This document shows, piece by piece, positions 1 through 64,000 of a stretch of 64,000 nt of DNA. Origin of the DNA: Malacoraja senta (lineage: Eukaryota). Location: assembly GCA_038087875.1 (NCBI GenBank), contig CM075993.1:1614001-1678000 (forward strand), written 5' to 3'. Each line of letters starts with the position of its first letter. The first letter of the stretch is position 1. The position numbers and the translations under genes are program-made. A model generated the notes under the pieces. It had not been told where the DNA came from. It ran no database searches and worked only from the letters and a program-made list of their open reading frames with translations.

Positions 1-174
1 CAATTGAAATTGCAGGTCAGGAACCGCTGAAAAAGGGTCCCCGAGTCACCAGAGACAGCAAACGTTGGGATGTGGAACACTAACTGCTGGAGGAACTCAG
101 TAGGTCCGGCAGCATCTGCTCACCTGGATCAGGTGTGCTCCACGACTTTCAAGAGGTGGACTGGACTTTGCATT

Positions 175-585
175 AGGTCCTTTGACCCAATTCATTCATG
201 CTGACCAATGTGCCTTCCTGAGCTAGTCCCATTTGCCGATATTTGGCCCATATCCCACCCAACATTTCCTATCCATGTACCTGGCCAAGCGCCGATTAAA
301 TATTGTGATTTTACCCACCACTATCACTCCCTTTGGCAGCTCATTCCAAATATCACCATCTGTATGAAAAAGTTGTCCTTCGGGTCCTCTTTAAATCTTT
401 CCCCTCGTACATTAAATCTATGCCCTCTAGTTTTAGACTTCCCTACCTGAAGAGAAAGCCAGTGGCCATCCATCTTATCTCTGCTCCTCGTGATTTTATA
501 TCGGTCTACATGGTTGTCCATTAGCCTCCTTTGCTCCAGAGAAAGCCCATCTTTTATCGTCTTGTAACGCAAGCTCTCCAGTTTC
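175..585 (-). mobile_element. Degenerate CR1 LINE 3' fragment
   Basis: Minus-strand translation (SLEQRRL...YKI...GKSKTRGHRFNVRGERFK) resembles the CR1 ORF2 C-terminus seen in the long copies in this window. Confidence 0.75.
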
Positions 586-603
586 AACAACATAATTTTC
601 AAA

Positions 604-785
604 AAAACAAGGAACTGCAGATGCTGGTTGACACAGAAAGACTGGGGTAACTCAGCAGGCCAGGCAGCATCTCTGGAGAACATGAATAGGTACCTTTACA
701 GTGGTCCCAATCCGAAATATCACCTATCCATGTTCTCCAGAGATGCTGCCTGACCCGCTGAGCTACCCCAGCACTTTATGTCCTT
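604..785. mobile_element. Penelope-derived pseudo-LTR element, inverted pair
   Basis: aggaactgcagatgctgg...gtaactcagcaggccaggcagcatctctggagaac is followed by its reverse complement; the same repeat family lies downstream of the GIY-YIG fragments in this window. Confidence 0.75.
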
Positions 786-1129
786 TAGGGTCTGTGTACT
801 TACCTTCACCTTCTGTATGTAACAGGGTGGTTGGCTACTCCCAAGATGTCCGAATGTTTAGTTGATCAGTTACATCCCGAGAAAGAGCTGTTTCTCCATC
901 TTCTCTTGTTTGATGTGTCTCAAAGCTGAGTCAGCAGTTTTGAGGCCGTTATCTCTCGTTTCATGTGTGCTTGTAAGCCAATTACCCCGAGGCCCATTGT
1001 CCTGATAAGATTGCCAGTTGGACAACTATCTTATCTTGTCAGGACAGTCACCGCTGCTATCTCTTTGGTAATTTGGCAATTCTATCAATCATGTTAGGTC
1101 AAGTCGAGTTGAGTTTATTGTCACAGAGG

Positions 1130-1850
1130 GCAAAGCTTTACTGTGAGAGGAGCTAAGCTTAAAGAAGATGTGCAGGGGAAAATGTTCACAAAGAATTTGG
1201 TGTGTGCATGGAATATATTGCCTGGGGTGATGGTGGAGGCAGATATAATAGTGGTGTTTAAGAGTTTTTCTCTGGAGCATCAGAGGTGCAGGGAAGGCGT
1301 AATAGAAGGTTATACAATTAGGAGAGATATAGATAGGATGGACTGTCAGGGTATTTTTCTAGGGTGAAAATATTAAATACTAGGGGGCATAGCTTTAAGG
1401 CAGTAACGGTTTAAAGGAGAGTTACGAGGCATGTTTTTTTACACAGAGGTGGTAGATTCCTGGAACGTGGTGCCCGAGGGAAGTATTCTTCTTGCATATG
1501 GCGTGCACAGCCTAAAGTTGTAGGACAACTTGTTCCATTTGATCTTATTTGATTGTGCACACTAGGTTGATTGCATTCGTTGAAACAGGGCGGACCACGT
1601 GAAGGTTGCAATCTCCCTAAGGGAAGTGGTGGAAGGAGATACAGTAACATTGTTCAGGAAGCGTTTAGACAGGGTCATGAACAGGGAGGGAATGAAGAGA
1701 TATAGGCAATGTGCAGGCACACGTGCATTTTATGTTGGCATCTGCTGCCTGTCCCGCTGAGTTACGCCAGCTTTTTGTGTCTGTCATGGTCAGCACAGAT
1801 GTTGTGGGCTGAAGGGCTTGTTGCTGTTCTGTTCTGTTCTGTTTTATGTT
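1130..1850 (+). mobile_element. Old CR1 3' fragments hosting ribozyme-SINE copy 1
   Basis: RGAKLKEDVQGKMFT...WNILPGVMVEA motif; the host sequence resumes after the insert (gagggaagt|ggtggaagg). Confidence 0.7.
1486..1617 (-). mobile_element. HDV-ribozyme-headed SINE-like element, copy 1 (about 5 nt missing at 5' end)
   Basis: Close match to 12793-12933; 8-bp TSD agggaagt at 1477-1484 and 1620-1627; (AAG)n tail. Confidence 0.85.
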
Positions 1851-2009
1851 CTTTATGGTTTACTGATCAGAACTTGCAAGTCCCTTTGTGGGAGCTCTCT
1901 CCATCTCTCCTGCCGTCCGTTGTACTGTGGAGCTGGCCAAAATTATGTTTGCAATGGTGGTCTCCACCATCTCCACAGTCGGCATGGGCGGTGGGCAGCA
2001 AGGCTTATC

Positions 2010-2130
2010 TCTGTCTTCTCCCCACCCCCTATCAGTCTGAAGAAGGGTTTCGGCCTGAAACGTTGCCTATTTCCTTCGCTCCATAGATGCTGCTGCACCC
2101 GCTGAGTTTCTCCAGCATTTTTGTGTACCT
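2010..2130 (+). mobile_element. Penelope pseudo-LTR fragment with hammerhead-like motif
   Basis: cagtCTGAAGAagggtttcggcctGAAACGTTgcc at about 2033-2067. Confidence 0.7.
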
Positions 2131-2154
2131 TATCTCTGTGTTGTATGTGCTGTG

Positions 2155-2553
2155 TCATAGAGTTATAGAGTGATACAGCATGGAAACAAGCCCTTCGGCC
2201 CAACTTGCCCACACCGGCCAACAATGTCCCAGCTACATTAGTCCCACCTGCTCACAAACGTTTGGTCCATATCCCTCCAAACCTGCTCTATCCATATACC
2301 CATCTAACTATTTCTTAAATGTTGGGAGTCCCGGCCTCAACTACGTCCTCTGGCAGCTTGTTCCATACACCCACCATCCTTTGTGTGAAAAAGTTACTCC
2401 TCAGATTCCTATTAAATCTTTCCCCCTTCACCTTAAACCTATGTCCTCTGGTCCTCGATTCACCTACTCTGGGCAAGAGGCTCTGTGCATCTACCCGATC
2501 CATTCCTCTCATGATTTTATACACCTCTATAAGATCACCCCTCATCTTCCTGC
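2155..2553 (-). mobile_element. CR1 LINE 3' fragment
   Basis: ORF 2315-2545 reads RGDLIEVYKIMRGMDRVD...SRTRGHRFKVKGERF...WNKLP, followed by a 3' UTR with a short tandem tail. Confidence 0.85.
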
Positions 2554-5500
2554 GATACCAAGATAAAATGCAAATTGGAAATCATGTTAGAGACCTGCTT
2601 CATCTACTTGGAAAGATTGTCCCAAGAAAGCTCAGAGTAAATCCTAAGCTCCATAGAGTTAGGGTGGCACAGTGGCGCAGTGGTAGAGTTGCTGCCTCAC
2701 GGCACTGCAGACCTGGGTTCAATCTTGACCTCACGTGCTGTCTGTACAGAGTTGGGAAAATTATGTTGTTGTCCTGCATGGTCAAGGTCTCAAAAGGTGT
2801 GAAGGTATGTTGGTGGCACTGGAGCCAACAGCAGTGTGGTCAGAGTGATGTAAGTGTATGGTCAACAGGTCATGAGTAGGCATTAAAACTGGCTTTGTGT
2901 CAATTGATAAAGTCACATGGTCATTGCCAGATAGGAATATGTGTCAGATAAGAATAGCTAGAACAATGGAGAGACCGGAAACAGATGTATAGACCAGACA
3001 GTTAACTTGTTTCTATCTCATCTCTTTATCAGTTGAGTTAAGAGGACTTATTGTGAAATTATCTATATTCCTTTCTGCCTATCTACATATTATCAGTCCA
3101 CCTGTCTGCCTGCTTTCCTAATAACCACCAAACCCTAATCTCCAATTAAAATCAAAAAGTGCTGGAGGCTCTGTTTGCTGGGCTCCACATGCAAAAAGCG
3201 ACACAGAATCAACATGGGCGGCATAGTGGAGCAGCAAGTAGAGCTGATGACTCACAGCGCCTGAGGCCCGGGTTCAATCATGAGCTCAGTTGTTTGTCTG
3301 TATGTGGTTTGCAAATTCTCACCCTGACCATTTGCATTTGCTCCGGATTCCTCCTACATCCCAAAAATATGCGAGTCAGATGAGGAAAGAAGGGAGGGGG
3401 GGAATGAATTGTGGAGTGGGAGGGATGGATGAGGGGGAATTGGTGGGATAAAAGGGGAGGGGGGATGGGAGATGAATGTATGAAGGAGTGGAGAGGAGCA
3501 GGCAGACAGGGTGGGTGGGTGTGAGATGGTGAGGGATGTCACAGTTCCTGTGCTATCATATCCTACACACATGCGGCAATTTACAGAAACCAATTAACCT
3601 ACAAACCTGCATGTCTTTGGAATGTGGGAGTAAACAGGAGCATCTGGACAAAATCCATTCCATGAGATCTTGTGCTTGTCGCACTGGTATAACAAGCCAT
3701 TGGTTAGTCAAGACTCTGCTCTAAGCATTAAGTTAGGAGGAACATGTTGGAATTAGTCTGCTATATAGCCTCTTACTCAAGCAGGCCTTGATGTGGTGTG
3801 GCCACTTTATGACCCTTGCCTTAAATGTATGTAGTGTTCAGGTTTTGTGTTAGAAAGAGCCCAGAGGGTTATGATTTCTTGACCTATTCCACATTAATAT
3901 ATTAACGGATGACATTCCAAGCTGACCAGAGTGGGGTTGTAGTGCGGTGCGTTATTCCACTGTTGTTAAACGTGAGGCAGCAGTTTCCAATGATAAAGCC
4001 TCTGTGTGTCTGAGGCATGATATCCCGACTCCAATCTGCTGCCGTTGTGCTGATGTGCTGCATAAACAGACGTGTGATCTGCAGGACTTCTTGCACTCTA
4101 TTATCTGCCTGTTGCAGAGCTTTTAATTAAGTTAATAAGCAAGAAATCAACACTAGTTTTGTTTATCGAAGGGTTACCTGTGATAAATTTGTTGAGTGTT
4201 GTAATCCTTCTCTGAATTAACACAAGGTGCCCTGGGTGTGCAGTACATTCTGTTCTTGTGTCGTGGCGCCTCCCCACCCTTGGATCAGCATTCCAACAGA
4301 CTTCATCCTGTAGAACCTTATTGTATTCCTCTACTCCACCGGAATTGACCACTTCCATCTGGTAATCTCCGTGTCTCCGTCCGAATGTTCTTTTCACCAC
4401 CTGCCCTGGAGTTTGCTATAGTGCCCCCAGTGTCCAGACTCAAGTTGTGGGCACATGCCGAGTACAAAAGTGAATGCAGCAGCGGGCCGTTGAACATGTC
4501 CCAAATCCAGCTGCACACTCTGGTCCAAAGGCCAAACCTGCTGACGCTGCAATTCTGAAATAAAACCTCGGAACGCTAGAAATACTCAGCAAGTCAAGCA
4601 GCAACCAGGAAGAAGGAATCAGGGTTAATGTTCCAGGTCAATGATCTTACATCAGCACTGGGATATGAAGCATGCATTTTAAGGTCGAGAAAAGGAGGAG
4701 GGGTGCAGTGAAGAAAGGGAATGTCAGTAATGGGTGGAGACTGAGTGACAAAAGAGGCGTTAATGTGGGCTGAGGCAAGGGTGAAAGGTTGTTAGAGAAA
4801 CAATGAAGGTGATCTTCACTGTTGGTGGCATTGTGTGTTTTGACCTGTTCTTTGAGTCTGGCTTTGATGTGGAGCTCAGGAATGCTCCTAATTACCACTC
4901 AGATCGGGTCAGCAAATAAAGATAATCTCATTGAGCAACACTGCATTTCTTAACCAAGTCGGTTTATTCAGGCCTTAACTATATTATGGGTAACAATCTG
5001 TCAGGGCTGAAATTACTTCACTTCACACAACATTTAGAGCATTTTATAGTTCCTGATAACATGGTTCCTTGCGGGTTTCATTTTACCAGTAGTGAAGATT
5101 TATTTCTAATCATTGATCCTTGCTTTATCTCTGCTGGGCGTCTAACCTTCTGATAGCGAGGACCTCTATTCCTGTTGTTTAGAAAACTATTTTCCATTTG
5201 TCCCGCAAATGGGTGTTATAAAGTAATTCCTCTCTCCTCATGATCAGATTTATTGCCCTCAGCCTCGTTTACACACATCCTATGTTTACCTTTCCCATCT
5301 GAACCCTACCCGAAACATCACCCATCCTTTTTCCCCACTGAGTTTCTCCAGCACTTGTGTCTGTCTTCGGTATAAACCAGCATCTGCAGTTCCTTTCCAC
5401 ACACAACATTAACCTTTACTCCAGCTTGCAGCTGTATGTCTTGCAATCTAAACACTTCCTAAATCTATTTATTGCCTCTCCTAAAGTGACCTTTAAGTGA

Positions 5501-5741
5501 CCTTCACTATGTTGGCCCCTTTCCTCATCATGTTTCTCTGGTATGCATGCTCGCAGGTTAACTACATTACAAACTTGCCCAATTTTCTTATAATTTCCAT
5601 AAATTCCTATATCATCACTATGACTACTGTGTTTACCTGTTATGCTGCTGCAAGTAAGAATTTAATTGTTCCATTTTCAGTACATATGACAATTAAGTAA
5701 ATGGATATATTTGTGTTGTGTTTTAAAGTTTTCTTTAACAA

Positions 5742-8700
5742 AGGGGGTGAATCTGTGGAATTCTTTGCCACAGACGGCTGTGGAGGCCAAGTCAGTGGAT
5801 ATTTTTAAGGCAGAGATAGATACATAGATACATAGAAAATAGGTGCAGGAGTAGGCCATTCGGCCCTTCGAGCCTGCACCGCCATTCAATATGATCATGG
5901 CTGATCATCCAACTCAGTATCCCGTACCTGCCTTCTCTCCATACCCCCTGGTCCCTTTAGCCACAAGGGCCACATCTAACTCCCTCTTAAATATAGCCAA
6001 TGAACTGGCCTCAACTACCCTCTGTGGCAGAGAGTTCCAGAGATTCACCACTCTCTGTGTGAAAATGTTTTTTCTCATTTCGGTCTTAAAGGATTTCCCC
6101 CTTATCCTTAAGCTGTGACCCCTTGTCCTGGACTTCCCCAACATCGGGAACAATCTTCCTGCATCTAGCCTGTCCAACCCCATAAGAATTTTGTATGTTT
6201 CTATAAGATCCCCTCTCAATCTCCTAAATTCTAGCGAGTATAAGCCAAGTCTATCCAGTCTTTCTTCATTTGAAAGTCCTGACATCCCAGGAATCAGTCT
6301 GGTGAACCTTCTCTGCACTCCCTCTATGGCTATAATGTCCTTCCTCAGATTTGGAGACCAAAACTGTATGCAATACTCCAGGTGCGGTCTCACCAAGACC
6401 CTATACAACTGCAGTAGAACCTCCCTGCTCCTATACTCAAATCCTTTTGCTATGAAAGCTAACATACCATTCGCTTTCTTCACTGCCTGCTGCACCTGCA
6501 TGCCTACTTTCAATGACTGGTGTACCATGACACCCAGGTCTCGCTGCATCTCCCCTTTTCCTAATCGGCCACCATTTAGATAATAGTCTGCTTTCCTATT
6601 TTTGCCACCAAAGTGGATAACCTCACATTTATCCACATTATATTGCATCTGCCAAACATCCAAGTCACCTTGCAGTCTCCTAGCATCCTCCTCACAGCTA
6701 ACACTGCCCCCCCAGCTTAGTGTCATCCGCAAACTTGGAGATGTTGCCTTCAATTCCCTCATCCAGTTCATTAATATAAATTGTAAATAGCTGGGGTCCC
6801 AGCACTGAGCCTTGCGGTACCCCACTAGTCACTGCCTGCCATTGTGAAAAGGACCCGTTTACTCCTACTCTTTGCTTCCTGTTTGCCAGCCAGTTCTCTA
6901 TCCACATCAATACTGAACCCCCAACACCGTGTGCTTTAAGTTTGTATACTAATCTCTTATGTGGGACCTTGTCGAAAGCCTTCTGAAAGTCCAGATACAA
7001 CACATCCACTGGTTCTCCCCTATCCACTCTACTAGTTACATCCTCGAAAAATTCTATAAGATTCGTCAGACATGATTTACCTTTCGTAAATCCATGCTGA
7101 CTTTGTCCAATGATTTCACCACTTTCCAAATGTGATGCTATCCCATCTTTAATAACTGACTCTAGCTGTTTTCCCACTACCGATGTTAGACTAACTGGTC
7201 TGTAATTCCCCGTTTTCTCTCTCCCTCCCTTCTTAAAAAGTGGGGTTACGTTTGCTACCCTCCAATCCTCTGGAACTACTCCAGAATCTAAAGAGTTTTG
7301 AAAAATTATCACTAATGCATCCACTATTTCTGGAGCTACTTCCTTAAGTACTCTGGGATGCAGCCTATCTGGCCCTTGTGATTTATCGGCCTTTAATCCA
7401 TTCAATTTACCCAACACCACTTCCCGACTAACCTGGATTTCACTCAGTTCCTCCATCTCCTTTGACCCGCGGTCCCCTGCTATTTCCGGCAGATTATTTA
7501 TGTCTTCCTTAGTGAAGACGGAACCAAAGTAGTTATTCAATTGGTCCGCCATATCCTTGTTCCCCATGATCAATTCACCTGTTTCTGACTGCAAGGGACC
7601 TACATTTGTTTTAACTAATCTCTTTCTCTTCACATATCTATAAAAACTTTTGCAGTCAGTTTTTATGTTCCCTGCCAGTTTTCTTTCATAATCTATTTTC
7701 CCTTTCCTAATTAAGCCCTTTGTCCTCCTCTGCTGGTATCTGAATTTCTCCCAGTCTTCTGATATGCTGCTTTTTCTGGCTAATTTGTACGCATCATCTT
7801 TTGCTTTGATACTATCCCTGATTTCCCTTGTTATCCACGGATGCACTACCTTCCCTGATTTATTCTTTTGCCAAACTGGGATGAACAATTTTTGTAGTTC
7901 ATCCATGCAGTCTTTAAATGCCTTCCATTGCATATCCACCGTCAACCCTTTTAGAACTAATTGCCAGTCAATCTTGGCCAATTCACGTCTCATACCCTCA
8001 AAGTTACCTTTCTTTAAGTTCAGAACCGTTGTTTCTGAATTAACAATGTCACTCTCCATCCTAATGAAGAACTCAACCATATTATGGTCACTCTTGCCCA
8101 AGGGGGCATGCACAACAAGACTGCTAACTAACCGTTCGTCATTACTCAATACGCAGTCTAGAATAGCCTGCTCTCTCGTTGGTTCCTCTACATGTTGGTT
8201 TAGATAACTATCCCGCATACATTCCAAGAAATCCACTTCCTCAGCACCCCTGCCAATTTGATTCACCCAATCTATATGTAGATTGAAGTCATCCATTATA
8301 ACTGTTTTGCCTTTGTTGCACGCATTTCTATTTTCCTGTTTGATGCCATCCCCAACTTCATTACTACTGCTGTAGGTGGCCTGTACACAACACCCACCAG
8401 CATTTTCTGCCCCTTAGTGTTTTGCAGCTCTACCCATACCGATTCCACATCCTCCAAGCTAATGTCCTTCCTTTCCACTGCGTTAATCTCCTCTCTAACC
8501 AGCAACGCTACCCCACCTCCTTTTCCTTTCTCTCTATCCCTCCTGAATATTGAATATCCCTGGATGTTCAGCTCCCAGCCTTGGTCACCCTGGAGCCATG
8601 TCTCCGTGATCCCAACTATGTCATAATCATTAATAGCTATCTGCACGTTCAACTCATCCACCTTATTACGAATGCTCCTTGCATTGAGACACAAAGCCTT

Positions 8701-8934
8701 CAGGCTTGTTTTTACAACGCTCTTACCCCTTATACAATTATGTTGAAAAGTGGCCCTTTTTGATTTTTGCCCTGGATTTGTCTGCCTACCACTTTTACTT
8801 TTCACCTTGATTAGTACGGGTGTCAGGGGTTATGGGGAGAAGGCAGGAGAATGGGATTAAGAGGGGAAAGATAGATCAGCCGTGATTGAATGTCGGAGTA
8901 GACTTGATGGCCGAGTGGCGTAATTCTGCTCCTA
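5742..8934 (+). mobile_element. CR1 3' fragment split by the long CR1 insertion (pieces 5742-5819 and 8806-8934)
   Basis: ...aaggcagagataga | cttgattagtacgggtgtcagggg... is contiguous in the uninterrupted relative at about 52160-52375. Confidence 0.75.
5822..8807 (-). mobile_element. CR1-clade LINE, 5'-truncated, near-complete ORF2 (APE endonuclease + RT), disabled
   Basis: ORFs 8296-8805 (LNARSIRNK, GITETW, VYRPP), 6698-8296 ([46 protein letters not shown]) and 5914-6825 (C-terminus). Frameshifts near 8360 and 6705; small deletion near 6655 relative to the second copy; 8-nt tandem tail. Confidence 0.95.
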
Positions 8935-9209
8935 TCGCCCCGGCGCGGGAGTTTCGATCGTCCCAACTGCGGGAACTTCGACTGCCCCGACCGCGGGAGA
9001 ATAAAGAGGAAGAAGATTGGACTTTATTGCCTTCCATCCCAGTGAGGAATGTGGGGAATGCGCTGTGGTGGATGTTTATGTTAACTTTTATGTAGTTGTG
9101 TGTCTTGTTGCTTTTTTTTCGTATGGCTGTATGGTAATTCGCATATCACTGTACCTTAATTGGTACATGTGACAATAAAAGCTCTTTGAAACCTTTGAAA
9201 CCTTTGAAT
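8935..9209 (+). mobile_element. 5'-truncated GC-rich non-autonomous retroelement with Rex1-like tail
   Basis: Hairpin tccatcccagtg/cgctgtggtgga shared with elements at 55010 and 62350; ends in gtgacaataaa plus (cctttgaaa)n. Confidence 0.55.
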
Positions 9210-9459
9210 TTATGAACTTATAAACATTCTTGACTCTTGTGTTAACTCCAGGAGAAATACAAAGTGCAGAATGATATACAATGCCTGGCCTTGCTTGACA
9301 CCACAAACTCCTTTGACTCGGTCAATCAAGAAGAACTGTTGAGCGGCCTCTCTCATGCCCAATAAAATGCATCTCCATCCTGTATCTGCTACATGGTGGC
9401 ATGCAGACCTCTCGTGTTAACCAGTGAGTCCACAATAGACTGAATCTCATTACAGTATA

Positions 9460-9790
9460 TAATCATGAGGGGGATAGTTAGGGTGAACGCACAGAGTCTT
9501 TTACTCAGGGTCGTGGAATGAAGAACCAGAGGATATAGGTTTAAGATGAGAGGGGGAAGAATTAAAAGGAACCTGAGTGGCAACGTTTTCTCTCAGAGAA
9601 TGGTGGGTATATGGAATGAGCCGCCAGAGGAGGTGGTTGAAGCAGGTACAATAACAAGACACGTGGACAGGCCCATGGAGAAGAAAGGTTTAGAGGATTT
9701 GGACCAAATGCAGGCAAGTGGGACTAGCTTAGACAGGCCATCTTGGTTGGCATGGACGTGTTAGGCCGGGGGGGCTTGTTTCTGTGCTGT
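9460..9790 (+). mobile_element. CR1 3' fragment
   Basis: RGGRIKRNLSGNVFSQRMVGIWNEPPEEVVEAG motif. Confidence 0.75.
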
Positions 9791-10084
9791 GACTGGTTTC
9801 AAGGCTGTGTCAACCTCCAATATTGTTGTCAATCTTCCCCACTGAGGTGTTACATCTTATTACTACCAAAGAGCTGTAATCTGCAGGTCACATTGGCAAA
9901 GGTTCGGTTTATGTCATATTCACTACTGTATCATTTGGCAAAAACTTCAATCATTGTGCAAGGGCGATGCTTGTGTGTGGACATGTTTTTTTTAGGCTAA
10001 GGTCCAGATTAAACTAAAACTAATCTAAATTATTGTTCAACAAAGCAGAAAATGCTGAAAACACTCAACAGGCAGGCCACATCT

Positions 10085-10388
10085 GGGGCGGCAAAGTGGC
10101 ACCCTAGTAGAGTGTCTGCCGCACAGCGCCAGAGACCCGGGTTCGATCCTGACTATGGGTGCTGTCTGTACAGAGTTCGTATGCTCTGCCTGTGACCACA
10201 TGGGTTTTCTCCGGGTGCTCTGGTTTCCTCCCACATTCCAAAAATGTGCAGGTTTGTCGGTTCATTGGCTTCTGTAAATTGTCCCTAGTGTGTGGGACAG
10301 AACTGGTGTACGGGATGATCGCTGGTTGGCGCGGACTCGGTGGGCCAACAGGCCTGTTTCCATGCTGTATCTCTAAACTAAACTAAGC
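10085..10388 (+). mobile_element. tRNA-derived V-SINE (HE1-like), full length
   Basis: tRNA-like head with B box gggttcgatcc; central tgggttttctccgggtgctctggtttcctcccaca V-domain; CR1-like 3' end with (ctaaa)n tail. Confidence 0.85.
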
Positions 10389-10948
10389 TATGGAAAGAGG
10401 AAGAGAATTAACATTTCAGGTCAAAGACCCTTTGTCAGTATTTGGTAGAAGACAAAAGAAACTTAGACATAAGGAACTGCAACTGTTAGTTTACGGAAAA
10501 AGAAACAAGTGCAGGAGTAACTCAACGGGTCAAGCAGCATCTTTGGAGGATATGAATAGGCTACATCTTGTGATGGTGGGACCCTTCATTCTGATTGGTG
10601 CAGGGAGGAGAGAGCTGGAAAAGAGGTGGTGGTGGGACAAAGCCTGGCGAGTGATAGGTGGATACACATTGGGGGTTTTGATGGGCAGATGGTTTGACAA
10701 AGGTCAAAGATGAAAAGACAAAAAGTGTGAGATAAGGAGACCAATAGACAATAGATGCAGGAGTAGGCCATTTGGCCCTTCGAGCCAGCACCGCCATTCA
10801 ACGTGATCATGGCTGATCATCCACAATCGGTACCCCGTTCCTGCCTTCTCCCCATATCCCCTGACTCCGCTATCAAAGATGGAAAAAGGTGAAATATGAA
10901 GCCAGATGAAGCAATATAAGTGGAAGGAGACGTGAAACAAACGTGTGT

Positions 10949-11188
10949 AGAGATGTTGCCCATCCCGCTGAGTTACTCCAGCTGTTTATGTCTATCTTCA
11001 GTTTAAACCGGCATCTGCAGATGCCGGTTTAAACTGAAAGATACAAACAGCTGGAGTAACTCAGTGGGACGGGCAACATCTCTGGAGAAAAGGAGTAGGT
11101 GACGTTTCCCAAAATGTCACCTATTCCTTCCCTCCAGAGATGCTGTCTGACCTGCTGAGTTACTCCAGCTTTTTGTGTCTATCTTCAG
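10949..11188. mobile_element. Three alternating-orientation Penelope pseudo-LTR arms
   Basis: Arms run +, -, +; spacerless palindrome centred on ctgcag at 11015-11020. Confidence 0.75.
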
Positions 11189-11876
11189 GAAACAAGCTTG
11201 TTAAGGTGCTGTGAGAGAGGGGAGGAGAATGTCCCTGATGGGATTAAAACCAGGGTGTCTCTGATAGGATTAAAACAAGGGTGACCATGGAGATATGCAG
11301 TAAACAAAGATGTCTGCTTCATGAATGCTTGGGAAAAGTCAGAGACTGGGAACATAGACAATAGAATGTTGTCCCCGTTAGCTCACTAGGGTATCGACTG
11401 ACGTGTTGCACAATGAGACGCTAAACCAAGGTTCAGAACAACTTAATCTTAACACTCAAGTTACTTAAACATGCATGTAAGCCAGCGGTTCCTGCAAATT
11501 GCTTCTAGTGTGTAGGTAAGTGATAGAATTTGGCAGAGGTTGATGAGAATGTGGAGAGAATAAGTTACAGGGGAAATTGGCGTGGGAAAGGATCCTCTAG
11601 GATCCTTTATGAATTGGCATAGACTCAATGGGCTGAATGACCTACACAAACGTCCTTGGGAAATATTTTAAAAGTAAAATAATGAAGTAATAAAAGTAAA
11701 ACAGTAAAAAGTAAAAAAGCACCTCCTCAATTGTCATAATCTGCAGATCGTGGATCACCATTGAACTAAATGCGGTCTTTGATCCAACTCCAGTACTGAC
11801 CTCGCTTCAGGTCTGGACACGTCTACAGTCTAAAGAAGGGTTCCCGACCGGAAAGTTGTCTGTCCATTCCCATATG

Positions 11877-12455
11877 ACCGGGATGGCGGGACTGTCATAT
11901 GCTGAGAGAATGGAGCGGCTGGGCTTGTACACTCTGGAGTTTAGAAGGATGAGAGGGCATCTTATTGAAACATATAAGATTATTAAGGGTTTGGACACGC
12001 TAGAGGCAGGAAGAAGTCTGAAGAAGGGTTTCGGCCCGAAACGTTGCCTATTTCCTTTGCTCCATAGATGCTGCTGCACCCGCTGAGTTTCTCCAGCACT
12101 TTTGTCTACCCTAGAGGCAGAAACATGTTTCCGATGTTGGGGGAGTCCAGAACCAGGGGCCACAGTTTAAGAATAAGGGGTAAGCCACTTAGAACGGAGA
12201 TGAGGAAACACTTTTTCACACAGAGTGTTGTGAGTCTGTGGAATTCTCTGCCTCAGAGGGCGGTGGAGGCCAATTCACTGGATACTTTCAAGAGAGAGCT
12301 AGATAGGGCTCTTAAAGATAGCAGAGTCAGGGGATATGGGAAGAGTGCAGGAACGGGGTACAGATTGGGGATGATCAGCCATGATCACATTGAATGGCGG
12401 TGCTGGCTCGAAGGGCCGAATAGCCTACTCCTGCACCTATTGTCTATTGTCTATT
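11877..12455 (+). mobile_element. CR1 3' fragment interrupted by a Penelope pseudo-LTR (12013-12110)
   Basis: GMAGLSYAERMERLGLYTLEFRRMRG...LEAG resumes as RNMFPMLGESRTRGHSL; duplication ctagaggcag(g/a)aa at 12000-12012 and 12111-12123. Confidence 0.85.
12014..12048 (+). ncRNA. Minimal type I hammerhead-like ribozyme motif of a Penelope pseudo-LTR (representative copy)
   Basis: CUGAAGA core, extra A, stem II GGGU-UUCG-GCCC, GAAA, palindromic ACGU stem III. Activity is not tested. Confidence 0.6.
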
Positions 12456-12792
12456 GCCCAGAGGTTGTGTGACTCCTTGAGTTCCTCCAACACTGTGTTT
12501 TGCTCAAGATTCTAGCATCTGCAATTTCTTAGAGTAATAGAGTCATAGAGACAAACAGCATGGAAATAATCCCTTCATCCCAACTTCTCCATGCCAACCA
12601 TCCTATGCCCATCTAAGCTAGTCCCATTTGCCTGCGTTTGCCCCATAACTCTCCAACCCTTTCCTAACCATGTACCTGTCCAAGTGTCTTTTAATTGAAG
12701 TTATAGTACCTGCCTCAACTCCCGGCGGCGGTTTCTTGTGTCTCCAGTTATGATCTGCTGAGGGATATCAGTGGTAATTCTCTAGACAAGAT

Positions 12793-12933
12793 CTTCTTCT
12801 TCTTGCGTATGGCGTGCACAGCCTAAAGTTGTAGGGCAACTTGTTCTATTTGATCTTATTTGATTGTGCACGCCGGATTGATTGCATTCGTTGAAACAGG
12901 GCGGGCCACGTGAAGGTTGCAATCTCCCACCCC
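12793..12933 (-). mobile_element. HDV-ribozyme-headed SINE-like element, copy 2 (full length, 141 bp)
   Basis: 12-bp TSD tc(t/c)agacaagat at 12781-12792 and 12934-12945; 3' tail ATACGCAAGAAGAAGAAG; two other copies in the window. Confidence 0.9.
12880..12933 (-). ncRNA. Minimal HDV-like (CPEB3-type) self-cleaving ribozyme, predicted
   Basis: GGGGUGG(P1) GA GAUUGCA(P2) ACC(P3) UUCACGU(L3) GGC(P3') CCGCCCU(P1') GU UUCAA CGAA(J4/2) UGCAAUC(P2'). Confidence 0.85.
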
Positions 12934-13276
12934 TCCAGACAAGATAAAACTCAGCCACTCAACACCCCACAGACTCAGAATAACAGGAGACGGGTGTGGA
13001 AGCCTGACGTGTACTCAGGTTTTAAAACAGTTGAACAATTGGACAACAGCCAGCGAGATTCACCTCAACAAGTCACAATGCTATAGCCAGTCTAATTTTC
13101 ATGCAAAACTTTGCATTGTTTTTATAATATTTTATATAAATGCAAATTATTTAATAATAGTTGATTCAGTTAGGTTACAACAATAATGCAAGAAAAAGCG
13201 TTTCCCAATTCAGAGTGTAGCAAAACTGTCAGCTCATAATTAGGTTTATTGCGCAGTCAATACATTTTCTGTAAAA

Positions 13277-13940
13277 AAGACATAAAGCGCTGGAGTAACT
13301 CAGTGGGTCAGGGATCAACTCTGGAGAACATGGATAGGCTACATTTTGGGTTAGGACCCTTATTCAGCAAGGGGGAGAAAGGTGGAAGAGAGGGGGGAGG
13401 GGGGGGGGGGGGGGGGCAAGACAAAGCCAGGCAAGTGATAGGTGGAAGACAGGCATGTTTGGTGCTTAGTTACCTAAAATTGGAGAATTCAATAATTCAA
13501 TGTTCCAGCAATGGTGGCAGTGGTTACCCAGAAGTCCACACGCTGCCAAAAGTGAGTGCGCTGAACGGAGCTTGGCGCCACAGTTAGTAATCTCAGTGAG
13601 TAGGAACAACAGCATCTCATATTTCACTTGGGCAGCTTCTCGAACTTCAAGTAACCCCGACATTCCCTCTCTCTCTATCCCATCCCCCACCCAAGTCGCA
13701 CCAGCTTCACATGGTCACCCAACAAACAGCTAACAATGGCCTGTTTCCTTTATCATTGTTACTTTTTTGCATATCTTTCATTCATTGTTCTTTATCTTTC
13801 TACACCATTGTCTATATCCCTCCTTTCCCTTTGCCCTAACTGGTCTGAAGAAGGATCTCGACCCGAAACGTCACCAATTCCTTCTCTCCAGAGATGCTGT
13901 CTGTCCCGCTAAGTTACTCCAGTTTTTTGTGTCTATCTCA
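13277..13940. mobile_element. Inverted pair of Penelope 3' fragments
   Basis: Minus arm at 13277-13500 and plus arm at 13590-13940, which carries the EQQHLIFHLGS endonuclease remnant and ctgaagaaggatctcgacccgaaacgtc. Confidence 0.7.
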
Positions 13941-15851
13941 TTGAGTTATTCCAGACGGGATGGGGATGGGGATGGGGATTCCAATTTACGTACAATCTGA
14001 CTTACTGTATGTAAGCGTTCACAGAACAAAACCCTCATGCAAGTTTTGGAGTCAAGTAGCCTGATAAGCTGACCTCAATATAGAGCATCACTGCACGACC
14101 CTGTGGTGGCACAAAGTGCTGGACTAATTCAGCTGGTCAGGCAGCATCTCTGGAGAACATGGACAGGTGATGTTTCAACTTTGGACCCTTCTTTTCAGAT
14201 GGGAAAATCAGCATCTGCAGTTCCTTGTTTCTACCTCTTAAAGAGGACGTACCTGTTCCAGGAACCACAGGTTAAAATCACTCCAGGCGTTCAGGCAGCT
14301 AGCTCGTAGACACAAGGAACTGCAGATGCTGGTTTACAAAAATAGACACAAAGTGCTGGAGTAATTCAACAGGTCAGGCAGCATCTCTGGAGGACATGGA
14401 TGGGCAACCTTTCAGTATGGGATCCTTCCATAGGCTGATTGTAGTTGGGGGAAGAAAGCTGGAAGAGAGGTAGGAGTAGGACAAAGCCTGGCAAGTGATA
14501 AGTGTAGAAACTGCAGATGCTGGTTTACACTGAACATAGACACAAAATGCTGGAGTAACTCAGCGGGACAGGCAGCATCGCTGGAAAGAAGGAATAGGTG
14601 ACGTTTTGGGTTGTGACCCTTCACAGTCCTTCCCTCCAGAGATGCTTCCTGTCTCGCTGAGTTACCCCAGCATTTTGTACCTCTCCTGGTGGATATAAGT
14701 GAGGGGGGGTGGGGGTTGTGATGGGCAGATGGTTGCTAAGTTAGCAACTTGCTTGGAAGCCATGTTTGGATGTGGCCAACTTTCAGATGCAGCCAGGGAT
14801 CTGGCAGGTGGGATGGAGAGGAGTGTGTTCACAGCCTTCACGGAATGACAAAACCTTCCAGGCTTCTAATGTAACAGGTTTACAAAAACTACACGAACGC
14901 TATTCCCACAAAGGTCACCCCAACCTACGTGGTCAAAGATTTAGTAACCAGTGATTTTGTTTTGAGATGTTGTATAAAACCTGATGTATATCAACGAACA
15001 AATCAAAAATAATTGAACAGAAGTTAGTTAAGCGTCACCATGTCAGGACGCTGAGGTCAGAACAGCACAAAGGAGTGTTTGGAAGCATTTTGAAAAGTAA
15101 CTCATGGCTGTCTTTATATTGCATCCACTGGTCTCGGGGAGATTGAACAGCTCTGCAATCCTTTAGGAACCCTCCATGCTCCAATGTTGGTCCTTTGCAT
15201 CTCGGTTCTCTTGGTCTCTCCTCTCTGGACACTGTTTCAGTTCAGTTCAGCTCAGTTGAATTTATTGTCAAGTGTACCACGGTTGTATTTCAGCTATCTA
15301 CACTCTGGATTTCCATTGTTAATCCACCAATCCCTCTGTAGTATCACATTCCCTGCTTAGACTTTTGGTTTCCTGCCCCTAACATCTCCAGGTATGGCTA
15401 CGGAGCAAATCTGTGCTGAGAAATGATCTTCTGGCGCTGCCTGCAAATCTTATCACGTTGAAGACACATTACCCATATGTAATCTGCCCCGTCCTCTGTC
15501 CAATTGATTCCATTTGTCATCAAATGAAGAAAAGTCCTGACCATTCTCCTGACGATAATATGTGGGCAGAGAATTACACAAAATAGGTGGTTGTGCAGGC
15601 TGAGAGATGGTGGTAGAAGATAGTTAGAGACACAGTGGTCATGTTCCTCACCATATGCCAATCCCAGGGGAAACCAGCTACCAAGACAGATGTGTACAGC
15701 AATTCATTCTTCCCCTGCACAATTAAAGCATGGAATAATCTTCACCCTACCATAGTTACTCAACCAGACGCAACTAAATTTAAGGTAGCTCTTCTTCTCC
15801 AAGAATCCTTTTTTGCTTAAGTCCAACCTCCGCCACCTCCAGTTTAAATTC

Positions 15852-17191
15852 TGCCTGGACCTGATGGCATACCCGGTCGTGTTCTAAAAACCTGTGTGGA
15901 CCAACTGGCTGGAGTTTTTACGGACATTTTGAGGTCTGAGGTTCCCACCTGCTTTAAATGGGCATCAATTATACCGGTGCCCAAGAAGAGCAAGGTGACG
16001 TGCCACAATGACTATCGACCAGTGGCACTAACATCGGTGGTGATGAAGTGCTTTGAGAGGTTGATCATGGTGCAAATCAACTCCTACCTCGACAAAAACC
16101 TGGACCCACTGCAGTTCGCTTACCGCCACACAGATCAACGGTGGATGCGATCTCGCTGGCCCTCCACTACGCTCTGGACCACTTGGACAACAAAAACTCA
16201 TATGTCAGGCTGTTATTCATTGACTACAGCTCAGCATTTAATACAATCATCCCCTCCAAGCTGGTTACCAAACTCTCAGAACTGGGTCTCTGCGCATTCC
16301 TCTGCAATTGGATCCTCGACTTCCTCATTCACAGACCACAGTCTGTCCATATTGGTGGAAATGTGTCGGCCTCGATAACAATCAGCACGGGAGCACCTCA
16401 AGGCTGCATGCTCAGCCCCCTCCTGTACTCACTCTATACTCATGACTGCTTAGCCGGTCATAGTGCGAACTCCATCATCAAGTTCGCTGACGACACCACT
16501 GTTGTGGGACGTATCACTGATGGAGATGAGTCAGAGTATAGAAGTGAGATCGACCGTTTGACCAAATGGTGCCAGCACAATAACCTGGCTCTCAACACCA
16601 GCAAAACCAAGGTACTGATTGTGGACGGGGTAGGATGGGGACCCATAGTCCCATTTATATCAACGGGTCGATGGTGGAGAGGGTCAAGAGCTTCAAATTC
16701 CTGGGCGTGCATATCTCTGAAGATCTCTCCTGATGCAATTATAAAGTAAGCACATCAATGCCTTTACTTCCTGAGAAGATTACGGAGAGTCGGTATGTCA
16801 AGGAGGACTCTCTCGAACTTCTACAGGTGCACAGTAGAGAGCATGCTGACCGGTTGCATCGTGGCTTGGTTCGGCAACTTGAGCGCCCAGGAGTGGAAAA
16901 GACTGCAAAAAGTTGTAAACACTGCCCAGTCCATCATCGACTCTGACCTCCCTACCATCGAGGGGATCTATCACAGTCGCTGCCTCAAAAAGGCTGCCAG
17001 CATCATCAAGGATCTACACCATCCTGGCCACTCACTCATCTCCCCGCTGCCTTCAGGTAGAAGGTACAGGAGCCCGAAATCTGCAACATCCAGGTTCAGG
17101 AATAGCTACTTCCCCACAGCCATCAGGCTATTAAACTCAACTCAAACAAAACTCTGAACATTAATAGCCCATTGTACTTTATCTGCTTATT

Positions 17192-17288
<97 letters not shown>

Positions 17289-17420
17289 TCAATGGTATAT
17301 GGTCACACTGATCTGTTCTGTATTTATTTATGCCTACTATATTCTGTTGTGCTGAAGCAAAGCAAGAATTTCATTGTCCTATCTGGGACACATGACAATA
17401 AACTCTCTTGAATCTTTAAT
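15852..17420 (+). mobile_element. Rex1/Babar-clade LINE, 5'-truncated, frameshifted RT
   Basis: [96 protein letters not shown]; 3' end tgacaataaa plus cttgaat repeats. Confidence 0.9.
17200..17288. repeat. (TA)n microsatellite in the Rex1 3' UTR
   Basis: Direct reading. Confidence 0.95.
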
Positions 17421-17680
17421 ATTTTGGAGGACCAAGAACCAAAAACCAAGAAGAAGGAGATAGAGGCAGTCACAATGGACTATCTATTGTGGCCAGTTCA
17501 AAGAACTGGAAAGATTGTACCGACACTATCTCTGCAACATCATCACAGCAGGACAAACAAACTAATCAGCAACCTCTCCCAAGCCAGCAACCTTGGGAAT
17601 TAATTCTCTAACTTCAAGTAAACATTGCATCTCCCCTCTCTCTGTCCCTCCCCCACCCTAGTCATCATACTAGTTTCACT

Positions 17681-17884
17681 AGGTACACAAAAATGCTGGA
17701 GAAACTCAGCGGGTGCAGCAGCATCTATGGAGCGAAGGAAATAGGTAACGTTTCGGGCCGAAACCCTTCTTCGGCCCGAAACGTTACCTATTTCCTTCGC
17801 TCCATAGATGCTGCTGCACCCGCTGAGTTTCTCCAGCATTTTTGTGTACCTTCGATTTTCCAGCATCTGCAGTTCCTTCTTTAA
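17681..17884. mobile_element. Young inverted Penelope pseudo-LTR pair with 15-bp TSD, inserted in an older Penelope 3' end
   Basis: About 80-bp near-perfect inverted arms; TSD catactagtttcact at 17666-17680 and 17885-17899. Confidence 0.85.
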
Positions 17885-19916
17885 CATACTAGTTTCACTG
17901 TTTCCTCTTAAGTTTCAGATGTCTGTATAACTCGTTATCACCTATCCCACAGCCAACAATGGATCAGTGTGGGCTCCACCCATTCCCTCTTTCCAGAGAT
18001 GCTGCCTGACCGGCTGAGTTACTCCAGCTTTTTTGTGTCCATCTTCTAATGAAACCCTCATTACATGGAGTGGGTTGGTCACATTGCAAAGTAATCCAAA
18101 AATTGGAAATGTGTGGATTATATGGGTATTGGGTTTAAATAAATCACATGAATCCTTTCAGCTAAAAACAAGGCATGGGTGTGACATTGTTAGAATGTTA
18201 GCAATCCATGGGATTACATCATCAAGAAGGCTTTGCAATATTTGTTACTGTAAGTGGAAATTGAGCAATCCAAACCTTGAAATCTTATTTGGGTAACAGA
18301 GTTTATAAAAACAGCCATAGCAATAATGGTCATTGCTCAAGAACTGTTGATTGAATCTATCATAGTTAACATAGTTAACATAGCTGAGCCATGGTTGAAC
18401 GACTATGGGATTGAGAAATAGACAGATAACAAAATAGAATTAAATATAAATGATCATGCCCAGATATAGATTGGCATCCTGGAAATTCAATCTGAGAAAA
18501 TTAAATTAACAGCATATGCTGGAAATCTGGAACACATACATGTCATGTTGGAAGCACTCAAACAGTATTTGTGGAAAGAAAACAGTCAATGTTTCGGGTC
18601 AAAGATCTTTTACCAGAACTGGGAAAACAAACTAGTTTTAAGTTGCAGAAAGTTTGGGGGAGGGTTGGATTGGGCAAGCACCAGGGCTCCCACAATGATA
18701 GGTGGTTGACCAAGTTATAGGTTAGTGAGGAACGTTAGTGTAAAAGAACGAGTAAATACAAACAAAGGAAGATAACTGAGGGCGGCACAGTGGCACAGCG
18801 GTAGAGTTACTGCCTCACAGCACCAGAGACCCGGGTTCCTTACTACCGGTGCTGTCTGTACCCTCTCCCCATGACCGCGCGAGAAAAAAAAAGTACAACC
18901 AATGCTGAAACTGTGAGACACCAAAGCCTGCAGATTCTACAAATCAATTTAGAAAGCAATGGTGGAAGGTTCAGCGGGTCAGGCAGCAGTAGTGGATAGA
19001 GCAGAGGTTAAAGGTTGATGATGACCTATTATCAGAGCTGGTCAAAGCAGAAATGTAAGTTACCTGAAATTGTTGCACTCAGTATGAACTCCTGAGGGTG
19101 GCGACGTGTTTGGTCGGAAGATGGGAAGATGCTCTTCAAGCTTACATTGAGTTTGGTTGGAGCTGTGTAAGAAACCAAGACAGAGAGGGGTGGAATGGAA
19201 ACATTAAAGTCACTCAGGATCATCTTTGTAGACTGAATGGACCTCTTCAATAAAGTCCAGGTCACAAAAGTCATTAAACTTTAGACTAATGTCTCAAAGT
19301 CTACAATAAAGTAAAGTAACTTTACTGGAGTAAAGTCACCCACTCTGTGTTCCGTTTCCCCAACCTAAACCATAACTCTTTCTCCCCTAAGTCTCTCTGG
19401 TTCTCAGCTTTCACTTTTTCCTTTAAGACACTACTCAAACTATATTGTTATGATCTGATTCCTATGCAATTGAGTCAACTTTTGTTTGATAATGTTCCAG
19501 TTTTGCTCCATAATAGTAATTAAAAGCTGTTGTCCCTCCTCATTCTCCTGTCTGCACTGTTCAGTCATCTGGTGCCCATTACACCAGAGGGGTGTATTTC
19601 ACCAAGTGGTTGAACATAAAACGTCAACACAGAAAGCTTCTGAATTAAAGAGGCTTGAGGAGATGGTCTGTGTCGTGAAGCTAACCAGTAGGAACCTGTA
19701 ACGAACAATTTAATTTAAACAATAGTTTTAAACAATAGAATGAGTCAACAATCTGCTAGGAAGTGTGCGTGGGAGGCAGGAGTAGGATTACATTGTGTGG
19801 GAAGGAAATGCAAATGCTGGTTTAAACCGAAGATAGACACAAAATGCCGGAGTAACTCAGCGGGACAGGCAGCATCTCTGGAGAGAAGGAATGGGTGACG
19901 TTTCGGGTCGAGACCC

Positions 19917-20104
19917 TGTCACATCCTGACCGCAGATGTGAAGTGATAATGATTCTGACACATTATGGTTACATTCCATTCTCCGAGTTTATTATCTCAC
20001 ACACCAATGGCCTCCTGCCTTGGCTTACACAGTGCACATGCAATCTGACCTCCAAGTCAGCTGATACAAAGGTCATGATATTTGCAAATCATCATCGTGA
20101 CTCA
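19917..20104 (-). repeat. 3' LTR of the Gypsy element
   Basis: Direct repeat of 24057-24264; TG...CA ends. Confidence 0.9.
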
Positions 20105-20114
20105 TCCCTCCTTT
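20105..20114 (-). promoter_or_regulatory. Polypurine tract
   Basis: AAAGGAGGGA immediately upstream of the 3' LTR on the minus strand. Confidence 0.8.
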
Positions 20115-20303
20115 ACCAAAATTAAACTTTAAATTAACATGTGTTCTTTCTAATATACTTTCCAATTAAATTATTACAAAACATATTTGTGTTTTCATTT
20201 GTATTCCGATAACTCACGAAACAGATGCATTCCAAGTACAAAACAAATAAAAAAATTTACACTCTCATAACCTTAATAAACTCCTTGCTCATAATAAACG
20301 GTA

Positions 20304-22968
20304 TCATAATAACACAAAATCGTCGTATCTCTTGGGGACTCTCCTTTCACGGTTTGGTCTACCAGTTGGCACAGAAGCATCAGAGACTGTTGAATCTGTC
20401 AAAGTGTTGTCACCCAGACACCTTCTCTGCTCACCACCTGCGTTGCAGTGTGCTGCTTCTGGAAGTCTGGGCACCACCTCGGAAATGTCGTCTGGCCCCT
20501 CTGAATCAGTAGCTCTTGGTGGATTTTGGCCACCTCGTTTTGTGTGTCTCGAGACATGTACTTTTTGACGCTCGATACATTTCTCTTGTAGATAACACCT
20601 TCTGGAGACTTGACTGTCACCATGCTGCCGCTCCTCGATACAACATTGTATGGCTGGCAATGATAAGGAGTGTCTATCTTACAATCATCATCTCGCCTCA
20701 CAAGCACGTCATCACCAGACATTATTTCAGATTGCCAGGCTCCACGTTTCAAGTCGGGTTACCATTTTGCCGCACCTTTCTTTTCGGCATCACAGTCTCT
20801 CAGCTCCTGGTCTTCCGTGATCTCTCGCACTTCTGGTATTTTAGTACGAATTTTCCTTCCAAACAAAGCTTCTGCTGGACTTTCCCCTGTCGTTGAGTGA
20901 GTGATCGCCCGATATACAGCTACGTTCACTAACAGTGCCTCCTTCCAGTTTTTCCCTTCGGCATGGGTGATTCGTATCCTCTTCTCTATGGACTGGTTTG
21001 GTCTCGCTACTTCTCCATTAGCTTGTGGCCATTTCGGAGTCACTTTGTGATGATGGATGCCTGTAATTCTCATGTATTCAGCAAACGTCTCAGAAACAAA
21101 CTGTTGCCCATTGTCGGAGTACAATGCAACAGGCAACCCGTGTCTGGCGAAAATCTCTGCTAATGCCTGTACAGTCGTTGACTTCATCACTGCATACTCA
21201 TAGTACCTACTATAGTAGTCTACCACTACCATAATTGATTCACCTGTTGGAAGTGGTCCAAGAAAGTCACAGCTACTTCAACCCATCGTCCTGTTGGACT
21301 TTGTACTTCTAGTTGGTTCTGGTGGGTTGCTCCTGCTTGTGATTTGGCATCCGTGACAGGTCTTGACAAATTTTTCAGCATTTTTCTCACAACCTGGCCA
21401 CCACACTTTGCTCCACAAATCCTGTTTAGTACCGACGATGCCTAAATGTCCTTCATGAGCTAATGGCACAATCCTTGGTCGTAGTGCCTGCGGGATCACC
21501 AATCTGCTACCTCTCAGCACACACTGACCAATTACACAAAATTCATCTTTATGGGAAGTTTGGTTTGTAAGGGCATTGATCCCATTGCCCACTGTGAATA
21601 CGTTCTCTGATATCTTTGAGTTCAGGATCATGTTCTGATTTCCTTTCAACTTCCTTCGTTGTCACGGCTCTTGGCGTTGACCGAATTGCGACGAATCGCA
21701 CAACATTTTCTGCTTCCATCTCTAGCATGGATGTTGCTCCCAGCTGTTCATCGTTCAACAGTCTCGACAACGGGTCCGCCATGTTTGCTTTCCCAGCAAT
21801 GTGGACTACTTTGTACTTGTACTATTGGAGTCTCAGCACCCAATTTTCTATTCTGGCACATGGCTTAGACCTTGTCGAATAAATAACAAGTTCAAATTCA
21901 ATGCCGTACAAGTATGCATGGAACCTTTCACAGGCCCACACTAGTCCCAGTGCTTCTTTCCCTGTTTGAGAATACCTTCTCTCCACGCTGGTTAATGATC
22001 GACTGGCATATGCTATGATTCTGGGTCCATCTGCATGTGTCTGTACCAGCACTGCTCCTAAGCCGACCGGACTAGCATCTGCTATGACTTTTGTTGGTGC
22101 AGCTGGATCATAATATCCAAGGGTTTCTGCACTCATTAGACCCTGTTTCAGTGATTTGAACGCCTGTCTCTGTTCACTACCAAACTTGAACGGTACGTCT
22201 TTCTCAGCGGATCTGCCAGTGTAGCAAAATTTGGAATGAATTTTGCACAATAATTGACCAGTCCTAGAAAACTCCTCATCTCGGTTGCATACTGAGGTTC
22301 ACGTGCATCTGCAACAGCTTTCACTTTAGCTTTGGCTGGGTTCAGCCCTTCACTTGTGAGTGTTCAGCCCTTCACTACTGAGTCAGACGCCAAACTTGCA
22401 CTTGTCTTCATTCACAGTGAGTCCTGCTTCTTGAAGTTTAGTCAACACTAGCTTCAACCTCCTGTCATGCTCTTCGCGACTTGATGCAAGGACGATGATG
22501 TCGTCTGATATGTTTGCTACTCCTGGTACACCTTGAAGCACTGTGGATTTCGTAGTGATAGATCTCGGGATCAGCAATGATTCCAAACATCAGTCTTTTG
22601 TATCGGTACAATCCGCAGTGAGTGATGAATGTTGTCACCTCTCTTGACTCTGGATGTAATTCCAATTGATGATATCTCCACGAGATCAATTTTGGAAAAC
22701 ACTTTACTGGTTGATAACTCTTGCAGCACCTCATCAACCGTAGTAATTGGGTGTCTTTATCTGATTATTGCTTCATTGGCTCCCCTCATGTCAACGCACA
22801 GTCTAATGTCATCATTGGGTTTCGGCACAATCACAACTGGACTCGCCCATGGTGTCGAACGTTCAACTGGTTCAATAATGTCCTGATCAATCAAGTCCTT
22901 GATTTTAGCTTCTACTTTTCCACGGTTCAAATGGCGTTCTCCGCACCAGTTGAGCTATTGGCTTGACA
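20304..22968 (-). pseudogene. Gypsy pol remnant (RT, RNase H, integrase)
   Basis: YHQLELHPESREVTTFITHCGLYRYKRLMFG, ANISDDII, IADASPVGLGAVL, AHEGHLG...CHGCQ, VVVDYYSRY, SDNGQQF, PQANGEV; fragmented across frames. Confidence 0.9.
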
Positions 22969-23958
22969 TTTTCACCAATGGTCACTGCAACTTTCTCGTG
23001 ATGGCTATCATTCAATGCAAACTGATAATTCCTTTTAACAGCATACTCACCAGCTTCATCACTGTCTTCATCACTTCCAAAATCACCTTCTGCGTGACAG
23101 ACATGACCCTTCTTTTTCTGCCAAGGTTTGTCTTTCTTTTCACTGGACTTCCCTTTCTTGCTGTAATCACTTGTCTTGTCCCTGGCCTTACTTTTACATT
23201 TCTTTGCAAAATCATCTTTATCTCCACATTTCCTACATGTTCTACCTTTTGCTGGACAACATGCATCTTTCCCTATGTGACCCCTGTTGCCACACCTGTA
23301 ACACTCGATCTCATGTTCAGGCTTACTTCTTGGTCTAACGTTGGACAGGTGGTTAACTTGCCCAGTTTTAGAATCTTGCAATTCATGCTGTGAAATTGTC
23401 CCTCAACAACTTCCAGTGCCGCTGCAATCGACAAAGCATCATTAAGGTTTAACTCACCCCCTTTTTCTAGCAGCCTTCTCCTGAGCTTGTCTGACCTGCA
23501 ATGCTGGATAACCTGATCCAATATCTGGTTTTCCACATCAGCAGCCACATATTTGCATCCTACAGACACCTGTCTGAGTCTTGTCACAAATTGAGCAACA
23601 GTCTCTCCCTCTTCCTGCATTGTTTTACAGAATAAATGGCGTTGAAATGTAGCATTTGGCACCACCACATAATGACTGTTTGAAGCATCAACGGCTTTCT
23701 TATTGTCTTCCTTCATTCCGGTATCAGGGAGTGTTTTAAAAATCAAACTGCTGGCCTCGCGATGAAGAGAAGCAATTCTCTCCGCTGCGCCTTCTGCCCC
23801 GGCGAATTCTCCTCAAGAAAGAGCCCTCGACTGTCGGCGTAAGCTTCGAATTCCTCCAGCCAAGCGTTCCACTTCACGCTGACGGTACTCGCATCACCCG
23901 TCGGATCGAAGTGTGCAACTCCACGAAGTGCTAATAAATCAGCTCCAGCGATCGCCAT
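22969..23958 (-). pseudogene. Gypsy gag remnant
   Basis: MAIAG...FDPTGD...WNAWLEEFEAY, QEEGETVAQFVTRLRQ, CYRCGNRGH...CPAKGRTCRKCG; frameshifted. Confidence 0.85.
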
Positions 23959-24042
23959 TTTAAAAGAAAAATCTTTTTTTTTCCAGCTCGATGCCACGGA
24001 TTCAGAATCCAAAATATCTAAAATATCCGAAATATCCGAAAT

Positions 24043-24055
24043 ATCCTCGTCGCCA
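24043..24055 (-). promoter_or_regulatory. Primer-binding site (tRNA-Ser-type)
   Basis: TGGCGACGAGGAT 1 nt after the 5' LTR, complementary to the ...AUCCUCGUCGCCA 3' end of vertebrate tRNA-Ser(GCU) as recalled. Confidence 0.8.
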
Positions 24056-24056
24056 A

Positions 24057-24264
24057 TGTCACATCCTGGCCACAGAAGTGAAGTAATAATGATTCTGACA
24101 CATTATTAAGAGGTTACATTCCATTCTCCGAGTTTATTATCTCACACACCAATGGCCCCCTGCCTTGGCTAACACAGTGCACATGCAATCTGACCTCCAA
24201 GTCATCTGATACAAAGGTCATGAATGATATTTTCATATCATCATCATGTCTCATCGTCATGACA
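24057..24264 (-). repeat. 5' LTR of the Gypsy element
   Basis: TGTCA...TGACA inverted termini; direct repeat of 19917-20104. Confidence 0.88.
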
Positions 24265-27200
24265 GACTGTTTGCAAGGCCTGAAGAGGGGTCCTGACCTG
24301 AGACGTCATCAATCCATTCCCTCCGCAGACTCTACGTGACCGACTGACTTCCTCCGTGGTAGAGTGGCTGAATCATCCTACACACAAGGGGTAATTTACA
24401 AAAGCCAATTAAACTAGAAACCTGCACATCTTTGGAGTGTGGGAGGAAACCGGAGCACCCGGAGGAAACCCACGTGGTCACAGGGAGAACGTACAAACTC
24501 CTACAGACAGCACGCGTAGTCATGATCGAACCCAGGTATCTGGAGCTTTAAAGCAGTTTAGCTCACTAGTCCTGCATTATTTTACTTTCCAATTCCACTA
24601 GTTGAGCAAGACTTAGTGCACTCTCAAAGATTAGTTATAGGAAGGAACTGCAGATGCTGGTTTAAACCGGAGATAGACACAAAATGCTGAAGTAATTCAG
24701 TGGGACAGGCAGCATCTCTGGATAGAAAGAATGGGTGATGTTTCGGATCAAGACATTTCGGGTCCGAAGAAGGGTCTCAACCCGAAACGTCATCCATTCC
24801 TTCTATCCAGAGATGCTGCCTGAGTTACTCCAGCATTTTGTGTCTATTGTCTCAAAGATTAGGTTTGCTTCAGATTACAACAGCCTCTGACTGTGGTCTG
24901 TGTGGATTCTACACACAAAGCTGCTCCTTTGTATCTGTGGGGCTGTGTGGCTGTAATTACTGTCATCTGATAATTTTCTTCATTCACCTACAAACTCGCC
25001 CACAGTTTCTCAACCATAAAGCTTCGTAGAACCTTGCTTCACCATGCTTTTCCAATTAATACACCTATTCCTTTGTTTTTTTTCATGAACAGGTTTTTTT
25101 TCATGAACAGGTTTTTTTTCATGTACAGGTTTCTCCAGGTTGTCTCATAAACCCCCACACATAAAATCACGCTAATCAGGAAAGATGAGTTTATTTTCAA
25201 TAACAATATCAGCAAAGGAATGTGATTCTTGCAGAATTCCACGCCAACTTGATATAAAAGTAAAAAAATATATATATTTTTAAATCAGGTGCAGATCTGA
25301 CTGAAGAAGGGTCCCAACCCTTCTTCAACCCTGAATAAGGTTTCCAAGAATGTTTCCACTAGTGGGAGAGTCTCGGGGTAGAGGTCATAGCCTCATAATT
25401 AAAAGGACATTCTTTTAGGAAGGAGATGGATCTTTTTAATGACCTTATGACCAACCCAGAACATCGCCTATCCATATTGTCCAGAGACTGCCTGACCCGA
25501 TGAGTTACTCCACCACTTTTGGCCATCTGCAGTTCCTTGGTCTGCACTTTGTGTCATTGTATCTGCAGTTACTTATTTCTACAGATCCTAAGAAGGCTTG
25601 ACACGGTAGATGATGCACCACTGGGAGAGGCAGGAACAAGGGGACATAGTTGCCAGGTAAGGGGCTGGTCACTTTACACTGGGGTGTGCAGATGTTACTT
25701 CCCTCAGGGGGTAGTCAGTGAGCCTCTGCAATTCTCTGCCCCTGAGGGTGGTGGAGCAAGACCATTGAAGATGTTGAAGGTGGAGATGGATAAACACTGA
25801 TAGTGAAGGTGAGGATTAGTCAAGAGTCAAGAGTGTTTTATTGTCAGAGGTCCCGGATGGGGCAATGAAATTCTTACTTGCTGCAGCACAACAGAATATG
25901 TGAATATGTAAACATTGTACATAATGGGGGAAGAGAAAAAAAGAAGAAAAAGTTCAATAAATAACAAATATAGTGCAATAATAATATAGTCTTCTGCAGC
26001 CTTATGGAGACAAAATACAGGAGTTGAGGTCAGGGTAGAAGGGTCTGAAGAAGGGTCTCGACCTGAAACGTCACCCATTCTGCCTGTTTCGCTGCATTAC
26101 TCTGGCATATTGCACCTGTCATTGGCGTAAACCAGCATCTGTAGTTCCTGCCAACACATCCACAGATATATTGAATCACAGGGCAGCTTTAGAATCAGGT
26201 GACCTACTCCTGCTCCTATTTTCTTGTGTTCTTATGTTCTCAAAAACCGCTGTGACCTTTGCTAGCTTGGAGGAGGATATGTACCAACCACATATATATC
26301 GATATGACTACATTACCACTACCGTGACTGTGGTTGAACATGGAGACATGTGTTATGTTCTTAAGAGATTCTGAGGAAGTTTTAAACTTCTATGCAGATT
26401 GTTATTTTTAAAGTAGATTAGGTTTAGCTGTTATGAAGTTGGTTGCACATACTTCTTTACATTTGCTTTTGTTTGACCCTAGTCTTAAAATATATGTGGT
26501 TCATTTCTTTTTACTTGATAGATGCCCATCTTTATGACCAGCTACGTGCAATTTAGGTGTAGATAAGCACTTGAAAAGGAAATAAATGGAAAGTTTTGTT
26601 GATAGAAAGATGTTGATGGAAAGTTAGATTATTTCTGCATTCTGAAATGCGTAAAAACGAGACACAAAGTGCTGGAGTAACTCAGCGGGCCAGGCAGCAT
26701 CTCTTGAGGTTACATTGGACAGGTGACATTTCGGGTCGGGTCCCTTCTTCAGGCTGAAGTCAGTCAGAAAAAGGGTCCCAATCTGAAACATTCCCCATTC
26801 ATGATGTGCAGACATGCTGCCTCACCCGCTGAGTTATTCTAAGACATTGTGTCTTGTTTTTTGTAGAGCCTGCATTTCCTTGTTTCTATATTATGAAATG
26901 CATTGATGAGGAGATAATTCTACATTCTACATTTTACTTGATCGTCGTCCCCTTTGATCTGTCGTTTTCACACCTTACCCTTCCATATCTCTATGTTTCC
27001 CTCTCCCCTGACTCTCAGTCTGAAGAAGGGTCTTGACTTGAAACATTACCCATTCCTTCTCTCCAGAGATGCTGCCTGTCCCGCTGAGTTACTCCAGCAT
27101 TTTGTGTCTATGAGATAATCAGTATCTGTTTCCCAAGGTAGGTGAAGTTACAGAGCCTAGGTCTAACGTGAACATGAAGGTTAAAACAATTTGAAGGATG

Positions 27201-27700
27201 CATCTTGCACATGAAGAGTAGTTGCGATCTGGAAGACACTGCCAGAGGAGGTGGTGAAGACAATGGCAGTAAATACATTTACGAGGCATCAAGCAATAGA
27301 GCTGTCTAGCATGGAAACAGGTTCTTCAGCCACCTGGTCCTTGCCAACCATACTTGGCTACCATTTGCCTGCCTTTGGCCCATATCCTCTAACCACCTCC
27401 TATCCATATATCTGTCCAAATGTCTTTTCAAAATCATAATTGTATCTGCTTCTATGCATTTGTACAGGTACTTGAATGATGAGGGGATAGAGGGGCATGG
27501 AACTAGTGCAGGGAAGTGGGATTCGATGGGCGTGATGGTCACCTGAGACACAGTGGGATGAAGGCTATAGAGAGTGGATGAGAAAGTAGGATTACATAGA
27601 ACTAGTGTGGTGGGGTGATTGAGGGTGGGCGTGGACAGTGGGCCGAAGTGGCTGTTTACATGCTGCATCTCTAAACTAAACTAAACTGAACTAAACTAAA

Positions 27701-27829
27701 TCTTCTTCTTTCGTGTGGCGTGCACAGCCTAAAGTTGTAGGTCAACTTGTTCTATTTGTTTGTGCACGTTGGGTTGATGAAATTAGTCGAAACAGGGTGG
27801 ACCAGGTGAAGGTTGCAATCTCCCACCCC
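27701..27829 (-). mobile_element. HDV-ribozyme-headed SINE-like element, copy 3 (intact 5' end, diverged)
   Basis: Starts GGGGTGGGAGATTGCAACC and ends ACACGAAAGAAGAAGA; inserted at a V-SINE (ctaaa)n tail; probable TSD actaa(a)tct. Confidence 0.85.
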
Positions 27830-30800
27830 ACTAATCTCAATGAAACAACTAAACTACAGGAGCAATAGAATTTAGAAAAAAACTAAAAGGGTTCTCAAGG
27901 AAACCTACAGAATTCTAACAGGACTTGGTGGACTGGATGTAGTGAGGTTGTTCTTAATGGTTGGGGAGCACAACATCAAAGATCATGATGCCTGGATTTG
28001 CAGGATGTCACTTTGAACTTAGAGAAGAAGTGTCTCCATTCAAAAGATAGAGCCACAGAGCCAAAGGCCCTTCAGCCCAACTTGTTCATGCCGACCAAGA
28101 TGCCCCATCTACAGTAGTCCCACCTACCCATGTTTGGCCCATACCCTCTCAACCTTTTCTGTCCAAGGTGACCCTGTGGAACCTGCTACCACAGGAGGTA
28201 GCACCTGAGGTCAGGATTGAACTCAGATTGCTGGAGCTGCAGGAGAACATCTCTACCAGCTGCAATAACGTGCCATCCATTTATCCACATTAAGCTGTAT
28301 CCACCATGAATTTCCCCAGTCCCCCATTTGTGCTCAACTTCTCTCCCAGCTTTTTGTCATCAACAGGCTTGGACATGTTACATGTAGTTCCTTCACCCAA
28401 GTCATCCACCAACGCTGGGGGCTGGGACAAAGATGGAGCCATGCTGCGCTACACACCAGTCTTGCTCTCCAGTGTGACCGCTCGTGTGCCGCACTCTGCA
28501 CGATTCTGCTCGGCAACGAGTTCTCATGCATTTTGCCCACGCACCATTTTACAACGACAAGCAACGACAGGCACTTTTTCACAACACCAGCCACACTGCA
28601 GTCACCAACTTCCCTCATCGCCCCTATCTCACCTGATCCAGTGCCATGAACGCAGAGTCAACAACCAAACCTTCCTTCCACGGCCCTTCATTGCCAAGGG
28701 TTCATTATGTTCTCATTATCATTATGCAATGGGAAATCTGCCTGGGGCAACCAAGGATAGGTTGGGCAAGGCAGGAAATTGGTGGGAAAATAATATTTAT
28801 GTGGTTCACACATAAAAGTGAGATGTTCCAATCGACTGTTGTGTAACACACCCATCTGTGTTCCCTTGAGCAACCACTAATCCTTACATTTCCTCTTCCA
28901 AATATTTCTGCATGATGCAATCCCCAATGTTTTCAGTTGCATTCATTGGATCATTGAGCTTCCTGATAACAAATAGAATTCAAGAGGATAGAGTAGACAC
29001 AAAATGCTGGAGTAACTCAGCGGGACAGGCAGCATCTCTGGAGAGAAAGAGTGGCTGACGTTTCGGATCGGGGCGTCATCAGTCAGAAGAAGGGTCTCGA
29101 CCCGAAACGTCACCCATTCCTTCTCTCCAGAGATGATGCCTGTCCCGCTGAGTTACTCCAGCATTGTGTGTCTATCTTCGGTTTAAACCAGCATCTGGAG
29201 TTCCTTCCTACGGAAGTCAAGAGGTGTTGCTGGGAGAGAGGATGTAAGGGGGGGTGTAAATGAGATGGGATTAGTGGCAGGGGTGCGGAGACAATGAACA
29301 TTGAAGGATTGGCTGAACAAGCTGTGGTAAGAATGGCAGCATTGGAATTGCTGACTTGGGAGCCAGCAACAGGGATTTAATAGCAACCTGAGCAACAACC
29401 TTTTCACACAGATGGTGGTGAGTGTATGGAACAGACGTAGTTGAGGCAGGCACTATAACAACATTTAAAAAACGATTGGACAGGTACATGGATAGGAAAG
29501 GTTTAGCGGGATATGGGCCATAGGCTGGCAGGTGGGACTAGTGCTGGTGGGGCATTTTGGTCAGCATGGGCGAGTTGGGCCGAAGGGCCCGTTTCCACGC
29601 CCTATGACTCTATGACTATAACTCTACAGTTAATAGTTTCTGTCCATTTTCCACCACAGATGCTGCCTGGTGCACTGTGTTCCTCCAACAGTTAGGAGAA
29701 CATGGATTGGTGACTCTTTGGGCCATGACCTTTCTTCAGACTGGAGTAACTCTCGCTGAGTTACTCCAGCACTTTTGTGTCTTTTTTTTTGTAAACCGGC
29801 GTCTACAGTTCCTTGTTTCTCCTCCCCACCGGTTAGTTTTTGAGTTCAGCAGCTGCAGTCTCCTGTGCCTCCAGCTAACAGATTCGTTCTTTGACTGAAG
29901 AATTCCATTGCCACAGTCGTTCTGTAGTAAATCTCAGATAAGTCCGTTTAATCTAGTTTTATTCAGTCAAATGTTGTGTAATGGATCTGTGGCTAATCCT
30001 TCCTATTTTGAAACTCTTTTCTAATGGAGCATTGTGGAGGTTTTGCAGTGAATGATTTGTTCAAGTTGTTTTATCAGTTGGGCACCTTTACTCATTCCAT
30101 TCCATTGAGATATAACTTATGTAGAAAATAGAGTTGAGACAGTGTTGTGACATCTGCGACCAAAAGAAGGAGGGAGTGTAGGTTTTATGAACAATGGTGT
30201 TATTGTTTCACTTGGTCATGGGAACATTATGAAATATCACTTGTAGACCTTCGTTGATTAGAAGGATTTTTCATCATGCATAACTTTTAACTACTTTTCC
30301 CAACGTCTTGACATTTATTCCTCGTACGTGGGTCTCACCGTGATTCAAGTTGTCCCGACCCGAAACGTCGCCTGTTAGTCATTAGGCTTGACTTAGAGTC
30401 ATATATTCATAGTCGTACAGCGTGGGAACAGGCCCAACTTGCCCGCCCCAATCAAGAATTTGTAGCAATAAACAAATGATCTGCTGGTGGAAACTCAACG
30501 AGCTGAGCAGCATCTGGTGAGAAGAATCGTAAACATTTGGAAACGCGATCAGGACTGAGAATAGAGAGGGAAGAAGCTGGTGTAACTGGGAGAGGGGCAA
30601 GAGTGAGACAGGGGATGCGGTGGAGGAGGCGGCAAGGGCCGATGGGCAGGTGGTGCCATGCAGAGGAGGAGTGGGATGGGTGAGGTAGGAGACAGAGGCA
30701 GTGGGATGGGTGAGGTTGGGAGACAGAGGCAGGTGGGTGAAAGGAGGAAACGGCAGGTGGAACCTGGGGCTAACGTTTTGTTTACAAGCCTCGCAATGCT

Positions 30801-32026
30801 CTTCTGTCCTAAATCTCTTCATCAAATACCATTGAATGGTGTGCTGGGAATATTAATGTACCTGAAATTGACTATTAATCTGTGAAATCATCTTTTTCCT
30901 CATTCCTCACGATCTCAGCTAGAAACATGGATAAGCACAGAAGAATGGGGAAGGGTTCTGTGCCATTGCACATCAATCTATCAATTGGAAACATTCCAGT
31001 CATCCATGCAGATCAGTCAGACAGAATTACAGACAGACGTCTTCAATAAAATACTTCCATGCTCAGTTATACTCAATAGGTACATTGGTTTCACTTCAAC
31101 GAGGTATACCGAAACAAACGTTAAAAAATGGGTGGGAAAGGGCGTATTGACGCATTAATCTTGCACCCACGTTGATGACTGGACCATTGAAACAATCTGA
31201 TGAGGAGGGGGATAGCAAACAGAAGCAAGAAGGCAGAGGTTGCTTCCTCCACTCACCCTCCCTACCCACATCATCCTAATTCCATCCAACCACTGCCCAA
31301 CAGAGGTCATTCTTGGCGTCAAGTTCAGGTTTAGTTGATGCATTTAATACTGAGTTGGAGAGTCATCGGGTCAAACTGGGAGAAAAGCACATGCCGATAA
31401 TGACTAATATTGCAAAAAGCTGCATTATTGTTATGGGTATCGTAACATCAGTTTCAATTTATATACTGCCTTGTAACATAGCAAACATATTAGAAACATA
31501 GAAAATAGGCCCAGGAGTAGGCTATTCGGCCCTTCGAGCCAGCACCGCCATTCAATATGATCATGGCTGATCACCCAAAATCTGTATCCTGTTCCTGCTT
31601 TCTCCATATCCCTTGCTTCCGTTAGCCCTAAGAGCTAAATCTAACTCTCTATTGAAAACTATTCTGGGGCACATCATCAGAGTGTTATCAATCAATGACG
31701 TGGTCTGGCTGCCAAAGTATATACCACAGCTGCTGATCGACGGCATGGTCTTAAAGGTGGGCTGAGACATCACTCTTGGTATTTATGGCATCCAACCCAA
31801 GCAATGGCAGGTTTACAAAGTTTGTTCACTAACACGATCATGTGGAAAGAGTCATGAGATTAAAACAGAAAATAAAACAGAATTGTTTTTGATATATCAG
31901 TTGCGATAACCTACTGACCTAAAACCAGTTCTGTAGCTTCAGGGCGAATAGAACATTTGAAGAGATTATAGACTGATAAGACTGACTGTAGAATAGTCTA
32001 ACCAATAACATATTAAAAACATTGTT

Positions 32027-32725
32027 GTGTAGGAAGGGACTGCAGATGCTGGTTTAAACCGAAGATAGACACAAAAAGCTGGTTATACAAAAATGCTGAA
32101 GAAACTCAGCGGGTGAGGCAGCATCTATGTAGTGAAGGAATGGGTGACGTTTCGGGTCGAGACCTTTCTTCAGACTGATGAGGGGATGGGGGGGCGGGAA
32201 GAAGAAAAGAAAGGCTGTGGGAGAGCTGGGAAGGGGAGTGGAAAGAGAGAGAAAGCAAGGACTACCTGATATTGGAGAAGTCAATGTTCATACCGCTGGG
32301 GTGTAAACTATCCAAGTGAAATATGAGGTGCAGCTCCTCCAATTTACGGTGGGACTCACTCTGGCCATGGAGGAGGCCCAGGACAGAAAGGTCAGATTCG
32401 GAATGGGAGGGGGAGTTGAAGTGCTGAGCCACCGGGAGATCAGGTTGGTTGGAAGGGATTTCACGCCAGTGGGCCACATGAGTGGCAAGGGTGTGGGGTA
32501 AAATTGTGATTTGGTGAAACTGTATTGAATGTATGTATAGCCTCTGAGAATGTCGGATGGAGTTTTGTATGGATCATGTATTGTATATATTTATCTTGGA
32601 TAAAGTATATTTTGAAAAAAAAAAAAAATTAATAAAAATGGTTATTGCGAACTGAGCGGAGGTGTTGGGCGAAGCGATCGCCAAGCCTGCGCTTGGTCTC
32701 ACCGATGTAGAGCAGCTGACACCCA
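32027..32725 (-). mobile_element. Penelope-like element 3' fragment (GIY-YIG C-terminus + pseudo-LTR)
   Basis: CQLLYIGETKRRLGDRFAQH...PDLPVAQHFNSPSH...RKLEELHLIFHLDSLHPSGMNIDFS; interrupted at 32451-32638. Confidence 0.88.
32451..32638 (+). mobile_element. Poly(A)-tailed LINE 3' end (L1/Tx1-like) inserted in the Penelope fragment
   Basis: gataaagtatattttg plus A-rich tail; TSD tggtt at 32446-32450 and 32639-32643; absent from the sister copy near 49875. Confidence 0.65.
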
Positions 32726-33189
32726 GAGGATGACATTACAGGATGGAGAAATTTGTTTCAAAATATTTTCTTTACTTTAATCATGAAATTAAATAAAGAA
32801 CCACCATCAACAATGGACAGTAACAAGATCCAAGAAACCCGCTCATGATTATAGTACAGTCGTTAACATCAACTACCTATAAATAAGAATTTATAAGAAT
32901 GGCAATCTATTTGGCCAGAAATAAAAAAGAAAAAAATGCACAATAACCTAAATACATACAACACTGTTTTTAGATACAAAATGTTGGGGTAACTCAGCGG
33001 GACAGGCAGCATCTCTGGAGAGAATGAATGGGTGACGTTTCGGGTCGAGACCCTTCTTCAGTCCCACTGATTTATTCCAGCTTTTTGTGTCAGAAAACAG
33101 TGTTGTATGTATTTAGGTTAATGTGTATTTTTTCATTTTTAATTTCAGGCCAAATAGATTGCCAATAGTCTGGCGGTACTTCTGGAAAA

Positions 33190-33690
33190 CATAAGACCAT
33201 ATGTCATAGGAGCAGAATTAGACCATTCAGCCAATCGAGTGCTCCACCATTCGATCAAGGCTGATCTATTTTTTCTTCTCAACCCCATTCTCCTGCCTTC
33301 TTTCTGTAGCCTTTGACATCCTTACTAAACAGGTTATTAATCTCTGCTTTAAAAATAACCAATGACTTGGCCTCCACAGTCATCTGTGGCAATGAATTCC
33401 ACAGATTCACCTCCCTCCAGCTAAAGGGATTCCTCCTCATCTCCATTCTAAAGGTATGTCCTTTTGTTCTGAGGCTGTGCCCTCTGGTCCTAGACTCTCC
33501 CACTGGTGGAAACATCCTCTCCACATCCACTAGGCCTTTCATTATTCGGTAAGTTTCAATGAGGTCCTCCCTCATCCTTCTAATCTCTCGTGAGCACATG
33601 CCCAGAGAGCTATCAAATACTCCTCTCACATTAACTCAATCATACCGAGGATCATTCTTGCAAAATTCCTCTGGGCCTTCTCCAACGTTC
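33190..33690 (-). mobile_element. CR1 3' fragment
   Basis: RRMREDLIETYRIMKG...GESRTRGHSLRTKG...NLWNSLPQ. Confidence 0.8.
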
Positions 33691-34309
33691 TTCTTCAAAC
33701 ATGGGGCCCTTGGATAGATGACATTTCAGGTCGGGACCCTTCTTCACTACTGAGGTAGTGTCTAAGTGTCTCAAATGCTGTCTTTCAGATAAGATATCAA
33801 CCCAAGAGCCATATGGTGCCTCAGGCAGTTGTAAAAGCTGTAATCCTTTGAAGATAGACACAAAACGCTGGAGTAACTCAGCGGGACAGATATCATCTCT
33901 GGAGAGAAGGAATGGGTGACGTTTCAGGTCGAGAGCCTTCTTCAGACATAGTATCCTTTGAAGATACTATCTAAAAATCCCATGATGATATTTCTTTGAA
34001 GAACTGGGGTAATTATTCATGTGTCCTGGTCAATATCTATCACTTAGTCTGATTCATTACCAGGTGGCGGTATGCGTGGGAGGTTGTTATGTAAGGAGTG
34101 ATCTAACTTTTCCAACTATTATCATAGTGACCACATTTTAGAAGTATTTCATTGTATGTAAAAGCAAAGAAAAGATCACAGCGTGTCAGGAAGCCAAAAT
34201 CAACAGGCCGATGTCTGCTTTTAGGCACTTTATCACTATTCCGATACATAAAACCTCCCATGGAGTATAATCCTTCACACTCCCACACATTTAATTTTGA
34301 CAATGAATT

Positions 34310-34552
34310 TCGAGTCCACGCCGACCAGTGATCCTCGTACACTAGCACTATCCTACACACAATAGGACAATTAACAACCAAAGACAATTAACCTACAAAC
34401 CTGAACGTCTTTAGGATGTGGGAGGAAACCGGAGAACCCGGAAAAACCCCACGCGGTCACGGAGAGAACGTGCAAACTCCGTACAGACAGCACCCGTAGT
34501 AAGGATCTCTGGCGCTGTAAGGCAGCAACTCTACCGCTGCGCCACCGTGCCG
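34310..34552 (-). mobile_element. V-SINE (HE1-like)
   Basis: Reverse complement of the family at 10085-10388. Confidence 0.8.
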
Positions 34553-35103
34553 GCCAGTAGTTCTACGTACGAGATGTTATTTTTGCCCTGAAGGAAGGGA
34601 GGGTGAGGTAATTAAATTTAGTTTGACATGGCAATATTAATTGTGGGACCCACCCAGAAAAAATCGCAAAGCAGTTCCTGATGCCAATTTGTTTCTCTTT
34701 CAAAAGGAAGAGTTGAACTTTTGGAAGTAGATGCACACATCCCGGGGGATCTAATGAACAGCATTCAAGCACACGTCAGGACAATTAAACCAACTTCAAT
34801 AAAGTTCTACTTATGATGCGTCCAACTCACTCAATGTGGAAGTTAGAAACACATTCAGTTATTTGGACTACAAAAAGACACAAATGACATTCACCCTCCA
34901 TAGAAAGACACAAAATGCTGGAGTAACTCAATGGGACAGGCAGCGTCTCTGGATAGAAGGAATGGCTGCTGATTCGGGTCGAGACCTTTCTTCAGACTGA
35001 GAGTCAGGGGAGAGGGAAACGAGAGATATGGAAATGTACAAAGAGAATGTAACCTTTGTACCCTTCCATATCTCTAGTTTCTCTCTCCCTACTCTCAGTC
35101 TGA

Positions 35104-38100
35104 AACATAGAAACATAGAAACATAGAAAATAGGTGCAGGAGTAGGCCATTCGGCCCTTCGAGCCTGCACCACCATTCAACATGATCATGGCTGATCATC
35201 CAACTCAGTATCCTGTACCTGCTTTCTCTCCATACCCCCTGATCCCTTTAGCCACAAGGGCCACATCTAACTCCCTCTTAAATATAGCCAATGAACTGGC
35301 CTCAACTACATTCTGTGGCAGAGAATTCCAGAGATTCACCACTCTCTGTGTAAAAAATGTTTTTCTCATCTCAGTCCTAAAAGATTTCCCCTTTATCCTT
35401 AAACTGTGACCCCTTGTTCTGGACTCCCCTAACATCGGGAACAATCTTCCTGCATCTAGCCTGTCCAACTTCTTAAGAATTTTGTAAGTTTCTATAAGAT
35501 CCCCCCTCAGTCTTCTAAATTCCAGCGAGTACAAGCCGATTCTATCCAGTCTTTCCTCATATGAAAGTCCTGACATCCCAGGAATCAGTCTGGTGAACCT
35601 TCTATGTACTCCTTCTATGGCAAGAATGTCCTTCCTCAGATTAGGAGACCAAAACTGTACGCAATACTCCAGGTGTGGTCTCACCAAGACCCTGTACAAC
35701 TGCAGTAGAACCTCCCTGCTCCTATACTCAAATCCTTTTCCTATGAATGCTAACATACCATTCGCTTTCTTCACTGCCTGCTGCACCTGCATGCCCACTT
35801 TCAATGACTGGTGTACCATGACACCCAGGTCTCGTTGCATCTCCCCTTTTCCTAATCGGCCACCATTCAGGTAATAGTCTACTTTCCTGTTTTTGCCACC
35901 AAAGTGGATAACCTCACATTTATCCACATTATACTGCATCTGCCATGCATTTGCCCATCCACCCAGCCTATCCAAGTCATCTTGCAGCCTCCTAGCACCC
36001 TCCTCACAGCTAACACTGCCCCCCAGCTTCGTGTCATCCACAAACTTGGAGATGTTGCATTCAATTCCCTCATCCAGTTCATTAATATATATTGTAAATA
36101 TCTGAGGTCCCAGCACTGAGCCTTGCGGTACCCCACTAGTCACTGCCTACCATTCTGAAAAGGACCCGTTTACTCCTACTCTTTGCTTCCTGTCTGCCAG
36201 CCAGTTCTCTATCCACATCAATACTGAACCCCCAATACCGTGTGCTTTAAATTTGTATATTAATCTCTTATGCGGGACCTTGTCGATAGCCTTCTGAAAG
36301 TCCAGATATAACACATCCACTGGTTCTTCCTTATCCACTCTACTAGTTACATCCTCGAAAAATTCTATAATATTCGTCAGACATGATTTACCTTTCATAA
36401 ATCCATGCTGACTTTGTCCAATGAATTCACCATTTTCCAAATGTGTTGCTATCCCATCTTTAATAACTTACTCTAGCAGTTTCCCCACTACCAATGTTAG
36501 ACTAACTGGTCTGTAATTCCCTGTTTTCTCTCTCCCTCCCTTTTTAAAAAGTGGGGTTACATTAGCTACCCTCCAATCATCAGGAACTACTCCAGAATCT
36601 AAAGAGTTTTGAAAAATTATCACTAATGCATCCACTATTTCTGGGGCTACTTCCTTAAGTACTCTGGGATGCAGCCTATTTGGCCCTGGGGATTTATCGG
36701 CCTTTAATCCATTCATTTTACATAACACCACTTCCCGGCTAACCTGGATTTCCCTCAGTTCCTCCATCTCATTTGACCCCCGGTCCCCTGCTATTTCCGG
36801 CAGATTAATTAAGTCTTCCTTAGTGAAGACAGAACCAAAGTAGTTATTCAGTTGGTCTGCCATGTCCTTGTTCCCCATGATCAGTTCACCTGTTTCTAAC
36901 TGCAAGGGACCTACATTTGTTTTAACTAATCTTTTTCTCTTGACATATCTATAAAAACTTTTGCAGTCAGTTTTTATGTTCCCTGCCAGTTTTCTTTCAT
37001 AATCTATTTTCCCTTTCCTAATTAAACCCTTTGTCCTCCTCTGCTGGACTCTGAATTTCTCCCAGTCCTCTGGTAGGCTGCTTTTTCTGGCTAATTTGTA
37101 TGCTTCATCTTTTGTTTTGATACTATCCCTGATTTACCTTGTTAACCACGGATGCACTACCATCCCTGATTTATTCTTTTGCCAAACTGGGATGAACAAT
37201 TGTTGTAGTTCATCCATGCATCCTTTAAATGCCTTCCATTGCATATCCACCGTCAACCCTTTAAGAATCAATTGCCAGTCTATCTTGGCCAATTCACATC
37301 TCATACCCTCAAAGTTACCTTTATTTAAGTTCTGAACCCTTGTTTCTGAATTAATTATGTCACTCTCCATCCTAATGAAGAACTGAACCAATATTATGGT
37401 CACTCTTGCCCACTCTTGCACAACAAGCCTGTTAATTAACCCTTCCTCATTACTCAATACCCAGTCTAGAATAGCCTGCTCTCTCATTGGTTCCTCTACA
37501 TGTTGATTTAGAAAACTATCCCGCATACATTCCAAGAAATCCTCTTCCTCAGCACCCCTGCCAATTTGATTCACCCAATCTATATGTAGATTGAAGTCAC
37601 CCATTATAACTGTTTTACCTTTGTTGCACGCATTTCTAATTTCCTGTTTGATGCCATCCCCAACTCCACTACTACTGTTAGGTGGCCTGTACACAACTCC
37701 CACTAGCGTTTTCTGCCCCTTAGTGTTTCGCAGCTCTACCCATATTGATTCCACATCCTCCAAGCTAATGTCCTTCCTTTCTATTGCATCAATCTCCTCT
37801 CTAACCAGCAACGCTACCCCACCTCCTTTTCCTTTCTGTCTATCCTGAATATTGAATATCCCTGGATGTTCAGCTCCCAGCCTTGGTCACCCTGGAGCCA
37901 TGTCTCCGTGATCCCAACTATATCATAGTCATTAATAGCTATCTGCACATTCAACTCATCCACCTTATTACGAATGCTCCTTGCATTGAGACACAAAGCC
38001 TTCAGGCTTGTTTTTACTACACTCTTACCCCTTATACAATTATGTTGAAAAATGGCCATTTTTGATTTTTGCCCTGGATTTGTCTGCCTACTTTTACTTT

Positions 38101-38396
38101 TCACCTTGCTACCTATTGCTTCTACCCTCATTTTACACCCCTCTGTCTCTCTGCTCACACATTTAAGAAATCCACCACCTCTTATTCTCTGTTTATTATC
38201 TTTTTCTTCTTTTTACCCTACATGTTGGGCCTGAGTGCTTCCCTTTTCTGCCTCCTGCCTCAGACACTGTCTACTAGCTTTCTCTATTTGAGTCCCTCCC
38301 CCCAACCGTTCTAGTTTAAAGTCTCCCCAGTAGCCTTTGCAAATCTCCCCGCCAGGATATTGGTCCCCCTCGGGTTCAAGTGCAACCCGTCCTTTT
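35104..38396 (-). mobile_element. CR1-clade LINE with full ORF2 region and ORF1 C-terminus, disabled
   Basis: ORFs 37814-38158, 37134-37811, 36468-36905, 36147-36440 and 35205-36143 (APE + RT, stops and frameshifts); (catagaaa)n tail; same family as 5822-8807. Confidence 0.95.
38311..38394 (-). pseudogene. CR1 ORF1 C-terminus (SGNH/GDSL esterase block V)
   Basis: Manual translation KDGLHLNPRGTNILAGRFAKATGETLN*, containing the DxxH motif. Confidence 0.8.
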
Positions 38397-39885
38397 AGGT
38401 CTCGACCCGAAACGTCACCCATTCCTTCTATCCAAAGATGCTGCCTGTCCCGTTGAGTTACTCCAACCTTTTGTGTCTGTCTTCGGTTTAAACCAGCATC
38501 TGCAGGCCCTTGCTACACTATATTTGCCCACGTGGATGGCGTGACTTGATTAAGTCAAAGTTGGCTTTATTTCTCTTTTACAAGCATCACAATCTTGATG
38601 AGGTTACTGTGGAATTTATGGTTCGTTTTTATTATCAGTTCTTGGGTCAGAAGGGTGATAAATAATCTTCAATTCATCATTGTCAGCACAGTTTCTCTTG
38701 ATAATATCAAGAGACATGTCAAGAGCGTTTATTGCCAGATGTACCGATAATGGAACAGTCCAATTCTTACTGGCTGTAGCACAACAGGCCTATAGAAACA
38801 TAGACATAGAAACATAGAAACATAGAAAATAGGTGCAGGAGTAGGCCATTCGGCCCTTCGAGCCAGCACCGTCATTCATTGTGATCATGGCTGATCGTCC
38901 CCAATCAGTAACCCGTGCCTGCCTTCTCCCCATAACCCTTGTTTCCACTAGCCCCTAGAGCTCTATCTAACTCTCTCTTAAATCCATCCAGTGATTTGGC
39001 CTCCACTGCCCTCTGTGGCAGGAAATTCCACAAATTCACACTTCCACAAATTCACAATATCTATAATCAAAATACACAGAGATAATATATAACAACACAC
39101 AAACACAAACTTTATATATATACAGCATCCCTGGATAGAAGGAATGGGTCATGTTTCGGGTCGAGACCCTTCTTCAGAAGGATCTTTGGATCCTTCTCTC
39201 CAGAGACGCTGCCTGTCCCACTGAATTACTCCAGCATGTTGTGTCTATCTTCGGTGTAAACCAGCATCTGCAGTTCCTTCATACATACACACACACACCC
39301 AGGGGTCAAGGAAAGAGCGTTCACGCGCGGCCCTGTTTCCACCAATCTTTCCATCAGCACACACAAGAAGCACAAGACAGACACCATTGCATGCAGATGC
39401 CAAGAAGTGTGTTCATCTGTGGCTGAACAACTTCTAATCCTGTGTGTGGACTCGATAAGATGACACACATATATATTTAGATACACATTTATATATATTT
39501 ACACACACATATGTACACTTAAAAAACAATAATAGTGTAAAAGGAATTCCATCTTGATTGTGTGACATGGTGGTATGCAAACTCTGACCTTAACTGAGTC
39601 CACAGTAGGTTGAATCAAAGTGCATGTATAAAGTCATGAGGGGCATTGATAGGGTGAATGCACCAGAGTCTTTTACCCAGGATAGAGGAATGAAAAACAG
39701 GAGAACATAGGTTTTAAGCAAGATGTAATAGAAAACTGAGTGGCAAATTTTCCCCTCAGAGGGTGGTGGGTATATGGAACAAACTGCCAGAGGAGGTAGT
39801 TGAGGTAGGTATTAGAACAGAATTTAAAAGCCACACGGACAGGTACATGGATAGGAAAGGTTTCGAGGGACCTCACACTAAATGT

Positions 39886-40068
39886 CATCAGCAGCCTGCG
39901 TGTGTGGAGCAGACCAGCAAACAGCGCAGCACGTCATTTTCCACTGCGCTGTCCTCCACCCCCCTGGTGGAGGGGTAGACCTCTCGGCCCTTGACAACAC
40001 CACATTGAACTGGCGACAGGGCCTGGAGGGCATTACATAACCTCTGCTGCCTCAAACGCAAGAAGAAG
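39886..40068 (+). mobile_element. Vingi/Ingi-like LINE 3' fragment
   Basis: Frame 39885-40040 reads SSAACVCGADQQTAQHVIFHCAVLHPPGGGVDLSALDNTTLNWRQGLEGIT* (C-terminal CCHC); tail CAAACGCAAGAAGAAG; 11-bp TSD acactaaatgt at 39875-39885 and 40069-40079. Confidence 0.75.
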
Positions 40069-40944
40069 ACACTAAATGTTGTACCCTTTATCCTTTATCT
40101 TTGCATTGTGGACGGCTTGATTTTATTCATGCGTAGGAAAGAACTGCAGATGCCGGTTTAAATCGAAGGTAGGCACAGAATGCTGGAGTAACTCAGCAGT
40201 ACAGGCCGCATCTCTGGAGAGTAGGAATGGGTGACGTTTTGGATCGAGACCCTTCTTCAGTCAGGGTAGAGGGAGAATAGAGATATGGAAGGGTAAGGCG
40301 CGAAAACGACAGATCAAAGCAGATGTTGATCAAGGAAATGAAGAAGGAGCATTGTTAGCTGATCGTCGTCCGGTTTGATCTGGCATTTTCACATCTCACC
40401 CTTCCACATAATCTCTTATCTCCCTCTCCCTGACATCAGTCTGAAGAAGGGTCTCAACCCGAAACGCCATCCATTCCTTCTCTCCTGAAATGCTGAATTA
40501 CTCCAGCATTTTGTGTCTATCTTCGGTGTAAACCAGCAGCTGCAGTTCCTTCCTACATCTGGCACAGAGTGGATTGCAAGAGTAAACTTTCCCAGGGCAA
40601 TGTTGGGCGGGTAACTTCTGAGAATGATCTGTGTCAGTTAACCTAACCCTTCCTGCTGTAATGATGCGATCAATCTCTTATCAGCCGTGTATGCTTGTAT
40701 TGATGTAATTTATTGCTAAGAGATCCAGTCCACCACCTTTGTGGGACATTCTGTGTAGATCAGGAAGCACCTTGTGCTGGCTTGCTGTTTTCTTATGGTA
40801 TTTAAAGGAATTCTCTGCTACATTGGAAGCCCTGGCTAGATAACCAGGCCCGACAGCTGGTTGCTGCTTTCCAAAGTCCACTGAGTATGTTGCAACAAAC
40901 ATTGAGAGTTTCCTCCAATGTTTAGTTAATATCTTTCCTTCAGA

Positions 40945-41237
40945 CTTTAAAGAGACAGCACGGAAACAGGCCCTTCTGCCCACCAAGTCCGCGCCAACCT
41001 GCGATCACCCCGTAAGCTAGTTTCATCCTCCACACACTAGGGATAATTTGCAGGAGCCAATTAACCTACAAACCTGCAGGTCTTTGAAGTGTGGGAGGAA
41101 ACCGGCGCACCCTGAGGAAACCCACGTGGTCACAGGGAGAACGTGCAAACTCCGCACAGACAGCACCCATAGTTAGAATCGAACCGGGGTCTCTGGTGCT
41201 GTAAGACAGTAACTCTACTACTGCTCCACCACGCCGT
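40945..41237 (-). mobile_element. V-SINE (HE1-like), near full length
   Basis: Same family as 10085-10388. Confidence 0.8.
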
Positions 41238-42282
41238 CCTACTGAAGATTTTTCCAATGTTCCTTTGGTAATTCTCCATAAACATTCTGCTTTCCACCTC
41301 TTCTATTCCCTTGCATTATCACCGTTTATCACTGAATCACACATACAAGCCTTATATCTTGTTCTAACCTTCCCACCTTCCCAATTTTAAAATTTATTTG
41401 CATCCAACTTTACCACAGTGTGAAGTGCAGCAAACAGGGCGTTTTTTAAACGTACGTCATTGCTTCGTCTGACTGAAAGGTGCAGAGGAATGCAGCAGAT
41501 TTAAAAATCCATAAACACAAAAGAGGAAATTAAGTGTAGGAAGGAACTGCAGACGAAACATGCAGGAAGGAACTGCAGATAGACACTAAAAAGCTGGAGT
41601 AACTCAGCGGGACAGGCAGCATCTCTGGAGAGAAGGGATGGGTGAGGTTTCACCTCTCGAACCTTCTCTCCAGAGATGCCTACTGTCCCGCTGAGTTAAA
41701 CACGATATTAATTTGGGAAACTTTCATCTAAGGAATTAAAACTTCCTTTACACCATGGCACCCATGAGAGAACTGTTGCTTGAACTGGGTTTGGCTCTTA
41801 AAGGGGCACCGATAAGGATCTTGCAAGGAGACAAAGGCCTCAATTCTGTCTATGTTGACACAGACATTGATAAAGGACAGACCTACTGAGCTCTGCAGTC
41901 TGTCTATTGAATGCACAGTCAGCTTTTGATGAGAGGCCCTCCTTTATCAGCTTGCTTTGGAAGTGGAAAGGTGTTCAAGACATTCAAGGCCATCTGTTTT
42001 ATGGCACAACCTATTATCTATGCACGGGAGGATTCTCCCAGCTGCTGCCAGTTGTATTCGAGCCTTGCTGAGATTAATTGATTGAAACTGTTGTAAATAC
42101 AGACGGATTAGAATGCATGTTGTGAGTTAGGCTTTTTACGAAAAAAATGCACTCGGATATATCTCACCAAGACTGAAAGCCTGTCTCTAACAAAGTAAAC
42201 TATCACTTTAAAAATGAGTTATTATACTACATGTGATCGTTACTTTAACATCAGAGTATTTGCAGCTGGGCTAATGAAACCC

Positions 42283-42505
42283 AGTCTGAAGAACGGTCCT
42301 GACCTAAACGTCACCTATCCATGTTCTCCAGAGATGCTGCCTGACCCACTGAGTTACTCCAGCACTCTGTGAAACGTCACCTATCCATGTTCTCCACAGA
42401 TGCTGCCTGACCCGCTGAGTTACTCCAGCACTCTGTGAAACCTCACCTATCCATGTTCTCCACAGATGCTGCCTGACCCGCTGAGTTACTCCGGCACTTT
42501 ATGTC
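42283..42505 (+). repeat. Penelope pseudo-LTR with three tandem 66-bp units
   Basis: Unit gaaacgtcacctatccatgttctccacagatgctgcctgacccgctgagttactccagcactctgt starts at about 42305, 42371 and 42437. Confidence 0.85.
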
Positions 42506-43145
42506 TTTTTGTGTGATACACAATATAACGTGTCATGTTAGTCCTTCATAATAATGGTGTGAGCTCAGGATAAAATAGAACTTCAACCAACCTGACGACG
42601 TTAACAATTAATAGGTTTAATGTAGAGAGTGGACAACACTGTGAATGTAAAGAAGACTAGGCACTCAAAAGGTTTCAACCCGAAATGCCACCTATTCCTT
42701 TTCTCCAGAGATGCTGCCTGATCCGCTGAGTTACTCCAGCTTTTTGTGTCTGTCTTCAGTGTAAACGAGGTTGTATGCATTTCTCTGTACCTAGGTACAT
42801 GTGACAATAAAGTGTCATAAAGCAGCATCTTCATTGAAAACAGGCCCTTCGGCCCACCGAGTCCATGCTGACCAGCGATCAGCCGTTCACACCAGTTCTA
42901 TGTTATCCCACTTTCACATCCACTCCCTACACACCAGGGGCGATTTACAGAAGGCAATTAACTTGCAAACTCGCACGTCTTTGGAATGTGAGAGGAAACC
43001 GGAGCACCCGGAGAACACCCACGCGGTCATCGGGAGAACGTACAATCTCCGTACAGACCCGTGGTCGTGAACGTGAGGGTCTGAAATGTCAGTTCCAGCG
43101 AGATGTTACAATGAAAAGTGCAACCACGCTGCTCTGTGAATAGTT

Positions 43146-43460
43146 CGGCACGGTGGTAGAGTTGCTGCCTTACAGCGCCGGAGACACGGATTCCATCCCG
43201 ACTACGGGTGCTGTCTATACGGAGTTTGTACATTCTCCCCGTGACCGCTTGGGTTTTCTCCGAGATCTCCGGTTTCCTCCCACACACCAAAGACGTGCCG
43301 GTTTGTAGCTTAATTGTCTTGGTGTAAATGTAAGTGTAAACATAAAATTCTCGCGAGTGTGTGTAGGCTTGTGTTAGTGTGCGGGGATCGCTGGTCGGCA
43401 CGGACTCGGTGGGCCAAAGGGCCTTTTCCACGGTGTATCTCTAAAGTAAACTAAACTAAA
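43146..43460 (+). mobile_element. V-SINE (HE1-like); an opposite-strand copy lies at about 42836-43058
   Basis: tRNA-like head, V-domain and (ctaaa)n tail. Confidence 0.8.
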
Positions 43461-43724
43461 ACACTTCAACATTTCTCACATTTTGTGCAACTTTCGTAAG
43501 CAGCTTTAGGATGTGAACTGACTTGTGAACTCCACAACTCAGAGTATAAAAGTCTTTACTCGTCAAGAGAAACAGACATTCTCTTGGAAACACTCTCAGA
43601 AAAATCTCCAAACTCAAACAACTTCAAGGTTTTATATTCTACGTCTAACTTGTTGCAAGATGCGCTGGTATGGAGTTTGAACTGGGTTTCGATTTAGCTA
43701 TTAATCTTCAGTGGAACATGACAA

Positions 43725-44280
43725 GATAGACACGAAAAGCTGGAGTAACTCAGCAGGACAGGCAGCATATCTGGAGAGAAGGAATAGGAGACATTTCAGA
43801 CTGAGACTGAGACTGAGAGTCAGCGGAAAGGGAAACGAGAGATATAGACGGTGATATAGAGAGATATAGAACAAATGAATGAAAGATATGCAAAAAATTA
43901 ATGTTGATGAAGGAAACAGGCCATTGTTAGCTGTGGCCAAGGTGAAAACTAGCAAAGAGAATGAGACACAACAAGACGACTTTGAAGCTGATCCGACTTG
44001 GGTGGGGGAGGGATGGAGAGAGAGGGAATGCAAGGGTTGCTTGGTTAGGGAAATTAATATTCATACCACTGGGTTGTAAGCTGCCCAAGTGAAATATGAG
44101 ATGCTGTTCCTCCAATTTGCATTTGGCTCCACTCAGACAATGGAGGAGGCCTAGGACAGACAGTAAGGTCAGCGTGGTAATGGGAAGGGGAATTAAAGTG
44201 TTTGGCAACCGGGAGATCACCAGGCGGACTGAGTGCAGGTGTTCAGCGAAACAATTGCCCAGTCTGCGTTTGGTCTCGCC
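43725..44280 (-). mobile_element. Penelope-like 3' fragment
   Basis: GETKRRLGNCFAEHL...LSVLGLLHCLSGAKCKLEEQHLIFHLGSLQPSGMNINF followed by pseudo-LTR sequence. Confidence 0.85.
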
Positions 44281-44529
44281 ACAACTTGGAACACAGATAC
44301 AATCAGAATACTGAACACAGCATAATGGACGGTCAAGGTGTTTACTTGGGAGGTAGCAATTTCTGTGTTGTTAAATAATGTAATATAACACGAACTGTAA
44401 GTAATTTATTAATATTAGTGCCATGTCTTGCTGGCTTGATTTACAGCTCTCTCTGACATTAGCACTTCATGTGTACATTGAATAACAGATCACCCCGTAC
44501 ACTAGCACTATCCTGCATGAAAATTCTTT

Positions 44530-45000
44530 GTAAACTCCATAATAAACAACACAAATTACATTCAGTAGATAAGAAACAATCAATAACAGTGCAAAGACAT
44601 AAACCATCCCCCAAGTCTATGTGGTTTGGAGCTTATTTGGGGGTTTATAGTGTTTAATAGCCTGATGGTGTAGGGAAGAAGCTGCCCCGAACCTGGACGT
44701 TACAGTTTTCAGGCTCCTATACCTTCTTCCTGATGGCAGCAGTGAGATGAGAGCATGGCCAGGATGATGTTGCTGGCTGCCTTTTCGAGACAGCTTCTCT
44801 TGTAGATCCGTTCGATGGTGGGGAGGTCAGTACCCGTGATGGACCGGGCAGTGTCCACCACTCTCTGTAATCTCCATCGTTGCTGGGCGTTCGAGTTGCG
44901 GAACCAGGCCGTGATCTACCATACTCCTGTACAAGTCCAGGAGAGTACTTGTCGACATACGGAATCAATCTCCTAAGGAGGTAGAGGCGTGATGGGCTTT
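44530..45000 (-). mobile_element. Rex1/Babar 3' fragment
   Basis: Reverse complement resembles 16770-17150 (AWF, LQRVV, DLPTIE, LLPSGRRYRSLK). Confidence 0.75.
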
Positions 45001-45642
45001 ATAAAGGGAAGAATGAAGCCTTTTCTATTTCTTTCCAGTCTGAAAAGGTTCTTGACCCGAAACATCACCCAATCCTTCTGCCCAGAGATGCTGCCTGTCC
45101 CGCTGAGTTACTCCAGCATTTTGTGTCTATGATCTGTAACCCACTAGACTAAACTAATGGGACTCAACTGGACTTCTTATTCCTTTGCCCAAGCTCATAC
45201 CTCTGGTACACTGACTCCATTTCAGCACAGGCAGTCTCAGACACTCAACGGCAGAAGAACATTAAGATGCAAGTGGAAGTGGCTGGAGGGATAACTACCA
45301 ATAGAAATTGACTGGCAAAGTAGATGTTGGAATCTTGCATAAAGCACAGAGTGCTGGAGGAACTCAATGGGTCAGGCAATATCCGCGGAGGAAATGGACA
45401 GAGGGCCTTTCGGGTTGCACCCCGTCTTCAGAATGACCCGAAACAAGACCTGTCCATTTCCTCCGCAGACGTTCACTGACCCATTAAGTTCCTCCTGTAC
45501 TTTGTGTTCTAATGAAAGAGGAAAGACTTGGAAAATATAACCAAATTGTTATATTTTGGCAAGGAAAGACTTGCTTTAATGTTGCACCTTCCATGCCTTA
45601 TTTTTTCCCATTTTACCTTTTAGTTCTTAGAGGTAAAGAATT

Positions 45643-45948
45643 GGAAACAGGCCCTTCGGCCCATCAAGCCCACACCAACCATCAATGACCCGTTCACACT
45701 ATTTCTAAGTTATCCCACTTTCTCATCCACTCCCTACGCACTAGGGGATAATTTACAAAGGCCAATTAACCTACAAAGTCGCACGTCTTTGGAATACTGG
45801 GGGGGAAACCGGAGCACCCGGAGGAAACCCACGCGGTCACAGGGAGAAGGTGCAAACTGCACACAGACAACAACCGATGTCAGGCTCGAACCTGGGTCTC
45901 TGGCGCTGTGAGGCAGTGGCTCTACCAGCTGAGCCACCGTGCTGCCCC
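45643..45948 (-). mobile_element. V-SINE (HE1-like), full length
   Basis: Head ggggcagcacggtggctcagctggtagag with B box ggttcgagcc, followed by the V-domain. Confidence 0.82.
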
Positions 45949-46267
45949 TAATAGGTGTTATCCAACTAAGGAATGAGGTGTGACAACTCACCTGATGTCA
46001 GAAGGCTCCAACTACAGCAGCACCATATCAAACAGATCACTTGTTTGCATGAAGCTGTTTGAGTGATAAATATTGACCATAGAACGTGGTGTTCCAATGT
46101 AAGAACATTGACCTGAATCATTAACTCTACCTCCCACCTCACAGATGTGGAGTATTTCTAGTAGCTTCTGTTTTGTTACTGTAGATTATTTCCATAGTCT
46201 CCAAAGTGAACGATGTTCTCATCCAAACGATACACCTCTGCTTTATTAGCTTAAAACTCAACAGTCT

Positions 46268-46835
46268 GACATCGGCGAGACCAAACGCAGACTGGGCAAT
46301 CATTTCGCTGAACACCTTCGCTCAGTCTGCCTGAACCAACATGATCTCCTGGTTGCTAAACATTTTAATTCCCCTTCCCATTCCCACACAGACCTTGCTG
46401 TCCTAGGCCTCCTCCATTGTCAGAGTGAGGTTAAACACAAATTGGTGGAACAGCATCTCATGTTTTGCTTGGGCAGCTTACAGCCCAGTGGTATGAACAT
46501 TGATTTCTCTAACTTCAGGTAGCCCCGGCATTCCCTCTCTCTCCATCCCTCCCCCACGCAAGTCACACCAGCTTCCCGTTTTCACCCAACAAACAGCTAA
46601 CAATGGCCTGTTTCCTTTATCGTCATTACTTTTTTGCATATCTTTCATTCATTGTTCTTTATCTCTCTACATCACTGTCTATATTTCTTGTTCCCCTTAT
46701 CACTAACCCGTCTGAAGAAGGGTCTCGTCCCCAAATGTCACCCAATTCTTCGCTCCAGAGATGCTGACTGACCCGCTGAGTTACTCCAGCACTTTGTGTC
46801 CTTTTATGTATTCGCCAGCATCTGCAACTTCTTGA
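46268..46835 (+). mobile_element. Penelope-like 3' fragment (GIY-YIG C-terminus + pseudo-LTR)
   Basis: Manual translation IGETKRRLGNHFAEHLRSV...VAKHFNSPSHS...EQHLMFCLGSLQPSGMNIDFSNFR*. Confidence 0.88.
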
Positions 46836-47334
46836 GTCTACATCCAGATCTCAATCTGCTAAGGTTTTCACTCCAATAAATATTTCTCCTGTTTGATCCA
46901 CAGAGCAACACTTCTTCTCACTATCTAATCCTTTCAAATAAGTGTTTATATGTACCATCTCTACACAACCGAGGAGTTTATGTTAAAAACTCAGGAGATT
47001 AAAGCGCATTAGTTGCTCATTAATCTTCTGACAAGTCAGACTGTCAGCAACTTGTGCCAGATTGCATCATTGTCAAACAAAACTCGTGATAAGTCATTTG
47101 ACACTTTCCATATTCGCCGTCTGAAGGACAACTTCACAGGACTCACTGACGAATAAGCTTGGATTGTGGGAGTGTTTGACAAATAGCCAAAGCTCCCCAG
47201 AGATAAAACTGCAAATGGCTCCATTTCCTTTTGCCCACCAGTTATATAAACATCAGTCACCAAACAAATGTACCCACTAATCTGCTTCAGAAGTAAAGAA
47301 AATAATCCTTGCATTCATGGGTTCATAAGTTCAT

Positions 47335-47948
47335 AGGAGCAGAATTATGTCATTCGGCCCATAACCTTTCAATTATGGCTGATCTATCTCTCCCTCTCAA
47401 CCACATTCTCCTGCCTTCTCCCCATAACCCCTGACACCCATACTAATCAAGAATCTGTTTATCTGTGCCTTAAAAATACCCAATTGGCCTCCACTGCCTT
47501 CTGTGGCAGAGAATTCCACAGTCACAACTCTCTGGGTGGAAAGGTTTTTCCTCATCTCAGTCCTAAATGGCCGACCCACTATTCTTAAACTGTGACCCCT
47601 GGTTCTGGACTCCCCCAACATCGGGAACATTTTTCCTGCATCTAGCCTGTCCAATCCTTTAAGAATTTTATATGTTTCTATAAGATATCCTCTCATCCTT
47701 AAAAATCCAGTGAATACAAGCCCAGTCGACCCAGTCAGTCCCGCCATCCCGGGAATTAACCTGGTGAACCTACGCTGCACTCCCTCAATAGCAAAAATGT
47801 CCTTCCTCAAATTAGGAGACTGAAACTACAAACAAAACTCCAGGTGTGGTCTCACCGGGGTCCTGTACAACTGCAAGAGGACTTCCTTACTCCTAAACTC
47901 AAATCCTCTCGCAATGAAGGCCAACATGCCATTAGCTTTCTTCACTGC
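47335..47948 (-). mobile_element. CR1 3' fragment
   Basis: AVKKANGMLAFIARGFEFRSKEVLLQLYR and RKDIFAIEGVQRRFTRLIPG motifs. Confidence 0.88.
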
Positions 47949-48429
47949 CAGGATGGTGAAGGCTGCTGGTCGGAGCTTGATGGGTTGCAGCGGATTAGCC
48001 AATGCTTGCGGTGGCCATTGGAGATGAGAGTTGAAGATACCTCCAGCCTTGACCACCACGCTAACCTCACCGCATATCTTAAGGATGGCAGGCAGGAAGC
48101 CCGGATATGTGATCCATCATGGTATTTTATGATGCAAAGATTATTCCACACTTTGTGTACAAGGGTTTGAAGGAACTAATTAATGAAATAAGACGATGAC
48201 TGTCCGAGCCAGAATGATCAGAATCAAGGGATGCAAAATACACATGGCACAATATCAAATGGTAGCCGCCCCCAACAAGGAGAAACACAGACAGTATAAT
48301 GAATGATGTCCACAAGTCTTTGAGTATCACAACAATTTGGGTCAAGGCCACTTATCTCCTGGCAGGAATGCTTCTTCATGTCAATATCAATGCCCCAGAG
48401 TGAAGCACTTCAAATCGAACATGTTAATG

Positions 48430-49472
48430 TAGCAATGTTACAAAATGTTGAGATTTTAAAAATAAAGTCTGCAATTTATCCCATCAGATAAAGCATAAAA
48501 AGAAGTTTAATTTGACACCTAATTCACTTTCATATCTTCAGTATTAAAAAAGTTATGGCCATTTTCATACTCGGAATTTAGCATCTTGTTCCCTATTGCT
48601 TTTCCATTGACTTAACACAAAAGCTGTGATCGAGGACAGTCAAAAGCCCATAACTTTCTTAAAAATTAAGAGAACTGAAAGAAATTTTCAGTTATTATAG
48701 ATTGAAGCATTCTGAAACAAATATGAAACAATCTTACTTAGAAGACATGAAATTAAAGCATATAATTAGTTAGTTACCTAATTATAGCTAATTACAAAAT
48801 TCAATTACTAGATCTAAACATCTATCAATTTCTTAAGAATAGATTAACATTTTTAAATAGCCTGTGTCCAAATAACATTCACACAAGAATTCACAATATA
48901 ACATAATTTTAAAATCTCATTGTCATGAATTTACAGGCCAAATGGAAGGAATTGAATGTTTAATACCTGTAAATTAATGGGCATTTAATTCATCTTGTGA
49001 GTGAGGATTTCTGGAACGCGATCTTTTGGAACATTGATTTGCGGTGAATTTAACCCCGTATCGGCATGAAAAATACTGCCGTTAGTTCGGGGAATAAAAT
49101 CACCGTTTCGCATGAAAAAATGTGAATTAAAGGCTTCTTAAGAAGCACTTTTATACATTAAAAGAAACCACTTTCGTTTACCTGTCCCGTGTGTGAAATC
49201 CGTCCCCGTTATCGGCGTTGACGGCTTCAGGAGCTGATTTTAAAATGACTCCAGGGCTGACATTGTCGATTTAATAAAAATAAAAAATTCACAAAACGCC
49301 CCTAGGAACGATTTTTCAGCAAACGCTTGTACTCCAACGAAATATAATTCAGGACAAGGTAGGAGAAACCCGCGTTTTAAGCCCGCCCCCCCCCCTTAAA
49401 GGCCCCAAAATCGCGCACACGGCCAGTGACAGAATTACAGCGCCATTGAAGGTAAGTTTTGTAACATACCTA
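48430..49472. mobile_element. Unclassified non-autonomous DNA transposon (TAG...CTA ends, 7-bp TSD)
   Basis: Imperfect 16-bp TIR TAG(CA/GT)ATGTTACAAAA; TSD gttaatg at 48423-48429 and 49473-49479; no ORF. Confidence 0.75.
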
Positions 49473-49505
49473 GTTAATGCTTGCCCAAAAAGCAAGTCTT
49501 ATTAT

Positions 49506-49962
49506 AAGGTAGACAAAAATTCTGGAGAAACTCAGCGGGTGAGGCAGCATCTATGGAGCGAAAGAATAGGTGACGTTTCGGGTCGAGATCCTTCTTCAGA
49601 CTGATGTTGGGGGGGGAAGAAAGGAAGAGGTGGAGACAGTAGGCTGTGGGGGAGCGGGGAAGGGGAGGGGAAGGAGGGAGAAAGTAAGGACTACCTGAAA
49701 TTGGAGAAGTCAATGTTCATACCGCTGGGGTGTAAACTACCCAAGTGAAATATGAGGTACTGCTCCTCCAGTTTGCGGTGGGACTCACTCTGCCCATGAA
49801 GGAGGCCCAGGACAGAAAGGTCGGATTCGGAATGGGAGGGGGAGTTGAAGTGCTGAGCCACCGGGAGATCAGGTTGGTTATTGCGAACTGAGCGGAGGTG
49901 TTGGGCGAAGCGATCGCCGAGCCTGCGCTTGGTCTCACCGATGTAGAGCAGTTGACACCTGG
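49506..49962 (-). mobile_element. Penelope-like 3' fragment
   Basis: SRCQLLYIGETKRRLGDRFAQHLRSVRNNQPDLPVAQHFNSPSH...GMNIDFSNFR*, then a pseudo-LTR with a hammerhead-like motif. Confidence 0.9.
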
Positions 49963-51507
49963 AACATTACATTATAAGTCTTATTATAAGTTACCCATTC
50001 ATCAAGTCTTGTTAACTCTTTTGTGCTCAGGCTTTGTTGTTCTCAGAATAATTCTTTCGATAAAAGCAAGGTTTCAGGAAAGAATGTAAAGCAGGCTTAC
50101 AGCGCTAATCACCCTTGACTTCAGCATTAAGCGCCAACTCATGTCGAGCTTGTCAGCAAAGGAGATCTTGAGAAGCCACCCACAATGGGGCAACCTTGGC
50201 TCATTACTTCATTTTCCTTGGCTGCTTTGGCAATTGGTTTTCACAATACTGAACACACAATACCTCACTCAAGCCAATTCTGAAAATAGGTTGATCATTA
50301 ACAACGAGGGAGGGACTGGCAGATGCTGGTTTACACTAGTCTGGAGAAAGGTCTCCACCCGAAACGTCACCCATTCCTTCTCTCCAGAGATGCTGCCTGA
50401 CCCGCTGAGTTACTCCAGCATGTTGTGTCTATAGAGTCAGTGTGGAAACAGGCCCTTCGGCCCAACTTGCCCACACCGACAACCATGTTCCAGCCACACT
50501 AGTCCCACCTGCCCGCATTTGGTCCATTTCCCTCCAAAGCTGTCCTATCCATGTACCTGTCTAACTGTTTCTTTGAACATTAACAGTATCGTTGAACACC
50601 ATGTTTTTTGGGAGATGATGCTGCCTAGGCATTAAATATAGAATGTGTTTAAAGGAACTGCAGATGCTTGTTTGCACTGAAGGTAGACATAAAATGCTGG
50701 AGTAACTCAGCGGGCCAGGCAGCAGCTCTGGAGAGAAGGAATGGGTGACGTTTCGGGTCGAGACCCATCTTTTGGTCGGCATGGACTCGGTGGGCCCAAG
50801 GGCCTGTTTCCACACTATATCTCTAAAACTATCACTAGTATTAAAACACAAAAGGCTGATGGGTGATGTGTATAAGATCATGAGGGGAATAGATCGGGTG
50901 AATGCACAGAATCTTTTACTCAGAGTAGGGGAATCATAAACCAGAGGACATAGGTGAAGGGAAAGATTTTAATGGAACCCGAGGGATTTTTCAATCAGAC
51001 GGTGGTGGGTGTATGGAATGAGCTGCCTGAGGAGGTAGTTGACTAGGTCGGTCAAGAGTTGAGTTTATTACCTAGATACTGAGTGTGCGCTGCACTGTCC
51101 AAGTGTTGAGCCAAGCTGTCAGAGTGAGTGGTCGAGGCAGGTACAATAACAGCATTTAAAAGACATTTGGACAGGTACATGGATAGGAAAGGTTAAGGGG
51201 GATATGGGTCAAACACAGGTCAGTGGATGACCTGGTGGTCCTGGGGTGGAATGTCTGGTTGAGACCAGCGATGATATCAGGAGCGGGATGGTTACTTCCC
51301 ACCCCACGTTCCACCCACTGGCTTCCACCGCAGTTAGAATGTCCTGTACAATTTCAAACATTAGTGGTGGGGGTTAGCACCTTATCTCGGCTGCATTCCA
51401 GTCGGCAGCCAAAGTTGGATAATTCAGGAGTTATGAGCTTAGGTATACGTAGCAGGCACAAACTCAAACAGTTTTCAGAGCCAGGCTCCAGAATAACAAA
51501 CAGAGCT

Positions 51508-51693
51508 TTTAAGAAGGAACTGCAGATGCTGGAAAATCGAAGGTAGACAAAAGTGCTGGAGAAACTCAACAGGTGCAGCAGCATCTATGGAGCGAAGGAA
51601 ATAGGTAACGTTTCAGGCCCGAAACGTTGCCTATTTCCTTCGCTCCAAGATGCTGCTGCACCCGCTGAGTTTCTCCAGCACTTTTGTCTAACT
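51508..51693. mobile_element. Inverted Penelope pseudo-LTR pair with TSD
   Basis: Inverted arms; TSD aacagagct at 51499-51507 and 51694-51702. Confidence 0.8.
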
Positions 51694-54600
51694 AACAGAG
51701 CTGTCTACTGACATTCTTTGGGGCACGGTGGCGCAGTGGTCGAGCTGCTGCCTTCCAGTGCTGGAGACCCGGGTTTGATCCTGACTACACAGAGTGTGAA
51801 ACAGCTGAACATGGTCAGGCTGGGGATAAGGTCCGATGGAATTCCATCAGCAATGTCTAGAGCTGGGACAATTGACCATCAATCAGCACAACCACAATGA
51901 CTCTGTATGAATGATTCTACGCCAGCATGGGTGTGGGGACATTGAGAGGTGGCTTGTCGGTTACACAGTGTAGCCATTGTAAATGTGTAGATCAATAGAA
52001 CCTACGTCGGACTCAAAACATTTCAGAAAAATGATGTAATTGTAGCTGTAAACACTGCACTGAGTCACCTGCTGTTATCGTTGTTCCTAAGGATATAAAA
52101 CCCGATGTACTTTGAGTTCAGAGAGGCTCTACGGAGAGTGTCTCCAAGAGTGTTTCCACAGGGTGGTGAATCTGTGGAATTCTTTGCCACAGAAGATTGT
52201 GGAGGCCAAGTCAATGAATGATTTTCAGGTGGAGATTGATAGATTCTTGATTAGTACGGGTGTCAGGGGTTATGGGAAGAAGGCAGGAGAATGGGGTTAG
52301 GAGGAAGAGATAGGTCAGTTATGATTGAATGGCGGAGTAGACTTGATGGGCTGAATGGCCTAATTCCGCTCCTAGAACTTACAAACATGACCGACTGCTG
52401 CTCATTGTGCCAAATACCTTTGACATCATTTTTTTCCAAATATAAACTTTATTCAGAATAAAAAATATTTTCAGAACATATACAAAATAAGAAGATAGAC
52501 ACAAAAAGCTAGAGTAACCGAGCAGATCAGTCAGCATCTCTGGAGAAAAGGAATAGATGACATTTTTAGACAAGACCGTTCTCATTTCCCTTTCTCCTGA
52601 TTCTCAGACTGAATGGGGATCGCTGGCCAGCACGGACTCGATGGGCTGAATGGCCTGTTTCCGCACTATAGCTCCAAAATCTAAATCATGGTTCATACTA
52701 GTCTGAATAGTGGGAAGTAATACCTTCTGTTCTATACTCAGTTTTAGCAGTGTCGATTGAAGTCGGGGGGGGGGGGAGAGGTGTGTGTTTTTAGTTTAGT
52801 TTAGAGATACAGCGCAGAAACAGGCCCTTCGGCCCACCGAGTCTGTGCCAACCAGCGATCCCCGCACTAATACTATCCTACACACACTAGGGACAATTTA
52901 CATTTATACCAAGCCAATTAACCTACAAACCTGTACGTCTTTGGAGTGTGAGAGGAGACCGAAGATCTCGGAGAAAACCCACGCAGATGGCGGGGAGAAC
53001 GTAAAAACTCCGTACAGACAGCACCCATAGTCGGGACCATTGCTGCCGATTGTCTGCTGTAACCATAAAGCATAGGAGCAGAATTCAGTCACTCAGCCCA
53101 TCAACTCTGCTCCGCCATTTGGTCAGGGCTGATCTATTTTTCTCTCTCAATCCCGTTCTCTTGCCTTTTCCCCGTAGCCTTTGATTATCGAGTAGAGATC
53201 TCCTTGCCTGTAAATGTAATATGTGACCTGACCCTAACCAATGTGCACTTGACCTGAGCATTCAGTGGCAAGAAATGTAATGATGTTGCCCAAGTATTTG
53301 CATGCCAATACAATTAAGCAAATTGTGCAGACGTGGATAAAGCACTGAAGCAGGCAACACAGACACAGTTCCAAATGTCTCATCACCCAACGTGACTGAA
53401 CAGCGGGTAGAGCCACTGCCTGACGGCGCCAGAGACCCGGGTTCAATCCTGACCTCAGGTGCTTAGAAACATAGAAAATAGGTGCATGAGTAGGCCATTC
53501 GGCCCATCGAGCCAGCACCGCCATTCAATATGGTCATGGCTGATCATCCAGAATCAGTACCCCGTTCCTGCCTTCTCCCCATATCCCTTGATTCCGTTAG
53601 CCCTAAGAACTATATCTAAATCTCTCTTGAATACATTGTGCTGTCTGTGGAGTTTGCACGTTCTCATGGATTTTCTCCAAGGGTTTTAAGAGTCAATAGT
53701 CCAGAGTGTTTGATTATCACGAGTGCTGAAAACAGAAGCATGAAGTTGTTACTTGCAGTGGCACAACAGCCCTGTGTGACAAGGGTGTATCACTGATTCA
53801 TCTGGCCACAGTGTCCCTGGCATTAACTTGCATCCCAGAAATATTGTCCCAGGAGATAGTACTTCCATCACCCTGTGATGCTCCTGGACTGATGGCAGGT
53901 CTCTGGCGCTGTGAGGCAGTGGCTCTACCAGTTGCGCCTCCTACCACCCATTCCCTGCATCCATCCAGCCATTCTGTGCTGAACAGCCAGGACTCTGGTG
54001 AATCACACTTGCCCGTCTACATTAACTCTCACAAAAATTGGATTGTGTGGCCCTTGCTTCTTGCCAGACAGCTAAGCAAATTCCACCGTGATATACATAC
54101 TCCAATTAACGTAGCAACATGTGCAGGAAAGAACTGCAGATGCTGGTTTAAATAGAAGGTAGACACAAAATGCTGGAGTAACTCAGCGGGACAGGCAGCA
54201 TCTCTGGAGAGAAGGAATGGGAGATGTTTCGGGTCTGAAGAAGGGTCCCGACCCGAAACGTCACCTATGCGTGTCCTCCAGAGATGATTACATGCTGAGT
54301 TACTCCAACACTTTGTGTTCAACACAAGATTCCAGCATCTGCAGTTCCTTGTGTCTGTGAAAAAGGTTCACTTCTTAATAAACAGACAACTTACAAAACG
54401 GTTAGGTGGACCAATTCAAGCTTTACTGATTATCAGCCGATGGAAGTGGCGAGGATACCAGCCAAGTAAGCAACACAGACAATTGACTTTCCTCCTGTGT
54501 CACCACTTCAATGAACAAAGAATTACATAGTATTTTATACTACGTTTTTGTCACCTAAGCACATACCAAAGATGTTAGTCATGGTCAGAGATACAGTCAT

Positions 54601-55009
54601 ACACATTACCACAGGATGTGCCTGAGTTTGTCTCTTGTCAATCAGCAGTCGCATATCAAAGGCATCCTATCAGTTGGTACTTTCAAGACAAGACATTTCA
54701 AAGGCATCGGACATTGTCTCAATGCCCCTCACTGGGACTAGTCAGGGCTTCTCTCTCTCATCAATTGGTAGACGCATTTCAAAGTAATCGGTCTTTGTCT
54801 CAATACACAGCAACCTGGGGCAAGCCTGGGCTTGTCTCAAAGTTATAACCTAGTCCTGGAACCCAAAATATATTTTTTATATATTTAACAGCATTTAGCC
54901 TTGTCATCTGGATTCCAGATTCTCCCCAATTTTTGTGTTGAGATTTTTCTCTTATGTTAAGTCTGAGTCTTTTATACGTAGAACAGCACTCCTGGGATCA
55001 GGCCCTAAA

Positions 55010-56010
55010 AGGAGGAGGAGCCATGTTGGGGAACGGCTGCTAAGCAACAGCCGTCCGTTTAATTCACTTTTTAAAAATAGTTTCAGTGTGTCCAGTGTCT
55101 CGTCCGTTGGAGTAATCTACTTTTAAATGTAAGGTGAATTGGGGTAACTATATTCTAGGTCCCTACCTGGTCGGTGAGGCAGCTTTTTCTCCGGGCTGCC
55201 CCGTCGACCCGTCCTCGTGGCCTACCAGTGGGCCTGGAGCGCCGTTTCCTGACGGGGACTGCCCAGCACCTTCAGCTTCGATTGGCGGCACAGCACTGGA
55301 ACGCTATCGTGGAGCGGAGCGGACGATGCCTTGCCTGGGTCGCCGCGCTGGAGCGACACGCTGGAGCTCCGGTATGCGGTGACCACCGAGCTCAACACCT
55401 CCGGGCTGCGGGTCTGTGGAGCGACCAGCCGCGGGCGGCGGCGCCGACTTTCAACATCGGGAGCCTCGGAACTCCAAATCGGCGCGGCCTTGTTGGCTTC
55501 AGGTGCCACGGACTCCGGTAGGAAACCGGCCGTTCCAGCCGTCCCAGCCGCTGCGAGGACTCTCCCGACGCCGGGGCAACAACACCCGGTGAGAACGGCC
55601 AGGAACATCGGGCCTCTGCAGAGGCAACTGTGGAGGCCTCAATAGGCCTGACTTTGGGTGAACTGGGGTTGGGGACTGGACATTGTGCCTTCCCCCACAG
55701 TGGTAATCATTGTGGGGGGATGATTTTGTGTGTAATGTGAAGTGTCTATGTTAGTCTATGTCCAACATGGCGGTCGGAAGGGAGAGTGTACGCTGGCGCG
55801 GTTTGGCTGCCGCTGCTCTCCCTTCACATTGTGTTTCTGAATTTTGTTGTTGTCTTTTTTGGATCGAATTTCTGTCTTTAATTTATGTATTGGTGATGTT
55901 CTTTATAACTTATTTTATTCTGATTATATGTTTCTTTGTTAAATTTTGTAAGGTGTCCTTGAGACTTTTGTATAGGCACCCTTAAATAAAATCTATTATT
56001 ATTATTATTA
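55010..56010 (+). mobile_element. GC-rich non-autonomous retroelement with L2-like 3' tail
   Basis: CpG-rich non-coding body; 3' end gtaaggtgtccttgag...aaataaaatc(tat)n typical of L2-type ends; shared hairpin at 55690-55720; 5' boundary approximate. Confidence 0.55.
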
Positions 56011-58157
56011 TAATATCAGCATTGAACATTATGCCAACTTAAACTGATCTCCTCCACCTGCACTGAATCCAAATCCCTCCATTCCGTACATATCAATGAG
56101 TCTATCCAAAAGCCTTTTAAATACCACGATCTTTTCTGCTTCCTTCACCACCGAAAATAGTGCCAAACCTAGGTTAAGAACTGTTAATAGACACAAAATG
56201 CTGAGGTAACTCAGCGGGTCAGGCAGCATCTGTGGAGAGAAGGAATAGGTGATGTTTCAGGTCGAGACTGTTAAGATTTCAATGCCAGGCCACATCACTG
56301 ATGTACATATATGAAAGAATGAATAGTTTATTCATTCTGTGTTAATTAATCACAAATATTATTTATTAAATGGGTTCATTGAAACTCCTTGTTTGATTGC
56401 AATGGTTCCGTGTTGCTTGTTATCAGGCTTCTGAATGGACCTTCCATAAACTAGGGTACTGTCAGATTCATCTCTACCCCAGTGTGGACATTAGACCTTA
56501 TCGCTAGAACTGTTGCGCTACAATGCTGAGAACTATATTCTGCACCCAGTATTTTCGCACTTCTCTACCTATTGTACTTGAGATTTGCCTGATTGTATCT
56601 ACAATATGTGTAGTATTATCCGAAGATAGACACACAGTGCTGGAGTAACTCAGCGGGCCAGGCAGCATCTCTGGAGAGAAGGAATGGGTGACGTTTCAGG
56701 TCGTGACCCTTCTGATTTAATTGGATAGTGCGTAAAATAAAGCTTCTCTTTATTTTGATACAGGTGACAATAATAAGCCTAAACCTAGGCCAGTCCGAAG
56801 AATGGTCTCGACCCGAATCGTCACCCGTTCCTTCTCTCCAGAGATGCTGCCTGTCCCGCTGAGTTACTCCAGCTTTTTGTGTCTATCTTTGGTCTAAACC
56901 TAAACATTCAGAAGTTCCTCAAATGACCTTAAAAATTAGATTGAAAACCAAACAGTGTAAACAAGAGGTCAACAACAAACACGTCTGCAGAGAGTACGTG
57001 CCCCAGGTTAAAATGGCAATATCAACCAGGGGCATTTTCCATGTATTTCAGTCATAGTGTGGTCTTAGACAAAGGGTTGAATAAGTAAGCTTATTGTCAC
57101 CAAAGATTATCGCTCAGCCACTGACTATACCCCACCTCTTGTGACACCCTCAACTTGAGCGACCACATTCAAGCTAATGTTGAAACTGTGTCTGCTTGTG
57201 GTTGGGTCGAGTTTCCACCAACTGATCTTGGCTTGTTGACGTTTCTTGCCAAGAATAGCCCAAACTGAGACGTAATAGCAAGAATCGGTGATCGAGGGCA
57301 ATCTGGTGGAGACTCGCATACGTGCGATTAAAAACATAGAATATCGAACAGTGCAGCCCAGGAAGAGGCCCTTCAGCCCACAATCTTTAGTTTAGTTTAG
57401 AGATACAGCATGGAAGCAGGCCCTTTGGCCCACTGAGTCCGCACCGACCAGCGATCCCCGCACATTAACACTATCCTACACACACTAGCGACAATTTACA
57501 AGCCGTTCAGTTTAGTTTAGAGATAGTGCTGAAGCAGGCCCTTCAGCCCACCGAGTCCGCACTGACCAGCCATCCCCGCACTCTAACACCATCCTACACA
57601 CACTCGGAACAATTTACAATGATCCCAAGCAAATGAGCCTTTTTCGAGACCCTTCTTCAGACTAGCTCAGCTCACTGGAGCAGTGGGGCAGCAGCTCTAC
57701 CTGTTACACCACAGTATGTCTTGCATTCCACTCACTACAGCCCCTCATGATCCACCACGGCATATTGTCTATCAGCCTGGGAAGCAGGCCATTTGGCCCA
57801 CCAAGTTCATTCCGCCCAACATGCCCCATCTAAGTTAGTTCCATATGCCTGAGTTTGGCCCATATTTCTCTTGAACGTTCTTGTCCATTTACCTGTCCAA
57901 ATGTTGTTATTGTACCTATCTCAACTATCTCCTCTGCATCTTCCCCACTCGTCCCACCAGGCAGATGTTCATCCTCCACCCAGGTTCTGTTGAAGGTCAA
58001 CAGGACTGTCTGCACAGTTGATATCCCTGAGCTGAGCTTCCAAGAGTCACGAGTGTTTAATTGCCGTATGCACCAGTTACAAACCAGAACAATAACATTC
58101 CCATTTGGTGCAGCTTTACACACATGAAATGTTACAACAAAAAATAAATATACTGCC

Positions 58158-58465
58158 TGGGCAGCAGTGGTGCAGCGGTAGTTGCTGCCTCACAGCGCCA
58201 GAGATCTGGGTTCGATCCTGACCACGGGTACTCTCTGTACAGAGTTTGTGTGATCTCCCCGTGACCTGCGTGGGTTTTCTTCGGGTGCTCCGATTTCCTC
58301 CCACACTCCAAAGACGTACAGGTTTGTAGGCTAATTTGCTTGGTATAATTGTAAATTGTCCCTAGTGTGTGTAGGATGGTGTTAGTGTGCGGGGATGGCT
58401 GGTCAGCGTAGACTCGGTGGGCCGAAGGGCCTGCTTCAGCTCTGTGCCTCTAAACCAAACTGAAC
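58158..58465 (+). mobile_element. V-SINE (HE1-like), full length
   Basis: B box gggttcgatcc, V-domain and CR1-like tail. Confidence 0.85.
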
Positions 58466-60109
58466 AAGAGTTCCAACTAGAAACGTCACCGTTACATGTT
58501 CTCCAGAGGTGCTGCCTGACCCGCTGAGTAACTCCAGCATTTTGTGTCTATCTTTAGTATAAACCAGCATCTGCAGTTACGTGTTATTACATCGAGCCCT
58601 GTCCCAGGAAGGGCAGGATGGGACCCGACACTGAGCCTTGTTTGATGATCACACTGATGTTCAGGAGCAGGGTGATCTCTAAAGGACCAGGTTAGAGGAG
58701 AGGGGTGGATGATGATGGGGTACAGGGTGAGAGTTCACGAGCCCAGGAAGAGGGATAGTTTAAGGCATGGCCACTTACCGTGGAAGGGGGTGGAAAACAA
58801 GAATGTGCAAGAAGTGGAGAGGTGTTGGAGGATATTTCAGGAGACTGACAAGACAATAGGTGCAGGAGTTGGCCATTCGGCCCTTCGAGCCAGCACCGCC
58901 ATTCAATGTGATCACTGATCATCCCCAATCAGTACCCCGTTCCTGCCTTCTCCTCATATCCCCTGACTCCGCTATTTTTAAGAGCCCTATCTAGTTCTCT
59001 TGAAAGTATCCAGAGAACCAGCCTCCACCGCCCTCTGAGGCAGAGAATTCCAGATTCACAACTCTCTGTGTGAAAAAGTGTTTCCTCGTCTCCGTTCTAA
59101 ATGGCTTACCCCTTATTCTTAAACTGAGGCCCCTGGTTCTGAACTCCCCCAAGTCCAGAACCCTGTCCTCAAGTTGTGATCCGTTTCAGCCAGGTATCTG
59201 AAAGCGTTGCTTCACATCTGCGCCCACATCCTGACTGTTCTAATCTCCTAACCGAATGCTGGTTAAAGTTGCTCCAAAGCAAAAAAAGACTTATCTACAG
59301 GAAATAGCACTCACCACCAAAATCCTAGTTATTGGGATAACTTTTGTGTGTCCAACTTAAAACCATTGTTCTTGCTTTACCTTCCCTGACATGGTAGATA
59401 CTCCTCCTGTGATGATACTTGCCACATTGATGTAAAATAACCCCCTGGAGTGTGCTTTTAAATCTTCCATGTCACTATGGGAAAGTCTAGGACTAGATGC
59501 CATTGTCTCAGAATTAAAGTACGGTCCTTTAGGAAGATGAGGAGGAATTTCTTTAGTCAGAGGGTGGTGAATCTGTGGAATTCTTTGCCACAGAAGGCTG
59601 CGGAGGCCAAGTCAATGGATAGGTGATGTTTCAGGTCGGGACCTTCCTTCAGGCCGTGCGTCTACCTTATCTGTCCCCCTCATGATCGTATACACCTGTA
59701 TAAAATTGCCTCGCAGCCTCCTGCGCTCCAAGGAATAAAGTCCTAGTCTGCCTAATCTCTCCCTATAACTCAAGTCCTTGCAATACTAATGAGTTGAACA
59801 ACTGTAACATGACTGTCCAACCCCTACACTCAATAAGTGCAGGAAGGAACTGCAGACGCTGGTTTGAACTGAAGAGCAACTTAACGGGTCAGACAGCATC
59901 TCTGAAGAGAAGGAATAGATGATGTTTTTCGGGTTGAGACCATTCTTCAGACCGAGGTAGGGTCTCGACCTGAAACGTCACCTATTCCTTTTCTCCAGAG
60001 ATGCTGTCTGACCCGCTGAGTTACTCCAGCATTTAGTGTATCTTCCATACTCAATTATCTTCCATACTCAATACCCCGACTGATGAAGGCCAATGTACTG
60101 AAAGCCTTA

Positions 60110-60525
60110 AGGGGCTGTCCCACTTGGGTGACCTAATCCGCGAGTTCTGCCGAGTTTGCCCTCGACTCATACTTGCAGCATGGTCGACACGAGGTCCTAG
60201 GAGGTCTTTGTAACTCTCCTTCATGCTCGAGAGTAGTCCCCGCGTACTCGAGGCCTCAGCTCGGTCGCGGCGTATTTTTCAACATGCTGAAAAATGCCTG
60301 CGAGTAAAAAAAGATCGCCATGGAGAAAATCAATACTTTTTTTACTCGTAGGTTTAGTCAAAGTAGGTCGTACTAGGTCGGCATGTTATTCGTAGGTAAT
60401 CGAGGGTAGTCGAAGGTAATCGAAGGTAGTCGTAGATAGTCTTCAACAGTCGAAGGTCTTCAACATGACACTTTTTCAAACTCTCCTAAACTCGCCAATT
60501 AGGTTGCCGCAGTGGGACAGCCCCT
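60110..60525. mobile_element. PIF/Harbinger-type MITE
   Basis: TIR AGGGGCTGTCCCACT; TTA TSD at 60107-60109 and 60526-60528; inserted in a minus-strand CR1 fragment. Confidence 0.82.
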
Positions 60526-61275
60526 TTAATCACCCTATCCACCTGTGATGCCAATTTCAAGGAACTATGAACTCCTAGATCTCTCTGGTGTACAACACTC
60601 CCCAGAGCCCAGCCATTCACTGAGAGGGTCCTGACCTGAGTTTGACTTTCCTAAATTCAACACTTCCAAAACGCCATGTTCCATTTCTCAGCCCACTTGG
60701 CCGACTGGTCAAGATCATTCTGTAATCTTTGATGACCATCACCACAAGCTCCAATACCACCTACTTTAATGTCATCTGCAAACGTATACTTTCAAAGGTC
60801 CATACTTTCACGAAGTGGGACCTACACACTTACTGAGGAATTATAGGGCAGTTTCAAAGAATGAGGGTGTTTTCTAAGGCCAGTCATATTAAAACAACTT
60901 TTTCGGGCTGTGCGGATATATTTTTATTACTGCTGCTGTGCCTCTGTAAGGCTGTGGCTGTGCAATTGTTCCAAGCAGTCTTGCACTTTCTGTATGATTG
61001 TTGATACCTCTGCCATTCCCCCTTTACCTACATAAGGAGCAAAACACAGCAGTCAGTATCAGACATGGTGAAAATAGACAATAGACACTAGGTGTAGGAG
61101 GAGGCCATTCGTCCCTTCGAGCCAGCACCGCCATTCACTGTGATCATGGCTGATCATCCACAATCAGTACCCCATTCCTGCCTTCTCCCCATATCCCTTG
61201 ACTCCGCTATCTTTAAGAGCTCTATCTAACTCTCTCTCGAAAGCATCCGGAGAATTGGCCTCCACTGCTCTGACT

Positions 61276-61827
61276 CGTGTCCGGACATGGCGTCGAAGGA
61301 CGTGAAGCCGAAGCAAAGAAGTCAAAGCCAAATAGCCGAATGGAAACAAAGACGAAACGCCAATGAACCGAAAGGGCGGGACTCCGAAAAGTGAACTAAC
61401 CGAAAGGCTGCGTCGCCTACAAGCCAGCTAACCGAATGCCGCTCTGACGAAGTCAAATAATGGCTTGTGTGGGAAAATGACCCCCATCCTCCCGTCCCCA
61501 CTGGCCAGTGATGTGATGGACGCGGGGGTCTGAAACAATCGCTGACAAGTCCCGCCCCCCGGCAATGTCATGTCCGTTATTTGACTTTTCGGCAGAGCGG
61601 CATTCGGTTTGTTGGCTTGTAGGCGACGCAGCCTTTCAGTTAGGTGGCGTTTCGGCAGAGCGGCCATTCGGTGAGTTTGCTTTTAGGCGACGCAGCCTTT
61701 CGGTTAGTTGGCTTTTAGGCGTCCAGTGCTTTTGGTTTGTTGGCGTTTCGGCTTCGTTTCCATTCGGCTATGTGGCTTCGACCTCTTTGCTTCGGCTTTT
61801 CGTCCTTCGACGCCACATCCGGGTACC
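61276..61827. mobile_element. Mutator-like (MULE)/foldback non-autonomous element
   Basis: About 185-bp imperfect TIRs built of ~15-nt CCGAA-containing subrepeats; 9-bp TSD (g/t)ctctgact at 61267-61275 and 61828-61836. Confidence 0.8.
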
Positions 61828-62349
61828 TCTCTGACTAGTTCTGTACCTTTACATACCTCTAGTTTCCCTCTCCCCTGACTCTCAGTCTGAAGAAGGGTCT
61901 CGATCCGAAACGTCACCCATTCCTTTTCACCTGACCTGCTGAGTTACTCCAGCATTTTGTGTCTATCTTCGGTGCAAACCAGCATCTGCAGTTCCTTCCT
62001 ACACTTACTTATCTGTCGTACTGCTGCAAGTAAGAATGACATTGTTCTGTTACGGGACATATGGCAATAAAACACTCTTGACTCCTGACTAGAAAAAAAA
62101 TACATTTAAAAATCAAATAAACTTGTACAAAGAATCGATAAAAATAAAAGCAGAGTTTGATTTGCTGCTTCATGACGTAAACTCAGGTTTTAATTCAAAC
62201 TTAAATGAATGATTTTGACCTGACCTGTGGTGATCCATTCTCCAGCTCTTTCCAAAATTACTAATGATTAAAAAGATATTCAATGAATTAAGGCAGCATA
62301 CACTCCTTTCCTCCTGATTAGCCGCCAATTATTTATCTTTCAATCAAGA

Positions 62350-63171
62350 CCCACGTCGCAGCGTCCTCTGCAGTCCGTCTGTCTTTTTAAATGTTTTTGT
62401 TTAGTTTGAGTTTCGTTTATAGTGTTTTTTTTAACTGGGTATGTGTGGGGGGGCGGGGAGTGGGAAATGTTTAAAATCTTTTCCCTGCACGGGAGACCCG
62501 ACCTTTCTCTGTCGGGTCTCCGTTGTCGTTGGGGCCTAGCACCGTGGAGCGGCCTCCAACGGAACGACCTGGGGCTCCAGTCGCGGAGCCGGCGGACTTA
62601 CTCACCATCGTTGTGCTGGCCGAGTTCGGAGCGTGGAGAGCTGTGGTGGCGCACTGCTGCGGCCCGACCCCGGAGATTCGGAGGCTCCAGCCGCCGGCCC
62701 GGTGGACGGTGACATCGGGAGCTCGCGGGTCCCTGGTGGGAGACCGCTTTTCGGGGCTCCCGCAACGGCAACTTCTCCAGCCCGAGTTGCGGGGTTGAAG
62801 ATGACCTGGAGCGGGGTCTTACATCGCCCGGTGCGGCTTTAAATGGCCGCGGGACTTGCTAGCGCCCGCCGGGGGCTCCAACATCAAGACCCAGAGCGTG
62901 GCCTTGCATTGCCCGGCGCGGCTTTAATGGCCGCGGGACTTATTTACCATCGCCCGCCGGGGGCTTTGACTTTGACATCGGGAGGAGAATGGGGAGTGCA
63001 GGGGAGAGACAAGACTTTGCCTTCCATCACAGCAAGGAGGAGATTCACTGTGATGGATGTTTGTGTAAATTGTGTTGTGTCTTGGTTCTTTTTACTTGTT
63101 TGTATGACTGCAGAAACCAAATTTCGTTTGAACTTAGGTTCAAATGACAACAAATAAATTGTATCAATTGT
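62350..63171 (+). mobile_element. GC-rich non-autonomous retroelement with Rex1-like tail
   Basis: CpG-rich body with an internal ~30-bp direct repeat; hairpin at 63023-63057; aatgacaacaaataa plus (attgtatca)2 tail; possible TSD atcaaga. Confidence 0.6.
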
Positions 63172-63332
63172 ATCAAGATTAAAAACATATAAGCTATTAG
63201 TAGACACAAAATACTGGAGTAACTCAGCGGGCCAGGCAGCCTCGCTGGAGAGAAGGAACGGGCGATGTTTTGGGTCGAGACCCTTCCTCCGACGCAGCTA
63301 TTAGCATGGAATTATATTTGGAATCTTACTAT

Positions 63333-63567
63333 CATTCCTTTTTCCCCCTGTTCCCATCTGGCAGAAGGTACACAAGCTTGAAAGCGCGCACCACCAGACT
63401 CAGGGACAGCTTTTTTCCCTCTGTTATTAGGCTTCTGAATGGACCTTCCATAAGCTCGGGCACAGTCCGATTCACCTCTACCCCAGTGCGGTAATTGGAC
63501 TTTGTCTCTGGAACTAATGCGCTACAATGCTGAGAACTATATTCTGCACTCTGTATCTTCCCCTTTG
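63333..63567 (+). mobile_element. Rex1/Babar 3' fragment
   Basis: FPSGRRYTSLKARTTRLRDSFFPSVIRLLN; a related 3' UTR lies at about 56418-56790. Confidence 0.75.
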
Positions 63568-64000
63568 TTTAGTTTAGTTTAGAGATACAGAGCGGAAACA
63601 GGCCCTTCGGCCCACCGGGTTGACGCCGACAAGCGATCCCTGCACACTAACACTATTCTGCTCCCAAACTAGGGACAATTTTTACATTTACCAAGCCAAT
63701 TAACTTACAAACCTGTACGTCTTTGGAGTGTCCATGAGTTTGACTTGATTGTATTTATGTGCAGTTCAATGGTACCATACAATACATAAATACAAACGTC
63801 AACCTTAAGTACAATAGGTAGAGCAAAGGGGAAGATACAGAATGCAGAATATAGAATATCAATTGACTAGCATGCAAAACATAGAGTGTGAGAAAGAACT
63901 GCAGATGCTGGATAAAATCGAAGTAGACACAAACTGCTGGAGTAACTCTGCGGGTGAGGCAGCATCTATGGAGAGAAGGAATGGGTGACGTTTTGGGCCG

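Follow-up and report, generated by a model that had tools for sequence, protein, structure and literature searches.

A truncated, very probably Vingi-type LINE end and short elements with predicted CPEB3-type ribozyme heads in the skate Malacoraja senta

Results

A truncated retrotransposon end between exact target-site duplications

The window, i.e., the whole 64,000-nt stretch of contig CM075993.1 of the skate Malacoraja senta that was analysed, holds a 183-nt insertion flanked on both sides by an exact 11-bp direct repeat (Table 1), in agreement with the preliminary description of this DNA. The coding part of the insertion is a single plus-strand frame without stop, encoding the 51 C-terminal residues of a retrotransposon protein (pattern C-x-C-G..Q-T..H....C..D......W) and closed by a TAA at 40038-40040; the reading CVCG...QT..H...C...D...W proposed earlier corresponds to this open frame. 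The 3′ UTR, described there as very short, comes to 28 nt including the AAG tail, and the tail itself (40053-40068) follows 12 nt past the stop. The duplication and the frame are both intact, which suggests that the insertion is not very old. In a phmmer search against 1.84 billion proteins the peptide gave 111 matches at E≤0.001, the best at 5e-18, and is therefore not a product of chance.

Elsewhere in the window, a highly repeated sequence of ~77-300 nt is present in some 30 copies (e.g., 19834-19910, 17683-17829 and 51541-51684), several of which form long near-perfect inverted repeats, and there is a tRNA-like SINE head family. About 0.2 of the sequence words of 39290-40130 are present in runs of eight other organism labels, with no RNA run listed; the results below make no use of these runs.

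Table 1. Coordinates of the LINE end, of family A and of candidate element B in the window
Feature	Position	Strand	Remarks
Left target-site duplication, 11 bp	39875..39885	+	identical to 40069-40079
5′-truncated single-ORF end of a LINE, very likely Vingi-type	39886..40040	+	CxC..H..C knuckle
3′ UTR, 28 nt	40041..40068	+	12 nt, CAAACGC, three AAG
Right target-site duplication	40069..40079	+	exact repeat of 39875-39885
Family A, full-length copy, 141 nt	12793..12933	-	predicted ribozyme fold, long hairpin, CATACGC, four AAG
Family A duplication	12780-12792 / 12933-12945		12/13 bases
Predicted minimal HDV-like (CPEB3-type) fold, family A head	12880..12933	-	descriptor scan, 1 mismatch
Family A, copy without about five 5′ bases	1486..1617	-	94% over 132 nt
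Family A, copy with 10-nt deletion	27701..27829	-	82%; fold 27776-27829; tail CACACG + AAAG/AAG
Candidate short element B	39302..39463	+	CPEB3-like fold 39302-39352, long hairpin, degenerate tail

Protein family and clade assignment

The closest relative of the peptide, one of seven candidates, is a 187-aa protein of Rhinoraja longicauda (NCBI; here P0002) with 80% identity, a match pointing to a skate-like host. P0002 in turn aligns over 91% of its length with three longer proteins (P0003-P0005, three of 326 candidates) at 56-59% identity. P0005 is a 1011-aa ORF filling a 3389-bp contig and carries endonuclease and RT domains. Its relatives at E≤1e-20 number 162, of which 120 are listed; among the matches listed, 87 relatives have at least 900 aa (median length 1003 aa), 80 of these contain the knuckle, and most relatives lie on contigs of 3.0-3.6 kb. 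From the knuckle to the C-terminus there are 41-50 residues in 77 of the 80, and 47 both in 25 of them and in the fragment. This spacing and the chain of identities through P0002 support membership of the fragment in the P0005 protein family, the best full-length members of which are 45-54% identical to it over the fragment. In a tree of 36 C-terminal ends, which comprises unnamed relatives only and is not an RT tree, the fragment joins P0002 (100/99).

The Vingi clade is said to have been described by Kojima et al. in 2011, with Vingi-1_Acar, Vingi-1_EE and Vingi-2_Gav. In excerpts of later work, Vingi is presented as a compact, single-ORF APE element that is sister to Ingi and has no RNase H (PMC13708176), with a single ORF of 993 aa (cited in PMC3708506), and RNase H is reported to be encoded by L1Tc (PMC4035085). 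Domains were scanned in 43 relatives of P0005 picked for high score and near-full length. RVT_1 and Exo_endo_phos (APE) are present in all 43, a feature of the relatives and not of the fragment, and the RNase H domain that would speak for Ingi has no family match at E≤0.1 in any of them, in a scan without an Ingi positive control. Relatives in the PDB are only those from L1, R2 and group II introns. With about 1000 aa, APE and RT and no RNase H in the relatives, the architecture of the protein family, as read from its sequences, is that of Vingi and not of Ingi; the preliminary description had guessed at Ingi/Vingi, of which the architecture favours the second half.

The likeness to the Vingi clade lies in the single ORF of ~1000 aa with APE and RT and without RNase H, the length of ~3.1-3.5 kb and the short 3′ UTR; the fragment differs in keeping only the last 183 nt. 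The clade is also reported, in the part of PMC5786205 drawn on here, to spawn short non-autonomous derivatives. That the fragment is Vingi is thus very likely.

Searches for the DNA of full-length relatives yielded two loci among 62 candidates in metagenome contigs, both decayed 3′ halves (38-41%), and none in viral contigs (39, 31, 7 and 31 candidates), which also gave no match to two head motifs. In genome contigs, they yielded one locus among 40 candidates, L003, 5′-truncated and with no ribozyme match in Rfam. Neither a full-length copy nor the 5′ end of the fragment's own LINE came out of these searches or of the contigs mapped onto family A (below). With P0005 as tblastn query, the fragment is the sole Vingi-like piece found in the window. 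Three RT remnants, 24-31% identical to P0005, are present at 6722-7429 (-), 35442-36740 (-) and 15863-16614 (+); we take the first two to be CR1-like and the third to be Rex1/L2-like.

A short repeat family headed by a predicted HDV-like fold

Three copies of a short repeat, family A, lie in the window. An HDV-like fold had been proposed at the head of the full-length copy, and the pairing bears it out, with 7/7 pairs in P1, 7/7 in P2 and 2/3 in P3; P1.1 consists of a single C-G pair, like that of CPEB3, and a long hairpin lies downstream of the fold. The predicted cut falls directly before 12933 and the predicted catalytic C (J4/2) at 12890. In the Rfam scan the head gave HDV-F-prausnitzii at 12.4 bits (E 5.8), below the gathering threshold, and family A gave no match to RF00622. 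A fold descriptor, written after the sequences had been seen, matched the window at 12933-12880 (1 mismatch), 27829-27776 (2) and 39302-39352 (0); the totals over 50 shuffled versions of the window were 0, 1 and 9 matches at 0, 1 and 2 mismatches.

Contigs from four public runs, two of them guessed to be RNA, were mapped onto 12770-12950, and family A, an abundant repeat, is carried by 12,432 (run X1), 596, 568 and 0 (run X24) of them. The best-supported loose ends are at 12933 (162, 27 and 38 contigs) and at 12792-12799, with unrelated flanks in both places, indicating that copies start at G1, which in HDV-like ribozymes is the base following the cut, and finish in the AAG tail. A short element with a ribozyme fold at its head and its 5′ edge at the predicted cut site is supported by these contigs, and among the loose ends listed none marks an internal break into common LINE-like sequence. 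At 12905, about 99% of the depth has the base that restores the broken P3 pair (P3 3/3 in the family majority), and at 12902 a common variant turns a P1 U-G pair into U-A with pairing kept. The head of family A is predicted to adopt an HDV-like ribozyme fold, a nested double pseudoknot, and to cleave itself.

Two contigs of run X1 carry, at 12896-12933, a head-only piece of A; in both, an identical stretch of 23 unrelated bases connects it to a second A start. A reading of the family A body as coding sequence was rejected, its translation being unlike any of the proteins of the P0005 family.

The Rfam scan and the start of the copies at G1 give no tRNA-, 5S- or 7SL-type head, so that, by the usage found in excerpts of PMC5786205 and PMC4494074, the term non-autonomous LINE suits family A better than Pol III SINE. 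Of the "ribozyme-SINE" of the preliminary description, the repeat with a predicted ribozyme head stands and the SINE label does not. LINEs with a short dependant, and with a 5′ HDV-like ribozyme that cuts at the first base, are known in L1Tc/NARTc, ingi/RIME and R2 SIDE (PMC4035085, in part). Family A resembles these dependants in the HDV-like head at its first base, in its case known from a predicted fold, and is unlike them in its minimal P4 and CPEB3-type loop. For NARTc and RIME the same text reports long end sequences in common with the parent, against the 16 nt that A and the fragment have in common, and for L1Tc an RNase H, in contrast with the relatives of the fragment. The order of parts in A is also that of the alligator SINE2-1_AMi, i.e., a ribozyme-like segment, then a small hairpin, ACACG and a tail of purines (PMC5786205, in part); this element carries a head derived from tRNA plus a Vingi 5′ part, whereas A starts directly at G1.

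A shared tail that marks Vingi-like elements at large

The tails of family A (CATACGC and four AAG) and of the fragment (CAAACGC and three AAG) are identical in 15 of 16 bases, which bears out the likeness noted in the preliminary description, and exact matches to ACGCAAGAAG in the window occur only in the fragment tail and at the end of the A copy 12793-12933. The tail alignment scores 28, a value reached by 6 of 500 shuffles, and no likeness of A and the fragment was detected beyond the tail (score 14, shuffled mean 17). L003, a 5′-truncated Vingi-like element from an unrelated sample and 49% identical to P0005, has at its end a stop followed by a short UTR, then CACACG and a tail of AAG; compared with the last 31-33 nt of A it scores 39 and 43, above the 28 of the fragment. 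Since L003 carries the tail too, the tail marks Vingi-like elements at large, and it supports mobilisation of family A by some Vingi without singling out the family of the fragment. A dependence of family A on some Vingi is, overall, quite likely.

The contig with L003 (2990-4400) belongs to a bacterial metagenome bin, which the element evidently entered as eukaryotic contamination.

Mobilisation of A by a LINE from outside Vingi, such as RTE, with a tail that had converged on a short low-complexity motif, appears very improbable. The tail match does consist mostly of AAG repeats, within reach of shuffled sequence as given above, and the clades listed with 5′ ribozymes in the excerpted part of PMC5786205 are RTE, R1, R2, R4, Ingi and LOA, with Vingi not among them. 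However, the spacing of the CAxACG hexamer of A to a stop-like triplet is the same as in two Vingi-like ends, and the alligator SINE with a Vingi-derived ribozyme likewise ends in a hairpin, ACACG and a purine run (according to the same excerpt).

With a Vingi as the driver of family A, it is doubtful that this was the fragment's own LINE family, a sister Vingi family being the likelier one. In the strictest form of the pairing, A would be an internally deleted derivative of exactly this family, with a common 5′ ribozyme and 3′ end. The matching tail bases include the C of ACGC that L003 lacks, both sequences are from the same genome, the UTR of 12 nt implies that little 3′ sequence need be kept, and Vingi is, with Ingi, RTE and R2, one of the clades reported with bipartite derivatives (PMC5786205, in part). 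Yet upstream of the hexamer, where the 3′ UTR alone is compared with A, 917 of 20,000 random window segments equal the fit of the fragment and 14 of 20,000 that of L003, in a test with a single comparison locus chosen after the sequences had been seen, and the A copy at 27701 has the tail form of L003 and not that of the fragment. Such a derivation is accordingly judged unlikely. What A and the fragment's family have in common at the 3′ end is the 16-nt tail only, with a better fit to L003, and the specific LINE/SINE pair of the preliminary description is not upheld; its proviso that another LINE might match the short element better is borne out in part, by the higher scores of L003 in this one comparison.

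A candidate second element with a CPEB3-like fold

The fold of candidate element B lies 520 nt upstream of the fragment's duplication, and B is inside an AC-rich microsatellite. Every helix of the fold is paired and the descriptor matches without mismatch; the L3 loop is one base short, J4/2 is CCAA, and the tail is degenerate and of GATAAG type. Rfam CPEB3 (RF00622) gives 19.7 bits (gathering 35; E 1.4 over the whole window, 0.0067 locally). The cores of B and A align with a score of 33, reached by 0 of 500 shuffles, with different helix sequences. Neither a second copy nor a clear duplication around B was found in the window, so that B is a candidate family only. That B and the fragment are parts of one element was rejected, given the separate duplication of the fragment and the other repeats between them.

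A looser connection, in which the B-type head is the head used by the fragment's LINE and the two are separate insertions of one lineage, is improbable: the B fold comes closer than that of A to CPEB3 and to the heads of published Vingi elements (P3 GCG/CGC), but its tail is not of AAG type, the repeats in between are unrelated, the fragment has a duplication of its own, and the nearness of B (420 nt upstream, same strand) is no evidence.

CPEB3-type cores, read by eye, in published segments of Vingi elements

The CPEB3 ribozyme (RF00622) has in common with A and B the L3 loop (one base short in B), the one-pair P1.1 junction GT and the CGAA-type J4/2. A and B differ from it in their P1 and P2 sequences, in a 5-nt loop for P4 and in scoring below gathering, and the CPEB3 ribozyme is single-copy and intronic. 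The supplement of PMC5786205, in the part used here, aligns the alligator SINE with the Repbase segments Vingi-2_Gav 2-74, Vingi-4_Crp 1-64, Vingi-1_BF 8-69 and Vingi-2_SPur 395-451. Three of these four segments are at the 5′ end and that of Vingi-2_SPur is internal. By eye, a CPEB3-type core is present in all four (L3 TTCACGT-like, J1/4 GT, J4/2 CGAA-like), and P2 is altered on both strands in Vingi-1_BF and Vingi-2_SPur, which from their name suffixes we take to be from amphioxus and sea urchin, respectively.

Compared by eye with the Rfam consensus of the mammalian CPEB3 ribozyme, the 5′ segment of the gharial Vingi-2_Gav agrees at 43 of the 45 positions covered (32/34 from P1 through the P1 3′ strand and 11/11 in J4/2 and P2), those of the helices among them, the 21 positions between being left out. 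Only about six of some sixty positions are invariant in the HDV-like fold (PMC8256844, in part), so the identity of Vingi-2_Gav and CPEB3 points to descent rather than convergence. The mammalian CPEB3 ribozyme is reported as not found outside mammals (PMC8233481), and the human genome is reported to retain traces of Vingi (PMC5753468, in part).

Discussion

Taken by itself, the fragment is an ordinary dead LINE end, for which the clade had been guessed correctly and the pairing was probably too specific. The reading favoured here joins two statements, that 39886-40068 is a dead 5′-truncated copy of a Vingi-type non-LTR retrotransposon and that family A is ribozyme-headed and Vingi-dependent, and this joint reading is likely to be correct. 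Its insertion would have proceeded by target-primed reverse transcription, which broke off after 183 nt. As non-autonomous elements, family A and probably also B would make use of Vingi proteins and be transcribed by read-through from host promoters or from their own head, as the L1Tc head Pr77 is reported to drive transcription (PMC4035085 and PMC6765202, in part). Their RNA may be cut free at G1 by its own HDV-like ribozyme; a Vingi protein would then bind in trans the short 3′ hairpin and the CAxACG-(AAG)n tail, and target-primed reverse transcription would insert the element.

LINE/short-dependant pairs with 5′ HDV ribozymes (L1Tc/NARTc, ingi/RIME, R2 SIDE) and Vingi derivatives are already known. 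From the aligned sequences, a 5′ ribozyme, with cleavage predicted, is probably a general Vingi feature, so that the full-length parent of the fragment probably has one too, and a 5′ HDV fold in that parent can be expected with good confidence. On a broader and somewhat less certain view, which we hold to be fairly probable, Vingi elements, from amphioxus to crocodilians, and their abundant skate dependants of ~140-160 nt would as a standard have the CPEB3-type ribozyme as 5′ end, and the mammalian CPEB3 ribozyme would be the domesticated 5′ end of a Vingi or of a Vingi dependant. In the literature searched, mostly open-access and with Repbase reports and patents outside its scope, no reports were found of a ribozyme on Vingi or on a skate repeat, and none that derive the CPEB3 ribozyme from Vingi.

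The value of the locus lies in what it leads on to, two kinds of predicted CPEB3-type ribozyme head in one genome and the proposal, open to test, that the mammalian CPEB3 ribozyme goes back to Vingi. Vingi-1_Acar is used as a gene-writing platform in which the RNAs retain the native 5′ UTR (PMC13708176, in part), and a ribozyme at that place would matter for how templates are designed. If the above proposals are true, Vingi would have to be counted among the LINE clades in which self-cleaving ribozymes at the 5′ end do the processing, a vertebrate genome would be full of minimal natural HDV-like ribozymes on a short mobile element, and the mammalian CPEB3 ribozyme would gain its missing outgroup and a testable origin.
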